NCBI GenBank assembly: GCA_977017575.1
Contig: CDRNVI010000043.1
Coordinates: forward strand, 496,001-560,000
Direction of reading: 5' to 3'
DNA: 64,000 bases
DNA from: Paramoeba atlantica
Lineage: Eukaryota; Protista; Discosea
The notes beneath the pieces were generated by a model, which saw nothing but the letters and a program-made list of their open reading frames with translations, was not told the origin of the DNA and did not search any database. Of this stretch, positions 1 through 64,000 are shown one piece after another (the first letter of the stretch is position 1; every line of letters starts with the position of its first letter). Made by a program: the position numbers and the translations under genes.

Positions 1-190
1 CGTGTGGAATCCTCTATGGGATTCCTGCATCAAGTTATTCTTTCTTACATCATCAGATTACTGGTCTAGTAATTCCAGTCTGGAAGCTTAGATGCAATTG
101 GGACCAGATTAGATTTCTGGAAGAAACCTACCAGAGCAGGTAGGCATAGTTCCATCTCCACCGCTAGCCATCTCTCCAAACACTGTGACT

Positions 191-1213
191 CTACGTACTC
201 TCTTTCGGGGCTTCTTGATTTGAAGCCTCTAAATATTTAACCCACAACTGAGCCATTTGACAAAGTTTAACAACTGTCAACTTCCACATCGGCAGGGATG
301 GGTCAACCGCTACCTCTTGTGAGATGTATGCCGCGACTTCCGGAGGCATAGCTCGAGTGAGACCTTTGTGCACCGCCTCCTTGTGACGACTACGAATAAC
401 CATTTTTAAAAACTGTGAGAGCGCCGCACCGTCCACAGGCACCAAAGGAACGCGTCGAGGACGGAACGCAACAATGGCTGCAGGAGCTTGTGATGAGGGA
501 TAAAATGTTTCCTCCACGAGCGTTTTCTCAACCCGGGGTGCGAAATAATTCTGACACATGACGGAGAAATATCCAAACGAGTTTGTATCCGATGCAGCAC
601 ATATTCTCTCGGCCACAGGTTGTTGGAAAAGGGCACGAAATGGCACGGCACCAAGTGAAAAAAGTCCCGTCCGCCGACTCGCTCCCACACAATATCTAAA
701 AAGCAGTTTGTCTACAGTGTCAAACGGAACGTTGACGAACAAGGAGACCTCTGGATCGGCATCCCACGGTGAAGACCAATTCCGCTCTGGGAAGGTTTCG
801 GCAATTAGAGCGGCTTCGTCGCAATTCAAAATGTCTGCATTAATCCACCGGAATCGATGCCCCGTTGTCCGCTGAATTCCTTCCAAATAGGTGTTATATT
901 TTGTGTCCCCCTCAATACCCAATATTCCTTGACATGGTCGAGTGAGCAGACTTCGGGTCAAAGTGCCGGGACCGGATCCCACCTCCACAATAAGTTTCTT
1001 CTCCTGTGGGTGAATTGCCTGAACTAAAGTATGAGTTAGCTTGAGATTCATCATGAAGCGATTTCCTTTGTGTAGCTGGGGAAGCTCGTGTGATTTATGC
1101 ACTTTATACATGTATCGCACGTCCCCACCGCGCATGCGAGGGCCACCCGGACAACGGAGCGTGTCCACCCATTGTCGTCCTTTTTTCGTGAGGGGGACGC
1201 GCCGAACGTCCAT
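191..1213 (-). CDS. rRNA adenine dimethyltransferase, KsgA/Dim1/TFB1M family (probably mitochondrial)
   Basis: SAM-binding motif IVEVGSGPGTLTRSLL, GIEGD, INADIL and NVPF (variant of NLPY). KGNRFMMN aligns with the family GQNFL motif. Basic N-terminal extension. Confidence 0.8.
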   Translation of the reverse strand: MDVRRVPLTKKGRQWVDTLRCPGGPRMRGGDVRYMYKVHKSHELPQLHKGNRFMMNLKLTHTLVQAIHPQEKKLIVEVGSGPGTLTRSLLTRPCQGILGIEGDTKYNTYLEGIQRTTGHRFRWINADILNCDEAALIAETFPERNWSSPWDADPEVSLFVNVPFDTVDKLLFRYCVGASRRTGLFSLGAVPFRALFQQPVAERICAASDTNSFGYFSVMCQNYFAPRVEKTLVEETFYPSSQAPAAIVAFRPRRVPLVPVDGAALSQFLKMVIRSRHKEAVHKGLTRAMPPEVAAYISQEVAVDPSLPMWKLTVVKLCQMAQLWVKYLEASNQEAPKEST

Positions 1214-1453
1214 GAATTACATAAACTTTTATCTGAATATCAATTTGCCTTGTGGATTTGGTTCTGTCTTTATGTCACCGGTTTTCGGTAGTACGAAAAG
1301 TGTTGCGAGCAATACATCTTCAAAAAAATCATTTTAGGGAAATAAGATACATGATTATGACTACATGCAAAATCTTAGTAAAGTTATAAGAATGATTACG
1401 CGCATGTATCATTGATGCAATAATTCGTGCCAGACGCCTTTAGGAGTTATTGT

Positions 1454-2752
1454 TTAAATGGCGCAACCCCACAGACGAAGCACACAATCATCACATCCGG
1501 TCATGAGAGATTGCTGTGTTGGTGAAGCCTCAAGACTACGGGCAGTACCTGGGTGAATGAGGCGGCACAATTGCTGCTCAGAATGAACGTCATATCCTAT
1601 TACTACGCAGTCCTCGGCGTCTGCATTTGTCACAATGACGTTCTCGCGGAAAAGGAACCGTGCGGTCGGTCGTTGAAGTGCATTCAGTTGCTGGGGCGTG
1701 CCATAGGTTCTTACCGCTGTGCAGAATTTTCGCAAATCCCACAAAATACAACGGTTGTCACGCCCGGCACTTAGCAAATAGTTGCCTGTACGTGAAAATC
1801 GAACACTGGTGACATCCACTCCGGAGTGCGCCTGTGTGTTGTTGTGCGTAAGCTCCGCACTCGCACCGTCCCACACTTTCAAAGTGCCATCTGCACTACC
1901 AGTTGCGAAGAGATCCCCATCCGGGTGCAGCGCAAGATCCCAAACCGTGTGTTGATGCGCGTCGGATTCGGAGACGGCACTGGTCAACGTGGCGCTGGTC
2001 TCTAAGTCGTGAATACGAACTACGGGATGGTCTGTCCCATAGAACAGATATCTTCCATCGGGGTGAGCTGCTAAACATCGCACCGGGAAGTTGTCTTTAA
2101 TCACGGACACAGCCTTGCGAGATTGCGGTCGCGTATAATCAAAAATGTGGATGAGACCATCCCTGCCACCAGAGAGAAGCACCGGTTGTGTGGGGTGGAA
2201 CTGGAGAGCCAGGACGGGCTGTAAATGGTCTGTGAAAACGCGGCACAGAGTCTTAATTTCTTGTCCTTGTATAGTAGGGTACAAAGCGCGAGAGTGTATA
2301 GCATCCACGTCGTGGACATGAATTGTACCATCTATGTAACCACTGGCACAGTATTCGCCTTCGGGTGAATAGCATACCGAACATGCCGTACTCTTATGTG
2401 TCGCTGTGAATTGTTCACAAAATCGTGTCGAACGCTCGTCGGTAACATACTTAGGAATGAAAGGCACGAAGTCTTCTACCGTGTCGTGAGCTTTTGTTTT
2501 TGAACCCCATCCTAGCCGATTCGTGGTTTCTTCGGATATAGCACACTCAGCAACATACTTCGCATGCCCCAGAGCGTCCCCCAATTTTCCAAGAGAAACG
2601 AGTTCGGATAATTTGTTTTCGTTAGAGTCAAGCGGTGAAGAAGTGCACATCGTACTGCGGCAAACTGCACGTGCCGCGTCGTAAAAGCCATCGGCATGCA
2701 ATTGGGCAGCCATGAGCTGATAAAGCTCTTCATGACTTGTACCATTCGTCAT
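1454..2752 (-). CDS. CSTF1: Cleavage stimulation factor 50 kDa subunit (CstF-50), WD40
   Basis: N-terminal dimerisation helix ELYQLMAAQLHADGF, then seven WD40 repeats matching CstF-50 (THKSTACSVCYSPEG, DHLQPVLALQFHPT, GTDHPVVRIHD, QAHSGVDVTSVRFS). A pyrimidine tract and AG lie just upstream of the ATG on the minus strand. Confidence 0.85.
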   Translation of the reverse strand: MTNGTSHEELYQLMAAQLHADGFYDAARAVCRSTMCTSSPLDSNENKLSELVSLGKLGDALGHAKYVAECAISEETTNRLGWGSKTKAHDTVEDFVPFIPKYVTDERSTRFCEQFTATHKSTACSVCYSPEGEYCASGYIDGTIHVHDVDAIHSRALYPTIQGQEIKTLCRVFTDHLQPVLALQFHPTQPVLLSGGRDGLIHIFDYTRPQSRKAVSVIKDNFPVRCLAAHPDGRYLFYGTDHPVVRIHDLETSATLTSAVSESDAHQHTVWDLALHPDGDLFATGSADGTLKVWDGASAELTHNNTQAHSGVDVTSVRFSRTGNYLLSAGRDNRCILWDLRKFCTAVRTYGTPQQLNALQRPTARFLFRENVIVTNADAEDCVVIGYDVHSEQQLCRLIHPGTARSLEASPTQQSLMTGCDDCVLRLWGCAI

Positions 2753-3086
2753 TCTGAGTCAAACCGTGACAAATTAGAACGGAAAAAAAACAAAAAAATC
2801 TTGAAATACACATTTCATATATCCCCCCTGCCCCACGTAAAATACGTACTAGTCTAGTATGGCTCTGTTAATCACTGCAGATCATGCCTTATAAACTGTT
2901 AGTTCCGAAATTGATAATGCTATATCCAAAAGAATAGTAACGCTTTAAATAGTACACACACATAATAAAATGTAATGGTTTAAATAACAGTTTGTATACG
3001 AGAACCATGACTCACGCTATAACTGCGGATCTTGTTGCTTCTGCGATTATTATACCTCCGATCAATGAACCCGAGTATCAAACTTG

Positions 3087-4178
3087 CTAGTCACTCGCGT
3101 GTGGCATATCCTGTTCATCAATAGAAGGTACGCTGTCATGATCGGAGAAAGATTCAGTGATACAATCTGTCATCTTCAAGTCCTCGCGTATCGCTCCAGC
3201 CTCGAGAGCAATTGCAGCATGAATGCAGTTGTTTTCCACTAGTGGTAGGTTTTCTATGGGCTTTTCATTTTGTTCATCGGATGTATCCGAAGGTTCTGCT
3301 AACCTTCGACCCGGATCAAGCTGCAGATAGTGAAACACATCAGTGTCATAGGCTGCGCACTTCGATCCGTCTAGAGATCTCGTTGAAAGTAGACTTTCAT
3401 GCTTTAACATAGACGTACAATTGGCGTTTGCTTCGAATCGTTCCACTTTTTCAGGCAAGTCGCTTTCGTAAAGAGAAGGGCGAATCGGTTGGTTAACCAA
3501 GGTAATCAGAGCTAAACTGGTTTGCATTACTGTACGTTGCTCTGCATTAGTGCAAGAAGCAATGCTACACTTCAGGCGTCGGAGAATATGTGACATGAAA
3601 GAAGGAGCTTGTGGTCGCGAGCAAGCTATAATAGCCTGTACCCAAAGGTTTGCCTGAAAATCATAAGGTTGATGAAGAAAAAGTTGTAGGATGCAACCTT
3701 CTAGATCCGTCCTCAAAGAAATATCGAGGAATGGCATTGTACTGACATATAGGGCTCGAGAAATACGCAGTGCTAAATTAAAAGTATCTTTATCGTTCTC
3801 TGGAGACCATGGGGGCATGTCTCTATCTTTCATGGCTACGAGAAGTCGTGACGCTGACCGTACCCCAAACAGCACACCAACGGACTCAGTACACAACATT
3901 AGCAATTGTAACACCTCTCCTGGTTCACGAGATGTGCGCCTCCAAGCGACGCACAATGCATCCAAGATAGCTTCAGAAAAAGGGAGGTAAAAAGCAAGTA
4001 AAGAAGTGGCTCTTCTAGAATCCTGCGCGGTTTGAGTTGTTTGACGAGAGTCTAGTGAATTTAACAACCGTTTCATGGAACCAAGTCGGAGATTTTCTTT
4101 TCTTGACACCAAACTGGAGCACATTTTGGTTATCACTGTTTCCACCCCAACAGTAAAATTTTCTGCCTTGTTTTCCAT
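3087..4178 (-). CDS. Hypothetical alpha-helical (ARM/HEAT-like) protein, weak RIX1/PELP1-like resemblance
   Basis: 363-aa ORF on the polycistron strand; Leu-rich helical pattern with acidic tail. Family assignment is a guess. Confidence 0.55.
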   Translation of the reverse strand: MENKAENFTVGVETVITKMCSSLVSRKENLRLGSMKRLLNSLDSRQTTQTAQDSRRATSLLAFYLPFSEAILDALCVAWRRTSREPGEVLQLLMLCTESVGVLFGVRSASRLLVAMKDRDMPPWSPENDKDTFNLALRISRALYVSTMPFLDISLRTDLEGCILQLFLHQPYDFQANLWVQAIIACSRPQAPSFMSHILRRLKCSIASCTNAEQRTVMQTSLALITLVNQPIRPSLYESDLPEKVERFEANANCTSMLKHESLLSTRSLDGSKCAAYDTDVFHYLQLDPGRRLAEPSDTSDEQNEKPIENLPLVENNCIHAAIALEAGAIREDLKMTDCITESFSDHDSVPSIDEQDMPHASD

Positions 4179-4434
4179 CGCTTTCGGAGTTCCCTTAGTT
4201 CCGTACCGAAAGATGCACTCTTCTATATTGTATAGTAGTTGTTATGTTGATATTTGAAAAGCAAAATGTATAATGCATGTGTTTTAATGTCGCGTTGCTC
4301 CGTATGCTTAATCTATTTTTCCTCTCAATTAATGTTCAAGGGAAAAAATTACAAATAAGCTATCAGAACGAGATCCGACTTGCTCAAGAAAGACCACTGT
4401 TACTCGTTTCATCTATGAAGTAAAACAGTGTGTT

Positions 4435-5772
4435 TTAATCGTCCGTCAAGTCATCAAAAGAGTCGGGAACAATATCAGATACTTCACTTGAATGGCTATG
4501 ATCATCGAGAACCAAGCCGACTTGTTCTTCGTCGGAGGTCGAGATCGTTCCAGAAACGTTAATAAAAAATCGTCGAGGGCGAGGTATATGTTCGTGCAAT
4601 GGATTCCTCTGCCACATAATTGGTTTCGAAAATAGATATCGGCTTTCGCTGAGGCCCTCTTTTCTTTTCACATCGCTTTCGCAAACTTGAGTTCTTACGC
4701 AAGTTACCGGTCGCCAGCTTGACCAATTATTGTTGAAGAATTGTACCGTTCCAACATCGGGATCTTCAAATACCACTGTGTGAGTGCCGTCAGAAAGTCG
4801 GACCTCGTCTCTACCAAAATTGAAAGCAATCTGAATTTCTTTAGCAACTGCTGACGAATATGCAGTCCATGCACGTGAATCGTCATCACGCAATCGCAAG
4901 TGTGACTTCCAAAACCACTGTTCAGAAGCATTCGAGTTTTCTTCCGTACAACAGCTCGATAATTGTTCAAGGTTTACGCTCTGATGTACGGATCTGTCCA
5001 GCTCGCTCGATGATGCGCTGCTCAAACATACGGTGTCCCTTGCTACATTGGGGGGATGCAACCCTGTGTTGCTTTGCTGTGATGACTCTTGCTTATGAAT
5101 TTTAATGTCATCTGATACAGACTCCAATTCGATTCGATCATTCGAAGGTTCAGCAAGCGGGTAATGAATTTCACCCCTCACAGTGGCTATTTCCGTGCTA
5201 CGGACAACAAAGAGCGGTAATGAAGAAAGTTCTCCCTTTCCGTACTCATTTTCTTGCGTCGGTGATTCGTGTCTGGGGTGAACAACAGCAATCACATCTC
5301 CTTCTGAAAGGTAGCTCACGTTCGTTATTTCTTGGAAACTGCGCTTCCTCAATTCAACGCCATTAACAAACGTTTTATTCTGTCCAAAGTGTTCAATAGC
5401 CAGTCTGGGAGACACATCGGATGTATCATTAAAGTCGTTCTTCTGACAGTATCCAACAGTGAAATGATGCCGCGAAACCAGTGTAGACAATATTCTTTGG
5501 CCCGGCGGAATCAACTCATCTCGACCAAATCGCCACGTGGGATGCAAATGTCTCACGCACAAAGAAGAACTAATGGATTGATTACATTCTTTGGGTGGTG
5601 TGGCCGAACTGTCCAACACATATCTGGTCTCAGGAGTCATAGAAGAGCTGACGTGAGGCGAGGCTACTTCATTCATATTCTCTGTATCGTACAGCAGCGG
5701 AATAGAAATGCCAGAATGGTTATCTCCGCTATGCAATTCATTGCATCTGTCAATGCGCTCAAGGTACCACAT
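4435..5772 (-). CDS. FHA domain + WWE domain protein
   Basis: FHA motifs WRFGRD...VSRHHF...GQNKTFVNG. WWE-like segment QWFWKSH...AWTAYSSAVAKEIQIAF...RPV. Confidence 0.7.
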   Translation of the reverse strand: MWYLERIDRCNELHSGDNHSGISIPLLYDTENMNEVASPHVSSSMTPETRYVLDSSATPPKECNQSISSSLCVRHLHPTWRFGRDELIPPGQRILSTLVSRHHFTVGYCQKNDFNDTSDVSPRLAIEHFGQNKTFVNGVELRKRSFQEITNVSYLSEGDVIAVVHPRHESPTQENEYGKGELSSLPLFVVRSTEIATVRGEIHYPLAEPSNDRIELESVSDDIKIHKQESSQQSNTGLHPPNVARDTVCLSSASSSELDRSVHQSVNLEQLSSCCTEENSNASEQWFWKSHLRLRDDDSRAWTAYSSAVAKEIQIAFNFGRDEVRLSDGTHTVVFEDPDVGTVQFFNNNWSSWRPVTCVRTQVCESDVKRKEGLSESRYLFSKPIMWQRNPLHEHIPRPRRFFINVSGTISTSDEEQVGLVLDDHSHSSEVSDIVPDSFDDLTDD

Positions 5773-6030
5773 TTTCTGGTGACCTATGACCTACTTAGAT
5801 GCTGCAACCAGAATTCATGTGATGTAGTATGTATACTGTAGCTGCACACTATTCATGACTCTGTAATGGTTGTACATTAGTTATACAGTTTATGTATACA
5901 ATACTATGACACTGAGATATCTATATTCAAGATGAAAGGGAATATCATGTTAGCTACCAAACTCCTACAAACTTTCCCAAAAGTATGAAGATCATGATCT
6001 TACAACAAAAACTTCAGTGCGGTTAAATTA

Positions 6031-6123
6031 CTGTCCCCACTATTTAGTGTTGAGTGAAATTCGGCTAAATTCAACACTAAGTTATTAGGGGGTTGAGCAC
6101 TCAATAGTAAATTGGGGGGACAG
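6031..6123. mobile_element. 93-bp MITE-like element with TA target-site duplication
   Basis: TA|CTGTCCCC ... GGGGACAG|TA, with an internal inverted pair TTAGTGTTGA/TCAACACTAA. Confidence 0.55.
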
Positions 6124-6188
6124 TAGTATCCCAAACCCATCGTTATCCGAGCAAAAACTTGAATATGAGTACATACTCAAGATGAGCG

Positions 6189-6995
6189 CTAGTATACTAA
6201 AGGAAACATTTTCCATCGAGGGAGCTGCATCTTCCCGTAATGTGATTCGTACCATTCATACTGTTCCCTGGCTGTCAAACCCAAATTTATCGCGGTAAAA
6301 AGGGCTGGAAAGCAACAAAGTGTCCCTCTTTGTACATTACACAAGGTCAGTATAAAGTAAAAAATAGTTTCGCAGGTGTAATGAGGGAAAATGATGTAAC
6401 GAAAAGTGGGCAATGCGTACGCTGGTGAAGAAGAATCGATTTTACGTAGCAAATATAATTGATGGTGTGCATAAGATTGGGCAGCTTGGCAAGTCATGCA
6501 TAAACTTAAAGCACCCCAACAAACGTTGCTTGCATAAATTATTTCCTCACCAGCGTAAAAGAATGGATTTGAAAGAAAGTATGACAATGGTGTAGCAATA
6601 TAGAAGGAGGCTCCAGCGAATGACTGAACAAGCCCTACGTTTGGAGATCTTGTAGATCGATGCCATATTAATGTCTCAAGCATGCGACGCGCGCAATGGA
6701 AAGCAAGTATGGCTAATGCGGTGGTATTTCTTGGGGAAGCAAAAGTTATTTGTGACCAAGCAAGCGCTGAACATGAAAATAATAAACCGGTGAGGTAAAA
6801 CATCGTAAAACAGAGCGGTCTTGTGATTCGAAATTTTCTCCATCGCGATGTCGCCAGTGATTGTGAGTTGTACAAAAAGGCAGCCTTTCCATAAGAACAC
6901 CATGCACGAAACTGAACAGAGAAATACCTCAATGCAAGGGATGCAACAGCGAGAATCCAATATAAATGCAAGAGGTTGCATACATGCTCTTCCAT
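6189..6995 (-). CDS. Polyprenol reductase (DFG10/SRD5A3 family)
   Basis: Multi-TM protein with FHCARRMLET, QSYAHHQLYLLRK, IIFPHYTCE, NLGLTAREQYEWY and RWKMFPLVY motifs. Confidence 0.85.
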   Translation of the reverse strand: MEEHVCNLLHLYWILAVASLALRYFSVQFRAWCSYGKAAFLYNSQSLATSRWRKFRITRPLCFTMFYLTGLLFSCSALAWSQITFASPRNTTALAILAFHCARRMLETLIWHRSTRSPNVGLVQSFAGASFYIATPLSYFLSNPFFYAGEEIIYASNVCWGALSLCMTCQAAQSYAHHQLYLLRKIDSSSPAYALPTFRYIIFPHYTCETIFYFILTLCNVQRGTLCCFPALFTAINLGLTAREQYEWYESHYGKMQLPRWKMFPLVY

Positions 6996-7379
6996 TTCTT
7001 CAAACGAGTCCTACGAGGGATATCTTGCTCGAGGTTCAACGACCTGGATAGTTACACGTAGAGCCCTCTATGCTCATGCAAAAAAGCGAACGACAGCACT
7101 ACGTTTTTATTTTTCCACGAAACTATAACAATCAATTATCGACTTTTTCTGTACATTATCCAGCACGTCGATAATCTAAGGAAATGGCAAACTAGACAAC
7201 GAAATTTTAAGAACTTGCAAAGTTGGGGCAAGTAGGCACGTATATGTAAAAAGAAATTATCACAACATACAGGGTTAATGTCCAAATAAGGATTCCGACT
7301 TTTTCGATTTAATCTCCTAGCCACAATGCATCAGCATTGTTTTCTTTTTGTTTTTAAACTGGAACAGACATCCACGCAG

Positions 7380-8384
7380 TTACTTCTTTAGTGAAACAAC
7401 AGTGCCTCGTACAGGATCATCGTACACATCAAAAAATTTATCTTGGTGTGCACGAATTACTCGCTCAAACATGTTAAAACTAGGATGAACAAATTCTTGG
7501 TAAGCCGGGCAATGCAATTCCAGTTCTTTCATAATGAACTGCGAGTCACACTCCCCGTGCCGATCAATAACTCCACGAAGGAAGTCGTGCACCTGTGTCT
7601 CCGCAGCATGGCGCGTGTAATCCCTACGACGATCTTCCTCAATCATTATATGTAAGTGTTCTCTTAACGCTAGGCGAAGTTCGTTCGCATGACATGTGTG
7701 CGTTATATTATACCTTTTGATTTCCTCTGCGGAGTATTTAAAGAGATGAAACATCTGTTTATGAGCGCTTAAAAAGCCGTGCCACTTTCCATCGTAGAGT
7801 TTCGGAACAGTTAGGGGGTAGTGATAAGAAATTAGGACCAGAGATTGAACATAAGTCGATGGCAAGCTTCCGTGATACTTCTCATTTTTAAATACCTCGG
7901 CAACTTCCTGGACTAAACATTCTTCGTCGGTCTTTAGCGACCTGGCTACACGACGGGCCTCTATTTCAACCTTTCGGGTATCTTTAGCGATGCGAGTAAT
8001 CTCAAATGTTATGTGTTCAGGATACTTTGCGTGCATGTAGCTAAGTTTGTGAAGTGTGTTCGCCTTCGAAAGGACGCCCAGAGCGTATGCCTCAGAATCT
8101 ATAATGAGACGCGCCTCAAGGATAGGGGATGTTCTGCCATCAGTGGAATAATAATTCCCGTAATCAGCAATAAGAAACACACAGTGCAGAGATAACGGAG
8201 TAGCAAGCTGACCTGAGGCCATATCATAATCGGGCACCTTCAGAAAGAGATCTCTCTCCGCTACTTGAGTCGTGTTCATTGTTTCACCTATGCAGTGCGG
8301 AATTCGAACTTTTAATATCTGCCGCGCAGCATTTACATACAATACGGCATGCGGCGATGTAGGTGACAAAGAGGTTTCGTTCAT
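7380..8384 (-). CDS. Hypothetical protein, possibly with two winged-helix/OST-HTH-like segments
   Basis: 334-aa ORF on the polycistron strand. Segments ...YDGKWHGFLSAHKQMFHLF and ...FNMFERVIRAHQDKFFDV resemble each other and wHTH folds (inference). Confidence 0.55.
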   Translation of the reverse strand: MNETSLSPTSPHAVLYVNAARQILKVRIPHCIGETMNTTQVAERDLFLKVPDYDMASGQLATPLSLHCVFLIADYGNYYSTDGRTSPILEARLIIDSEAYALGVLSKANTLHKLSYMHAKYPEHITFEITRIAKDTRKVEIEARRVARSLKTDEECLVQEVAEVFKNEKYHGSLPSTYVQSLVLISYHYPLTVPKLYDGKWHGFLSAHKQMFHLFKYSAEEIKRYNITHTCHANELRLALREHLHIMIEEDRRRDYTRHAAETQVHDFLRGVIDRHGECDSQFIMKELELHCPAYQEFVHPSFNMFERVIRAHQDKFFDVYDDPVRGTVVSLKK

Positions 8385-8539
8385 AAACGAAGATATAACT
8401 TCTAACGAAAATAAAAATAATAAACTTATTGAAGTAACGATGCTTTTGGCTATGAAGTGTTACAATTCTTGCTTTTCACGCTTTTTAGAGGACGAAGGAG
8501 GGTACAGTGTCGCTTTATCAACTCGCTAAAGGGTAAATA

Positions 8540-10101
8540 CAGGGGGGTGCACGAAAAAGACACTTAATCTGAAATTCGTATAACTTGTCCGATTTTGGAA
8601 AATAATAGCGCATTCGAGAGCTCTCGAAATACTGAGTGTCGTAGTGGAGCGCCTTTTTCGTTTTGTTTGGGTTCATAAAAGGTTTTTCCCTTCTCATTAT
8701 TTTTTTTGTGAAAAAACTTGCAGATTTCCTTTTCTCTGAAGAATTCTTCGGTTTTTCCGCGTAAAATGACTTCTCGCGAACCAATATTGGGAGAAGCTCT
8801 TACAGATCTGGACAGGTCAAGCTAACCCATCGTATGCTCCTCGTTGAACACTATTATCGCGTGGGATCGATCCGAGCCACTGCACGCCACTACAGTGTGA
8901 CTAGCTGTACAGTTCGTCGTTGGGTTCAACGTCACGAGGAAACGGATGATGTTTCGAGGACCCCAACTAGTCGCTCCAACCCTGTGATCACCCCTGCCTT
9001 TATGATGGACAGTATCGCGGTAATGGATCACCTAAACGCAACACTTCCCCTACGTTGCCCTTCATGGACCTTCTTGCATAAAGAAGTTTTAAAACAAACG
9101 GGCTCATAGTGCAGCCGAAGAGCCTTTATTAGAGCCCTAAAGGAAGAAGGTATTGTGCAACGAGGTTCCCCAAGAGTACCCAATCTCACTTCTCGGCGCA
9201 AAAGGCTTGAGAAAGGCTTGAGTTCTCCCAGGTGATGTCCTCGTGGACCGATTCGCAATTGCAAAAAATTTTTGGACGGACGAGAAGAAGTTCACATGCG
9301 GACTACGGAACAGAAAGGTCTCTTACATTTGCCGAAGCACCGACCCACCTTTGGAAGGGCTACCAGAAATGCAAAAGTGGCATGGGGGGGAAGGTATCAT
9401 GATATGGATGGGAGTTAGTCTAGAATATGGAATATTCTTTTTTTAGTTCCCTGACAAGGATGAAAATGGAAACAAACAAACTGTTAACTCGCAAAATTTT
9501 ATGACAGCAATGACAAGAAACAAAGGATTTTTCAACGTTCTAAAACGCCATCAAGGAGCAAGTGTTGTCATGGATGGCAGCCCTGTGCATAACAGAGCTA
9601 AATCTCTATTTAGAAATGAAGGTGTGAAAGTTCTTCCTTGGCCCTCCAGCTCCCCCGATTTGAATGTTATTGGAAATATTTTTTCGAATCAGGTCAGGGC
9701 TAGTTGACCAGAAGAACAGAACCCCCACAACCGTCAAGAACTTCGCCAGGCAATCAATGATTCGACCTTTATTTACAGAGTGATGGGAGACAAGTATACG
9801 AAAATACATTAAAAAGCGCCCCGAAGCATTTCATTGCATGTATTGAAAACGATGGGGGGCATTGTGGGTACTATGTAATAAATATAACAACTGCACATAA
9901 TTTGTCTGGAAATCTTCACTTGCAGATTTTCGAAAAGTGCAGTTTTTTGACCGTTCCTACTTCTGAGTAATGAAAGATTGCAAAAAAAGCGCTCCACTAC
10001 GACACTCAATATTTCGAGAGCTCTCGAATGCGCTATTATTTTCCAAAATTGGACAAGTTATACGAATTTTAGACTATGTGTCTTTTTCGTGCACCCCCCT
10101 G
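8540..10101 (+). mobile_element. Tc1/mariner-superfamily DNA transposon (family A), 1562 bp, inactivated
   Basis: About 120-bp TIRs (8540-8659 and 9982-10101, CAGGGGGGTGCACGAAAAAGACAC...) flanked by TA on both sides. Transposase pieces: HTH SIRATARHYSVT, WTDEKKF, MDGSPVH, WPSSSPDLNVIG. Confidence 0.92.
8834..9790 (+). pseudogene. Tc1-like transposase pseudogene
   Basis: In-frame TAG at 9107 and 9444, an 11-bp tandem duplication (AAAGGCTTGAG x2, about 9200) causing a frameshift, further indels, and catalytic E replaced by G (IGN for IEN). Confidence 0.85.
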
Positions 10102-10124
10102 TATATTAAATGTTAAATTATTTA

Positions 10125-10742
10125 TTAAAACAGGAATGACTCGCCACATCCACACTGACCTTTAATGTTGGGATTCCTAAACACAAATCTTTCTTCTGTT
10201 GGTGATGAAACGTAATCTAATGTAGTTCCAATTACGTAAAAGAGTGCAGACTTATCTATAGTAAGCTTAAAATCCGGAGTACTTATTGTATCTTCATCTA
10301 AGTTTTTCTCGATAGGTGCCGTCGCATATTCCATGACGTAGGAATAACCGCTACAACCGCGTCGTTTTACACTTAGCCGAATGCTGTTATGTGGCTCAGG
10401 AACACGACTTTGTAGCACACGTAGTTGGCGCTTTGCTGTATCTGTGATATCAATGACCTTTTTATTTTTATTTTCTCGCATTCTCCTTTGCAAGGCACTT
10501 TCATTTTGATGATCTACAGCGATTGAAGAGATTACGCTTGGTACAGAGCGGTTAGAAAATGTTGTAAATAACGAAGGTCTATTTTTCGGAACAGTCGAAG
10601 GGATGCGTCTTTGTTTGTAATCTACGCTCCTAATTTCAGTAGAAGAACGGAGTAAGAGGCAGTTACAAAACCACCTTGCTGTCCACCACATGTCAGTTCG
10701 AACTGTTCTTTTCGTAGCACGTAGTGAATGCATTTTAAGCAA
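10125..10742 (-). CDS. ISA1: Iron-sulfur cluster assembly protein IscA/Isa1 (mitochondrial)
   Basis: GCSGYSY motif and C-terminal NPNIKGQCGCGESF; Arg-rich presequence. Confidence 0.92.
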   Translation of the reverse strand: MLKMHSLRATKRTVRTDMWWTARWFCNCLLLRSSTEIRSVDYKQRRIPSTVPKNRPSLFTTFSNRSVPSVISSIAVDHQNESALQRRMRENKNKKVIDITDTAKRQLRVLQSRVPEPHNSIRLSVKRRGCSGYSYVMEYATAPIEKNLDEDTISTPDFKLTIDKSALFYVIGTTLDYVSSPTEERFVFRNPNIKGQCGCGESFLF

Positions 10743-11001
10743 AGAAGAAGTTGGTTACAAATTTCTAAAAGAAAATTCATAGAAAACATCACTCTGTAAA
10801 AAGGTTTAATTATTTGGCAGTTCTCATTTTCAAAAATCAAGAGAAGCTTTTGGTCCTTGATAAGGAGTTTATACAGCGAAGCGCTTTCGCGACACTTTCT
10901 TCCCATCTATTTTCCTTTGACAAAGTAGAAAGGTGAGTTTCACTGGACGACGATGCTCCAAACAAATTCCCTAAAACAATAAAAATTGTACTCAATGCGA
11001 G

Positions 11002-11232
11002 CTAGAACAGGCGCCAGAATAAGGATGTCAGTGCCAGCAAGACGTACATACGGGCGGCGGAGAAGCAACTCTGCGCTTTCGTCTCAAGGTCCCAAATTTC
11101 TTCTCTGGAGTTAGAGTACATGACGAATGTGGGATGTCTGCATTGGAGAAGCATTCCAAACATGAAGAGCAGCAGGAACGCGGTACAAAAGTAGGCAGTA
11201 ATTATGTTCAAAAGTATCGGGGGTCGCTTCAT
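11002..11232 (-). CDS. RNASEK-like / V-ATPase subunit f small membrane protein
   Basis: 76 aa with two TM helices. AQSCFSAARMYVLL matches the RNASEK NCFIAAGLYLL motif. Confidence 0.6.
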   Translation of the reverse strand: MKRPPILLNIITAYFCTAFLLLFMFGMLLQCRHPTFVMYSNSREEIWDLETKAQSCFSAARMYVLLALTSLFWRLF

Positions 11233-11626
11233 TCACAACACAACCTCAAGATCACGCTACAGGAAAGGAGCACAAATCTTTTTCTCGGCATTCGGTTCAA
11301 ACAATAAATTAAATAGAATATTTGCTTCCTCTAAGGTAGTATAAATTATTATTAGAGTACCGTATATTACACAGTACTACATGCATCAGTCAAGAAAGTG
11401 AACAAGTGCGGTGATTATTAAAAAAATGTCAAACGAGCAATATCAAACACAACGCCATGATACAACACTAAACTCATTAGCTAATCGCGTCGTGGAGAAC
11501 GTATGCTCTTTTGTTCCTATAATATTTTGAGACATGCTTTTCGTTGCATAACTATTGAAAATGCATAGGATAACTGCTACTTGACATGTCAGGTCATAAA
11601 CCTCATTTACTGTTCAATGTTTCACT

Positions 11627-11908
11627 CTATAAATGCAGCTTCCCCTCTCTATCCCATTGCATTGTGCTGTCGCACCCACCAACGAATTCACCCTTTAGAA
11701 ACACGGCAGGTACAGTGTCATGCTGGTAACGCTCTCGAAGCTCCTTACGGATGCCCTCACCCTCTTCACCCATCGTGTCCACGAGAATTTCGCTATACGG
11801 AAGATTCCGTCTTTTTAGAAGCTCCTTGACATCCACACAGAATGGGCAGTGCGTGAAGGAGAACACAGTCACAGGGGCGCGAGCAAAGAACGATGAGATA
11901 ACGCTCAT
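11627..11908 (-). CDS. Dithiol glutaredoxin
   Basis: CPFC active site, TVP cis-proline motif and GGCD. Confidence 0.92.
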   Translation of the reverse strand: MSVISSFFARAPVTVFSFTHCPFCVDVKELLKRRNLPYSEILVDTMGEEGEGIRKELRERYQHDTVPAVFLKGEFVGGCDSTMQWDREGKLHL

Positions 11909-12149
11909 AAATAAAAAGTATCAGATACCGGATTTAAAATAGGGGAGCATCCATGTAATGCATAACGATTTGGACTCTTCGATATTCTAGATACTATCAT
12001 TTTTTCAGAAGTAAATTTTGGAATGTCAACATAATTAAAGCAATACAATCAACGGAGAGATCAACCAAAGTATATAACCGTTTTCATCGCCAGTCATCCA
12101 GAAACCCAATACTCTCGTAGGTTGTCTAATACTGTAAAGTTCAGTGGGT

Positions 12150-13745
12150 CTATTCTATCCAACCTTCTGCGTTGAATGCTTTGCTGTCGCCCTCCGAAGC
12201 AGGATCATCGTTTTTGTCATGAGATTGATCAAGATAGGTAACTGAGCTCGCGCAACAAATAAGAATAGCGAGCGTAACCATTTCATGCTTAGAAACACTT
12301 GAGGCAAGGTACATACTCAGGCTTGCACACAGAGCTTGCATTCCTTGAACACTGCCAAAAACAATTGCAGCGGGATAAGCACTAAATGCCACGGTGCCGT
12401 AATACAGAAGGAATACGTTACAGCACGAATTCGCTGTACCAATAACGAATGACAAAATAGCGACACCGAATACGGATTGTGCGAAATGAGGAAGATAAAG
12501 CATTCCTAATGAGGCAACCGTAACGCAGAGGTTCAATAAAATCAAGTTATGACGCGACTGAGAAAGGGCTAAGGATGCGGGTGATACAATCGACGGTACA
12601 TTCGTCGGCGTAATTACGAGTTGAGGTATCGTATCTCGAAGGTTGTGTACGGCATTGATATTGCCGTTGTATTCGGAATCTGGGAGAGTATGATAACCTT
12701 TGCCCTCTTCTTTCGTAGTACGATCACACAGTAACCCTAGTATGTACGACATTACAGAATCAGCTAAACCAACGCCAGTCATAACTAGCCCTATGCGTTG
12801 CACCCCAAGAGTGGGTCCAACAACATGGCCAGGGAAAAAGCTAAACCATAAGCCTACGGAGAAGCCGCTCCATGCCGCGACTGGCAGAAACTCGGCTAAA
12901 TCGGGATGGTCAAAAATGAAACGAAACAATGACAATAGTGAAGCTAATACGGAATTCCTTTTCGGTGTCGATAGTTCGATTGTTGTGTCGGGATGGGCGC
13001 TGCGTGTCACGTTCGGCGTACCTCGCGGGGTGGACTCGCAAGAGTCACATACCGATGAACTTTTTTCCCCATTATTAGCATGAACGTGACTGCGTTCAGC
13101 CATTCGTGTCCCACTCGATGATAAGTCTGGTAAAAGCGCATAAAGCAGAAGAACTCCAAGGCAGGATAGAACACCGTACACTAGAAAAAGGGACGAGTAC
13201 AACACTTGCTCTTGTAGCAGCACTGTCGTAAGTAGATTGCCCCCCACTTGAGAGAGTTGCAATAACATGTAGAACATTCCTGCGCGGTATCCTACTCCTG
13301 ATTCATCTGCTGCAGAGGACATAAAGCTCCCTTGTGCAGTCCACAGCACTCCGGCAGCCAGCCCGAAGAGAACGCTAGTAATTAAACACAGGACAGTGTA
13401 CTGTGGTGTCTTCCAGCGCGCTACATAGTACGGTAGGAAACAGATTCCACTCCAAATCAGAGCGTATCGTGTACCACGTTGTTGTACGATCTTGGGCGCA
13501 AGAAAAAGGGCTGAAATGCTGTAAAAAGCATACAACAGGGTCAAAGAGAGTGCACCGGTGGCCCCAAACGCTGCCTCCATCACTCCTAGACTCGCGTTGT
13601 ATGCTGTGTACATGACGCATATTCCTAGAGACAACACTGTTGTAGGTCTCAGACGAGGCAAAAAGGAAGAAATGGTATCATACCTCTCGTTTTCTTCTCC
13701 TACCAGGAGAACTGTGCTCATACCATCATTGATGTTTGTGTCCAT
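12150..13745 (-). CDS. UNC-93-like MFS membrane protein
   Basis: About 10-12 TM helices. APKIVQQRGTRYAL and GLAAGVLWTAQGSFMS are typical UNC-93 motifs. Confidence 0.8.
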   Translation of the reverse strand: MDTNINDGMSTVLLVGEENERYDTISSFLPRLRPTTVLSLGICVMYTAYNASLGVMEAAFGATGALSLTLLYAFYSISALFLAPKIVQQRGTRYALIWSGICFLPYYVARWKTPQYTVLCLITSVLFGLAAGVLWTAQGSFMSSAADESGVGYRAGMFYMLLQLSQVGGNLLTTVLLQEQVLYSSLFLVYGVLSCLGVLLLYALLPDLSSSGTRMAERSHVHANNGEKSSSVCDSCESTPRGTPNVTRSAHPDTTIELSTPKRNSVLASLLSLFRFIFDHPDLAEFLPVAAWSGFSVGLWFSFFPGHVVGPTLGVQRIGLVMTGVGLADSVMSYILGLLCDRTTKEEGKGYHTLPDSEYNGNINAVHNLRDTIPQLVITPTNVPSIVSPASLALSQSRHNLILLNLCVTVASLGMLYLPHFAQSVFGVAILSFVIGTANSCCNVFLLYYGTVAFSAYPAAIVFGSVQGMQALCASLSMYLASSVSKHEMVTLAILICCASSVTYLDQSHDKNDDPASEGDSKAFNAEGWIE

Positions 13746-14285
13746 GGAAGACCGGAATGCCGCGGCCAGTGTGTCACAGGTTGGAAAGCACGTAGCGACA
13801 TGTACCTACCTCATGTTGTAATCATACTGTTGTTCTATTATCATTCACCAAGTTTATTGCATAGTGGTGTCGTAGTCATAATTTATTACTTTGTAGTTGT
13901 TTTAAAGTAGAACAACATTTTTCTTTGATACAATATAATGAAAACAAGCAAGAAAAGAAAAATAGAACACAAACGTTCGTTTTTTAAACATTCTAGTACA
14001 GTTTGCCTTGTTTATTTTGCGTCCCTCTTGCCAGCTCAAAATACGAAGTACATACGTAGTATTCCGAAAATATGTAATACATACGTATTTCAGTAAGCTC
14101 TCTTGGCTTCTTTCGTCCCTTCAATCCAGATGGATCAGCTAAGGGTCAGGATTGATGCCCTACATCAAACCACATGTCAGATGAATTCGGCATTCAATCC
14201 GGTTTATTAGGGTAAAAGGCTTGCTGTATTCATGCGCTTTCCCTAACATTTGTTTTTAATAGAAAAGAACCGAGATCCTACAGAT

Positions 14286-15125
14286 TTATTCGCTATCATA
14301 AGCGGCACATAGTGCGTTGCTTGCAACAAGTTGATTCGATGACGAGAGCTGCTTCCGTTTCGCATCAAATGTCCGGTCGCGGGTGAAGATTGAAGAACCA
14401 AAAAAGGTTAGCCTTTCGGTACGGTTTTCGCTTCTAATTTCGCCTTGCGCTTTTAGATTCCGAAAGAACTTTAGTGCTTCCTCGTCATCTGATGATACGT
14501 CGCAAGGTAATTCTACATCTTGCAAGGAGGGCGATTTAATCCCCGATTTTTTAATGTTCTCGTTTCTTGATCCTGAAAGTAATTTCTTAGCTCTCTCTTC
14601 TCTTTCATTCATGTTCCATCGAAGTTCATACAAGCTATCGGTTTCTTCTTGAATTTTCCTTGCCTTTTCTATCCTCTGCTCAGCGGACTCCTGAGTCGAA
14701 GCTTGAATAATTGTTTCCCTTTGCGCATCGCCAAGCTGCCTAACGGCTTCCATGCGGTCCTTCCAAGGTGCACTAATATTCGTAGCCCCAGATTCAACTA
14801 CATAACCACGAGATTGTGGGTCAGTTCCCAGTTTAATTATCTCACGGCAGTTGGGACACTTAAAGCTCAGCCGATATAATGCTACTCCTAAGTATTTCTC
14901 CCCAGTAGCCTCGACATGTGCGTTCACTTTGGTCATTCGTGCGATAAAATGTGAACATGACACGCATTGTAAAGCCAATTCCACCATGTGAGTCACCTTT
15001 CTTCGCGCGGTTTTCGTTGTTTCTTGCGTTTCCGTGGCATCTTGCGTTCCTTGTAGGGTTTGAAATACGTCAAAATCCGGAGCATGGTAGTATCCCCCCG
15101 AAAAAGTGGAGTTAATCTTTCCCAT
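14286..15125 (-). CDS. YJU2: Splicing factor YJU2/CCDC94 (CWC16)
   Basis: YYHAPDFD, LQCVSCSHFI, EKYLGVALYRLSFKCPNC and GTDPQSRGYVVESGA. Start placed at the ATG at 15125, directly after CAG. Confidence 0.85.
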   Translation of the reverse strand: MGKINSTFSGGYYHAPDFDVFQTLQGTQDATETQETTKTARRKVTHMVELALQCVSCSHFIARMTKVNAHVEATGEKYLGVALYRLSFKCPNCREIIKLGTDPQSRGYVVESGATNISAPWKDRMEAVRQLGDAQRETIIQASTQESAEQRIEKARKIQEETDSLYELRWNMNEREERAKKLLSGSRNENIKKSGIKSPSLQDVELPCDVSSDDEEALKFFRNLKAQGEIRSENRTERLTFFGSSIFTRDRTFDAKRKQLSSSNQLVASNALCAAYDSE

Positions 15126-15460
15126 CTGAGCAGAACAGTTTGCCAAGAAAAAAATATTGGAATTTATGAATTCATTACACAAGATTGGTTGCACAAGAAC
15201 GGGTACAGTATCTTAAAAGTTCTATTACTCTGCCGTATTATTATACAAGAAACATTTCACAAGAGAATTGCTAAAAGGGCAAGATCAGTGTAGCTAAATG
15301 ATAGCGTCATAGAGTGTAAAAAAAGAATATCAAACGTAAATTAACGGCACACTTCAATGGCTATTTCATGTTGTTTGTGTGCAGAAAGTGCAAGACATGT
15401 ACATATTAGGCAAGCAGAAAACATAAAACATATTCTAGTTTTCCATAAATTCTGAAAACA

Positions 15461-16087
15461 CTATTGACTAGAGCTCACTAATGCACGAAATCTCGAGAAA
15501 AGCAATCTCGACGTAGAAGTATTCGGGCACGATCTGTCGACAGATGCTCGCATTGCCGGACAGTATGTAATCGAGCTCAAATCCCCTAGCATTTGGCTGA
15601 TTGTAGATTCAGTCTTCGGCAAACTTGGCCGTTTTGTTCGTGCACAATATTTCCGCAGATAATTGGCAGGATAAACGTAATCCATGAACTTGTCAAGGGT
15701 CGAAGCGTATTTGTCGATGGAATCATTCTCAAAAAGCGCGTCCGAGGGTTGCAACTTGACCGTTGTCCAATTTTCATCGTGAAAACGAGAAAACTTAGAT
15801 AGCAGGGCTTCTTTCATGATGTGTTTGGCAGCAAGAGGAATATTTAACCGAGGATCTGTGTGTATCTTCTCAAAATTACATGCCTCGATAAGACCAGAGA
15901 GTGCTTTCCCATAACCTTCTGAGATGGAGTCAGGAATCCAAGTGTCGTCTCCGAGAAATAGAAACTTTCCAGACTCAAAAGCTTTTTTATACGTGCCGCT
16001 GAGGCCTCGTTCATAGGATGGGAGTGGGGCAGCCAAAAGGCACTTGTAGCTTAGGGTGAGATGCAGATGATCCTCACTCGTCATCAC
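15461..16087 (-). CDS. Hypothetical protein (possibly the 3' part of a disrupted gene extending to 16630)
   Basis: 208-aa ORF on the polycistron strand, in the same frame as ORF 16259-16630 and separated from it by two in-frame stops. Confidence 0.4.
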   Translation of the reverse strand: MMTSEDHLHLTLSYKCLLAAPLPSYERGLSGTYKKAFESGKFLFLGDDTWIPDSISEGYGKALSGLIEACNFEKIHTDPRLNIPLAAKHIMKEALLSKFSRFHDENWTTVKLQPSDALFENDSIDKYASTLDKFMDYVYPANYLRKYCARTKRPSLPKTESTISQMLGDLSSITYCPAMRASVDRSCPNTSTSRLLFSRFRALVSSSQ

Positions 16088-16908
16088 ATGCTGTTCGTCG
16101 GGGTGACCCTTGAATTCTCCGAGCCCGATAGTAATGTGTACACAATGTCAAACGTAGGACATACATTTTTCCCCCATAGGAACTCTCTCCATGCTCAAAA
16201 TTGGGGATGATCTCGCCACAGACACAGGATATTTTTCCATCGTATCAAGATTATAAATTTAGATGTCGCCCAAAACGAACATACTGCTTAGTCTGGACCA
16301 CTTTGCACTAGGACTCTCGCATAAAGTATGTTCGAAGTAGGAAGCCAGCGCGCTCGTCACACAAGCGGTGGGGTACTTTGCGTAAAGAGTGTAAGAAAGC
16401 CGAAGGGTGCTAGGGCTCATAGGTGAATTGGTCCTCGTATCTTCGTTCTTCCGAGAGTCGCTCAAACAGATACCGTTTTCGTCAGATTTCCGAAAAGTAT
16501 AATCTTCTACAACTTGAGGAGGTTCTATTTCTACATTGGCATGTGCTGATAAAATTCCGAGCATGTGATTTATCACACAGATGTCGACAGATTTATTTAT
16601 ATTACTGTTCCCCCACCACTTATTTGTCACCCCTTTTTCGAAAAAAGGACAAATAAGTAAGGGGGGTAGAGCTATGACAATTACGTGGGGGGATTACAGT
16701 TCGTGCATACTTCAAAAATATCTGCTTACGAATGTTCTTAGGTCAGCGTTAGTACCATCAGTAAGATAGCAGTGCCAGGGAAGACCACGAGGAAGTCCCG
16801 ACCTTACTTCCCCATTTTGGGTTGCGCCCAGAAGCAAGCCCACTTTAATTTTGCAATAGTCAAAACTTTGCGATAGAGAAAAAAGGTTATGGTATTAGTA
16901 TCATACAT

Positions 16909-17015
16909 GAAGCGAGTACAGTACTCGTGTACTCACCCGAGTTGTATAGCGAGTAATTACTCGGAGTACCGTACTCGCCGTACTCGCTTCCAGCAGGTAT
17001 TTACTCGCTATACAA
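16909..17015. repeat. Interleaved inverted repeats built from GTACTCG/CGAGTAC motifs
   Basis: GAAGCGAGTAC (16909-19) pairs with GTACTCGCTTC (16980-90). TTGTATAGCGAGTAA (16942-56) pairs with TTACTCGCTATACAA (17001-15). Confidence 0.75.
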
Positions 17016-17201
17016 GTGAGTTTGGAACAAGTGACGTTATGTTACGAATTTTCTGGTCGAGCAATTGCTGGTCGAGGAGGATGTGAGATGTGATAAAGGA
17101 TGGAATGCGGGGTGTAAATGCGTTTGCAGTACAATCTTGTCGTCGCAATCTTGTTACTAATTACAGTAAAGTATTGTTGACTAATTTGACTCAGACGAGA
17201 T

Positions 17202-17314
17202 GTAGTGCCTCCTTATTCATTTCCGAAGTAGTGTAACAAGAAACTAAATAGAAATTAAAGCATACGGTAAAAAAATACGTAGTGCCTTCTTATTCATTTC
17301 CGAAACGGTGTAAC
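17202..17314. repeat. About 36-bp direct repeat pair abutting a transposon end
   Basis: GTAGTGCCT(C/T)CTTATTCATTTCCGAA...GTGTAAC at 17202-17237 and 17279-17314. Confidence 0.7.
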
Positions 17315-17316
17315 TA

Positions 17317-17450
17317 AACCGGGGGACGGAATAATATTAAGTTGTTGAAACTTAATAATAACTTGACAACTTAATAGCCTGTCAAACTTAATAATAACTT
17401 GTCAACGTTTTGAAACTTAATATTAACTCGTCGGCGGGTTATTATTAGGT
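17317..17450 (-). mobile_element. Solo right end of the pogo-like family (cf. 53307-55559)
   Basis: TA|AACCGGGGGACGGAATAATATTAAGTTGTTGAAACTTAATAATAAC... is nearly identical to the reverse complement of 55450-55559. Confidence 0.88.
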
Positions 17451-17692
17451 TTTTGATGACTTTTAAGGTGACGTTTATCATTGGAGGGTGTGTAGGCCGT
17501 AGCTGGAGGTTGCTAGCAGTCGCTTGCAGTAACTGGTAATCAATGAGAGCCTCTGGTTGCCACTGGAGGTCAGAATGACTAGAAAACGACTAGAAGTCGC
17601 ACTGGAAAGTCGCTTCTTTCACTCTACCGTCCCTAGCATCGCATTAGCAAAATTACTTATGCATTAACGGTTAAGCATTTTGCTTCATAGCA

Positions 17693-17763
17693 CTACATAT
17701 GAATGGCCTACATATGAATGGACTACTTATGAATGGCCCCCGCAGTCCCCTGACTTAAATCCA
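17693..17763 (+). mobile_element. Tc1-like transposase remnant with a 15-bp tandem triplication
   Basis: CTAC(A/T)TATGAATGG(C/A) x3 at 17693-17737; 17731-17763 encodes EWPPQSPDLNP. Confidence 0.65.
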
Positions 17764-18340
17764 AGTCGGGATAATATCCACTGACTACACCTCCCTTAAG
17801 TAACGCTTGAAGACAACGGGAAATATGGCATCTGTATGTGTATGTAGATGACGTAGCTGAGTGTGAGTCGTCCGTAATGCCAATGCAATTGAGGAAAACT
17901 TGGTTGAATATATAGTTCGTACAGAATCAGGATCAGAAAGATTGCATCTATCATTTTCAGATCCCGGCTCAATCAACAAAGCAATCGAGCACACGTCAAA
18001 ATTAGTAGCTAAACAGGTCGAAAAGGTTCGGTTCTCAGGATTCATAAAATTTTTATGATAATATTACAAATAATTTACTACATCGGTCAAAAGCCTTAGA
18101 ACACACCTGCGCTATTCGCCTTTGGTTAGTAAGTGTATACACCTAAAGATCCCTTGTACACTAAATACCAGACTTCTCATGTACTTTCTTACAACACCAA
18201 GGAATACAAGTCATGAAAGAACACCAATGAGAATTACAATTTTATTTCCCAATAAATTTTCTATCGTTTTGTAATGGAGCTTTCCTTCCAAGCCCAGCAC
18301 CGTAGCGGCATCTTTTGGAATTCGCTCACCAGCACCTCCG

Positions 18341-19240
18341 CTATTCCAAAAGCAGCAGCTTCTCCACCAAAGTAAGCAGCACTTTCAACGCCTTCAACAC
18401 ATACTGCGTCCCCGCAGAATCCTGTGTGGACTGGAGCAACAATTCCTTCACTTTTGCCGTAGGAAACCGACTCAGCAACGACATCGCTTGTCGCACCCCC
18501 AGCAACGTCTCCGAGGACACCTGCGTACCCCCCGCATCCTCTCCACTCCCCCGTCGTAACTCCCCCATCAGCTGCTCCACCTCCGCTACCGCCGCACTTA
18601 CCGCATCCCCTCCCCTCCCCTTCTCCCCCACCCCCACCGTCCGCGCCATCTCCGGAAACAACCCCCCCACCACCTCCTGCAGCACCACCCCCTGGGTGCG
18701 GTTACACGGACGTATCGTGTACCCGACGTGGCGGTACACCCGCGCCACCCTCCTCCCCTCCCCCTCCCCCCCGAGCACCGCACTCACCGCGGCCAGCACC
18801 CGCAGCCGCACCCCCCCGCCCCCCAGCCCCCCGTCCACGACCACCCGGGCGTACAGCGGGGTGTTACGCAGCCCGAGGGTGTGGTCGATCACGGGGTCCG
18901 CGGCGGGGCTCAGCCCGGTGGCGTACCACCCGACGAGCGGCGGGAGGGCGACCGTGCGCCCGAGACGCTGCAGCGCCTCCCAGGGCTGGACCTGGAGCGT
19001 GAGGGTGGCGCCGGTGTGCTCGGTGTGGGGGAGGGGGAGGGAGCGGCGGAGCTCGAGGGTGTCGTGGCGCAGGACCCCGTAGAGGGCGCCGACGGCCCGG
19101 GGCTGGTGGGGGGCGCGACGGGCGTGGTGGTCCAGGATGGAGAGGACGACGGAGGGGTCGAGCTCGACGGCGCGGAGGGGGGAGAAGAGGGAGGGGGGGG
19201 AGGGGGAGGGGGGGAGAGGGGGGGTCTCGGAGGAGGTCAT
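18341..19240 (-). CDS. EIF3F: Translation initiation factor eIF3 subunit f (non-catalytic MPN domain)
   Basis: VELDPSVVLSILDHHARR...RAVGALYG...SLPLPHTE...LVGWYATG aligns with the eIF3f MPN- domain. Confidence 0.75.
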   Translation of the reverse strand: MTSSETPPLPPSPSPPSLFSPLRAVELDPSVVLSILDHHARRAPHQPRAVGALYGVLRHDTLELRRSLPLPHTEHTGATLTLQVQPWEALQRLGRTVALPPLVGWYATGLSPAADPVIDHTLGLRNTPLYARVVVDGGLGGGGVRLRVLAAVSAVLGGEGEGRRVARVYRHVGYTIRPCNRTQGVVLQEVVGGLFPEMARTVGVGEKGRGGDAVSAAVAEVEQLMGELRRGSGEDAGGTQVSSETLLGVRQAMSLLSRFPTAKVKELLLQSTQDSAGTQYVLKALKVLLTLVEKLLLLE

Positions 19241-19717
19241 GGGAGAGTAGAGGGGGGGAAGGGGTGAAGGGAATAGGGAAATGTGAAAGGGGGATTGATG
19301 AAGAGAATGAGGCGTGTGGGATGTGAGGGGTGGTCTTGTAGGGGGGTAATTGAATTATTGAATAAAAAAATTGAATAAAAAGGTGAAAAAAAGAAAGTGT
19401 AGAGGATAGGCATATTTCGGTATCAGGTGAATAAGAGGGAAAAATGGTTCCTTGTGCGTCCTTGCTCTCTTGTGCTGAATGAAAATTGCTGATGAAGCAT
19501 TTGAAAAGTAACTATTACTAATCTGTAGAATATACAAGAATGATATGCTTTGCACACCACTGTAACGCAAAACAAATCAGCTCATTATAAAAGCAAAAGA
19601 TGAGGACAACTACGGCGAAATTTATGTTCTAAGAAAATACACTCACTAAAGTAGTATCTCATAGTACGTACTAAAATACTAGTTAGACTAATTTAGTTGA
19701 TGTGGTTAGTAACTGAC

Positions 19718-20095
19718 CTAGTCAAGTTCGGAAGAAAACGCTTTCTTCCTTGCAGAAGTGTGCACTCCGGATGTAGTGCTGGTAAAATTTGAAATTATTT
19801 TCAGTAAGGCGGTGTAAATAACTACCACCAGTGCGCATGTTGCTATTGGGATGATGAGTGCCTGGAGATTTCCTAGCAAAGTTCCAGCCGGGCCGGACCA
19901 GAAGGCAATGAGACTATACGCAAAGAAGCAACCTGCGAGAAACCCGTGAAAGTTATGGTACAAATAGCTAGAAAGGGATGGATGACCTGCCAGCAGGACA
20001 TATTGAAGAAGCATATTAACAATATTAAAGTTGCCTAAACCATCACTTTTCATAGCGTAGTGCTCCCAAACAACGCTTTTTTTAAAACTTGTCAC
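19718..20095 (-). CDS. Small hypothetical membrane protein (2-3 TM)
   Basis: Hydrophobic segments on the polycistron strand. The true start may be a downstream ATG. Confidence 0.5.
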   Translation of the reverse strand: MTSFKKSVVWEHYAMKSDGLGNFNIVNMLLQYVLLAGHPSLSSYLYHNFHGFLAGCFFAYSLIAFWSGPAGTLLGNLQALIIPIATCALVVVIYTALLKIISNFTSTTSGVHTSARKKAFSSELD

Positions 20096-20167
20096 TTACT
20101 TATAGACGAAATTAAGTTCATGTTATCTATTTTCTAATCTTTTCGAATCGAGATCCATGGCACAAGA

Positions 20168-21019
20168 CTAGGCAAAAGGAATCCACGTCTTTGCCCTATT
20201 CTTCACGGGCTGCAAATGTGTGGATAAGTTTGTGTGAGCCAGAGAGCTCCATAAAACGTCCTCTTCACACCCGTGAGTCATCTCGTCCCGGACGTAGCTA
20301 AACCACTTGCGGGCGGCGGGATGGTCCCCCAGCAGAAGGTGTGCAATGGCCAGGCGTGTCACATTTTCCATATTTTCCGGATCCAGTTCCTTTGCCAATG
20401 TGTGGTATCGCACGGCATTTTTTAGCATCTCGTTCTGAGGAGGAAGTCGATACACTACACGTTGTAGGAGCCCGTAAGGTGTGTACCACGGACGGGCTGT
20501 GCGTGAGTCCATGGCACCAAGTGCCATCGCAACATCAGAGGTGGGATGTTGAGCCAAGACCCGGTCCCCCACATCATGAATACGTCTCCAGTTATGTATC
20601 AAACTTATTTCTTTGAGCTCAGGGAAGTAGAACTGCTGATCCGCAGCTTTCACGGCACACAATGTGAAGTATCTAGCACACTGCCACGCCAGGGGGTCTT
20701 TCTGAAGGCAACGATGGGTGACTTCAAGGGCGTTGTGAAGAACGTCCAGGCGGTCAATCCAGTGCACACGCATGTGAGGACTCATCACTCGTTCGTACTC
20801 ACATGCGGTTTGGCCGAGTAAAGCCATGAGTTCCGTGTCCTCCGGGTTCTCCGAGAGCTGTTTTTTCGCATAACGATACGCCTCTGAGTGCAGTCCCACA
20901 TGAAGCAGTTTGTCTCTGGTCTGGAAGATGGTGTCTTTGCGATCATCGGTCGATTCCAGATGTTTTTCAATTCCGGGTTTCGATTTTTCGGTCTCATTTT
21001 TCGAGAAATGGTTCCCCAT
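20168..21019 (-). CDS. RMD1/FAM82-like TPR protein
   Basis: TPR pattern with ENPEDTELMALLG, RPWY...LPP and AKELDPEN matches the regulator-of-microtubule-dynamics family. MGxxxS N-myristoylation-like start. Confidence 0.65.
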   Translation of the reverse strand: MGNHFSKNETEKSKPGIEKHLESTDDRKDTIFQTRDKLLHVGLHSEAYRYAKKQLSENPEDTELMALLGQTACEYERVMSPHMRVHWIDRLDVLHNALEVTHRCLQKDPLAWQCARYFTLCAVKAADQQFYFPELKEISLIHNWRRIHDVGDRVLAQHPTSDVAMALGAMDSRTARPWYTPYGLLQRVVYRLPPQNEMLKNAVRYHTLAKELDPENMENVTRLAIAHLLLGDHPAARKWFSYVRDEMTHGCEEDVLWSSLAHTNLSTHLQPVKNRAKTWIPFA

Positions 21020-21298
21020 AGCACCAACAGGCCTTGTATTGTATAGTATAGAAAATAGCGTGTTATATAGTATGCGCCGTAGTTACTAACAGTTTTCTTT
21101 CCTAAGCGACGGACGCCCTAAAGGATACCATCGATGAGTAAGCTATGACTAATGTACTTCTTGCTCACCTTGGTCTGCAAATTCACTGTAATAAATATCA
21201 CTGTAATAAAATACAATACAATAAATATGTGGAAGAAAAAAATGTTACTTAGGAATTTGTGTGTGAATAGGTTCATAGTGTCACTACCTTTGTCTGTA

Positions 21299-21979
21299 CT
21301 AAGCGGCGTTGGCATGATATTGCATCAATTGTGATACTCGGTTTTTGTGATCTGCAAGTCCCGGTGAAGATTCGTACACGGCTGTAGCTGCGACGGGATT
21401 CGCCTTCAGTCCTGTGGACTCTCCGAGGAATCCTACATGCCACAATAAGTTAACATCATCTTCGTTTACACTAGGAAAAAATAACGTAATACTGCGAACA
21501 GCATTAAATTTCCCAGCTTTCAGTGTATAGGTGACAGCGGGATCATCCCCACTTGACGAAGCCAATGTAATTTCCTGCACAGGTGCTATCTCAGCACAAG
21601 ACGTTATGCAAAGATCGCTTCTATTTGTGTAAATGCGAACGTTTTGTGGACCACGACTAGGGCTCGCTCCCGCAACCTGCAGACAAATGGCTCGAACGCG
21701 GACTACGGAGGTAAAAGGAACGTGCAAAAGAACGTCGCCATCTGTGTCGGATTGAAGTGGTACTTCCCCGTGTCGTATGGTTTTGCACGCATCGCTGTGC
21801 GGCTTCAGGGCTGTTGTGCGCCGAATATCAGGAGTGGCATTCTGAGTTTCCACACCAGAAACGTTAATGAAGGGAAACAAGCATGTTCCGGTCATGCTCA
21901 GTGTGTCTGCGTGGTCTGCTTTACCTTCATCCTCATGACTGTGTGAACATCCACAACAGCTATGGTTAGGATGTGTCAT
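21299..21979 (-). CDS. PITH domain protein (PITHD1-like)
   Basis: His/Cys-rich N-terminus; LQSDTDGDVLLHVPFTSVVRVRAI, KFNAVRSITLFF and VYESSPGLADHK. Confidence 0.88.
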   Translation of the reverse strand: MTHPNHSCCGCSHSHEDEGKADHADTLSMTGTCLFPFINVSGVETQNATPDIRRTTALKPHSDACKTIRHGEVPLQSDTDGDVLLHVPFTSVVRVRAICLQVAGASPSRGPQNVRIYTNRSDLCITSCAEIAPVQEITLASSSGDDPAVTYTLKAGKFNAVRSITLFFPSVNEDDVNLLWHVGFLGESTGLKANPVAATAVYESSPGLADHKNRVSQLMQYHANAA

Positions 21980-22219
21980 ATACAAAGTTTGATGTACGTA
22001 CAATGAAACTGAGATCTAAACAAGGTATTGAATTGTCATTCTGTACTTGGACTTTTAAATTTTGCATTTAAAACAACGAAATAAACACCGTACGGCCATG
22101 TTATTTTTTTAGGTTTGCTTTAGATTTATCGTACTGGTTGAGTATTTAGGGTAATAAAAAATACCTCACAAGTAGCTTCAACTCTTCACTTAATTCTCTT
22201 GCAACGGATTTTTCCATCT

Positions 22220-22591
22220 TTAATCTTCTTCTGTATCCTGGATGTTGTAATAGCGTAGCTCATATCGGTCCTTGCTGATAGAAACGACTCGTAGCCAGTC
22301 ACGAAGCAGCTTTTTCTTCAGGAAGCGCTTTGTCAGGTACTTGAAGTATCGCTTTGAAAAGCCTATGTAGGATGTTACGACTAGTTTTTTGTCCTGAACC
22401 GCAATTTTGACTTTCTCACCGAGTTCCCGCGTTTTTCCGTTCACTTTGATATGTTCTTGGAAGTACTTCTCCATTCCTGCGAAATGCTCCTGTTCAAAAA
22501 TCCCATCCGTTGCTGGCTTCGTGCAGTCGATGTAATAGGACTTTTTGCTGTTCAATACGGGATTCTCCTTCTTGTTTAGCTTTCGTACCAT
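22220..22591 (-). CDS. RPL22: 60S ribosomal protein eL22
   Basis: YYIDCTKPATDGIF, IKVNGKT, FSKRYFKYLTKRFLKKKLLRDWLRVVS and YELRYYNI. Confidence 0.96.
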   Translation of the reverse strand: MVRKLNKKENPVLNSKKSYYIDCTKPATDGIFEQEHFAGMEKYFQEHIKVNGKTRELGEKVKIAVQDKKLVVTSYIGFSKRYFKYLTKRFLKKKLLRDWLRVVSISKDRYELRYYNIQDTEED

Positions 22592-22829
22592 ATTAGAACA
22601 AATAAAAGAGCTTAAAAAAATATTGAAGCGGCAATATTTTTGAATTTGAATCTGAAAAATAGTACAAAGTTACATTTCGAAGCTACCTTCGAACAAACAA
22701 GATGTTTTTTGATAAGCATCTACATGTACGTCTAGTTAAAGTAGGAACAGAAAAATACACCCTTTGACTATTTCATCGGGGAATGTACATGTACTTCGTT
22801 ATACAGGTTGGACCTTTACAACCAACTCT

Positions 22830-24563
22830 TCAGCGAAAATGTGCGGCCCATGGCTCATTCCTTTTCTCGAATTTCCCATGTGATGGTGCCGGAGGTTGGG
22901 CGCGAAGAGCCTCCTCCTCAGGACTGCTGTCTTCCGCTTTATACTTGTCATTAAACCGATCGAATTGTGACTTGATGTTCTCCTTCATGACCTGGCGAGC
23001 ACCGTATTCAATGCGCAGCTCCTTATACAGCCTATGGATATCAACTCCTTCCTTGGCTAAAGCCTCCTTATCCAGCGACTGAAAGTGAGATTCACACTCG
23101 GCGCTTAAATTAGGAATCTCATCTTCACGAACACGTCGGTCTTGTTTCATAGCTCGCTTGGCATGGACTTGGTGTTGTGCTTGATCACTTCGGACGCTGT
23201 GTTCGTATCCTAGATCCATACGTGAGGTGCCTCGCACGGACGATGTTGTCACGCCCCTACCAGACGCCGCAACATCATCCTTCGCTTCAGTGGCACCCTT
23301 CTTATCGTTTGTTGATTGGCGTATTTTTCGATTCTCGCGCTCTACTTGTTCCGCCTCGCTGAGGTATTCGGAATGAATTTCGTTGGCTCTGCGAATCCCA
23401 TCTTCTTGTTTGGCCATACAATACTCATTCATCATAAAATCTTCATCCGAACCAAACGCTTTCTGCAAATCCGGCCGATTTAAGAAATCCACTGGGGTAC
23501 CGTGTTCGTCCTTACAAGTGCCACTGACTACCCGGCCGTTCTCCCAGAACCCCTCAAACACGAGTCGAGGCGAGACCTGAAGCTGCTCACTGCGTCCCAC
23601 GCCCTGCGGTAGGCCCTGAGGGCTGAGCTGGCCTTCATAGGTGTACTCCGCCGTCCGCAGCTCCCCTTGCGGCAACACCCCATGTAGAAACGACCCACTG
23701 TACACATATCCGTTCTCCAGTCGCATCCTCCCATTCCCATGCAACTTTCCTTGGAAAAAACTCCCCTCCAGGTAGGCACCCCCAGGGAGTTCCATGCGAC
23801 CTTTTCCGTGCGGAGCGTTCTGCTGGAACTCCCCCGTATACCTCACCCCTCCATGAGTACACAGCGTGCCATTCGCGAAGCTCTCATCCACCAGCGTACC
23901 CTTAAACTCCACGGAGCCGGCACCCTCCTGCACGACCACCTTACCCTCCACGAGGTCATCGGAGGCAAAGTGTCCTTCATAGTAGGTCCCATCGGAGAGC
24001 CAAGCCCTGCCGGTTCCACTGCGTAGCCAATCGATGTCGTACTCGCCCTGGTAGACGTCTCCGTGTTCGTAGAGTAAAGTACCAGGTGCAGGGACCTCGT
24101 GGTTGTTGTTGTCGTCTTTATCATTTTTCTTGTTCTTCTTGTCTTTGTCGTCGCCTTTATTTTCTTTACTCGTGCTGTTGATTTCGTTGCGCTCGCTGTT
24201 ATCCTCGTTTTTGTTGTTGCTTTGATTTTTGCTGCCGCTGTTGTCGTCCTTGTTGTGTTTTTTATTTGTATTGTTTTCCGTTTTGTTGATATGGAGCTGA
24301 ATAAATCGACCAACATAAATCCGATCATTGGGTCGTTCCTTGGTTTCGGAATCAGGGAAGGGGTGAGGGGAGGGTGGGGGGCGTGTCGCATACGTACGGC
24401 TTAGGGAGAAGAGGAAGAGAGGCATATGGGTATTGCGGGTAGGGGAAATACGGGTATTCCGTGAGGAGAATAGGAGCGTTGGACGGGGTGTGGGTGTGTG
24501 GTGTAAAGAACAGGAAAGGGTGCGATAGAAGTGTGTCATTTGTTGACGTACTCTGACAGTCAT
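22830..24563 (-). CDS. MORN-repeat protein with presequence-like N-terminus and N/K/D-rich linker
   Basis: Repeated YxGxF/WxxGxxxGxG units (YQGEYDIDWLRSGTG, YTGEFQQNAPHGKG, YSGSFLHG). Confidence 0.8.
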   Translation of the reverse strand: MTVRVRQQMTHFYRTLSCSLHHTPTPRPTLLFSSRNTRISPTRNTHMPLFLFSLSRTYATRPPPSPHPFPDSETKERPNDRIYVGRFIQLHINKTENNTNKKHNKDDNSGSKNQSNNKNEDNSERNEINSTSKENKGDDKDKKNKKNDKDDNNNHEVPAPGTLLYEHGDVYQGEYDIDWLRSGTGRAWLSDGTYYEGHFASDDLVEGKVVVQEGAGSVEFKGTLVDESFANGTLCTHGGVRYTGEFQQNAPHGKGRMELPGGAYLEGSFFQGKLHGNGRMRLENGYVYSGSFLHGVLPQGELRTAEYTYEGQLSPQGLPQGVGRSEQLQVSPRLVFEGFWENGRVVSGTCKDEHGTPVDFLNRPDLQKAFGSDEDFMMNEYCMAKQEDGIRRANEIHSEYLSEAEQVERENRKIRQSTNDKKGATEAKDDVAASGRGVTTSSVRGTSRMDLGYEHSVRSDQAQHQVHAKRAMKQDRRVREDEIPNLSAECESHFQSLDKEALAKEGVDIHRLYKELRIEYGARQVMKENIKSQFDRFNDKYKAEDSSPEEEALRAQPPAPSHGKFEKRNEPWAAHFR

Positions 24564-25003
24564 TATGGTAGTGTGGTGAGGAATAACGGCGAGTTCGGTC
24601 AGGTTGATTGTTTTCTGTGCGAAAAAGGGTCAAAAGACATCGGGCCTCTCTTTCGCAGGTGCTCTAGCATACCTACCGTGGTTGTTGCATTGAAATAAAA
24701 GTAATAAGCAACGATAAAAAGAACGAAAAAATGTGGGAATTCTCGAGGGAGGTCTATTCCGAAGGAGCAGAAGATCTGTTAATAATTGGCATAGAGTACG
24801 ATTAAGAAGGTACGGACCCACAACATGTGTGTATTACCGTGCTGGTTACTGTTCTCACATTTATCGTAGAAATTGTTTTATCATTCACCATGTTTGTGCC
24901 TTGCACACTTCTACTCTTCACACCTTTTTTTCTATTTCTATGCCTTGTAGTTTACACCCCGCACTTCTACTGTTATCTAGGGGAGAATCCCACTGTTCTA
25001 AAT

Positions 25004-26782
25004 CTACTCTACATTGCTCTCTACACTCTCCATCCAGATTCTCGCATGAAACGTTCTATACAAGTTCCGTACGAGCTCCCGAAAATCCAACCGGGTCGCG
25101 GATCGATAAAAAATCGTCAGCTTCTTTAAGTCAAACTGAAACTCCGCATCCACAATCTCCATCCCCAACCCCATCTCCTTCGCCACATGGGTAGCCACCG
25201 CCACCGCCTCCCTCTCCCTCTCCTGCTGCGGCCCCAACACCTGCCGCACCTCCTCCGCGGTGGCCTCCCGCTGCACCCGCCCGGACCCCAGCCCCACCCA
25301 CTGCCCGATCGAGGCCCCGGGCACCGCGGTGGCCACCACAGCGCTCTCTGTGGTCTGCCAGGTCACAATCACCACCCCGACATCCACCCCGCGGTCCCCG
25401 GCCACCACCACGTACCGCCCCGGGGGGAACCACCCCGTCGCGGTGTACTGCAGCACCCTGGCCCGTTTGAACTCCACCAGCACGTGGCACCCGCTGTGTG
25501 TTGCCACGCCGCACTCCCCGGTGTCGTGCTCGGGGGGGTTTTCGTTGGATGGATTTTCATGAAGCGACGCCCCGGAGTGTACGATCCGTGGCCGGTGGTT
25601 GGCGTACTCCAGTCGCAGGTGGGGGAGGAACCGGTAGCGGGGGGTAGTCACGGGGATGGGTACAGACGGGATCTCTTGAGCCGGTGGAGAGGCAGAAGAT
25701 AGTGAAGAAGCAGGTGCAGAATCGCTTAACGGTGCAATCGCGGTTTCTGACCTCACCGCGGTGCTTCTTACCTCCCCGGAGGTACGATCCGTTTTTTGCT
25801 CTCTGTTTTTTCCACCTGGTGGTTCAACCCTTGTTTGGTAACGATTCAAGTCTCCACTCGCCTCTCGATCAAGGTCGATTCTTGCGGTCTCGGGACCGAG
25901 GCCTGCTTGGAGGTTTGAGTCCTCACTGGCGGCCGTGTGAAGAAGCGAAAAAGGACTCGGGGTCGTGTCTTGTTGTTTCGGGCTCTCTGCGCTCATTGGG
26001 GCAAAAATGGTCTCCAGCGCCGTAGTGTCCAGCGCGGGGAGTAGCGTCCGGGCGCGTCGTTTGCCCACACACGGGGGCGAGGCCGTGGGGATCTCCTCCA
26101 CGGGGTTCCGTTCCGGCGTCAGGGGGACAGCGGGGGTTGGCGGCCCCACAACGCTGCGGTTCTCGGTGGAGATTTGATCCGAGATGCGGGAATTCAGGTC
26201 GCGCCAGGACTCGTCGTCGGCTTGTCGGAATGTGGATTGGGTGGCCGCCTCGAGGGGGTGGGGGGCACGACGGGGGGGTGGGGTTCGTGCAGCGGGGTGA
26301 GAGGGGGCGGGGAGTGCCCCGTGGGGGGGAAACTGTGGGGGACGCATCATGAGGGGTGGGGTGCGAGCGTAGGGGTGGTCGGTGGGGATGGTGGTGCCGA
26401 GTGCGGCCCTGGGGCGACTCATTACGGGGGTCTGGGCTCGCGAGAGATGTGCTGGAGGAGGAGGAAGAGGGGGGTGCGGTCGTACCCCGGAGGGGGGCCC
26501 TGTGGCACGGATGGGAGTGTGATGTAGGGTGTGGGAAGATGGAACGTTAGTGTTGACATGCAATTGGGTAAAAACAGAACTAAGACTCTCGTGCAATCGT
26601 TGGAGCTCGGCGCGCATTCGTAGACTCCATTCATCGATTTCATTTCGAGCAGCGGCGATTTGATGTGTCAACTCATCCCGTACGTGTTGCGAGTCCATTA
26701 CGTCATTCGGCAAATTTCCCATATAAAATAATCCGTTCTGAAATATACGGTATATGCCACGTTTAAGTCTAAGATCCAGCAA
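25004..26782 (-). CDS. PSP1 C-terminal domain protein (kinetoplastid cycling-sequence-binding-protein-like family)
   Basis: VLVEFKRAR, VVVAGDRGVDVG, EIVDAEFQFDLKKLTIFY and RLDFRELVRNLYRTFHARIWM. Confidence 0.88.
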   Translation of the reverse strand: MLDLRLKRGIYRIFQNGLFYMGNLPNDVMDSQHVRDELTHQIAAARNEIDEWSLRMRAELQRLHESLSSVFTQLHVNTNVPSSHTLHHTPIRATGPPSGVRPHPPLPPPPAHLSRAQTPVMSRPRAALGTTIPTDHPYARTPPLMMRPPQFPPHGALPAPSHPAARTPPPRRAPHPLEAATQSTFRQADDESWRDLNSRISDQISTENRSVVGPPTPAVPLTPERNPVEEIPTASPPCVGKRRARTLLPALDTTALETIFAPMSAESPKQQDTTPSPFSLLHTAASEDSNLQAGLGPETARIDLDREASGDLNRYQTRVEPPGGKNREQKTDRTSGEVRSTAVRSETAIAPLSDSAPASSLSSASPPAQEIPSVPIPVTTPRYRFLPHLRLEYANHRPRIVHSGASLHENPSNENPPEHDTGECGVATHSGCHVLVEFKRARVLQYTATGWFPPGRYVVVAGDRGVDVGVVIVTWQTTESAVVATAVPGASIGQWVGLGSGRVQREATAEEVRQVLGPQQEREREAVAVATHVAKEMGLGMEIVDAEFQFDLKKLTIFYRSATRLDFRELVRNLYRTFHARIWMESVESNVE

Positions 26783-27067
26783 TTAAGCAACATGCTGAAT
26801 AAGGACCGTATGATTCCTTAAATTTCTTGAATAGGCACATGATATACTGATGATATACTGATGATAGATGTACAAGATATGCTGTATATCAATAACAAAG
26901 ATATACTGTACTAATAGTTTATGTTTTCGTATCAGCAGTACAGATGTAAAATTGTATTCGCTGTAATGCGTCCTCGATTGTGATAGAAACTTACCGGCAA
27001 GTAAACGTCAAGCACGGCCATAAGGTGTATGATTTGCCAAGGTATTGCTGGTGTGCGTAAGCTAATC

Positions 27068-29059
27068 TTATTTCCCCACCATAGTAGACCACTGTGGTAG
27101 ATCAAGATCGTCTTCGGGCTCCTCTAACAAGGCTCGGAGCGACACCGGGTTGATACCGCTGCTCACTCCGCGGGAGAGAACATTGAGCGTGGCCTCCGAT
27201 GGAGTTGACGCTGTTGGTACGGGAATGGTTTTTCTCCGACGCGAAGATGACCTCTGAAGTGACTGGGAGCCAACGCTACCTTCTGATCCTGTGGAAGTAA
27301 ATAACGTGGCACATATACCGCGCCGTGCTTCTCGTTCTGTCCGTCTCTGGTAAAACATTTCGTATTCCTGCTCGTGTATATTTTTCTTGCGCATGTATAT
27401 ATTTTCGTCATATTCAATCTCTGGATACACCTGAGCTTTGGAAACCGTAGAACACGTCGTCGCGTCTGTGAATGTGCTCACGTCGTGATCTGAAGTATAC
27501 ACTGTCTCATCACATTCTGAATCCGGGAGAGAAACAAGATCCCAATCAATTTCTACATCTGATTCATTGCCAATTTCTGCCTCATCTGGCATCATCAGCA
27601 AAACTTCCGTCGCAGATGTGCTATTCTCTCTAGCTTCTTGAGAAGATATGCATTCAGATTGAGATATTTCTTCACTGTTCTTAAGTTTTTCAGAAGCGTA
27701 CTGAACGTCTTCTTCAGTCAACGACACTTCCGTACCATGAGCATCAACAGAGGCGAATACGTTTACTTCATTTTTTAATACTAAAAGACCTTCCTCGTTT
27801 AATTCGGGCTTCTTCAAGGGCTGATAACACGGAAGCTGGTATACTACTGATGTTGCACGTCTGTCAACTTCTGTAATCGAGGAATTAGTTTCTGCATCCT
27901 CTAGACCCGTTCGCAAGACTGCGGGAATCTCTTCTTGAAATGATTTTGTGAGTGTGTCACTCTGAACTCTCGTCATACGAACAAGTTTGTCAAATGAATG
28001 TGTGACTTCTTCCCTCAAATCCCAGTAGTTATCCCACAAGACGTTCGTCAAAGGTGATTTCATTGAAGCACGTCCTATTAAGGTTTCGCGTAAATCAGCA
28101 CGCAAACGTTGCAGCCGTTTTTCACCGGATTCTATTTTCTCTCTAAGATGGCGTACTTGGTCCAAATTTTTTAGTTTTGGAGGAAGGCTGAAAGCATTTT
28201 CTTGATTCGATGCATCTTTTCCATTCGCTATTGCGGTCGGCGTCTTCGCAAACTCGCGCAGCCGTTCCAACAAAGTATTCTCTGACATAAGTATCAGTTT
28301 GCCAAGACGTTCGATTGAACACGTATACCCAGAGCTTCTGCAGGCAATAAGTAGTGCGGTGGCAACAATTCCCTGCGGTCTTCGGCCGTAATCAATCCAT
28401 TCTTTGCGCATAGTAAGAAGCACACTATGCGCTTTTTCTATCACGTGGATGCGTTGAGAATCTTCCAAGTCCAAGTGCTGTGCTAAACGTTCTAAATACA
28501 AACTTGGATCAGTCGGAGGAATATTTAGGTCAAGTAGACCGCAAAGACGACAGTAAATTCGATTAAACTTTCCCAATTCAACCCCCGATCCTTCCACGAA
28601 TTGGTACATCACATGATTAGTATTCTGCAGCCGACATGCAATATATAAACATACAGATAGAGTAGTGGATCTCTTCACCTGGTTGTGAATTCCTCGCGAG
28701 AGCATCATTCCGTACAGACGCATGGCGACTTGTTGTACTTCCGGGGACGTTTGATATTGGTGACACATGCTTTGAAGTTCGCGTCTTGCAATTAAAATAC
28801 TTGATCGTCTGTTCTCTTCGGAAATGCTGTGATCGTATCCCGTTTCATATACTCTTTGTCTGGGCTGAAATCTACTAAATGATTTTTGGTGCATCTTGGC
28901 AGGATGTCCCTCCTCCCAGTTCACCCGCTCTGTGCGTAAAATATTATCCCCCACAACTTGTCCACAAGCCCCACAGATTGTATGTCCACGTTGAGTATCC
29001 TCTTGCTGATCAGCAGGCAAATGTGGGCAATCACGCGCTCCTTCACCCGAATGGTCCAT
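27068..29059 (-). CDS. BRF1: TFIIIB subunit BRF1
   Basis: Zn ribbon CPH...TICGACG, two cyclin folds (SVCLYIACR; GRRPQGIVATALLIAC), TLLERLREFAKTP and an acidic C-terminal region. Confidence 0.88.
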   Translation of the reverse strand: MDHSGEGARDCPHLPADQQEDTQRGHTICGACGQVVGDNILRTERVNWEEGHPAKMHQKSFSRFQPRQRVYETGYDHSISEENRRSSILIARRELQSMCHQYQTSPEVQQVAMRLYGMMLSRGIHNQVKRSTTLSVCLYIACRLQNTNHVMYQFVEGSGVELGKFNRIYCRLCGLLDLNIPPTDPSLYLERLAQHLDLEDSQRIHVIEKAHSVLLTMRKEWIDYGRRPQGIVATALLIACRSSGYTCSIERLGKLILMSENTLLERLREFAKTPTAIANGKDASNQENAFSLPPKLKNLDQVRHLREKIESGEKRLQRLRADLRETLIGRASMKSPLTNVLWDNYWDLREEVTHSFDKLVRMTRVQSDTLTKSFQEEIPAVLRTGLEDAETNSSITEVDRRATSVVYQLPCYQPLKKPELNEEGLLVLKNEVNVFASVDAHGTEVSLTEEDVQYASEKLKNSEEISQSECISSQEARENSTSATEVLLMMPDEAEIGNESDVEIDWDLVSLPDSECDETVYTSDHDVSTFTDATTCSTVSKAQVYPEIEYDENIYMRKKNIHEQEYEMFYQRRTEREARRGICATLFTSTGSEGSVGSQSLQRSSSRRRKTIPVPTASTPSEATLNVLSRGVSSGINPVSLRALLEEPEDDLDLPQWSTMVGK

Positions 29060-29269
29060 AAATGCAAGTTGTAACTATGCGTAATTGTTCTAAAAAGAAC
29101 TCCAAGTTTTGATGCAAGCACTTCAATATGTAACCTGTAAAATAATGGATATTACAAAATGTCGATTTTTGAAATTTTTCCGACACCCCACTGATATTTG
29201 CACCTTCGAATCAAAGAATCCGAGGACGAGGGCATAAAACGTCTGGGATGTATATGATATCGGTACAAT

Positions 29270-30556
29270 TCATGAGTACTCTGTCTTTAATTCCGATATC
29301 CTCTCACGAAACTGGCCAAAATGCTTGAGCTCTAGTTCTAACCTTCTCGTAAGAAGCAACGTTTGATGTCCCTTGACCAGCAAAGTTCGTAATCTATGCA
29401 TAGCCTCACATATTGAAATCGAACATACGGTAATTCTGCCCTCAAGTTTCCGGGCTAAAAGTTTATCAATTTCTTTTTGTACGTGGCTATACTGACGGTG
29501 CGGAGCAGGAAACAGAAACTCTTGAGAAAGGCTAAATGTTCCTCGTCGCCTAGAAGAAAGTGTCGGCAAAATAACTTTTACACTAGAATTCAGAGATGTG
29601 CTATGCTCAGCTATATCATCGAATGATTTAGACAGACTTTCTACCCGATCCATATGCTCTCTAAACTTCGTGCGTAGATCATTCAATGCCGTCTTGAGAG
29701 GATGTTCGTGAAACGGGCTATGTGCTACTAGGCTCTGTGGCACAGTATTCTTCTCCTTCTGAACAGTTTTCCATTCACGAACACGCTTTTCCCAAATAGC
29801 ATTTTCCTGGTCCATTCGAGAGGTATTTGCATATTTCTGAATTTGGAACTCACTAGTACCTGAGTACTTGTCGACTTCTTCTTCTCTTTGATTAGCGTCG
29901 TGCTCATGTGATTCATACTTCTCCAGCGGATGAAATAAGCTGTTCTTACATGTATGTGAGCCAAGAAGAGAGCGCACCAAAGTGCATGAAAACAATGCCA
30001 AACTATCGGCGGACTCACATTTCCCCAACCAACTGTGTTCGCGCTCTTCGATTCCATGATATTCTCTTCGGAGCCAATGAATTCTGTCGTATATGATCTC
30101 CCATCTCATATTAAGAGCACTTATGGCATCCAGAATAAATGCTACATCTCGTTTTCCAGTGTCATCTACACTGTTTGACATGATGTTTTGGTTCTCGCTA
30201 CGTTGTTGCAGCAATAGGTTTTGTCTGTGTAAGCGTCTATCATGGCAAGAATCACAATTTAGATTTTTACCAGCGTTTGTTACAGGGGTCCAGTGAGATG
30301 CGTAATGATTGTCAAACAAATGCAGTACGAGGGCCCACTTAGAGGCAAGAGTATTATCAAACTGTGGTCCTGTATTAGCTCCTCGAGAGTGTTGAATCCT
30401 CTCATCTGACATGGTATGCTTGATCTCTTCCCTCAACTTGTTTAAGGCTGCGACGTCGCATCCTGATTGCATCTCCTGGTCTTTCAAGAGCCTCAAAACC
30501 TCGCGCTGAGCAGCGCTATGTCTTTGCGTATGATCTGTTTTTCGGGAGCGTTTCAT
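29270..30556 (-). CDS. Hypothetical coiled-coil protein
   Basis: 428-aa ORF on the polycistron strand with heptad-like helices. No motif recognised. Confidence 0.6.
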   Translation of the reverse strand: MKRSRKTDHTQRHSAAQREVLRLLKDQEMQSGCDVAALNKLREEIKHTMSDERIQHSRGANTGPQFDNTLASKWALVLHLFDNHYASHWTPVTNAGKNLNCDSCHDRRLHRQNLLLQQRSENQNIMSNSVDDTGKRDVAFILDAISALNMRWEIIYDRIHWLRREYHGIEEREHSWLGKCESADSLALFSCTLVRSLLGSHTCKNSLFHPLEKYESHEHDANQREEEVDKYSGTSEFQIQKYANTSRMDQENAIWEKRVREWKTVQKEKNTVPQSLVAHSPFHEHPLKTALNDLRTKFREHMDRVESLSKSFDDIAEHSTSLNSSVKVILPTLSSRRRGTFSLSQEFLFPAPHRQYSHVQKEIDKLLARKLEGRITVCSISICEAMHRLRTLLVKGHQTLLLTRRLELELKHFGQFRERISELKTEYS

Positions 30557-30719
30557 TGAAAATAAGTATTCAAACCAGATGAAATGTATAAAAACGCGCT
30601 ATACTTCAGAACTACATGAATGTACACAACTACATACGTTAGAGTAGAAAATAGCTTCGTGAAAATCACATCGTACGTGGAGCTACTTTATTTGCACAAT
30701 GCTAATGGAAAGTGTATTA

Positions 30720-31030
30720 CACCCCCTTTCATTAATAATGATAATTGAAAAAAGATTTTCACCTCGGACTGTGAAAATTACTCAAAATTTATCAAAAAAA
30801 ATTCATTCCATCGTTACTCCTCCATGTCACCTCGAGGTTTTTTCCATCATCTCTTAAATTTTGTCTTGTTTTTTCCCTTCGTAGACAAAGAATCATACTA
30901 CACAGATGTATGTTTGTTTCTGATCACCCCTTATTGCGTTCGTAAATAACGATAATGATAATAATAATCTCAGTTCTGATAATCTCAGAAACATTATTAT
31001 TATCATTATCATTATTTATGAGAGGGGGTG
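30720..31030. mobile_element. 311-bp MITE (Tc1/mariner type), TA TSD
   Basis: TA|CACCCCCTTTCATTAATAATGATAAT ... ATTATCATTATTTATGAGAGGGGGTG|TA. The TIR resembles that of 61138-61500. Confidence 0.8.
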
Positions 31031-31103
31031 TACATCTATAGGTGTAATATGGTGTATTATTTATAGGTATCTACCCTTCCTAATTCAGCATGCAGATACC
31101 ACA

Positions 31104-34100
31104 TCATGAGGAGCGACGAAAGACTTGTCCATTAAGAAGATAATACATTTCTACAAGTCTCGCTTTGTTCACAGTATAGCTCTGCATCGATTTACCCGAC
31201 AGTTTGTTACCTAAACAGATCGGCTCATCGTTTAGACTTTCTAATTCCACGGTCTCAAGCGTACTAGAGCCGTCTACACATTTTTCAATGCCGGGTAACG
31301 CATCGGTTATAGCCGTGAGAAGTGACCTTTCCAAACTAATTTCCGCGCGTACGTACGCTTCTAAGATGAGGTTCATATCACTTTCATTCAAGGTGCGAAA
31401 CAAACCTGCAATTTTTGCGCTCATGGAAGCGAAATAGAATTTCGGAACAAATCCTAGTTCCTGAAAAATTCTTATGGAGAAAATAACTTGAGATGCCTCA
31501 AGCTCCATACGGAGTGTTGTAAGTCGCATCGCCATTGCACTAAAGAGCGTAATGCTCCAGAAAAAGTGTCGAATGTCACTGTAAAGAAATAATAACTTTG
31601 AAGTTTGTGATGCGTTGCATCGGGTCACTACCTTGCATACGGTTTCCTGCAGCTCGAAAAACCATGTCTCAGCATGCGGTATCTTTAACTCATGTATACT
31701 GGACAATACGTTACATAATGTATCAGGAACAAGTTGATCTGAAACGTCAAGTACGGATTTCCTCATGGAAGTCCAATCTATAGCTTTTACTATTTTTCTC
31801 ACGTCAATTTCTTTTTCAAAGTTTACCTGTGAGTTCTCAGTGGTACATAAGTAGGAAGCATTGCCATTATCCGGGTCAATAGTGCATTTCGTGAACAAGA
31901 GCAAGTTTTCAAAAAAGTCAGTGATGGCTTGAAGCCCCATGTCCCTTGTATTTACGCACGACAATCGCCTTAATAGTGGTTCTAGGATACCGACATCCTT
32001 TATTCCAGAAAGCAAGCATGATTTGAAAAAAATAGAGGCACTTTGGGCAGGTATATTCTCGCATGATTCAGAAGCCACTCTTGCAACAACAGTCGCTATA
32101 TTCCTGAAGCTTTTCAATCCGTCAAAATCTTGCTTTTCCGCAATTTGGTTAGGATGAGAACTATGACACACACGTGCGCGCACTGCTTTACATGTCTGAT
32201 CAATAATTTGCCCTGAAAAGGATACAGCAAGAAGTTGCTTTGCAAGCGACATCTGCGCGCCGTGTGCTAATATTTGTTCTGAAATAATTAAGACATTTCT
32301 GGTGGGGTATCCTTTCATTCTTGACAATAAGCCTAGAATGAGAGCCCCTCCATCAGGAGATAATTGATGCGGCATCAGCGCATTCATGCGGCGGGAAATT
32401 TGTAATAGCAGATCTGGGTAAGGTTTATGACTGGACTTCAAAACAAAGAAAAGTATAGCGATGTCGAACCCCGAAGCCTCTTTGACACCAAGGAGTATAG
32501 CTTTAGAAAGTGTAGCGGAATATTGACCCAAAAAGTCAGTGCCTAAACGGCTGAAGCCGTATAGAATTCCAATTATTTCGGACCACTGCATGGAAGAGCA
32601 CAGGACCTGAGTTCGGCGCATTAGTGACGGTATTATGTTCGAAAGACGAATTTTGGCCTTGAACAAAGATCTTGATATTACTCCTGCGGTCTCAATACTG
32701 TTCACACTGGGGGACCAAAACATGCTTTCGTCTGAATTAGTCGGCAATTCTGAGGCAAGAATAATCACATCCAAACATTGTATTACGTGTTTAGCGCTCA
32801 TGTAAGCCACATAACGGTGCACGTGTGGTAGAATTCTTCCTACAGACGTTACAATAGCTTGAGCATGCCTTGTGCCGATGGTTGCTCCTGTAATTAAAGC
32901 GCGCAAGAAACAAACGGCATGCTGAGCAATATCGATATTGGACGGAAAATCGATTATGATAGCCGTTACCGCTAATACAAATGAATTCACCTCCATTGCG
33001 AATTTGGCGTCCTCATTAATCAAACTCGAAGACAACAAATTAAGCTTTGTAACCTCAGTCGACTGAGACTTTGTAACATCTTTCGTCGTAGGCCTGCGAC
33101 ACAAAAGTATGCCGCTGGTCAAAACAGTGTCAATAATTTTGTCCAGAGTAGGAGTTAGTCTACCCAATTGATCCGATGTATAGAATCGAATATGTTCTAT
33201 GGCCTTCCTTAACAGAATAGGATAAGCAGAATTCATGTCCTCACCTTCTGCTTTACAATCGTCACCTGAATAAACCATTCTTTCTCTTTCTAAGCTGAGC
33301 ATACTGTGTGTTGTAGGGATCTTAACAAATTCTAGTATCTGACACAACATATCAGCATCATGGAATCCCAATCCCTGTGATGTGGTTAAGTCCTCAACGC
33401 GGCGAACACAAGCCTTAAATAGCGAAATGGGTATCCTTCGAGTGTATGTGCATTGCAAAAAGTTTTCGCTTTTCACTTGACATTGTTCGGAAACTTGCAA
33501 AGATGCTTCCGGACCATTATGTGTATTCCACTCATGCATAATATTTCGCAGCTGTACAGAAGATGCATTATAAACCGCGTAAAGCATTCTTTCTAATACG
33601 GGTTCATTCAACTGTGTTTTGTTGTCGTTCATGAACAAACTGGATAGTTCAAATGGCAAAATGCGTTTCATGGGGCCCACAAGGAGTTCCATGTCGCTGG
33701 CGGATATAAGAGAGTCAGCTTGAAGAAGTGAATGCGTACCCTTTTCCATATCACTAAATTGCAAGCACTTGGTTAATCTTTCGAAAACAAGCTTCTTGGC
33801 GGTTTCATCCCACTCCCCACGTGTGAAACTGACAAGAGAAATAATTTTAAGCAAAGTTGAAAGATCATCTGGCAACTTATGAACCATACTGTTGATAAGA
33901 ATGCGTAATAGTCTTTTGTCTGCTATCCCACAGGATAAATATCCAGTCATGACGGTCAAATGAACTTGCGGTGTAAATTCAGTTGGCCAAAGAGCACATA
34001 AATGCGGAAATATTTTCAGACATGGGATGTCTATATTAGATTTTGCTGACTTGCCTAAATACTTTAGAACTTCAGGATACCATATAGCTGGAATTAAGTT

Positions 34101-34787
34101 TCGCAGAACCTCTTCAGATGCAGGCAAAATGCATTCCGAAGCAACTCCAAAGATCACTTGCAATAACAAAAGCAAATACGGCTCACTAACTTTTGTCCTT
34201 CCCCACTGCTTCGAAATTCGTCCAATAAGTTCAATCGCAGTTGATTCCACTGTGGAACCTCCTCGTACTAGAAAAATATAACTTAACCACAGAAGTGTTC
34301 CCTGTACTTCAAGTTCGGGAGTCTGTTTTGCCTTTCCAAGCCAAACAGAGAAATACTCTAAAAACGCATTTGAGAGTTCACCCCTAGTGGAGAGAACAGT
34401 TTCCAGAATCAATAAAAACATAAACATCGATGAATTATTTTTCAATGCAAAGTCCAGTGTGTTAGATGTGATTCCAAAAGCGAGTTTATCAATGTCTATC
34501 TCCTCCATAATCAAAGGAAAAGCTTCAAGTGCTTTCTTGAGAAGTGCTTCCCCTTTTTCTTGTGTATCAAGACAGTGCTTGCGAGCACTGTTGTATGATA
34601 TGGGCATGCGTATGGGTTCATGCAACTTTTGTAAACCTTCTACAAAAAATGATATATCGGCGCCTGAATCAGCCATGCAGGGCAAGAGTGTTGCCTGCGC
34701 TGCCCGCAGCGAAACAAACCTATGAGACAATAAAAGTGCAATCGAAGAATCTGATTTTGCTCTCATGACTCCGATCATTCTCCTCAT
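31104..34787 (-). CDS. Large mitochondrial helical-repeat protein (FASTK/HPR-like repeats), putative RNA-binding
   Basis: Arg-rich presequence (MRRMIGVMRAK). The C-terminal half has about 35-40-aa helical repeats (EIIGILYGFSRLG, DTLCNVLSSIHELKI, DMNLILEAYVRAEI). Family call is inference. Confidence 0.55.
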   Translation of the reverse strand: MRRMIGVMRAKSDSSIALLLSHRFVSLRAAQATLLPCMADSGADISFFVEGLQKLHEPIRMPISYNSARKHCLDTQEKGEALLKKALEAFPLIMEEIDIDKLAFGITSNTLDFALKNNSSMFMFLLILETVLSTRGELSNAFLEYFSVWLGKAKQTPELEVQGTLLWLSYIFLVRGGSTVESTAIELIGRISKQWGRTKVSEPYLLLLLQVIFGVASECILPASEEVLRNLIPAIWYPEVLKYLGKSAKSNIDIPCLKIFPHLCALWPTEFTPQVHLTVMTGYLSCGIADKRLLRILINSMVHKLPDDLSTLLKIISLVSFTRGEWDETAKKLVFERLTKCLQFSDMEKGTHSLLQADSLISASDMELLVGPMKRILPFELSSLFMNDNKTQLNEPVLERMLYAVYNASSVQLRNIMHEWNTHNGPEASLQVSEQCQVKSENFLQCTYTRRIPISLFKACVRRVEDLTTSQGLGFHDADMLCQILEFVKIPTTHSMLSLERERMVYSGDDCKAEGEDMNSAYPILLRKAIEHIRFYTSDQLGRLTPTLDKIIDTVLTSGILLCRRPTTKDVTKSQSTEVTKLNLLSSSLINEDAKFAMEVNSFVLAVTAIIIDFPSNIDIAQHAVCFLRALITGATIGTRHAQAIVTSVGRILPHVHRYVAYMSAKHVIQCLDVIILASELPTNSDESMFWSPSVNSIETAGVISRSLFKAKIRLSNIIPSLMRRTQVLCSSMQWSEIIGILYGFSRLGTDFLGQYSATLSKAILLGVKEASGFDIAILFFVLKSSHKPYPDLLLQISRRMNALMPHQLSPDGGALILGLLSRMKGYPTRNVLIISEQILAHGAQMSLAKQLLAVSFSGQIIDQTCKAVRARVCHSSHPNQIAEKQDFDGLKSFRNIATVVARVASESCENIPAQSASIFFKSCLLSGIKDVGILEPLLRRLSCVNTRDMGLQAITDFFENLLLFTKCTIDPDNGNASYLCTTENSQVNFEKEIDVRKIVKAIDWTSMRKSVLDVSDQLVPDTLCNVLSSIHELKIPHAETWFFELQETVCKVVTRCNASQTSKLLFLYSDIRHFFWSITLFSAMAMRLTTLRMELEASQVIFSIRIFQELGFVPKFYFASMSAKIAGLFRTLNESDMNLILEAYVRAEISLERSLLTAITDALPGIEKCVDGSSTLETVELESLNDEPICLGNKLSGKSMQSYTVNKARLVEMYYLLNGQVFRRSS

Positions 34788-35201
34788 TTGCAGACAGAAA
34801 TGAAAGGTCACCATCAAAACTTCACCGAACGTCAGACTTAAAAGTCGATACGGACATTCCCCTTACAAAATATTTCCGTCATGCTTCGCGCCTTGCTGAT
34901 CATTAACCGCGTCAAAACTAATCGTAATGAGTTATGATCCAAAAATAAAAAATAAAAGCTTTTGATCTCTATAAACCCGATCTCTATAAATGCGATGCTC
35001 TACAAAAAATACCTTTGATGCGCCCCTAACATCAGCGCACTTAAATTAGTGTAGAACGGCAGTTTAACAAACCCCGCCATTCGAACTAGAATTGAAAGCA
35101 ATAAATAAGCGGATCCTAGCAAGTTAAAATGACAGATTCTTATGACACGGCAAGCAAAATGTCATCAATGGGTGATCTGAACACGCTTGCACATAAAGCA
35201 A

Positions 35202-37988
35202 TTAACACCTTTCAAAGACTTTGTACAGACTTTCCGTGGTTGCAATTCTCTGAATGATGAACGGCGTGCCATGTTCCAGTAATTTGTCGTCTGCGGCGGG
35301 GTTAAGTGATTGAAGTGGAAGCAATAGAGCTCCTGGAGGAGTGTAGCGACTCTTTCGAACCATACATAAAAATTCGTGTTGTAAGAATGAGTTCGAAACT
35401 TCTCTAAACTTTTGATAAGTTGGAAGATGACTTCCACAGGCTTTGCGACGATCACTTTCGGTACTCTCTTTCTCTCCAGCTAACCACAACGAGAGTGTCG
35501 TTATTCGAAACAGGCGTGCTAGACAGTTCGCAATGCACATAAAACATTCTGTTTCGTCAGGACTCTTTAATGCTAAAACTAAATTCTGAAGAAAAGCTGG
35601 AATGCACCCGGTATCCGGCCGGTAGGATTTGCATCCCAAAAGTAATGGTAAGCCAATCAATTGCGCACCATTTTCAGAAAATACGATGCCAAAATAGGAG
35701 GCGAGCATCTTCAAATGACATGAAAATGTTTCACAGCTCTCAGCTATAGCTTGCTCTTTGCACGAACTCACAGTTTTAGCGCCCTTTCTCAAAATTTCTG
35801 GTACGTCTAGCTCGAGGTTGATGCGCGGCCACCTACTCCAATAGATAAACACATGCTGAAAAGCAACGGATTCCGACAATGCGCTAACGTCTAAAAGGTA
35901 CAGTGATGTCTTGTATTGAAGAAATGCATAACACGCTGTTAGATGTAGGCTGGCGAGATTTTCAAATCCGACATCGTGCGTGCCACTTTGTCGAGAATTT
36001 TGTTCCAAACTATGTACAAATGCAGGTGAAAGTGAACCAACGAAAGAGCTGTTTCGCAAAATTTCATTTAGGACTGGACTCTTATCATCCTCAAATTTTT
36101 GTATAGCGTCTCGTACGCTAGTGAGAATGCTAGAGGGGTTCGATTGAATACTCCTGGGAAGAACGACGCGCTCTGTCCTTTTGCCCTTATGCTCTTCTTT
36201 AATCACAAGGTTATTTTCAGTATTTTTTGTGCTTGTAGGTGCGTCAGATTTGCTAGTAAGTGATTGCACGTGTGCGTCGTACTTAAATGAGCGATTCTGA
36301 AAGGCCAGAGGGACCTTTCCGGCTTCTGGTTCCTCGTCATCCCAATCATGCGGTACTTCTAGTTCATGAGGATTCATAGTATCGCTTTCGGATTCTGAAG
36401 CCTTAACTGTGTCCACTAATTTCGTAGCCTGACTTTCGGTAATATCGCCGTTTTTCGACTTGTCATTGGTTTTCTGCAAATATTTTTCTATTTCTCCTCT
36501 TTGAGCGATAGATCGATCAACATGGTGAGGAGCAAGAACTGATTTAGCTGTCGTCACCACGTCCGCGCTCTGCCTTCTCTCAGAATACAGGTTCTCACGC
36601 TCTTTGGGATGTAAATACTGCGGCTCCTTTGCGACCGTCTCAGGTTTTATATAAACTCGACTCGTATCTGGATCATTACAAACCTGTTCTGCGACCTCAC
36701 ATTCTTTGGCTTCGTCGTTCCGCGAATCGTTCGCACTACGCAAATCGATCTGCCTTGGTAAAGCTGCCTCACCAGAGATTTGACAATTCAAGGGATTAAT
36801 GTCCTTTCGTTTTTCTGTTGACGCAATAACGGTTTCAACTATAGTATCGTAAATAACTTGAAGAACCGTGTCTTCAAATAAAAACTGAACCTTCTGTTTC
36901 GTGGGATGAACATTCACATCTAAATAGTCGGGACGTATTCTCAGACAGAGGTACACGAACGGACGACACTTTCTGGGCAGTGTTCTCATATAGGCCTGCT
37001 CACAGCATCTACGTAAACAGGGAACTTGTACCCATCTACCATTGATAAAAAATATGAACGTCGCCCTCCGAGTCGTGTAAAACGGTCCCGACACAAGTCC
37101 TGTAAAGTGCATAATTTGGTCAGGCTCTAAATTTTCGTCTATTTCGTTCACTCCATTTTCTATATTCTCCGACTGAGTAGAGCGCTGTGCTGATATCTCT
37201 TTCTCGTTATCCCTTCCGGATATTGCAAGAATTTCATCCGCGAGTGTTCCTCCGTAAATATGTCGCAACACAAGCGCGGAAGTTTTCAGGCTTGCAGGAA
37301 CATGAAGATCGACGTGACGAGAGCAATCACCGGACCCCAGCGTAAACCCTTTCCCCGGATTCTGCAGCGCATACCGCTGTACAAGCTCTATCATTTTTGT
37401 AATCTCTTCTATCGTTCGAGAAAACGCACCCCTTCGTGTGGGGTAGTTATAAAACAGGTTTTCAATAATAAAAATAGTCCCGGAGCGGACTTTCTCCTCA
37501 GCAGTCCTGTGAGCCATAGCCGTTGGGGTTTCGCGACATTCGAGTAATTTGCCATCCCGGTACGTGCATGTGTACGCCATCGGACATGCCACTGTGATAG
37601 GTACCCTCTCCGTCCCCATTTGTGTGTCTGTTTTCAGCACCCTGGCATGACGGGTAATCATTGTAACATGGGCCACATAACTCATCGAGGCAATGGCCTC
37701 ACCTCGAAATCCGAATGTGTCCAGTGAGGTCAAGTCCTCCACGCAGCGCAGCTTGGACGTCGCGAACCGCTCCGCGACCAACGGAAAATCGTCCTTCGGT
37801 ATTCCGCATCCATTGTCGATCACTTTCAACATTTGCAGTCCCCCATCTCGGTACTGTATTGTGATCTGCGTCGCTCCCGCATCCAGTAAGTTTTCCAACA
37901 GTTCCTTTAGTGCAGCGCTGGGGGATTGGACCACTTCTCCTGCTGCAATACGATTGATAACGTCTTCAGGTAATTTCAGAATTGTCAT
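35202..37988 (-). CDS. MLH1: DNA mismatch repair protein MLH1
   Basis: VINRIAAGEVV, LKELLENLLDAGA, DNGCGI, TFGFRGEA, DVNVHPTK and the MLH1-specific C-terminal FERC. Confidence 0.96.
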   Translation of the reverse strand: MTILKLPEDVINRIAAGEVVQSPSAALKELLENLLDAGATQITIQYRDGGLQMLKVIDNGCGIPKDDFPLVAERFATSKLRCVEDLTSLDTFGFRGEAIASMSYVAHVTMITRHARVLKTDTQMGTERVPITVACPMAYTCTYRDGKLLECRETPTAMAHRTAEEKVRSGTIFIIENLFYNYPTRRGAFSRTIEEITKMIELVQRYALQNPGKGFTLGSGDCSRHVDLHVPASLKTSALVLRHIYGGTLADEILAISGRDNEKEISAQRSTQSENIENGVNEIDENLEPDQIMHFTGLVSGPFYTTRRATFIFFINGRWVQVPCLRRCCEQAYMRTLPRKCRPFVYLCLRIRPDYLDVNVHPTKQKVQFLFEDTVLQVIYDTIVETVIASTEKRKDINPLNCQISGEAALPRQIDLRSANDSRNDEAKECEVAEQVCNDPDTSRVYIKPETVAKEPQYLHPKERENLYSERRQSADVVTTAKSVLAPHHVDRSIAQRGEIEKYLQKTNDKSKNGDITESQATKLVDTVKASESESDTMNPHELEVPHDWDDEEPEAGKVPLAFQNRSFKYDAHVQSLTSKSDAPTSTKNTENNLVIKEEHKGKRTERVVLPRSIQSNPSSILTSVRDAIQKFEDDKSPVLNEILRNSSFVGSLSPAFVHSLEQNSRQSGTHDVGFENLASLHLTACYAFLQYKTSLYLLDVSALSESVAFQHVFIYWSRWPRINLELDVPEILRKGAKTVSSCKEQAIAESCETFSCHLKMLASYFGIVFSENGAQLIGLPLLLGCKSYRPDTGCIPAFLQNLVLALKSPDETECFMCIANCLARLFRITTLSLWLAGEKESTESDRRKACGSHLPTYQKFREVSNSFLQHEFLCMVRKSRYTPPGALLLPLQSLNPAADDKLLEHGTPFIIQRIATTESLYKVFERC

Positions 37989-38645
37989 GGCCTCAATGGG
38001 TGCACGAGCTTCAAGTGTTCATGTCGATATTAACGAGGATTAGCAAATACAGAAAAATAGCAAATACGGAATGTAATTGAAAAAATGTAATTGAAAGAAT
38101 GTAATTAAGCTCGAAAGAAGCTGTACGTAATGAAGCTCACAAGCTGATTAAATTTAAATAGGTTACGTAGATTTACAAGGTAATTTGAGTAGTTCGTGAC
38201 AATTGTTCAACACTATACAAAATATTTGCTCATGTAACGTAATACATGTATATCGACATTTGATTGGTATTTCTTTTAAAAAAGTAAGTCTCGATCCAAA
38301 GTCACCCCGATTGAAGAATCCCGTCTCCTTGAATTTGGGAAAACTCGACGAATAGGGATAGCGTCTGTTCACCTGGTCTATCTATGCGTTTGTACTGAAG
38401 CCCATAAATGTGCACATGTAAACTTGAACTAATGCTCTTTGCTACTCGGACTAGTTTCACTACTTTATAATTTTGTAACTGTAACTGACGGCTTCATCAG
38501 GCGAACTGTCGTTTGGGTCAGAAGAATATGTAAGTCGAATTCAAGAAATAGGTTCGGCGAAACCGTATCTCTTCGATGCGTTTCATTCCAAAGCAATAAA
38601 TCGTAATGCTCGTTATTAAACTTTTTTACATTGTTTCCATCCAAA

Positions 38646-39371
38646 TTACCGAATGGTGGGATCATCTGAGTCAACTACATTATCGTCTATTTGTCTTAAA
38701 TCATAAAGGGCCATAATGGGAAGCTTTGACAATTGAGCTTCAAGACACTTCTTTTTGTTCTCTTCCACGTTCCTCCTGTCACTTCCCCTGTCGACAACAT
38801 AAAGCGCACCTTTCAGCTGTATATTTTCCTTTTGCAACGCTTTCACGCCTTCCACAAGACTACTCCCCGTGGAGTTCACATCATCCAACCAGATCGCCTT
38901 TTGCTCTCCAGGAGCCGAATCCATGGAACCTTCCAACAGGCGTTGCGTGCCTGTTTTCTTAGCCTGCTTGCGCATATAAAGCAACTTTGCATTCTGAAGG
39001 TACGGGGATGAATTTATCAAGGCGTTCAAATGTAACGTTGCGGCCAGTTGGCTCACTAGAATGCCCCCGACGGTTTCCATGCCTACAATATAAAATGTTT
39101 CATTTGGTTTGATCTCACTCGCTGCACATATCCTAGGTAGGGCCTCGAGTAGCAAGTGAGATACCCTCGGGGCTACGTGGGGACAGAGTAGAGTGGAGGA
39201 CAAATTGAGAAGGTAGGGGAGTGTGAGTCCAGCGGTTGTGATGAAAGGCCCTGTGGTAACGCGCTCGGCTATGCGCCGCAAGACCCACTCGTAATCCTCC
39301 GATGTTGGGTTGTTGCTCGATAAGGAGGAGAGAATTTCGACACTGAGGTACGTTTCCGGGTGTTCATTCAT
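38646..39371 (-). CDS. Type I phosphoribosyltransferase, orotate PRTase-like (stand-alone)
   Basis: PRPP loop WLDDVNSTGSS, RKQAKKTG flexible loop, GMETVGG and YVVDR. Start placed at the ATG at 39371; the upstream ORF extension is low-complexity UTR or repeat. Confidence 0.7.
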   Translation of the reverse strand: MNEHPETYLSVEILSSLSSNNPTSEDYEWVLRRIAERVTTGPFITTAGLTLPYLLNLSSTLLCPHVAPRVSHLLLEALPRICAASEIKPNETFYIVGMETVGGILVSQLAATLHLNALINSSPYLQNAKLLYMRKQAKKTGTQRLLEGSMDSAPGEQKAIWLDDVNSTGSSLVEGVKALQKENIQLKGALYVVDRGSDRRNVEENKKKCLEAQLSKLPIMALYDLRQIDDNVVDSDDPTIR

Positions 39372-39509
39372 GCTTGTAGAATGCTGCGAATTCGTGCGGA
39401 GCCTAAAAAGATCAAATCGTTGGTTTTCAGAACCAAACTGTCTAAAAAATAGACAAAGCAATACGATGGATTGATATTGCGGTGTTTGTATAACTACCGC
39501 TCTACCCTC

Positions 39510-40058
39510 GATTATTGAAAAAAAAGTGAACAAAAACAGTGAAAATATAAAGAGGAACACAGTAATATAATAGAAGAAAAAAAAAAGGGGGCCCCGGTGG
39601 TCCAAAGCTGAAAAAAAAATTCAAAAAAATGGGGGGTCCATGGGGGTGGAGGGCGTATGTCGCGAATTTTTTTTCGAATTTTTTGCTTTTCGAAATCGAG
39701 CGTAGGGAAGTGGTAGAGTATACCGCGGCGATAATTTTCCACCCCCCCCCTGGTACGCGCGGGAGGGGTCCGACAAGGTCAAAAATTCCGAAATTTTTGG
39801 GGTGACCAAAAAAAAGTCTTTTTAGACCCAAAAAAAAGTAAAAATCTTATTTTTCCAAAATCGACTCCTAAAACGTGTTTTAGGAGTTTGGGACCTCAGC
39901 TACCATTCTGCGACTTTTTTTGAGTCAGATTCGCCTCCTACCCCTACTGGTAAGGCATCCAAAACGTCCCAAATTTGGGTTAAAATTTCACATTTTTTGG
40001 CGAAAAATCGAGGTTTTTACCCCCAAAAAATAGATTATTCATGATCTTTTCGCGATTT
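39510..40058. repeat. A/T-tract-rich dispersed repeat (probable transposon relic)
   Basis: 39945-40010 matches the reverse complement of about 61275-61350. Perfect 11-bp hairpin ACTCCTAAAAC-GT-GTTTTAGGAGT at 39864-39887. Similar tracts at 57190-57330 and 62130-62225. Confidence 0.65.
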
Positions 40059-40173
40059 TTCTTTTTTAGGCTCTTCGTTAAACGCGGCGGTAGTTTTCAA
40101 CGCGAAGCGCGCAGCATGTGTGACTTCTAAGTTGAAAACAACCACCGCGTTTACCGAAGAGCCTAAAAAAGAA
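40059..40173. mobile_element. 115-bp fold-back/MITE-like element
   Basis: About 43-bp inverted arms at 40059-40101 and 40131-40173 (TTCTTTTTTAGGCTCTTCG.TAAACGCGG.GGT.GTTTTCAAC) with few mismatches. Confidence 0.75.
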
Positions 40174-40398
40174 TAGATGGGTAGCGGAACTTACATATTA
40201 GTGTATAGTAACGCACATCACAGTGCATATTACATATTACAGTGCATATTACATATAAAACGTACTGAAAATATTAAAATATTCGTTAGTCCGAAAATGC
40301 TTCACAGGGAAACATCTGAGTCTCCGCAGGGGAAACGCTAAGCAATTATTCGGCGGTAAGAGCGGAAGAACAAAGTAAAAGTGGTTGCAAACTTTTGG

Positions 40399-42327
40399 TT
40401 AGGATTGGAATATGTTTACTTTTTCTTCAATTACTTGAAGGGGAATTTGGAACACTCGCGCTGAGGTCTTGAAACAATTCATTCCCTCATCTAAATTTAT
40501 TTTCGTTGCAATGTTCCCAGGATCCGCACACTGAGCAAATTTTCGTAACATTTTTAATGTTGTGAGGATGAGTTCCTGCTGGTAGGCATACAATTCAGAT
40601 CTCGAAATAGTGCCAGGACTCTGCTCAGTACGCCCCCGTAAAGGCTTTCCGTGAAATCCTGTAAAGGATAGTTTGTTTGATAGACTCCAACTAATATGCA
40701 GAAGCAGCGCTCTTGATATCTCCCATGGGAACCTTGCTATTTGACAGTTGGATTGCGCTTTGGTAGCGTAACTTTCAAACAAGAAATGTAAAAAGTTCGC
40801 CGCACTTACCCACGGCACATCTGATTGAAGCGAAGGCAAGTCAATGTCACGCAGTACGATGATTTCTTTGCACAAAAACTCGGCTGAAGCATAAACCGTC
40901 TGCACCGTATTATGCCAGACACCTAAATAGTGAGCAAGACGAATCAATCTACGAGCCACAACGCGTACTTCAGCCGCGTGGGTTTTGTACACAGTTTCGA
41001 TAATATCCTGAAATCTTTGATAAAGTGCAGAATCGATGCCGCTGTCTGACATGTTGTCTCCAATCCAATTTCTACATCCCCATTGACAAGTGATATCATT
41101 TTCGAACTTTGGGGGAACTGCTTCCGATAAGCGACGAATATCATCCTCTGTATGTAGTTTACCTAGCAATTGGGTAAATAATCGGATTTTATAGTTTTCG
41201 TCAGTGGTCACAACTTCATGAATTCTCTCCGACTTCGTCAAAAGTTCTAGTAGTTCTGGAATATCCATTCCGTGTGGTGCAATAATATTCGTATCATTTT
41301 CTTCTGGAAGATCTGCGTTCGTTTTTGTCAGAACAAAGCCTCGCGCGTCCGTCATTACCTTTAGGTGCGTCTTTCTATAGTCTTCAGCAAGTGTGTCAAC
41401 CTCGTTCTCCGAAAGACGACCTATATTATTGAGATTACAAGCAAGTGAAGTGTCTGCGCTCTCTTCACGGAGGAGGGCAGACGCATCGCTTTCCACGGCA
41501 GATAGAAGGGCTAGCGTGTCGCAAAGCATTTGCCTTCCATACTCTACGCTGCAAAGCGAAGCAATTTCTTTTCGGAGAACACAAACTAAGGACTTTCGCT
41601 TCGTGTCAGAAAGTGCATCTATTTTGATAGCTTTAAGGTAGGAGAGCATAATGTGGTAGGGCAGTGATTCCAACGGAGCACAGGTTTCTAAAGACTTTTC
41701 TTGATCTAAGGCATCTTCCATTTCTTTGGCCGCTTGCAACAGTTTTCCCAACTCATTGACTTCAAGCTGAATCAGACGCATGTACAATTCCTGGCATTCG
41801 GGTGCAAAACGTAAGGCTCTTTGTATCGTTTGTCGTATGTGTTGTGCCTCAAATGTAACTTTGCCTTGTAAAGATAAAGCTAAGGACCATAAGGCCGCGC
41901 AAGTTGGGTCGCGAGCGATCTCTTGTGCCAAAATTCTGGACAAGCGTCTGTGCCTCTTCGTGCGCAAAAGGTAGTTGCCATAGGCATGAAGGACATCTAG
42001 TTTTTTGCTTCGAAATTTCCCGAGACACTTCATATACAAGTGATCAATACATTGCCAGACGTACTGTCTCCACTTTTTCGGGATTCTCGTCCCAAGCTTT
42101 CGACTTTTCCGCCTTACTTTTTTGTCTAAACGCTCTTCCAACTCAATAGCACCCTTAAAGTCTCGCAGTAATGGCTTTTGACTCAGTCTGTAAGCGAATT
42201 CAGTGCGTTCCTCTATGATTCTCGATGCTTCATTCTTGCTCAAAAGCTTTGCAGTGATGTAGTATTCGATAGATGGTAGACTACTCTCAAGGCGGAATCT
42301 GATGCTTTCGTTTGACATCCCATACAA
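40399..42327 (-). CDS. UTP6: U3 snoRNA-associated protein 6 (HAT repeats)
   Basis: IRFRLESSLPSIE...SKNEASRIIEERTEFAYRL...AIELEERL N-terminal domain, then HAT repeats (ALWSLA, IQRALRFAPECQELY). Confidence 0.8.
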   Translation of the reverse strand: MYGMSNESIRFRLESSLPSIEYYITAKLLSKNEASRIIEERTEFAYRLSQKPLLRDFKGAIELEERLDKKVRRKSRKLGTRIPKKWRQYVWQCIDHLYMKCLGKFRSKKLDVLHAYGNYLLRTKRHRRLSRILAQEIARDPTCAALWSLALSLQGKVTFEAQHIRQTIQRALRFAPECQELYMRLIQLEVNELGKLLQAAKEMEDALDQEKSLETCAPLESLPYHIMLSYLKAIKIDALSDTKRKSLVCVLRKEIASLCSVEYGRQMLCDTLALLSAVESDASALLREESADTSLACNLNNIGRLSENEVDTLAEDYRKTHLKVMTDARGFVLTKTNADLPEENDTNIIAPHGMDIPELLELLTKSERIHEVVTTDENYKIRLFTQLLGKLHTEDDIRRLSEAVPPKFENDITCQWGCRNWIGDNMSDSGIDSALYQRFQDIIETVYKTHAAEVRVVARRLIRLAHYLGVWHNTVQTVYASAEFLCKEIIVLRDIDLPSLQSDVPWVSAANFLHFLFESYATKAQSNCQIARFPWEISRALLLHISWSLSNKLSFTGFHGKPLRGRTEQSPGTISRSELYAYQQELILTTLKMLRKFAQCADPGNIATKINLDEGMNCFKTSARVFQIPLQVIEEKVNIFQS

Positions 42328-42531
42328 TCAGTAAAAAAGAAATACAACGTAAAAAAATCCCTTTGTTCTAAGTAAAACCAGTCCTAAGTTCTAAAGTCCT
42401 GAGTTAAACCAGTCCCCCAGGTCTAAATGAAACGTTAGAATAGAGAGAACAACAATTCTTTCCGATCTCTATCAAGACGAATTCACAGTGTACCAATCTC
42501 TTTGTGGGATCCATAGTGTCTAATCACATCC

Positions 42532-43632
42532 CTACCTGATTCCGAATAAAAATATCACTCCGGCAAGACACAACGCAGCGGCCCCCGTAGCTAGGTACGC
42601 GACGCCCAGAAATAAACCATTCCCACCAAACCACGAGTGCGTGGCAATCACGATGTACTTCCGCGAGCCGAAACCGGACACGTCAAAGCGGTTCGTGATT
42701 TCCAGGGTGTAGGGCCCAGGCTCAAGGTCCGTGGTGAACCGACGCCACAGCTTCCTAAACGTCGGCAAGCTCGCCGTACTCATCCAGACCATCAAGTCCT
42801 CATCCGAGGTACACGGAATCCGATGCCCCGCCTCCCCGTAGTAATACCCATTCCTGGCAAAATAATCCCTATGATTCGGCAACCCCTCACACGTCAACAA
42901 ATTCTCCCCTTGCGGGGGCCTAAACTTCTGCCTACGATCCGATTCCCACGCAATCCCTTTCTTCTCACACCCCATCTCCTCCGTCGGGGCCCCCTCCCGA
43001 TCAAAACTCGCCGTGTCACACACCAACGACCGATTCCCGGAGTTCTCCCCTCCACGATACATCCGGACCGTGTCATTAAACATACTCCACGGGACCAACC
43101 CACACGGGGCGTAGATCAACTCCTCCGCCCCCTCCCCCTCCGCCCCCTCCCGCACCCTAAACCCCGTCCGCGGCCCACACCCCTCCACCAGCCCCTCCCG
43201 ACTCACCACGTGCCCACTCAACTGGGCCTCACTCCTGGAGGCGCCATACCCGCGGTGGTTCTGATAGAACCCCGTCAGTTTGTAGTACAACGAGGTACCG
43301 GGGGAGGGCAACCGCACCGGGAGGTGAATCGAAACCACCTCCACACACCCGGTTGCGATTTCATAGCGACCCCTACCCCCCTCCCTACTCCTACCACTCC
43401 CCTCCCCGACCCCGGGGGAGGGGTCCCACACACAGGGGGGGGTGCCGTAGGGGATCTCGAGCTCCACGGCGTTCGTGCTCTCGACCAACGCGGCGATCCC
43501 GACCGGGAGGAACACGAGCGCGACGAGCGTGAGGAAGTAGCCGGTGGTGCGGGGGGCGTAGCGGGGGCGCCAGGTGAGGGTGGAGGGGGTCCAGGGGGTG
43601 GGGGGGGGAGGTGCAGGGGTTGTGGGGGACAT
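42532..43632 (-). CDS. CDC50: CDC50/LEM3 flippase accessory subunit
   Basis: LYYKLTGFYQNHRGY..SRSEAQL, YAPCGLVPWSMFNDT, KGIAWESDR and LMVWMSTASLPTFRKLW, with two TM helices. Confidence 0.94.
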   Translation of the reverse strand: MSPTTPAPPPPTPWTPSTLTWRPRYAPRTTGYFLTLVALVFLPVGIAALVESTNAVELEIPYGTPPCVWDPSPGVGEGSGRSREGGRGRYEIATGCVEVVSIHLPVRLPSPGTSLYYKLTGFYQNHRGYGASRSEAQLSGHVVSREGLVEGCGPRTGFRVREGAEGEGAEELIYAPCGLVPWSMFNDTVRMYRGGENSGNRSLVCDTASFDREGAPTEEMGCEKKGIAWESDRRQKFRPPQGENLLTCEGLPNHRDYFARNGYYYGEAGHRIPCTSDEDLMVWMSTASLPTFRKLWRRFTTDLEPGPYTLEITNRFDVSGFGSRKYIVIATHSWFGGNGLFLGVAYLATGAAALCLAGVIFLFGIR

Positions 43633-43941
43633 GGGAGAAAAGAGAAGGGGAGGGGTGTACTCCCGGGTGTGGGGAGGGAAGGGGTTAAAGGGAAAAAAAA
43701 AGGGGGGGGGGTGAATTTTTCTAGGGTTTTAGAGGTGTGGAAAGGAAGGGTGAAAAGGTGTGGGGGGGTGATGGGGGTGGGAATGGAGAAGGTGGTCTTC
43801 TTTTTATTATAGAGATGTAGGTGAGAAAAAATTATTGTTAAAGTATTGTAGGATGCTAGTTATAGCCTTTTTTGAAGTGTGAAACTTTGCTCCCTTACCT
43901 GCTTTTCTCCTTTAAAGAACAGCACTTGTACGCTTCTTCTT

Positions 43942-44253
43942 CTAATTGAGTTCCGCGTCACCAGAATCGGTAATGGCCATGCAATTCGCACGAAAATATT
44001 TCCCGCACGTAGTACCCAAGTCGACGTTGTTGCCGACGAAACGGTGCACTGTGGTGTTAGAAAGCATTGCATAATACTCAAGCTCGGAACGTCGCCCTGG
44101 GGGACAATTTTCTGCGATGACCAGAAGCTTACATTTCCCATGTCGCATAGCTTTAATAGAACATTTCAGTCCGAGGGAGTACTTGCCACTTTTGCACACA
44201 AGCTGCAAGCGTGAATTGATATTATCGCTCTGCTTTGATTTCTTCGAGACCAT
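43942..44253 (-). CDS. RPL30: 60S ribosomal protein eL30
   Basis: NINSRLQLVCKSGKYSLG, ELEYYAMLS, GNNVDLGTTCGKYFR and ITDSGDAE. Confidence 0.97.
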   Translation of the reverse strand: MVSKKSKQSDNINSRLQLVCKSGKYSLGLKCSIKAMRHGKCKLLVIAENCPPGRRSELEYYAMLSNTTVHRFVGNNVDLGTTCGKYFRANCMAITDSGDAELN

Positions 44254-44594
44254 TTTGAAAAATAAAATCGATATTCAAGAAGTCAACTATAGTAATAATA
44301 GGTCGATGGTATTAATAATTAAGAGTAAATACATAGCATGTTCTGGAAAATACAGTTGTATTATATACAAGAAAACGTTTTATGCAACACAAGGCACTAA
44401 ACAAGCAAAGCACACACATCTTCAACTAAACGAAAGAGCAACTAATCAAACGCATTGGTCAACGCTTTTCGAAGCCTACAAAAAGGGTAAAATCACAACG
44501 TAAACAATTTCTAAAATAGCAAATCTTCGAAACAACACACATACAATGTACCATCTCAACAAACTTCATACTCGAGTTGTCTTTTCATAAAACT

Positions 44595-46571
44595 TTATTT
44601 TTTCTCTTCCGAAGAACCCTCTGACTCTGGTTTCGCTTCCTGTCCTTCAGTGGAGTTCGAAGACGTGGAACTGGAACCGGTGGTATTCTTGGCGGCAGCT
44701 TGCTGATACTCCGTACGCCCGCACTCCATCACAGCCTTTTGTAGTTTGTCCGTGGCCGCTTGAAGCTCATCCTTGCCCGAATTCGCATTGTCCATGCACG
44801 TGCGTAGTTCAGAGACAAGTTTGCGCACGTTTTCCTTCTCTGCGTCACTAACATATTTCCAGTCTCCTAGTTGACGTTCAGCTGTGTTGAGTTGTGTGTC
44901 CGCATTGTTCTTGCATTCAACTAGATCGCGCTTTTTGCGATCCGCTTCGGCGTGCATTTCTGAATCCTTAATCATTTGCTGTACTTCGGAGCTAGAAAGG
45001 CCACCATTCGCCTGGATAGTGATGTTTTGCTCTCGTCCTGTAGCCTTATCCTTGGCAGTGACGTGGCAGATGCCGTTGGCATCAATGTCAAAGGTGACTT
45101 CGATTTGGGGTACGCCACGAGGTGCGGGAGGAATACCTACCAAGTCGAACTGCCCAAGGATTTGATTATCCGAGGCCATTTCACGCTCCCCTTGAAACAC
45201 CTTGATACCCACCTGTGTTTGGTTGTCAGCGGCCGTACTGAACACTTGGCTTTTCTTAGTTGGGATAGTAGTGTTCTTGTTAATCATCCGAGTAAAGACG
45301 CCACCAAGAGTTTCAATTCCTAGTGAGAGAGGGGTCACGTCAAGCAATACCAAGCCTTTTACTTCACCGCGCATCACACCTCCCTGAATGGCTGCACCTA
45401 CTGCAACAACCTCGTCGGGGTTGACACCTTTAAAGGGCTCTCGGCCAAAAAATTGCTTCACGACTTCAACTACCTTCGGCATTCGGGTCATCCCTCCCAC
45501 CATGACGACCTCTTGTACACCTTTCGCATCAACACCCGCGTCCTTCAGACATACTTTTACGGGGCCGATGCTCCTCTGGACAAGGTGTTCAACAAGGCCT
45601 TCAAACTTGGCGCGCGTAAGATTCATTTGAATGTGCTGAGGACCTTCGCTGTTCGCGCTGATGAAGGGAAGATTGATTTCGGTTTGCGTCGCCGAAGACA
45701 GTTCACACTTGGCCTTCTCCGCTGCCTCTCGAACACGCTGCAGAGCCATCTTCTCTTTCGAAAGATCAATTCCTGTAGATTTTTTAAAGTCGTTCAGAAT
45801 GTGATCTGTCAAAAGTGCGTCGAAGTCCTCTCCTCCCAGGAAAGTGTCTCCATTTGTCGCTTTCACTTCGAAGACGCCGCCGGCAATCTCAAGAATTGAA
45901 ATATCAAATGTACCACCACCCAAGTCGTAGATAGCAACGATGCGATCCTTTTCCTTGTCCATACCATACGCAATAGCAGCGGCCGTCGGCTCATTGATGA
46001 TGCGGGCAACATTTAACCCGGCAATCTGCCCTGCATCCGTAGTCGCAGTACGCTGTTGATCATTGAAATAGGCCGGGACAGTAACTATCGCGTGCTTTAC
46101 TTTGCGGCCTAGATGACTTTCCGCAGTCTCTTTCATTTTTTGTAAGACAAACGCACCAATTTGTGACGGAGAATACCGCTTGCCGTTAGCGTCCTCGACC
46201 CAGGCATCACCATTCGTGTGTCGTGCAATCTTGTACGAAACCATCTTCTTGTGCTTTTCTGTCATAGAATCCTCAAAGCGGCGTCCGATCAAACGCTTAA
46301 CCGCGTAGAATGTGCTCGAAGGATTCGTCACCGCTTGGCGTTTCGCTGCGTGACCCACAAGCTTTTCTTCGCCCTTAAAGGCAACAATGGAGGGCGTCGT
46401 CCGCATACCCTCGGCATTCTCCAAGACACGGGGCTTGCCTCCTTCCATCACTGCCACACAGCTGTTGGTCGTGCCTAAATCAATACCTATGACGTCTCCG
46501 TCAAGCTTGGAAGTAGCGTACTGACGAATACCGGCTAAGGAAAGCGAACCAAGGGAGCGGCGGACAAGCAT
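44595..46571 (-). CDS. Mitochondrial HSP70 (kinetoplastid type)
   Basis: Presequence [27 protein letters not shown] and [14 protein letters not shown]. The C-terminus [23 protein letters not shown] is typical of trypanosomatid mtHSP70. Confidence 0.97.
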
Positions 46572-46817
46572 CGTTATGGAATCAGAAAAGTTAAGTAAAA
46601 TTGAGCTGAAAACTTAAAAAGTATATGAGAAGTCATTTAGCGCATTAGGTTAAAATCATGAGATCGATGGCTACGAGAAAAGAACGTGTACAAAATTTTA
46701 AGATGTTTTTACATCTGTGATGCGATCCGCATATGGTTCTGTTAGAATGAAGCATTTTAGTAAGTGATCATTTCAGATGATCTTTCCCCCGTTCTGTGGG
46801 GGGCACCCAGAGTCGAT

Positions 46818-46962
46818 CGACGTGCACCGAGGCTGGCAGCCCCAGCGCGGGCCTGAAATCTAAATCCCTTTCTGAGAGGGGCCCATTCCGAGCGGAACGA
46901 CGTGATCCGAGGCTGGCAGCCTTAGTGCGGGCCTGAAATCAAATTCCTCTTTTGAGGGGGGC
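46818..46962. repeat. Two about 65-bp GC-rich direct repeats with 80-bp period
   Basis: CGACGTG..CCGAGGCTGGCAGCC..AG.GCGGGCCTGAAATC at 46818 and 46898. Confidence 0.8.
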
Positions 46963-47345
46963 ACACGCCGTGCACCAGCAAGACTATCCTAGAAGGGATT
47001 GAAGAGGCTTCAACAAGGGTGCGCCCGTCTCACCCCCCCCCCCGAGTCTCGCTACACCCCAGCACCCACTCAGGTTTCCTACCTGGGCACCCAAGGGGCC
47101 TACACAGAAAAGGGGGGGCACACTCCCTCTCAGGAGAATCTGGCTGAGCTCCTTAGCCGAGGTTCATTGAGGATGCTGTATGCCGTCCAACAACCTACCT
47201 GAAGGGAGTACGTCGTCGATGTCAGCAGAGTATTCCCAGGCAAGTCTACCGCAGAGAAAGCTCTCATCGTCTGGAACCATATTCTGGCGGTTAAGCGGTT
47301 TAAAATATCTCGTGTAAGAATAACAAGTGATTTCTAAATGACATA

Positions 47346-47372
47346 TAGGGGGTGGCACGAAAATATGGGGGC
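47346..47372 (+). mobile_element. Solo end resembling the family-A Tc1 TIR
   Basis: TA|TAGGGGGTGGCACGAAAA versus TA|CAGGGGGGTGCACGAAAA at 8540. Confidence 0.45.
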
Positions 47373-47518
47373 ATCAAAATTCCTATAAGTTCTTCAATTT
47401 TAGTATAATCTCGCAGAGATAAGTGTCACCTGATAATGCGTTTCATGTCTTTTAAAATCTTTTATTTTTGACAAAAAATACGTTCTTTAAGTTTGCAATT
47501 TTCTTCAAATTCATCATA

Positions 47519-48088
47519 ACCCCCCCCCAATGAATAAGTGACCCACCCTTGTTTTTCGCACAGGGGGGCGTAGGGGGGTTACGGCACCACATTATCGTTC
47601 CAAATTTTGAGATCTGTACGTTCCCGCTATTTTCAGCTCTTTTAAAAAACTTTAAAAAACCTGATTTCTTTTTGTTTGAAAAGTTTCATTTTTTCGAAAA
47701 ATGCCGAAGTCTCCTTTTCGGCTACCGAAAGGGGGGCTTACAAATAGCGGAAAGCTTTTGTTAAGGATGAGGGACGGTCAGGGTGTGTCAAAAAGGAAGC
47801 TGTCCCGTGAATTTAATGTTTCTGTTAGGATTGTAAGAAAATATCTGAACGAAAAAAAACCCACCCCAACATACACTTTGAGCCCTGACCGCAAAAAAAG
47901 TATTGAGTCGCGAAGAAATAAAATAGAGAAAATTCTTACCCCTCTAGACCCCGCCGTTGGGGTCCTTTTAATTTCATTCCTTCTCGCGCAAAGTCTTGGT
48001 GTTGAGATCTGCAAAATGCAACAAAAATCAGCTCAAACGGACACTTGTACGAAACAAAAGGGGTGGGTCACTTTTCATTGGGGGGGTT
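47519..48088 (+). mobile_element. Internally deleted Tc1-like element (family B)
   Basis: TIRs ACCCCCCC..AATGAA.AAGTGACCCACCC at both ends with TA flanks. N-terminal HTH (GVSKRKLSREFNVSVRIVRKYL, ORF from 47701) is joined directly to a right end matching the reverse complement of 62963-63070. Confidence 0.82.
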
Positions 48089-48309
48089 TATTTTGGGTGT
48101 TTCCTTTCTATTTCTTGACTTTCCGTCTCATTGCGCCACAGAAACGGGCGCATTCCAATAACAAGAGTGCGCATCAAAGTTACCCATCGCATATTTTTAC
48201 TCTTGCTAGTGAAGAAGTATAAGAAACCGGATCCTTTACTCCCCTTGGATAATTGATGCCCAGCTCATTATGTTAGAGTTGCGATCGGCGATTGCATCTG
48301 GGATTGAAG

Positions 48310-48706
48310 CGTTGAAAAGAGAATAGACCAAAACACTTTTAGACACTTTGATGACTGTTCCAACGACCTCGCGAAAGACTTCGCCTCTGCGTTGTGTAAC
48401 ATCAAAAGCGCCTCTCTGTCCCGTTTCGCCGCATCCGTGCTCACCCAAACCCCACTCCCCACTTGCTCTTCTCTCCGCCGATGGGGTATCTCTACCCATA
48501 TTAGCGACACATGTCCAATCTACGGCGAAGCGACCCAGACCCAGCGGCACATGCTCACGGGTTGCAAGGTGTCTCTGGAGCAAGGTCGATACACTTACCG
48601 ACACAGTCTTATCATGGCTTTAGCGGACGTCGTATCTAACTCCCCTATGACAGCCTCCTCTCACTTCGACGTATCACTGTACCTCAACCCACCCGCATGG
48701 AACTGA
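48310..48706 (+). mobile_element. Non-LTR retrotransposon fragment, RLE type (HERO/NeSL-like C-terminal zinc knuckle)
   Basis: LPTCSSLRRWG...CPIYGEATQTQRHMLTGCKVSLEQGRYTYRH matches the degenerate CCHC + RYTxRH motif that precedes restriction-like endonucleases. Confidence 0.7.
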
Positions 48707-49500
48707 ACTTCTCGCATCTCGCTCAGTTTCACCGAGGTTTCGAGAGGTTTCACAAAGGGTTTTATTGAGGTTCCGAGGTTTCATCGAGGAAATTTCACCG
48801 AGGAATTTTTTCCGGTCTACCTAATTTTTGCCATATTCTGCGGTACTCTGCCTATCACCACCGACCGGCCGCCCCCCCTCTAATTTCCGAAATATAAAGG
48901 TCTCTACAAATTTTAGCCGCCCAGATGGAATTTGACACCCATGTACGCGTCAAAAACTATTGTGAGCACTTTTTCCACGCGTGGGGCGAAGATATTATAA
49001 GGTACTGCCCCCCCCACTTAAACGCAACCAGGTTTTGGCCTAAAAATGCGCATAAGTAGCCGGGTCAAAAAAGGGGATGAATTTTTTTTTCGACTCCTCT
49101 TCAACGAATACTTGAATGGTCTTGATGTGCTTTGACAGAAACTCGATTGAAGTGAACTGATCAGAACATCAGCAACTCCTCCAAGTTTAGGAGTTACTAC
49201 CCCGCGTTTGACTCTAGCGTTAGTCATGGCATTCAGGAGTTTCGGTCCCCATTCTGAAAATACTTGATGTTTTCCCAAGTAATCGTTATCCTCAAGTCTG
49301 CTAAGGATTGACTTCATCTCATTGACTTTCTGAGGTATGACGTTCGCTAGGGTAGAAATACTTTCATACAGCTTTTCGGATAGTTTCACTTTCCACATGG
49401 TCGGAGAATTCACACCAAGACCTAAATACGACTGCTTGAGTGCTTCAGCTGTATTTACACTGCTGTCAAACCGTACTAACGGCGGCCGGACAGGACCGAT

Positions 49501-50495
49501 GCCTCTGGACAGATAAAATGCCTTTGGACAAATAAACTGCCTTTGGACAGAAAAATTGCCTCCCATTCATAAACCTTCCCCCGCCATACTCATCAGTGGT
49601 GGAGCTCCTCCGGGACGGGTAAGTGGGTCACACAGCTTCCAACTTCGCTGTAAGCTCACCCGTGCTGTTTGTCCGCGTTGCACAATAGTACAGAAGTGGT
49701 ACACAGGTTCTCAGTGGGCGACCCGCGCGCTGGAGTAATTTGGGGGTATAATTCTGTCACAGGGCTACGCTCACAATTGGGCCTTGCTCGCAAACGGGGG
49801 CTTTTGCCTCTAAAAGTGGGATTCGCTTACGGTTGGGCCTTGCCTCTGGACAATCCTGCGGAAACGGTGGACATGGCACCAGCACATTTATAATGCATAT
49901 AACAATAGTGTATTTCGTGGACACCTCAACATAATTTTTTTTGCAGCATTCACCGGTTTATGTCGCAGACGAGTAAACAAGGTCTGGGTTTATTGGCCCG
50001 GCCGGCCCTTCCGTGCGTTCGGCCTCTCATTTCCCCCAAAACAACTGCCACCTTCCCCCCCTATTTATCAGGGGTCGCTCACGCGACCCCCGCTAAATAG
50101 GGGGGGAAGGTGGTAGTTGTGGGGTATGGAGGCCTCTCGCAACTCCGGGGCCTCACCGGGAGCAAAGGTGAAATTCATTTGCGTCCCTGACTAAATGCAT
50201 TTTTCGGTTACGTCGCCTGTTGGAAGGTATTTTGTGCAATATGCTAGCAAACGGGGGCTTTCGCCTCCAGAAGTGGGCTACGCTCACAATTGGACCTAGA
50301 TGTATTTATGTAAATATAGCCCTATGAAAGATTTTATCTAATTATAATGTAAATTTCCGACATCCCTATGGGGTAACATGGTTGGGACCTCTTCGTGGTC
50401 TTCCCCGGCACTGCTATCTTTCAGATGGTACTGACGCCGACCTTTTTTATTAGTGGCATTTTATCTGTCCATAGGCGTTTTATTTGTCCAGGGGC
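49501..50495. mobile_element. 995-bp non-autonomous TIR element with AT duplication, nested in the hAT relic
   Basis: AT|GCCTCTGGACAGATAAAATGCC ... GGCGTTTTATTTGTCCAGGGGC|AT. A 19-bp subterminal unit is repeated at both ends in inverted orientation. Confidence 0.75.
50041..50120. repeat. 80-nt near-perfect hairpin
   Basis: ACAACTGCCACCTTCCCCCCCTATTTA / TAAATAGGGGGGGAAGGTGGTAGTTGT arms enclosing a GGGGTCGC-TCAC-GCGACCCC stem. Confidence 0.88.
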
Positions 50496-51413
50496 ATTTG
50501 ACGTGTAAAGTGGCCCGTACTAACAATTGAGATAGGGCGATGCCTCTATACTTTCCCTTCGTAGCGCTTGCTCTGCCCCCTGAAAAAAATGCCCGTGAAA
50601 AACATTTCTTGAATTTAAAAGCCGAGGATGATTCATAGGGGTCGAATGCCGTCTTGCATACGTTGTTTAGCATATGGCCAATACAGGACAAGAGAGAAAC
50701 ACGATACTTTCGATTTACGTCACGCTCTAAATTAGCTAAATCCTCTTCGCCTACCGGGTCGATCCGATCGTAGACAGTCTTCAAGAATCCTTCACAATTT
50801 AAACGCGCAACATGACTGACAGTAGAGCCATCTACCATCAAGAACTTCAGTTTTAAGAGTCTCTCTTCCCCCAAAATTACTAGAGAGACAACTCAAAAGT
50901 TCTTTAGCCATCATGTATCCATCATATGCTTTATGGCTTGTAGAATACGAAGGAGGTAAAACGAATTCATGACACTCCACGTACAAAACAGCGATCATTA
51001 TATGCTCCGATTTAACGCGATCGATTCCCGTGTCGACTGCAAGTCCAAAGTACATAAAATGGTTAATTTCTTTGTGTAGGAGTTGCCACAATTCTTCAGC
51101 AAGGCTCGCGTTGCGAAGGTGGAGATCGTTCAATATTTTTGGCCCTTCTTGTAGCAGTATACTGGAAGGTGCTGAGGGTCTCAACGCTTCCTACGTGCGG
51201 ATGAACCATAGAAATCCGCTGCCAGGGAGATTCGTCATCGAATGGAGAGAAGGCAGTACCTTGTTTGAAAAATGTTGAACAGCTTCGCTATCCACGCGTG
51301 TATTAGTTGGCATGTCTTGAGAAAGAGTTGCTCGCTCCACGCAAACGCGTCGATGCTCAAGATAGTGGTTACGATATTTCCCGTGCGATGACCATTTGCA
51401 TCGCTTACATTCG

Positions 51414-51556
51414 TAATGCTGGTTATAAAGATACAGTTTCTGTACCTTGTTGGTACATTTTGCTAGCCCTTCCTTTCTTTTCCCGGAAACGGGCATACAT
51501 TTTCCTTTTAAATGCCCGTTTCCGGCTGACGGCTAGCAGGGACTGTCCCTCTTTTT
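51414..51556 (+). ncRNA. Spliced-leader (mini-exon) RNA-like gene or pseudogene
   Basis: ATAAAGATACAGTTTCTGTACCTTGTTG|GTAC (junction 51452/51453) matches the conserved 3' end of kinetoplastid SL exons plus donor. TGTACC/GGTACA stem-loop I, two downstream stems and a T-tract at 51550-56. The 5' end and Sm-site position are non-canonical. Confidence 0.55.
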
Positions 51557-51739
51557 CGTGGAAGTAGGGGAAGTACTTCCGACTTTTCAACCCTCCCCGG
51601 CTCACTCCTTGAGTGAGTTTTCTTCCCTCCCCGGCTTTCTTCTTCTCGCGCCTGTCTCTTCTCGGGAGCTATGCGCCATGGTGGCCTCCCTTGAGGACCA
51701 CCGGGCGTGACTCTGCCTTGCATTATCGCGAGGCAGCGT

Positions 51740-51891
51740 TCGGTTGCAGTGCGCCCCTCCGGCTGCGTAAAGAGGTGGCGAGTTGCCTGGACCACCTCTA
51801 CCGACTGGGACCGAGTCGGTTGCAGTACGCCCCTCCGGCTGCGTAAAGAAAGGGCGAGTTGCCTGGACACCCTCTACCGACAGAGTCCGTG
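51740..51891. repeat. 76-bp tandem duplication
   Basis: TCGGTTGCAGT.CGCCCCTCCGGCTGCGTAAAGA...GCGAGTTGCCTGGAC..CCTCTACCGAC starting at 51740 and 51816. Confidence 0.88.
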
Positions 51892-51959
51892 TCGAACCCC
51901 CTTTGGCGACATCCGTTGTGGGCGGATTATGTGCCGATGATATCGGCCGTCGCATTAAG

Positions 51960-52150
51960 GGGATTATCTCTGCGCCATAGAGCGCATGATAAACAAAAAC
52001 AAAAAAAAATGGGTTCGTGGGGATCTCTTGGTGGGAAAGCTGACAATTAAAATCACATCCAACGAGGACAAAATCCTGAGGGAATGCATACGGGGTCATG
52101 AGCTTCCTACGGATAGAGGGGGTCAAATCCTGTGAACTAGATTCTTCCAT
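51960..52150 (-). mobile_element. Possible APE-endonuclease fragment of a non-LTR retrotransposon
   Basis: DFVLVGCDFNCQLS resembles the APE GDFN motif. Short and isolated. Confidence 0.35.
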
Positions 52151-52427
52151 GAAAATAAACGTGGGAACAAGATATAAATATTTTATTAGTGCTTGATACC
52201 TAGATGGATTTATTTATAAAAGTATTAATTTTTTTAGTTAATTTATTTTTTGATTTATAAATATTTGCAGACAAGGATTATAGCTGTAAAAAAACATTGA
52301 TGAATGTTTACTTTGGGGTCGCCGCTGAAGTAGATATAGGGCTACAGACTACTTATATTGTACCCATATGATTTTTTTACTGCTTTTTCCACTTTTTACC
52401 CCCTTTTTGTCTATCTTAGCATTCAAA

Positions 52428-53100
52428 TCAAATCAACAAACCTTGAATCACATCCCAATCTTCACTCTCTTCTTCAGAGTCATCTTCTGTCTCTTCATTG
52501 TCGTTGTCTTCGTCCCTTTCTACTTCTTCCCTTTCCACTTCATCTTTTACGGACTTCAGAGCCAACAAAAGAGCGCAGAAGCGTTCTTGCCAGCTTGCAT
52601 TCTTAAAAAACAGCGTGTGCAATGAAACAACTTCATCAGCCTTATGCGGATGCATTGAGAGTCTTCCTTGCTTTCGTATTCCCCTCTTTACAGAAGAGTG
52701 GCACGACTCGGCATTGTTCGTATGTATTCCCTCCTTTGTAACAAAACGATATTTACCTTTTGTGCTATGGTTCACGACTCGATGATCTCTTACGGCATTT
52801 AATCCACGGTACGCCCGCCAAGCATCTGTGTTTACGATCGTGCGGTAGCTGTCCACTGCGTGCTTTTTCACAAAATTTTGTAAAGTAGTCCTGTCCCTTT
52901 TTTCAACGCGCTTCCATATAGTACGGCCACAACTACCATCTCTTTCGATCCCAGTAATTGTAGCCATGTAAAAAGATCTGTTTCTCACTCGGCATCCCCG
53001 ATGATACTTCCGTGGAAAGAGATAGGTTTCATCAACTGCGCACCTAGAGAACTTGATTTCCTCGTTGCGTTTCAGTACGGCTTTATGAATAAGAACATGT
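52428..53100 (-). mobile_element. Merlin (IS1595/ISXO2-like) transposase, 5'-truncated or start-less
   Basis: The frame stays open upstream of the listed ORF: AVDETYLFPRKYHRGCRV; RDRTTLQNFVKKH; VNTDAWRAYRGL; HRVVNHS; GIHTNNAESCHSSVKR. Termini were not identified. Confidence 0.88.
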
Positions 53101-53255
53101 AGAATGAGGAAAAAAAAACGTTTTGTTGTATGATTTATGTGTTTTGAACGTGAGATTACTCGAATGCCAAAGGAATTATTTCAAAAGCTCACATGATGCA
53201 AAATTTATACCCCCCGACTTTTTGATGACTCTCCTGCATATCCTATGTTTGAAGT

Positions 53256-53296
53256 GGGTCCGTGGGTCCGGGACCCGGGTCCGGACCCAAGGACCC
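53256..53296. repeat. Palindromic cluster of six GGGTCC/GGACCC hexamers
   Basis: GGGTCCgtGGGTCCgGGACCCGGGTCCGGACCCaaGGACCC, 10 bp before the pogo left end. Confidence 0.8.
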
Positions 53297-53306
53297 AAAA
53301 AAGGTA

Positions 53307-55559
53307 AACCGGGGGACGGAATAATATTAAGATGCGGTTTATTATTAAGTTGCGGTTTATTATTAAGTTAGACAAGTTATTATTAAGCTAGACAGGTTAT
53401 TATTAAGCTGGACAAGTTATTATTAAGTTGTCAAGTTATTATTAAGTTTGTGTTTTTCGATGGGAGAAGGAGATTTTTTCGCCGAAAGTTTGACCCTTCA
53501 TAGATTGGCTCAGGCAGAGTGTGACCCAACCTACGTTCAGGAAAACGATGAGATTATGTCCCTTGAGGATGATGAAGGGGTAGAAATGCTTGATGACTCG
53601 TCGGACGTAATTGGTAGCGGAAGCGATGGAGAAAGTGAAAGTGCTAGCGAGAGCGAAAGTGAAAGCAATTGTGAAAGCGAATGTGAAAGTGTGAATTCAA
53701 GCGAAGAAGAAATAGGATATAATGTTGAAAGTGCGAGCGAAAGTAAAATTAAGAGTAATTCAACTTCGGATGATGAAGATAACGGAGCGGAGCTGACTGT
53801 TGGAGGGAAAGACAAGAACGAGCGCAAAAAACAACATTGCGTAGTATATACGGGGCGTCATATAGACCAGGGTGTGCGCGGTCGAGTGGAACCCACGGCT
53901 AGACAAAAGCGTGTAATATATGAGAAGTGGATTTCCTGGTCGCAACAAGATCGAGATGCTTATGGATCACTCCGCAAGTTAAACTCTTGGATCGACAAGC
54001 GATTCCCTAAGAAACGTGTCCACATTTTTAACAAAAAGCAAGTTATGGCATACTCTAAAATTCCTAGGCATAGTCAAAAGCGTAAAAGGCATGTAAAGGG
54101 GCATAAACTGAAATGGTTAAAACAACAATTGCATTATTTTATTCTTGGAGCTCGAGAGAACGATGCTTTGATAACAACCGAGATGGTGCGCCAAGAGGCA
54201 TTTCGCATGCTGAAAAAGGAAAACCGCAAATCACCAGAGCAGAACAAAGCACGGGGAATTACAAGAGTAAGCGAACGTTGGATAGGGAGATTCCTCCACT
54301 CTTACAAATGGTCTATAAGATTAGTAAAGAGATCAACTCAGCTATCAAGTGAAGAGATAAATAAAAGAATTCATTCCTTTCATACGTTTGCCTATCGTTG
54401 TCTTAAAACAAAAAAGTTTCGTTCCGTTCTGAATTTTGATGAAATTCCCATATCATTTCGCGGGTCCATGAAATCTTTAAAAACAATTGCGCAGCGAGGA
54501 GAAGAAGATGTACGAGGGCGTTGCAATCCGAATGATATGAAGCGATGCGCAACGCTTATCTGCGGTGCTGGCGTGAAACTGGATAAAAATGGAAGTCCAA
54601 CGAGTCATTTCTTTCTAAAACCTTTTATCGTGTGGAAAGGAGCTGGAAAAGGATCTAGTCACGAGATATTTGATGCAAGGACGGCTCGAGCTTTTACTCC
54701 GAAAGGTGTCGTGAACAAAGATTTTTTTCTCCAAGACTTTATTCCCTTTCTCAAACGTGAACTGGATATAAATGACGCAGGCCACACTTTAATTTATCTA
54801 GACTCCTGCCGATCTCACATAACAAGTGACGTTCTCGATGCGTTTGCCACTGTGGCTAACTGCTATTGTGCCATATTACCCCCTGCAACAACATCCTGGA
54901 TCCAATGGATTGATGTATTTTATGCTTCTTCGTACAAACGCGAGCAAGTAAACATTTGGCACAGAGAACAACATATCCGTCGGACCGCCCGCCAAAAAAG
55001 ACAATGGATGCATAATGCCGTTGCCCGAGCGCACGAACAAGTTATAAATCTCGACAACGACTCTCTTGATGAATCAGGGACCCTTTCCTCTTCTATGAAC
55101 GTTGTTCAACAATTCAAAAGCTTGGGGTATATCGACCCTTGTGATGCATCGTGGTCGCATGTGAAATGTTTAGAAGGATATGTCTTTGTTACACCAAGCG
55201 ATGACGATGAGAGAGACGAAGCTAAGAGAATCGAAGATGCCTTTTGAGCGTGGGAAAAGCGTCCAGGCACGAAAATCATTCCAAGGACGGCTCGATAAAT
55301 GGTGTAACCCACGACGCTCCACCGAATAAAGGTAAAGAAAAGAAAGATTTATGAAGTTTATGAAGTCGGGTAAAGATTCAGATAAAAAAAATATTGTTAA
55401 AGATTGTATACATAAAAAAACAATTTGTTAATTTTATTACAAACTTAATAATAACCCGCCGACAAGTTAATATTAAGTTTCAAAACGTTGACAGGTTATT
55501 ATTAAGTTGTCAAGTTATTATTAAGTTTCAACAACTTAATATTATTACGTCCCCCGGTT
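53307..55559 (+). mobile_element. pogo-like (Tc1/mariner superfamily) DNA transposon, 2253 bp, apparently intact
   Basis: TA|AACCGGGGGACG(G/T)AATAATATTAAG TIRs with TA on both sides, subterminal arrays of TTATTATTAAG, and a single uninterrupted transposase ORF. Confidence 0.92.
53460..55247 (+). CDS. pogo-like DDD transposase (Tc5/CENP-B HTH + DDE_1), DD36D
   Basis: LKQQLHYFILGARENDALITTEMVRQEA...VSERWIGRFLHSY (HTH); NFDEIP, YLDSCRSH and LPPATTSWIQWIDV, with 36 residues between D2 and D3. Acidic S/E-rich N-terminus. Confidence 0.9.
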   Translation: MGEGDFFAESLTLHRLAQAECDPTYVQENDEIMSLEDDEGVEMLDDSSDVIGSGSDGESESASESESESNCESECESVNSSEEEIGYNVESASESKIKSNSTSDDEDNGAELTVGGKDKNERKKQHCVVYTGRHIDQGVRGRVEPTARQKRVIYEKWISWSQQDRDAYGSLRKLNSWIDKRFPKKRVHIFNKKQVMAYSKIPRHSQKRKRHVKGHKLKWLKQQLHYFILGARENDALITTEMVRQEAFRMLKKENRKSPEQNKARGITRVSERWIGRFLHSYKWSIRLVKRSTQLSSEEINKRIHSFHTFAYRCLKTKKFRSVLNFDEIPISFRGSMKSLKTIAQRGEEDVRGRCNPNDMKRCATLICGAGVKLDKNGSPTSHFFLKPFIVWKGAGKGSSHEIFDARTARAFTPKGVVNKDFFLQDFIPFLKRELDINDAGHTLIYLDSCRSHITSDVLDAFATVANCYCAILPPATTSWIQWIDVFYASSYKREQVNIWHREQHIRRTARQKRQWMHNAVARAHEQVINLDNDSLDESGTLSSSMNVVQQFKSLGYIDPCDASWSHVKCLEGYVFVTPSDDDERDEAKRIEDAF

Positions 55560-55838
55560 TATAATGTCTAATGTATATCTGTCTGCCCTCATAATGTACA
55601 CATGTATCTCATAAGTGACAAGGGTCTCTCAATCCGACCACACGCACACGCACAAATTTTAAAATATCTCTTTTGATGGATGCCAACGACCGCCTCGGCT
55701 GCAAAGCAATGTTCTACGGCAGCTTACCCTGCGCAATGAGCAAACATAATCGAAATTGATCAATGATGTTTTTGTTTGACGTGAAAAATGGACTAAAATC
55801 AGAAACAATATGCGTCATTGCGCACCACTGTAATACTA

Positions 55839-57385
55839 CAGTCCAGGTATTGGTTTCCCCCAGGCTCCTGAGCACACCGTAAGAGCTTTTGACCTAATTC
55901 CTTCGGCATTCAACAGATCTCGAAATGGTCAAACAAATATTTTTGAATGGGGGTAAAAAATGAAAAAGTGTATGAATTCCTATATATTAATACCCACAGT
56001 GGTCTCTTTGATTGATGCACTATTCGCAAGCGTTTAGGTACTGAATTTATGCAACTTAAGACTCGGCGTCGATAAGGATGACGCTTAAGCATCATGAAGG
56101 CTTCCGGAGCTGTGTTTCAGTCTCTGGCTTCAAAATTTCTTTCACAATTCGGTCCATTAGTGACCAAACATTCTCGGTCAGATTGAGGTCAGGAGAGAGT
56201 GCTGGCCATTCCAATCGAGTAATCCCTTTTTCAAAAAGGACACGTTTTGTTTTGTTATGCGTGGCCTCACTGTTCATTTGCACAATCGCCTGTTCTCTAT
56301 TTAACTAAATATTCAAGAATACCCCACTTTTTGAAAAACACTCAACGAGAATCGTTTCGCCCTTCACGGAACTTGCATCCCTAATTTTTTTACTTTGGGA
56401 TTGGGATGAAAACAAATTCAAAAAAGAGCCGTGTTCCACACTGATTCCCATCCATACCATGAAACCTTTACCACCAAACCATCGGTTGTTTCTCCTCATT
56501 TTATTTTTGGTACATCCTTTCTTTCCGATAAAAAATCGAGAGTATGTCTTTGAACCACATGTAATTTGTTTTTTCGTCCGTCAAATTTATAGAATCTAAT
56601 TTTTCTTTGGGAAAGGACAATAAATACTCTGCTAGACTTAAGCGGGTCTCTTTGTGATGTTGTTTTAACTCGCAGCTAGGTGCTTTTGCTTGTAATACGT
56701 AATTTAATGAACGTAGAGTTTTCATTATTGTGCTTAGAGAACAATGTAAAACCTTTTTAATCATTTCGCTATGTACCCAAGGAAAGGATGGGCAGCCATC
56801 GATTGTTTTGTTAGCATCGTCAACAATTTTGACGAATACTGCCCTGAATGGGTGGGGCTTGGGTGCTAGTGGACTTTTAGACTTCCACGTAGACAGAATT
56901 TCACGGACAGTCTTTTTATCCCTGCCAAAATTTTTAGCTAAAGTATGAATCGAATTTCCTTTTTATATTGGCGGACAATTTCAAGGCGCTCTGGGAGTGC
57001 ACATCGCGACGTTTTATGGGTAATAAAACTATGGGTAATAGTCTATGGGTAATAGTCTATGGGTAATAGGGGGTGCCTTGTTTTTCGGCGAGTTGGAGTA
57101 TTGGTCTTTAGCAGATTTAACGGGGATATCCCTCAAATTCATAGAATAAGAAACCATATTTGAATAAAAAAAGTCCTAAATTTCTGAAAGATTGGAATTT
57201 TTTGGTAAAATTATGCTATTTTTCGTGTTTTTTCAAAATATTTTTGACCCAGGGGGGCGGGGGGTGATCGGCAAACAAACGGCGGGAAACGCTCCAATTT
57301 TTCGAGATCTGTTGAGTGCCGAAGGAATTAGGTCAAAAGCTCTTACGGTGTGCTCAGGAGCTTGGGGGGAAAACCAGTACGAGTG
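55839..57385 (-). mobile_element. Tc1-like element related to family A, 1547 bp, degenerate
   Basis: About 86-bp TIRs (55839-55924 and 57299-57385) with TA flanks. Fragments: HTLAKNFGRDKKTVREIL, NLTDEK, GGKGFMVWMGIS, EWPALSPDLNLTENVW. Confidence 0.85.
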
Positions 57386-57828
57386 TATTGTTGCCAAATA
57401 GTCGTCCTTCGAATCAGCGGGGGGATCTCGGGGAGACGGCAAACAGACTCTTTGCAAATTTCAAAAACAATAATAACCATCAATAAATTTTATTGGCCCT
57501 TTTATTAAAATACCTTTTTTAAGAGGGTTCCAGTGGTCCAACGAATCGTCAAAATATTAGCAAAAATTGAGGCCTCCGGAGGGGTTTGGGGGAAATACGC
57601 GACTAATTAATCTTGCAAAACTATTTTTTAGCGAAACCACAATGTGGTAGGTGAGGTGGCCGCGCGGATTTTCCATCTCCTTACCCTGGCGTGAACTCCC
57701 CTTACATACGTATAACTCCCCTTACATACGTATATTGGCAAGCAACAGGAACATTCGAAATACGGTGAAAGAAATGGTGAAAAAAATAGGTTTGTGCTGC
57801 GGCAAGATGACAAGATGACAACTACGTT

Positions 57829-58302
57829 CTACTGACTCCATGACGAAGTTACTTGCTTATATACAATTTCGTTGTACGAATCCCGATCATTGATGTATCT
57901 CTGCGCCGCATTTTTAGACGCGGGGCTATCTGCATTGGGGTCCTGCAATAACGTTTGGATGGCTAAAAGCAAAGTCAGAATATCGTAAGTTGACGTCCAC
58001 ATTCTCTGTAGTAAATCAAGGCATATTTTTCCACTCGACTGGTAAATATTTGGGTGATATGGTATGGGGTTTCCGATAAACTTAACCTTCGGTGGCTCTT
58101 GTGGATAACATACATTTCTAAAGTCAAGCTCCAAAGAAAATACCGCGTCTTCCCACACTCCATTCTCCGGGCCAAGTATACGTGCATCCCACAGGAGTAG
58201 ATTCTTTTCGTCTCTCGGCACAGCGTAAATTGCACTCGGACAGTGATCACAGGATTCCAGCGTGCGATAGTCCCGTATAAGCCGTCTATAGTTAGGCTTC
58301 AT
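57829..58302 (-). CDS. Ubiquitin-conjugating enzyme E2, Rad6/UBC2-like
   Basis: RRLIRDY, YPQEPPKVKF, YHPNIY, catalytic ICLDLL, TSTYD and DPNADSPA. Intact ORF. Confidence 0.9.
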   Translation of the reverse strand: MKPNYRRLIRDYRTLESCDHCPSAIYAVPRDEKNLLLWDARILGPENGVWEDAVFSLELDFRNVCYPQEPPKVKFIGNPIPYHPNIYQSSGKICLDLLQRMWTSTYDILTLLLAIQTLLQDPNADSPASKNAAQRYINDRDSYNEIVYKQVTSSWSQ

Positions 58303-58345
58303 ACTCAAGTTTGTACAAACGTATTACTGACCGAAAAACGGTGAC

Positions 58346-58590
58346 GTGTGACAGATAACTAGGGGGGTACAGTATGTATTTTTGATTGAACAAAACTCTG
58401 ATGTAAATACAGTAAGAAACAGCATTGTACTGCAAGTTATTTTAGTAAGTGGGCAAAAATTATTTAACTGTACCCCCCCTAGTTATCTGCCGCTACTTTT
58501 CGAGAAAAGGTGACTGATAAGTAGGGGGGGGAGGTAGGAGTGTGACAGATAACTAGGGGGGCTAAAGTGTGACAGATATCTAGGGGGTCC
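58346..58590. repeat. Cluster of GTGTGACAGATAACTAGGGGG motifs in both orientations (MITE-end-like)
   Basis: Copies at about 58346, 58541 and 58567, and an inverted copy at 58467-58489. Confidence 0.75.
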
Positions 58591-58612
58591 GTCGCCAAAA
58601 AAAGCGAGGGAA

Positions 58613-58640
58613 CGAAATGATACAGAAACGGTATCTTTAT
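58613..58640 (-). other. Degenerate spliced-leader-like relic
   Basis: Minus-strand ATAAAGATACCGTTTCTGTATCATTTCG is 19/20 identical to 51425-51444 over its first 20 nt. No GT donor follows. Confidence 0.45.
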
Positions 58641-59295
58641 TGCCTAAGAAGATTCCTTTCTACCCCAATGAGGTACTATAAGCCAAAGACATGCGCCTAC
58701 GGGTTAAAAGAAGCCCAGTTTTCAAATGTTCACATAGACTACCTTTAAATTTCTTTATATTATCATTGGAGAGTCGGTAAAACAGCTTTTCTGAAGGTCG
58801 GATGTGGACTCCTGTGACCTCCAGTGACTGCCAGCGACTGTCAGTGACGGCCAAGATTGCAAGTATTTATGACAGGTACGCTTACAATTTTTTTTGTAAA
58901 AAGAGTAATCATTCAGTAAATGGTCATTGATTGTATAGCACCTTTTGTACAGCAGGTTTGAACTTTGAACTACAGTATGTAAGGAAATATTCCTATTTCC
59001 GGATGGAAAGGCGGCACAGGGCGCGAACAGGGTGACCAGGAGGGGCGCAAAGAAGTTTGCGCAGGAGGGGGGCCAGGAGGGTGGTGCTGGCAGTGGGCGG
59101 GGCGGCGAAGGAGAAAGCGAAGAGCAGGGAGCGAGGATAGGGGCGAAGGGGGGCGAAGAAGTCAACGCAGCAGGGGGGCACAGAGGGCAGCTAAGCAGGT
59201 GGCGCGGGGTGGTGAAGGCGCCGGCGACACCGGCAAGCCAGGCGGCGAAGGCGAAGGGGAGAAGGGGCATATGGGGGGGAGTATATTTTTAGGTA

Positions 59296-59428
59296 AACCG
59301 GGGGTCGGATCAATATCCTAATTCGGAATTAGGATATTAAGCTGAATTAGGATAATAGTGAAGGCGAATTTGGATATTAAGCTAATTAGGATATTCATCC
59401 AATTAGGATATTGATCCACCCCCCGGTT
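59296..59428. mobile_element. 133-bp MITE sharing AACCGGGGG termini with the pogo-like element
   Basis: TA|AACCGGGGGTCGGATCAATATCCTAATT ... AATTAGGATATTGATCCACCCCCCGGTT, with internal ATTAGGATATT repeats. Confidence 0.82.
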
Positions 59429-59903
59429 TTGATAAAAAAAGCAACAAAGTAACTAACTACAGTAGGGTTGAACTCCAGCGTTTAGCCCCTCACTTCACTT
59501 CACTTCGTCCGATTTCTAGCCATCCTGACCTCCAGTGACTGCCAGCGACTGTCAGCGATCGCCAGTGACTGTCAGCGACTGCCATCGACCTCCAGCGACT
59601 GTCTACATACTCTCCATTGAAAACTTGAGACGCGTACCCATTGGTGAGTCTCTAGTTCGCAATTTTTCGTCGCAAAAAAATACTCACAGCTACTCACAGC
59701 GACTCACAGCGATCTACAGGTACTCAAAGTTTCTGCTATTCCATACAGAATTGCACTGTGTTCTAGACTTCTTGTTCAAAAGTTATTTGGTGTAAAAATA
59801 GAATTTACCTTCTCTAAATCTTTTTCTAGAAGATTTTCTTATTTATAAGTAATGTCGGTGTGCTAGCTGCTTCGTTAAAAAGCGGTAGTTGTTGGTAAAC
59901 GGG

Positions 59904-60018
59904 CTTCGCAAATTGCTTCCCACTAACGACGCCGTGTATGGCCCGCTCACGCGGGATCTCGCCATACCCCCCCTTCGGCTTCGCAAATTGCTTCCGACTA
60001 ACGACGCCGCTTATGGCT
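59904..60018. repeat. About 39-bp direct repeat pair
   Basis: CTTCGCAAATTGCTTCC.ACTAACGACGCCG..TATGGC at about 59904 and 59980. Confidence 0.8.
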
Positions 60019-60024
60019 GAAAAT

Positions 60025-60096
60025 ACATCCGCCCGGAGTCGAACCTGCGACCACCAGATTATGAACGGCAGGTCTTACCAACTGGGCTACCTGGGT
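60025..60096 (-). pseudogene. tRNA(CAT)-derived sequence with intact Pol III A and B boxes but broken stems
   Basis: TAGCCCAGTTGG (A box), TTCATAA anticodon loop and GGTTCGACTCC (B box), followed by TTTT. Acceptor, anticodon and T stems do not pair properly. Confidence 0.55.
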
Positions 60097-60125
60097 TCGA
60101 GTCCTGCGACCTACGTTTAAGCACC

Positions 60126-60767
60126 GTGATATGTGCCCAAATCGAGGATAGAGGGGGGGGGGCTGGGCCCCCTTTTCTCACCCTGCTGGATCCACCCTCC
60201 CCCGGACACCATAAAGAGGGGAGAGGCACAGGTTGTAAACAACCCCCGCAAGGACTGAACTACATATACTACGTATACGTGCGTTTACACTGTTTTCACT
60301 GCGATAAGGTGACGCAGTTCCGTGCTCGGACTCCCTCCTTCTGCCTTGATTGCGGCAACGAGCACACCAGTGAGCAATGCACTTCACTTGTGTGCCTGTT
60401 GGATGCAACATTTGCCCCTCTTGCAATAAGCCACAAGATCATCACACCTTGGGCCCCGAAGAAGCGTGGGTTAGACCAAAAAAGAGTCCAAGAAGCATGT
60501 TGTGTCTACGAAGGGTGGACAGTATGCCAACGGAAACTGACATTCGCACTTGTGGCCCAGGTGCTCTGCATAATACAGCGGAGCTTTACTGTGGGTAAGT
60601 CGAAAGTTTATCGTCGTGCGGCAACTTCTGTTGCGGAATATTTTCGTCGTGAGCTTCCCTCTGGCAACATCCCTGTTCTGTCGAAAATGTTGCGCCGCAT
60701 GTGGGTAACGTTAAGGGAACTGCATCGAAGAGTGTTAAAGAGCAAAGGGATGAACGAATGGCAATGA
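60126..60767 (+). CDS. Hypothetical Zn-ribbon protein (TE- or virus-associated?)
   Basis: CFHC-x13-CLDCG followed by a helical region. No ATG in good context, and on the opposite strand from host genes. Confidence 0.3.
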   Translation: MICAQIEDRGGGAGPPFLTLLDPPSPGHHKEGRGTGCKQPPQGLNYIYYVYVRLHCFHCDKVTQFRARTPSFCLDCGNEHTSEQCTSLVCLLDATFAPLAISHKIITPWAPKKRGLDQKRVQEACCVYEGWTVCQRKLTFALVAQVLCIIQRSFTVGKSKVYRRAATSVAEYFRRELPSGNIPVLSKMLRRMWVTLRELHRRVLKSKGMNEWQ

Positions 60768-61137
60768 TACACCACCAGATAGGGCATCTGCTTGAGGGCT
60801 ACACTGTTCGGCGCGATCGTTTATATTTGGCTAAGGATGCCATTTTCAGTGGTGCAGAAACGCCGCATGACCTTTTCTGCGTTCTTTGAAGTCATTGAAA
60901 GTATTCACAGCTACTTGAAAAATACTCACAGCTACTCACAGCGAATCACAGCAGCCCACAGCGATTCACAGAAACCCGCACATATCTACAGATGAGGGGC
61001 TGCGGGTGACGTTAACCGCAGTCTCGCACGGTCTCGGCACGGCCTCACGAGGTCTCGGCGCGGTCTCGCGAGGTCTCGTAGTTGTAAAAAGGTATAATGA
61101 TATTTTAGAGATTGTCAAATAGTTTTCCTTTATAGCA

Positions 61138-61500
61138 CTGCCCCTGTCATTAATAATGATAATGATATTCTTCAAGAAAGATAATTTTTTTGAGATTATT
61201 ATCAGATTATTTTCAGAATATTATCATTATCATTATTAATGGCAGGTGTTATTATTAATGGCATAGTTTTCGACAAAAACACACGATTTTCAGCCCAAAA
61301 ATGCGAAATTTTAACCCCAATTTGGGCCGTTTTTGAAAACTTACCAGTAGTTTTTTAGTTCAAAAGACGTTTTTTTTAAGACACCAAAATTTTTGTAAGA
61401 AAATCCTGCTTGAATGAAAATAAGTTGATAATTTTTTAAGAGTCTTCACCACATAGAATGATAAGTTTTTTAAGATTATCATTATTAATGGCAGGGGGAG
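61138..61500. mobile_element. MITE of the 30720 family (composite)
   Basis: CTGCCCCTGTCATTAATAATGATAAT ... ATTATCATTATTAATGGCAGGGGGAG|TA, with an extra internal end at 61222-61248. Confidence 0.72.
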
Positions 61501-62962
61501 TATACGTCTAAGCAATTTCAATCGCAATTTCGTCTACGCAATTTCAATTGCAATAAATAGAGCGAAGTTGAACACAGACCAAGACTGATATTAAAAGATC
61601 AATAAAACTAAACCAAGTTACTTCTTTCGCTACCGCGGTTTTCTAGGTTCGTAGGGCACATAATTTATGTGTTACTTGAGCAAGTCGCGACTTGCACCAG
61701 TCTTCTCGACAACTTCGCATCCCCCACTGCACCAACATTTATTCGAATGGTCAATCTTTCGGAGAGACGCATTCACGCCAGTATCAAAGTTGTACTGCGG
61801 GTCTCCAGCCAACAGTCCGTACGCCAACACAGATACTATCTGAACAGCATCTTTGATCCGTCGAGGTGCATACATCGGGCTGAGTTCCAGGAAGCTTTGG
61901 AGATCCTGGGCAGCTTCTCCAACAAAGTAGACGGCGCGCGACCGAACATCCATAAGCAGATGCCCGCGGCGATCTCCGATGTGAAGAATGGCACGCGTAA
62001 GCAGAGAAGTTTTCGAAAAAAAACCGCAGAAAGGGTAGCCGGGGTCTTGGCACGCATTTTCCACCCCCCTACCCGGGGGTGACCCCCCTGCGGATCCGCA
62101 GGACCTCCCTGCGTATGCGCAGGACGGGTCCGCCGAGTTCGAATTTTTTCGGAAATTTTTTTTTGAAAAAAATTTTAACGTGGCGAAAAAAATGGCAAAA
62201 AAAATATTTTTCCAAAATCGTTTCCCTTATTGTATTTTGATAGTTTGGGACCTACACTAGCTTTCTCCGCAGTTGTTTTCGCAAGGTATCCCTTCTTCGA
62301 ACCGTGGTGCGCCCCTCAAAATGACCCATTCTTGACCAAAAAAGGTGAAAAAGTATTTTTCGGACCTAAAGGGGCATTTTTGTGTCGAAAGAATGGTATG
62401 GTTGGAGTCGTATTCTCTACCCAATACGTTCGGTAGGCTTCCATTCATGTCTACGAGTGATTTCCCACGCGCAAATTTCGGATTTAGTGCTCTGAGAGCA
62501 AAAATATGCGAAAATCACCCGATTTTTACCCGAAATTCGGCTATTTTTGGCTAGTACAAGCATAGTGTAGTTTTGCAGTACTAGTACAAGCATAGTAGTT
62601 TTGCATAGTACAAGCACGCAAGTATGCGAGTGCTATGTGAGACTTGAGAGAAAAACTTGGATCGTCCCATAATAAGGAGCATAGTCTGCACATTCCAGAA
62701 AATTTAATCCAAGATGAAAGCGGGCCGATAGGTGGCTTAGAAAGGGAAGTTAAAGGGGACGGCGAAGACGGTAGTGAAGGGGATAATGGAGGGATAACGA
62801 AGGGGGCTATGATGGGGATGATGAAGAGGACGATGATAGAGACGATGAAGCTAACGAGCTCCGACTCCTGCCTTCCAATTTCGTCCGTAGAACTCCACGC
62901 AAGACCATTCGCCTAAAAATAGAGCAGAAAAAGAAATACATACAGTATGTAGAAGTGAAATA

Positions 62963-63478
62963 ACCCCCCCCAATGAAACGTGACCCACCCCTTTTTTTCG
63001 TACAAGTGTCCGTTTGAGCTGATTTTTGTTGCATTTTGCAGATCTCAACACAAAGACTTTGGGCGAGAAGGAATGAAACTAAAAGAAGCGAATAAGTATA
63101 ATTTAGAGAGAGATTACCATTTTGTCACTTTTTCGCCGTTCAACTTTATACACTGTTTAAGGCGAGAGTCAAAGCTTAAGACCGTTTTGTCGCTCACTTT
63201 TTGAGGCAAAGAAGACAATTCTTTACGTACACATCGGATAAGTGAAGGCTTGTCCGATGGGGTTTGTTCGTCCACTGCCTTTTGAACCATAGACCAGACG
63301 TTTTCTATGGGGGAAAAGTCTGGTGAATTGGGGGGGCAGTTTTTCAATACATCTTTCATTCTACTTGTAATGTAGTCCTTAGAGGCATGGGCGGTGTGCC
63401 GTGGCCCCATCCTGTTGAAAAATACAATTCATGGGGAAAGTTACCCTTTTGAGCGTCTCTATGGAACCCATGCAGTTT
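62963..63478 (-). mobile_element. 3' half of a Tc1-like element (family B)
   Basis: TIR TA|ACCCCCCCCAATGAAACGTGACCCACCC. IFQQDGATAH (frameshift) ...PPNSPDFSPIENVWSMVQK...RLKQCIKLNGE. Confidence 0.85.
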
Positions 63479-64000
63479 TGGCTCGCAGTGGCTGGCAGCG
63501 TTTGACAGCGTACGGCAGCATGTGGCAGCGTATGACATAATTTTGAAAAAAAAATGACATATACTAATTATTGGTCGGACTTTTATTTGAAAAATTAATA
63601 TTTCTACTAGATTCCTTTCGTTTACAAGAACAAAACATTTTATTGATCGTGTCAGAGGAGTACGTTCAGGTTGGAAGGGATAGATTTCCACTGCGTTACT
63701 GTGGGACATGCGATCAAAAAAACCCTTCACTCTATTGAGTCCGAAAGCATGTTTGTATTGCGCTACAAACTTCTCGTGGAGAAACCGGTGGAGAAACTTC
63801 CCGACGTGATTGCGGAAGTGGAATCGTGCCTTTCGTGTGGGTATGCGAACGTACCCGTGAGAGCTGTAATATGCCCCCAATGCCACAGGCGCAAGAACGC
63901 GGAACTATTGACTCACATGGATAAGGAAAAGCTTCGTTCTGCGGGACTGAATGTTGAAAGCGCGCAACGCGTGTGCTGCAAATACGCAAAATACATGTTG

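Follow-up and report, generated by a model that had tools for sequence, protein, structure and literature searches.

A divergent pogo-superfamily transposon in a Euglenozoan genome, very probably left by one past burst and decaying neutrally since

Does the 2,253-bp element at positions 53307-55559 of the window (the whole stretch of 64,000 nucleotides analysed here) represent a native cut-and-paste DNA transposon, and is it still moving? An earlier note had read it as an apparently intact, potentially active pogo-like DD36D transposon. The host genome carries a spliced leader of the kinetoplastid/diplonemid type. Trypanosomatid genomes have been reported to be without DNA transposons, and in the wider kinetoplastids, in the literature as far as it is searchable, the only DNA transposons are immobile Merlin relics (PMC8101967, PMC12278014), which have neither inverted ends nor target duplications (PMC8101967).

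The element is delimited by the following features, given in window coordinates:

53305-53306, no strand: left copy of the TA target-site duplication, read directly
53307-53331, plus strand: left terminal inverted repeat, 25 bp, present in the same form at 22 termini in the genome
53339-53446, plus strand: left subterminal array of six exact direct copies of TTATTATTAAG at 18-20 bp spacing, from the motif count
55444-55525, no strand: right subterminal array in mixed orientation, from the motif search
55535-55559, minus strand: right terminal inverted repeat, 25 bp, position 13 changed from G to T
55560-55561, no strand: right copy of the TA target-site duplication, read directly

The inverted ends, whose termini begin AACCGGGGG, differ from each other by a single mismatch at position 13, and only the window copy and its allele on C19, the homologous contig, show the G to T change on the right. 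The inverted-end pattern was found three times in the window and never in shuffles, and at 38 termini genome-wide compared with none for a reversed control; TA adjoins nearly all ends of the family at the loci that were fetched. The matched ends and the TA duplication claimed in the earlier note are thus as it had described them. The arrays of an 11-bp motif that it reported at both ends are also there: TTATTATTAAG occurs in 11 exact copies in the window, where 0.04 would be expected. The left array stops 13 bp short of the ATG. The right array is of mixed orientation, with members at 55444 (minus), 55496 and 55515 (both plus) and a one-mismatch variant at 55467 (plus); it does not mirror the left array, and one 20-bp unit found in other copies is missing from it. 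The left-array repeats are candidate binding sites for the transposase, and probable ones. More speculatively, a T-rich motif in the left array that ends in AG might be an acceptor for the spliced leader.

Between the two arrays lies a single frame with the following parts:

53460-55247, plus strand: transposase open reading frame, 595 aa and stop, identified through Pfam via a paralogue, predicted fold and profile search
53460-53885, plus strand: acidic Ser/Glu-rich N-terminal extension, residues 1-142, pLDDT below 50
53898-54302, plus strand: bipartite helix-turn-helix (HTH) region of two helical bundles, from predicted secondary structure
54417-55049, plus strand: RNase-H-like catalytic core, residues ~320-530, from the triad and the fold
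54438-54440, plus strand: codon of D327, catalytic triad
54801-54803, plus strand: codon of D448, catalytic triad
54912-54914, plus strand: codon of D485, catalytic triad

The frame is open from the ATG at 53460 to the stop at 55245-55247, in agreement with the uninterrupted 595-aa frame first noticed. All three of the expected aspartates were recovered and are invariant in 58 of 58 relatives, and the 36 residues between D448 and D485 give the DD36D spacing that had been claimed. The long acidic Ser/Glu extension was likewise borne out, residues 1-142 being acidic, Ser-rich and predicted by the structure model to be disordered; acidic N-termini of a similar kind are seen in alignments of sister families and of relatives outside this genome. 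The AlphaFold model, built from 12 sequences (mean pLDDT 63 overall and 70-90 in the core), predicts three-helix bundles at about residues 147-181 and 218-281; in it a strand carries D327, D448 falls at the end of a strand, and D485 lies where a helix begins. As modelled, the second helical bundle corresponds to the HTH_Tnp_Tc5 domain matched in paralogues.

A Pfam scan of the window protein returned nothing, even at an E-value of 1, and a sequence search of solved structures gave no significant match; with a 12-sequence profile, the solved-structure search again found nothing significant, CENP-B appearing weakly at E 0.45. The word-based homologue search yielded only two matches for the window protein and four for its paralogue L061, and an exhaustive profile search was therefore needed. 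The window protein matches L061 at E 3e-26 with 25% identity, and L061 itself scores above the Pfam thresholds, with 23.5 bits for DDE_1 (cut-off 22) and 25.6 for HTH_Tnp_Tc5 (cut-off 22.2), the latter domain also lying above cut-off in the paralogues L044, L063 and L062. Among the relatives from the profile search, DDE_1 was detected in 44 of 58 and HTH_Tnp_Tc5 in 42 of 58, and the nearest ESM Atlas clusters bear both domains (score 0.96). In addition, a Foldseek search with the AlphaFold model placed Mos1 transpososomes first (PDB 4U7B, 3HOS, 5HOO; E 4e-6, probability 1.00), followed by Sleeping Beauty and Metnase. The alignment to Mos1 mariner spans the DNA-binding and the catalytic parts, and DDD chemistry and the TA target are alike, whereas Mos1 is only 12-14% identical, has 345 aa and DD34D spacing, and carries neither an acidic extension nor subterminal repeat arrays. 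Judged by sequence relationships and the predicted fold, the element is a member of the pogo superfamily within the IS630-Tc1-mariner group. This membership is transitive and structural because the window protein itself has no Pfam or solved-structure match, and it is through L061, the Mos1-like predicted fold and the profile search that the claim of a pogo-like DD36D cut-and-paste transposon is supported.

We compared the element with the pogo superfamily as surveyed by Gao et al. 2020 (PMC7386202), which comprises Tigger, pogoR and Lemi as well as Mover, Passer and Fot. It resembles these in its TA duplication and short inverted ends, in a single frame that encodes a bipartite HTH at the N-terminus (of Tc5/CENP-B type in the paralogues) and a DDD core of DDE_1 type, in a spacing of the last two aspartates that falls inside the reported range, and in its size of about 2.3 kb. 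It differs in having a protein too divergent for Pfam DDE_1 or HTH_Tnp_Tc5, an acidic disordered N-terminus of ~140 residues, and six to seven tandem motif copies on the left with a mixed-orientation set on the right. The spacing of the first two aspartates is ~120 residues, compared with ~101-115 in the ordinary pogo matches of our tree, and the host, a Euglenozoan, is different as well.

In that tree, whose rows are profile-search matches only, without labelled Tc1/mariner or Zator references, the window protein falls with multi-copy proteins of Diplonema papillatum in one 15-row subclade (SH-aLRT 99), and those sister rows that have names are proteins of the POGK-like and CENPB types. The Diplonema lineage is the sister group of kinetoplastids. 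The Diplonema papillatum cluster (P0010, represented by KAJ9459291.1, DIPPA_29905) has proteins of comparable length, 626 aa, with an invariant DDD and many near-identical copies in its genome; it differs from the window protein in its DD35D spacing, is about 27% identical to it and is annotated as hypothetical. The Diplonema papillatum genome paper lists TATE, MULE and Helitron among the transposon-like reading frames, and the word pogo is absent from it (PMC10161547).

The earlier note had named DD36D as typical of the Mover family. This is right: Mover elements are all DD36D, measure 2.0-2.6 kb and have TA duplications, and their transposases, which reach 595 aa, show DDE_1 but no DNA-binding domain in hmmscan (PMC7386202 and its Table S1). 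Spacing, size, TA duplication and transposase length are common to Mover and the present element. In the window protein hmmscan finds neither DDE_1 nor a DNA-binding domain, and the paralogues give weak matches to HTH_Tnp_Tc5. Oomycota is the commonest group in the top ESM Atlas clusters, and Mover is known from stramenopiles, which would also fit a Mover affiliation. The spacing does not, however, place the element in that family. Its nearest relatives in the tree are DD35D, and DD36D is limited there to the pair formed by the window protein and L044, whereas the sister pogo families of the same genome, at least four in number, range from DD34D to DD35D. With DD35D in the nearest relatives and DD34D in a sister family, the spacing has therefore changed within the clade and is not diagnostic of Mover. 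The ends are different too, all Mover ends starting CACC, as CACC(C/G) (PMC7386202 Table S1), and those of the element AACCG. Moreover, reported Mover hosts are confined to red algae (Chondrus crispus) and Chromista (PMC7386202). We think membership in Mover unlikely.

Related sequences lie elsewhere in the window:

17317-17452, minus strand: solo right-end fragment, 136 bp, ~85% identity, TA-flanked
59296-59428, no strand: MITE of 133 bp belonging to a sister pogo family, from end comparison

The solo end noticed at 17317 is real, is present on the homologous contig C19 as well, and comes from the same or a closely related family. The MITE had been taken for a derivative of the window element, and this we reject: the two share only the first ~13 terminal bases, AACCGGGGG-CGGA, while the MITE has a different internal repeat motif and ends resembling those of sister families. 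A Merlin/IS1595-type fragment was also observed at 52428-52988, about 320 bp upstream of the element. An Rfam scan of the whole window gave nothing at gathering thresholds.

Because the assembly contains paired near-identical contigs, an origin of the element in a contaminant or prey organism, or as an assembly artefact, was considered. The element nevertheless shares its contig with 22 housekeeping-type genes arrayed on one strand, among them those for Hsp70, Mlh1 and a TFIIB-repeat protein, and lies 7 kb from this array; a spliced-leader-type motif is 1.9 kb away and occurs 243 times across the contigs. Copies of the family are spread over many large contigs, and the GC content of the element is close to that of its surroundings. 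We regard a foreign or artefactual origin as exceedingly improbable and treat the element as part of the host genome.

The family occupies seven independent loci, C43/C19, C16, C87/C38, C24/C11, C52/C8, C72 and C39, the window copy being the one on C43. Paired contigs are collinear at 97.6-99.8% identity, and from this we read them as probably two haplotypes, although large recent duplications could give the same picture. The C16 copy is missing from the homologous contig C29, where the empty site is a single TA, and the C39 copy, which is internally deleted, is missing from C40, where the flanks are 2 bases apart (C40:618988-618989, counted from coordinates); at the other four paired loci both contigs have the element. 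Since the C16 and C39 copies are absent from their homologous contigs, the family would have moved at about the time when the haplotypes diverged. An empty site was also sought for the window's own insertion, and its immediate flanks were found only on C43 and C19, both occupied; the flank of the C72 copy falls in another repeat. Deletion derivatives occur in the family, and other transposons are nested inside two of the copies. Mobilisation of the family, as claimed, is well founded on seven TA-flanked loci, the deletion derivatives and the two insertions missing from the homologous contig. The Merlin relics mentioned above belong to another superfamily, and the present family, unlike them, has ends, target duplications and insertion polymorphism.

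Substitution distances among loci are 1.1-1.9% in a star-like pattern, with no near-identical pair and no two independent loci less than 1.1% apart. The check on copy identity and polymorphism proposed in the earlier note thus returned two presence/absence polymorphisms, but loci at least 1.1% apart. Pooled private changes number 48 non-synonymous to 13 synonymous, where under neutrality 20.8% would be synonymous (p 0.51); decay of the copies is neutral. The family gives no sign of ongoing transposition.

The window copy is an autonomous-type copy, as its frame and both ends support, yet the description of it as intact holds only approximately. The open frame and the two ends are there; against this stand the mismatch in the right end, the lost 20-bp unit and a 1-bp insertion near the end of the frame:

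55242-55245, plus strand: T run carrying an additional T private to the window copy, by comparison with the C19 allele and P0001

Because of the extra T the frame runs into the stop at 55245-55247, and a 25-residue tail that is kept in the C19 allele and in the database relative P0001 is lost. The C19 allele, for its part, carries two deletions that keep the frame, and a conserved hydrophobic position of its HTH is altered by I275T. The element differs by 1.07% between C43 and C19 and its flanks by 1.45%, and the 12 non-synonymous and 6 synonymous changes between the alleles are not different from neutral (p 0.15; pN/pS 0.53).

These observations bear directly on whether the element is active now, with C43 or C19 supplying a working transposase and the family still moving in living populations. 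The frame is open in both alleles, every residue that is invariant or nearly invariant in the 58 relatives is retained, and the left end has no mismatch and the right end just one. To these can be added the two presence/absence polymorphisms (C16/C29 and C39/C40), one of them involving an internally deleted copy at C39 that is consistent with mobilisation in trans. From its sequence, the window copy could still encode a working enzyme. Active families, however, normally have near-identical copies, which are missing here, and six of the seven loci are broken. The one locus that remains open has a truncated tail, a mutated right end and a missing repeat unit in one allele and the in-frame deletions with I275T in the other, while allele divergence near that of the flanks and the neutral-like ratio of changes also argue against present activity. 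We therefore consider present activity unlikely, and the earlier wording of a potentially active element is weakened by locus pairs at least 1.1% apart and neutrally evolving copies.

The same locus could be viewed as a transposase gene that the host has domesticated and retained, and no longer as a transposon, given that C43/C19 is the sole locus with an open frame, that this frame is open in both alleles and that pN/pS between them is below one at the value given above. A single conserved, syntenic locus had been named as the mark of domestication, and what we found instead is a multi-locus family whose other copies include polymorphic insertions. Inverted ends, repeat arrays and TA duplication are all retained, the locus sits in a 17-kb transposon field outside the gene array, the 12 to 6 ratio cannot be told from neutral, and the whole element has diverged between alleles about as much as its flanks. 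With intact ends and neutral-like change between alleles, we reject domestication, which we hold to be very improbable.

Based on these analyses, the element is very probably an autonomous-type pogo copy that took part in a star-like burst around the time of haplotype divergence and has decayed neutrally since, with no ongoing transposition seen. Using its bipartite HTH, the transposase would have bound both the inverted ends (25 bp) and the subterminal repeats of the 11-12-bp motif, and would have paired the two ends, after which D327, D448 and D485 of the RNase-H-like core would have cut and rejoined the DNA, with insertion at TA and duplication of the TA in the process. This mechanism, which we infer, is standard for the pogo superfamily. 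One star-like burst, roughly contemporary with the divergence of the two homologous genome copies, would have produced at least seven insertions, and neutral decay of the copies would have followed.

In conclusion, for general transposon biology this is an ordinary though divergent pogo element. A further-reaching proposal, which we put forward tentatively and think unlikely, is an undescribed, Euglenozoa-centred pogo clade, marked by a long acidic N-terminus, aspartate spacings of ~120 and then 34-36 residues and multi-copy subterminal repeats, in which the C43/C19 transposase still works. If true, this would make it the first native DNA transposon of the cut-and-paste kind with demonstrated mobility in a kinetoplastid-type organism. 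A frame that works would then be a candidate native tool with which to mutagenise by insertion a group regarded as lacking such elements, one whose gene expression is polycistronic and trans-spliced. The ends, the TA duplications, the deletion derivatives and the one-contig insertions show past mobility of cut-and-paste elements in this branch of Euglenozoa. Together with the relatives in Diplonema, a mobile family here supports the loss of such elements in trypanosomatids over their never having had them.

We identified the window element as a genuine, nearly intact transposon of the pogo superfamily, with the following parts:

53307-55559: pogo element, 2,253 bp, with terminal inverted repeats (TIRs), TA flanks, repeat arrays and an open frame
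53307-53331 and 55535-55559: 25-bp TIRs with a single mismatch at position 13, a TA beside each
53339-53446: left array, six copies of the 11-bp motif TTATTATTAAG in direct order, spacing 18-20 bp, the last one 13 bp 5' of the ATG
55444 (minus), 55496 and 55515 (plus), 55467 (one-mismatch variant): right array of the same motif
53460 (ATG) to 55245-55247 (stop): transposase ORF, 595 aa

The TIR sequence occurs three times in the window and in none of 100 shuffles, and 38 times across the 45.7-Mb assembly at ≤2 mismatches (0 for the reversed control). The window contains 11 copies of the 11-bp motif, where 0.04 would be expected. With 25-bp TIRs, a TA on each side and these motif copies, the element that the earlier note had described (TIRs, TA duplication, motif arrays and 595-aa ORF) holds up. 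Since the right array is of mixed orientation and the left one direct, the two ends differ in build. A GC-rich palindrome of GGGTCC/GGACCC units (53255-53297; 17-bp arms, 94% complementary) adjoins the left TA upstream. In addition, a Merlin-type transposase fragment lies about 320 bp upstream of the element (52428-52988, minus strand), a 186-aa ORF that matches the ISXO2-like/IS1595 transposase domain (PF12762, E 4e-11).

The transposase itself has no match in Pfam, even at E 1, nor among solved structures by sequence search, and a word-based homologue search returned two relatives only (97% and 47%). Diverged paralogues are numerous in the same genome (25-55% identity). One of these, from a more distantly related family, is an intact DD34D pogo transposase of 540 aa (L061:1147-2766, G000 C87:327646-329265; 25% identity). 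It matches the window protein at E 3e-26 and, in Pfam, scores above the cut-offs of HTH_Tnp_Tc5 and DDE_1 alike. Three further paralogues pass the HTH_Tnp_Tc5 cut-off; that for DDE_1 is reached by no other family of this genome. Broken copies related to L061 are found on contigs C79, C14 and C73. An AlphaFold model built on 12 paralogues (mean pLDDT 63; core 70-90; residues 1-142 disordered) predicts three-helix bundles at 147-181 and 218-281, a long linker helix and an RNase-H-like core. Foldseek placed Mos1 transpososomes at the top of its PDB matches (E 4e-6), followed by the Sleeping Beauty and Metnase catalytic domains, and DDE_1 and HTH_Tnp_Tc5 are the domains of the closest ESM Atlas clusters (score 0.96). 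A profile search with 11 family members against 1.84 billion representatives gave 4,838 matches at E ≤1e-3 and 86 at ≤1e-30. Among 58 aligned relatives, DDE_1 was detected in 44 and HTH_Tnp_Tc5 in 42, and D327, D448 and D485, together with H453, T478 and Q482, are invariant in all 58. Because of the L061 link, the domains of the relatives, the fold matches and the invariant triad, membership of the pogo superfamily is well supported, though in the case of the window protein only by transitive and structural evidence. The DD36D triad and superfamily proposed earlier are thus upheld, with a spacing of 36 residues between D448 and D485.

The earlier note had linked the DD36D spacing with the Mover family of pogo. 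In a maximum-likelihood tree of the profile-search relatives, the families of this genome sit in a 26-row clade (SH-aLRT 99) of proteins of 411-890 aa, mostly 530-890, in which about 113-129 residues separate the first aspartate from the second, and 34-36 the second from the third. Named members are limited to a Diplonema papillatum 'hypothetical protein' cluster (P0010), with many near-identical 626-aa transposases, and an 814-aa transcript filed under Colponema vietnamica (P0030). As Colponema vietnamica is a predator grown on bodonid prey, this transcript may be a prey contaminant of kinetoplastid origin. The remaining tree comprises a 28-row starred core of ordinary pogo proteins, each about 400-500 aa long, including a POGK-like mite protein, and four longer rows outside it (559-584 aa), including an Adineta CENPB-type protein and a Bryopsis protein. 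In the 26-row clade only the window family and its sister L044 have DD36D spacing; their neighbours show DD35D, and the L061 family shows DD34D. Mover is uniformly DD36D with an undetectable DNA-binding domain, and its hosts are red algae and Chromista (Gao et al. 2020, PMC7386202); Table S1 of that study gives ends beginning CACC(C/G) and a detectable DDE_1. The window element shares the DD36D spacing, which by itself cannot assign it to Mover. Mover membership seems unlikely; the element belongs to a clade that it shares with diplonemids.

The sister family L044 (L044:894-3180, G000 C87:178006-180292; allele L045) spans 2.29 kb; its ends, which start ACCCGGGGTGCGG, are flanked by TA, and its 588-aa DD36D frame is intact. 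Its protein and the window protein share 39% identity in the full-length alignment and 46% over tree columns. L044 is another coding-competent element.

The setting of the window element fits a kinetoplastid or diplonemid, with a spliced-leader-type motif and a one-strand array of 22 long ORFs, including Hsp70, Mlh1, a TFIIB-repeat protein and a U3-associated protein. The element lies past this array, among transposon remnants. The spliced-leader-type sequence is at 51433-51459 (ACAGTTTCTGTAC...TTG, then GTA), and 243 copies of the motif (ACAGTTTCTGTACCTTGTTG, then GTA) exist across contigs, with 0 for the control. Its copies are dispersed over many contigs rather than forming one tandem array. 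At 45.7 Mb, the genome matches a kinetoplastid better than Diplonema, which has about 280 Mb (PMC10161547).

We found full or partial copies of the window family on the window's own contig, C43, and on C19, C16, C87, C38, C24, C11, C52, C8, C72 and C39, with TA flanking nearly all ends at the fetched loci. Flanks are 97.6-99.8% identical in four copy pairs (C43/C19, C87/C38, C24/C11 and C52/C8), so each pair is one insertion on homologous contigs and the independent loci number seven. Paired contigs are either haplotigs or large recent duplications. These four pairs, with C16/C29 and C39/C40, are collinear and 97.6-99.8% identical; they probably represent both haplotypes, in which case repeat copy counts in this genome are about two-fold too high. 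At six of these seven loci the element is broken:

C16: stop codon and deletions
C87/C38: interrupted by a 1.55-kb inverted-repeat element
C24/C11: interrupted by a 380-bp tRNA-like insert with a 30-bp duplication at its sides
C52/C8 and C39: internal deletions
C72: truncated

The element nested in the C87 copy (L004:3233-4732 with L016:1-1500, G000 C87:194893-196440; also on C38) has long inverted ends beginning CAGGGGGGG and Tc1/mariner-looking ORF pieces, and therefore a second ITm-type family appears to be present. The insert in the C24 copy (L006:3180-3559; also on C11), with its tRNA-like start and flanking pogo duplication, resembles a SINE-type retroposon whose target duplication is unusually long.

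Four amino-acid changes are private to the C43 copy when it is set against the majority of other loci (P134H, N200K, K301N and P578T; residue 578 is proline in most relatives aligned). An extra T in the run 55242-55245 stops its frame 25 residues short of the C19 allele (620 aa), the database relative P0001 and other copies. Its right inverted end carries one private change, and one 20-bp repeat unit is gone from that end. This copy might do without the missing tail, given that L061 and the relative P0005 end shortly after a conserved I-x-D-x-F motif that C43 keeps. The C19 allele retains the tail; it has two in-frame deletions and carries I275T where the second HTH has a conserved hydrophobic residue. 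Homology between the two contigs stops upstream of about 52791 (L001:985), which indicates a further indel difference within the Merlin-like fragment. The alleles differ by 1.07% in the element and 1.45% in the flanks, with 12 non-synonymous and 6 synonymous coding changes, compatible with neutrality (p 0.15), and we therefore read the open frame as a chance survivor rather than a gene under selection. The description 'intact' holds approximately: every conserved residue is retained in the open frame, while the tail, the right TIR and one repeat unit are affected.

Substitution distances are 1.1-1.9% between independent loci, in a star-like pattern, and 0.1-1.1% within the element between paired contigs. 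With one copy taken from each locus, the pooled private changes comprise 48 non-synonymous and 13 synonymous ones (neutral expectation 20.8% synonymous, p 0.51), so the copies decayed without selection. The flanks of the C16 copy are found on C29 at 99% identity with a single TA in between; this site is the unoccupied target of the insertion. Those of the internally deleted C39 copy match C40 at 97-98% identity, the first ending at 618990 and the second starting at 618987, which leaves 2 bases between them as counted from coordinates. Two of the seven insertions are therefore absent from the homologous contig, confirming mobilisation of the family. C16 and C29 differ by 0.9%, and the family moved at about the time the homologous contigs (haplotypes) diverged. 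No near-identical pair exists among the independent loci, so nothing points to very recent movement. Regarding the proposed potential activity, the C43 frame could be functional, judging by its residues, but the independent loci are never near-identical and their decay is neutral; present activity is possible, if unsupported, and we consider it improbable.

Two further features had been taken as signs of mobilisation:

17317-17452: solo end, a TA-flanked right-end fragment, about 85% identical; also on C19
59296-59428: 133-bp MITE

The first was verified as such. The second is not a derivative of the window element, with which it has only the terminal AACCGGGGG-CGGA in common; its internal repeat differs, and its ends are nearer to those of the sister families L044 and L052/L067, which are variants of the same terminal core.

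The first DNA transposons reported from kinetoplastids were Merlin relics in Bodo saltans and Perkinsela that lack ends and target duplications (Lopes et al. 2021, PMC8101967), and a 2025 survey of 57 trypanosomatids found DNA transposons absent (PMC12278014). The Diplonema genome paper names transposon-like ORFs including TATE, MULE and Helitron, and the word pogo is absent from it (PMC10161547). Gao et al. 2020 (PMC7386202) reported Fot-like elements in one Excavata species, and the searched portion of their supplement text does not mention Bodo, Diplonema or Naegleria. No paper describing pogo elements in Euglenozoa turned up in the literature searched, and on that literature the window element represents a pogo-type family new for a host group without described elements of this kind.
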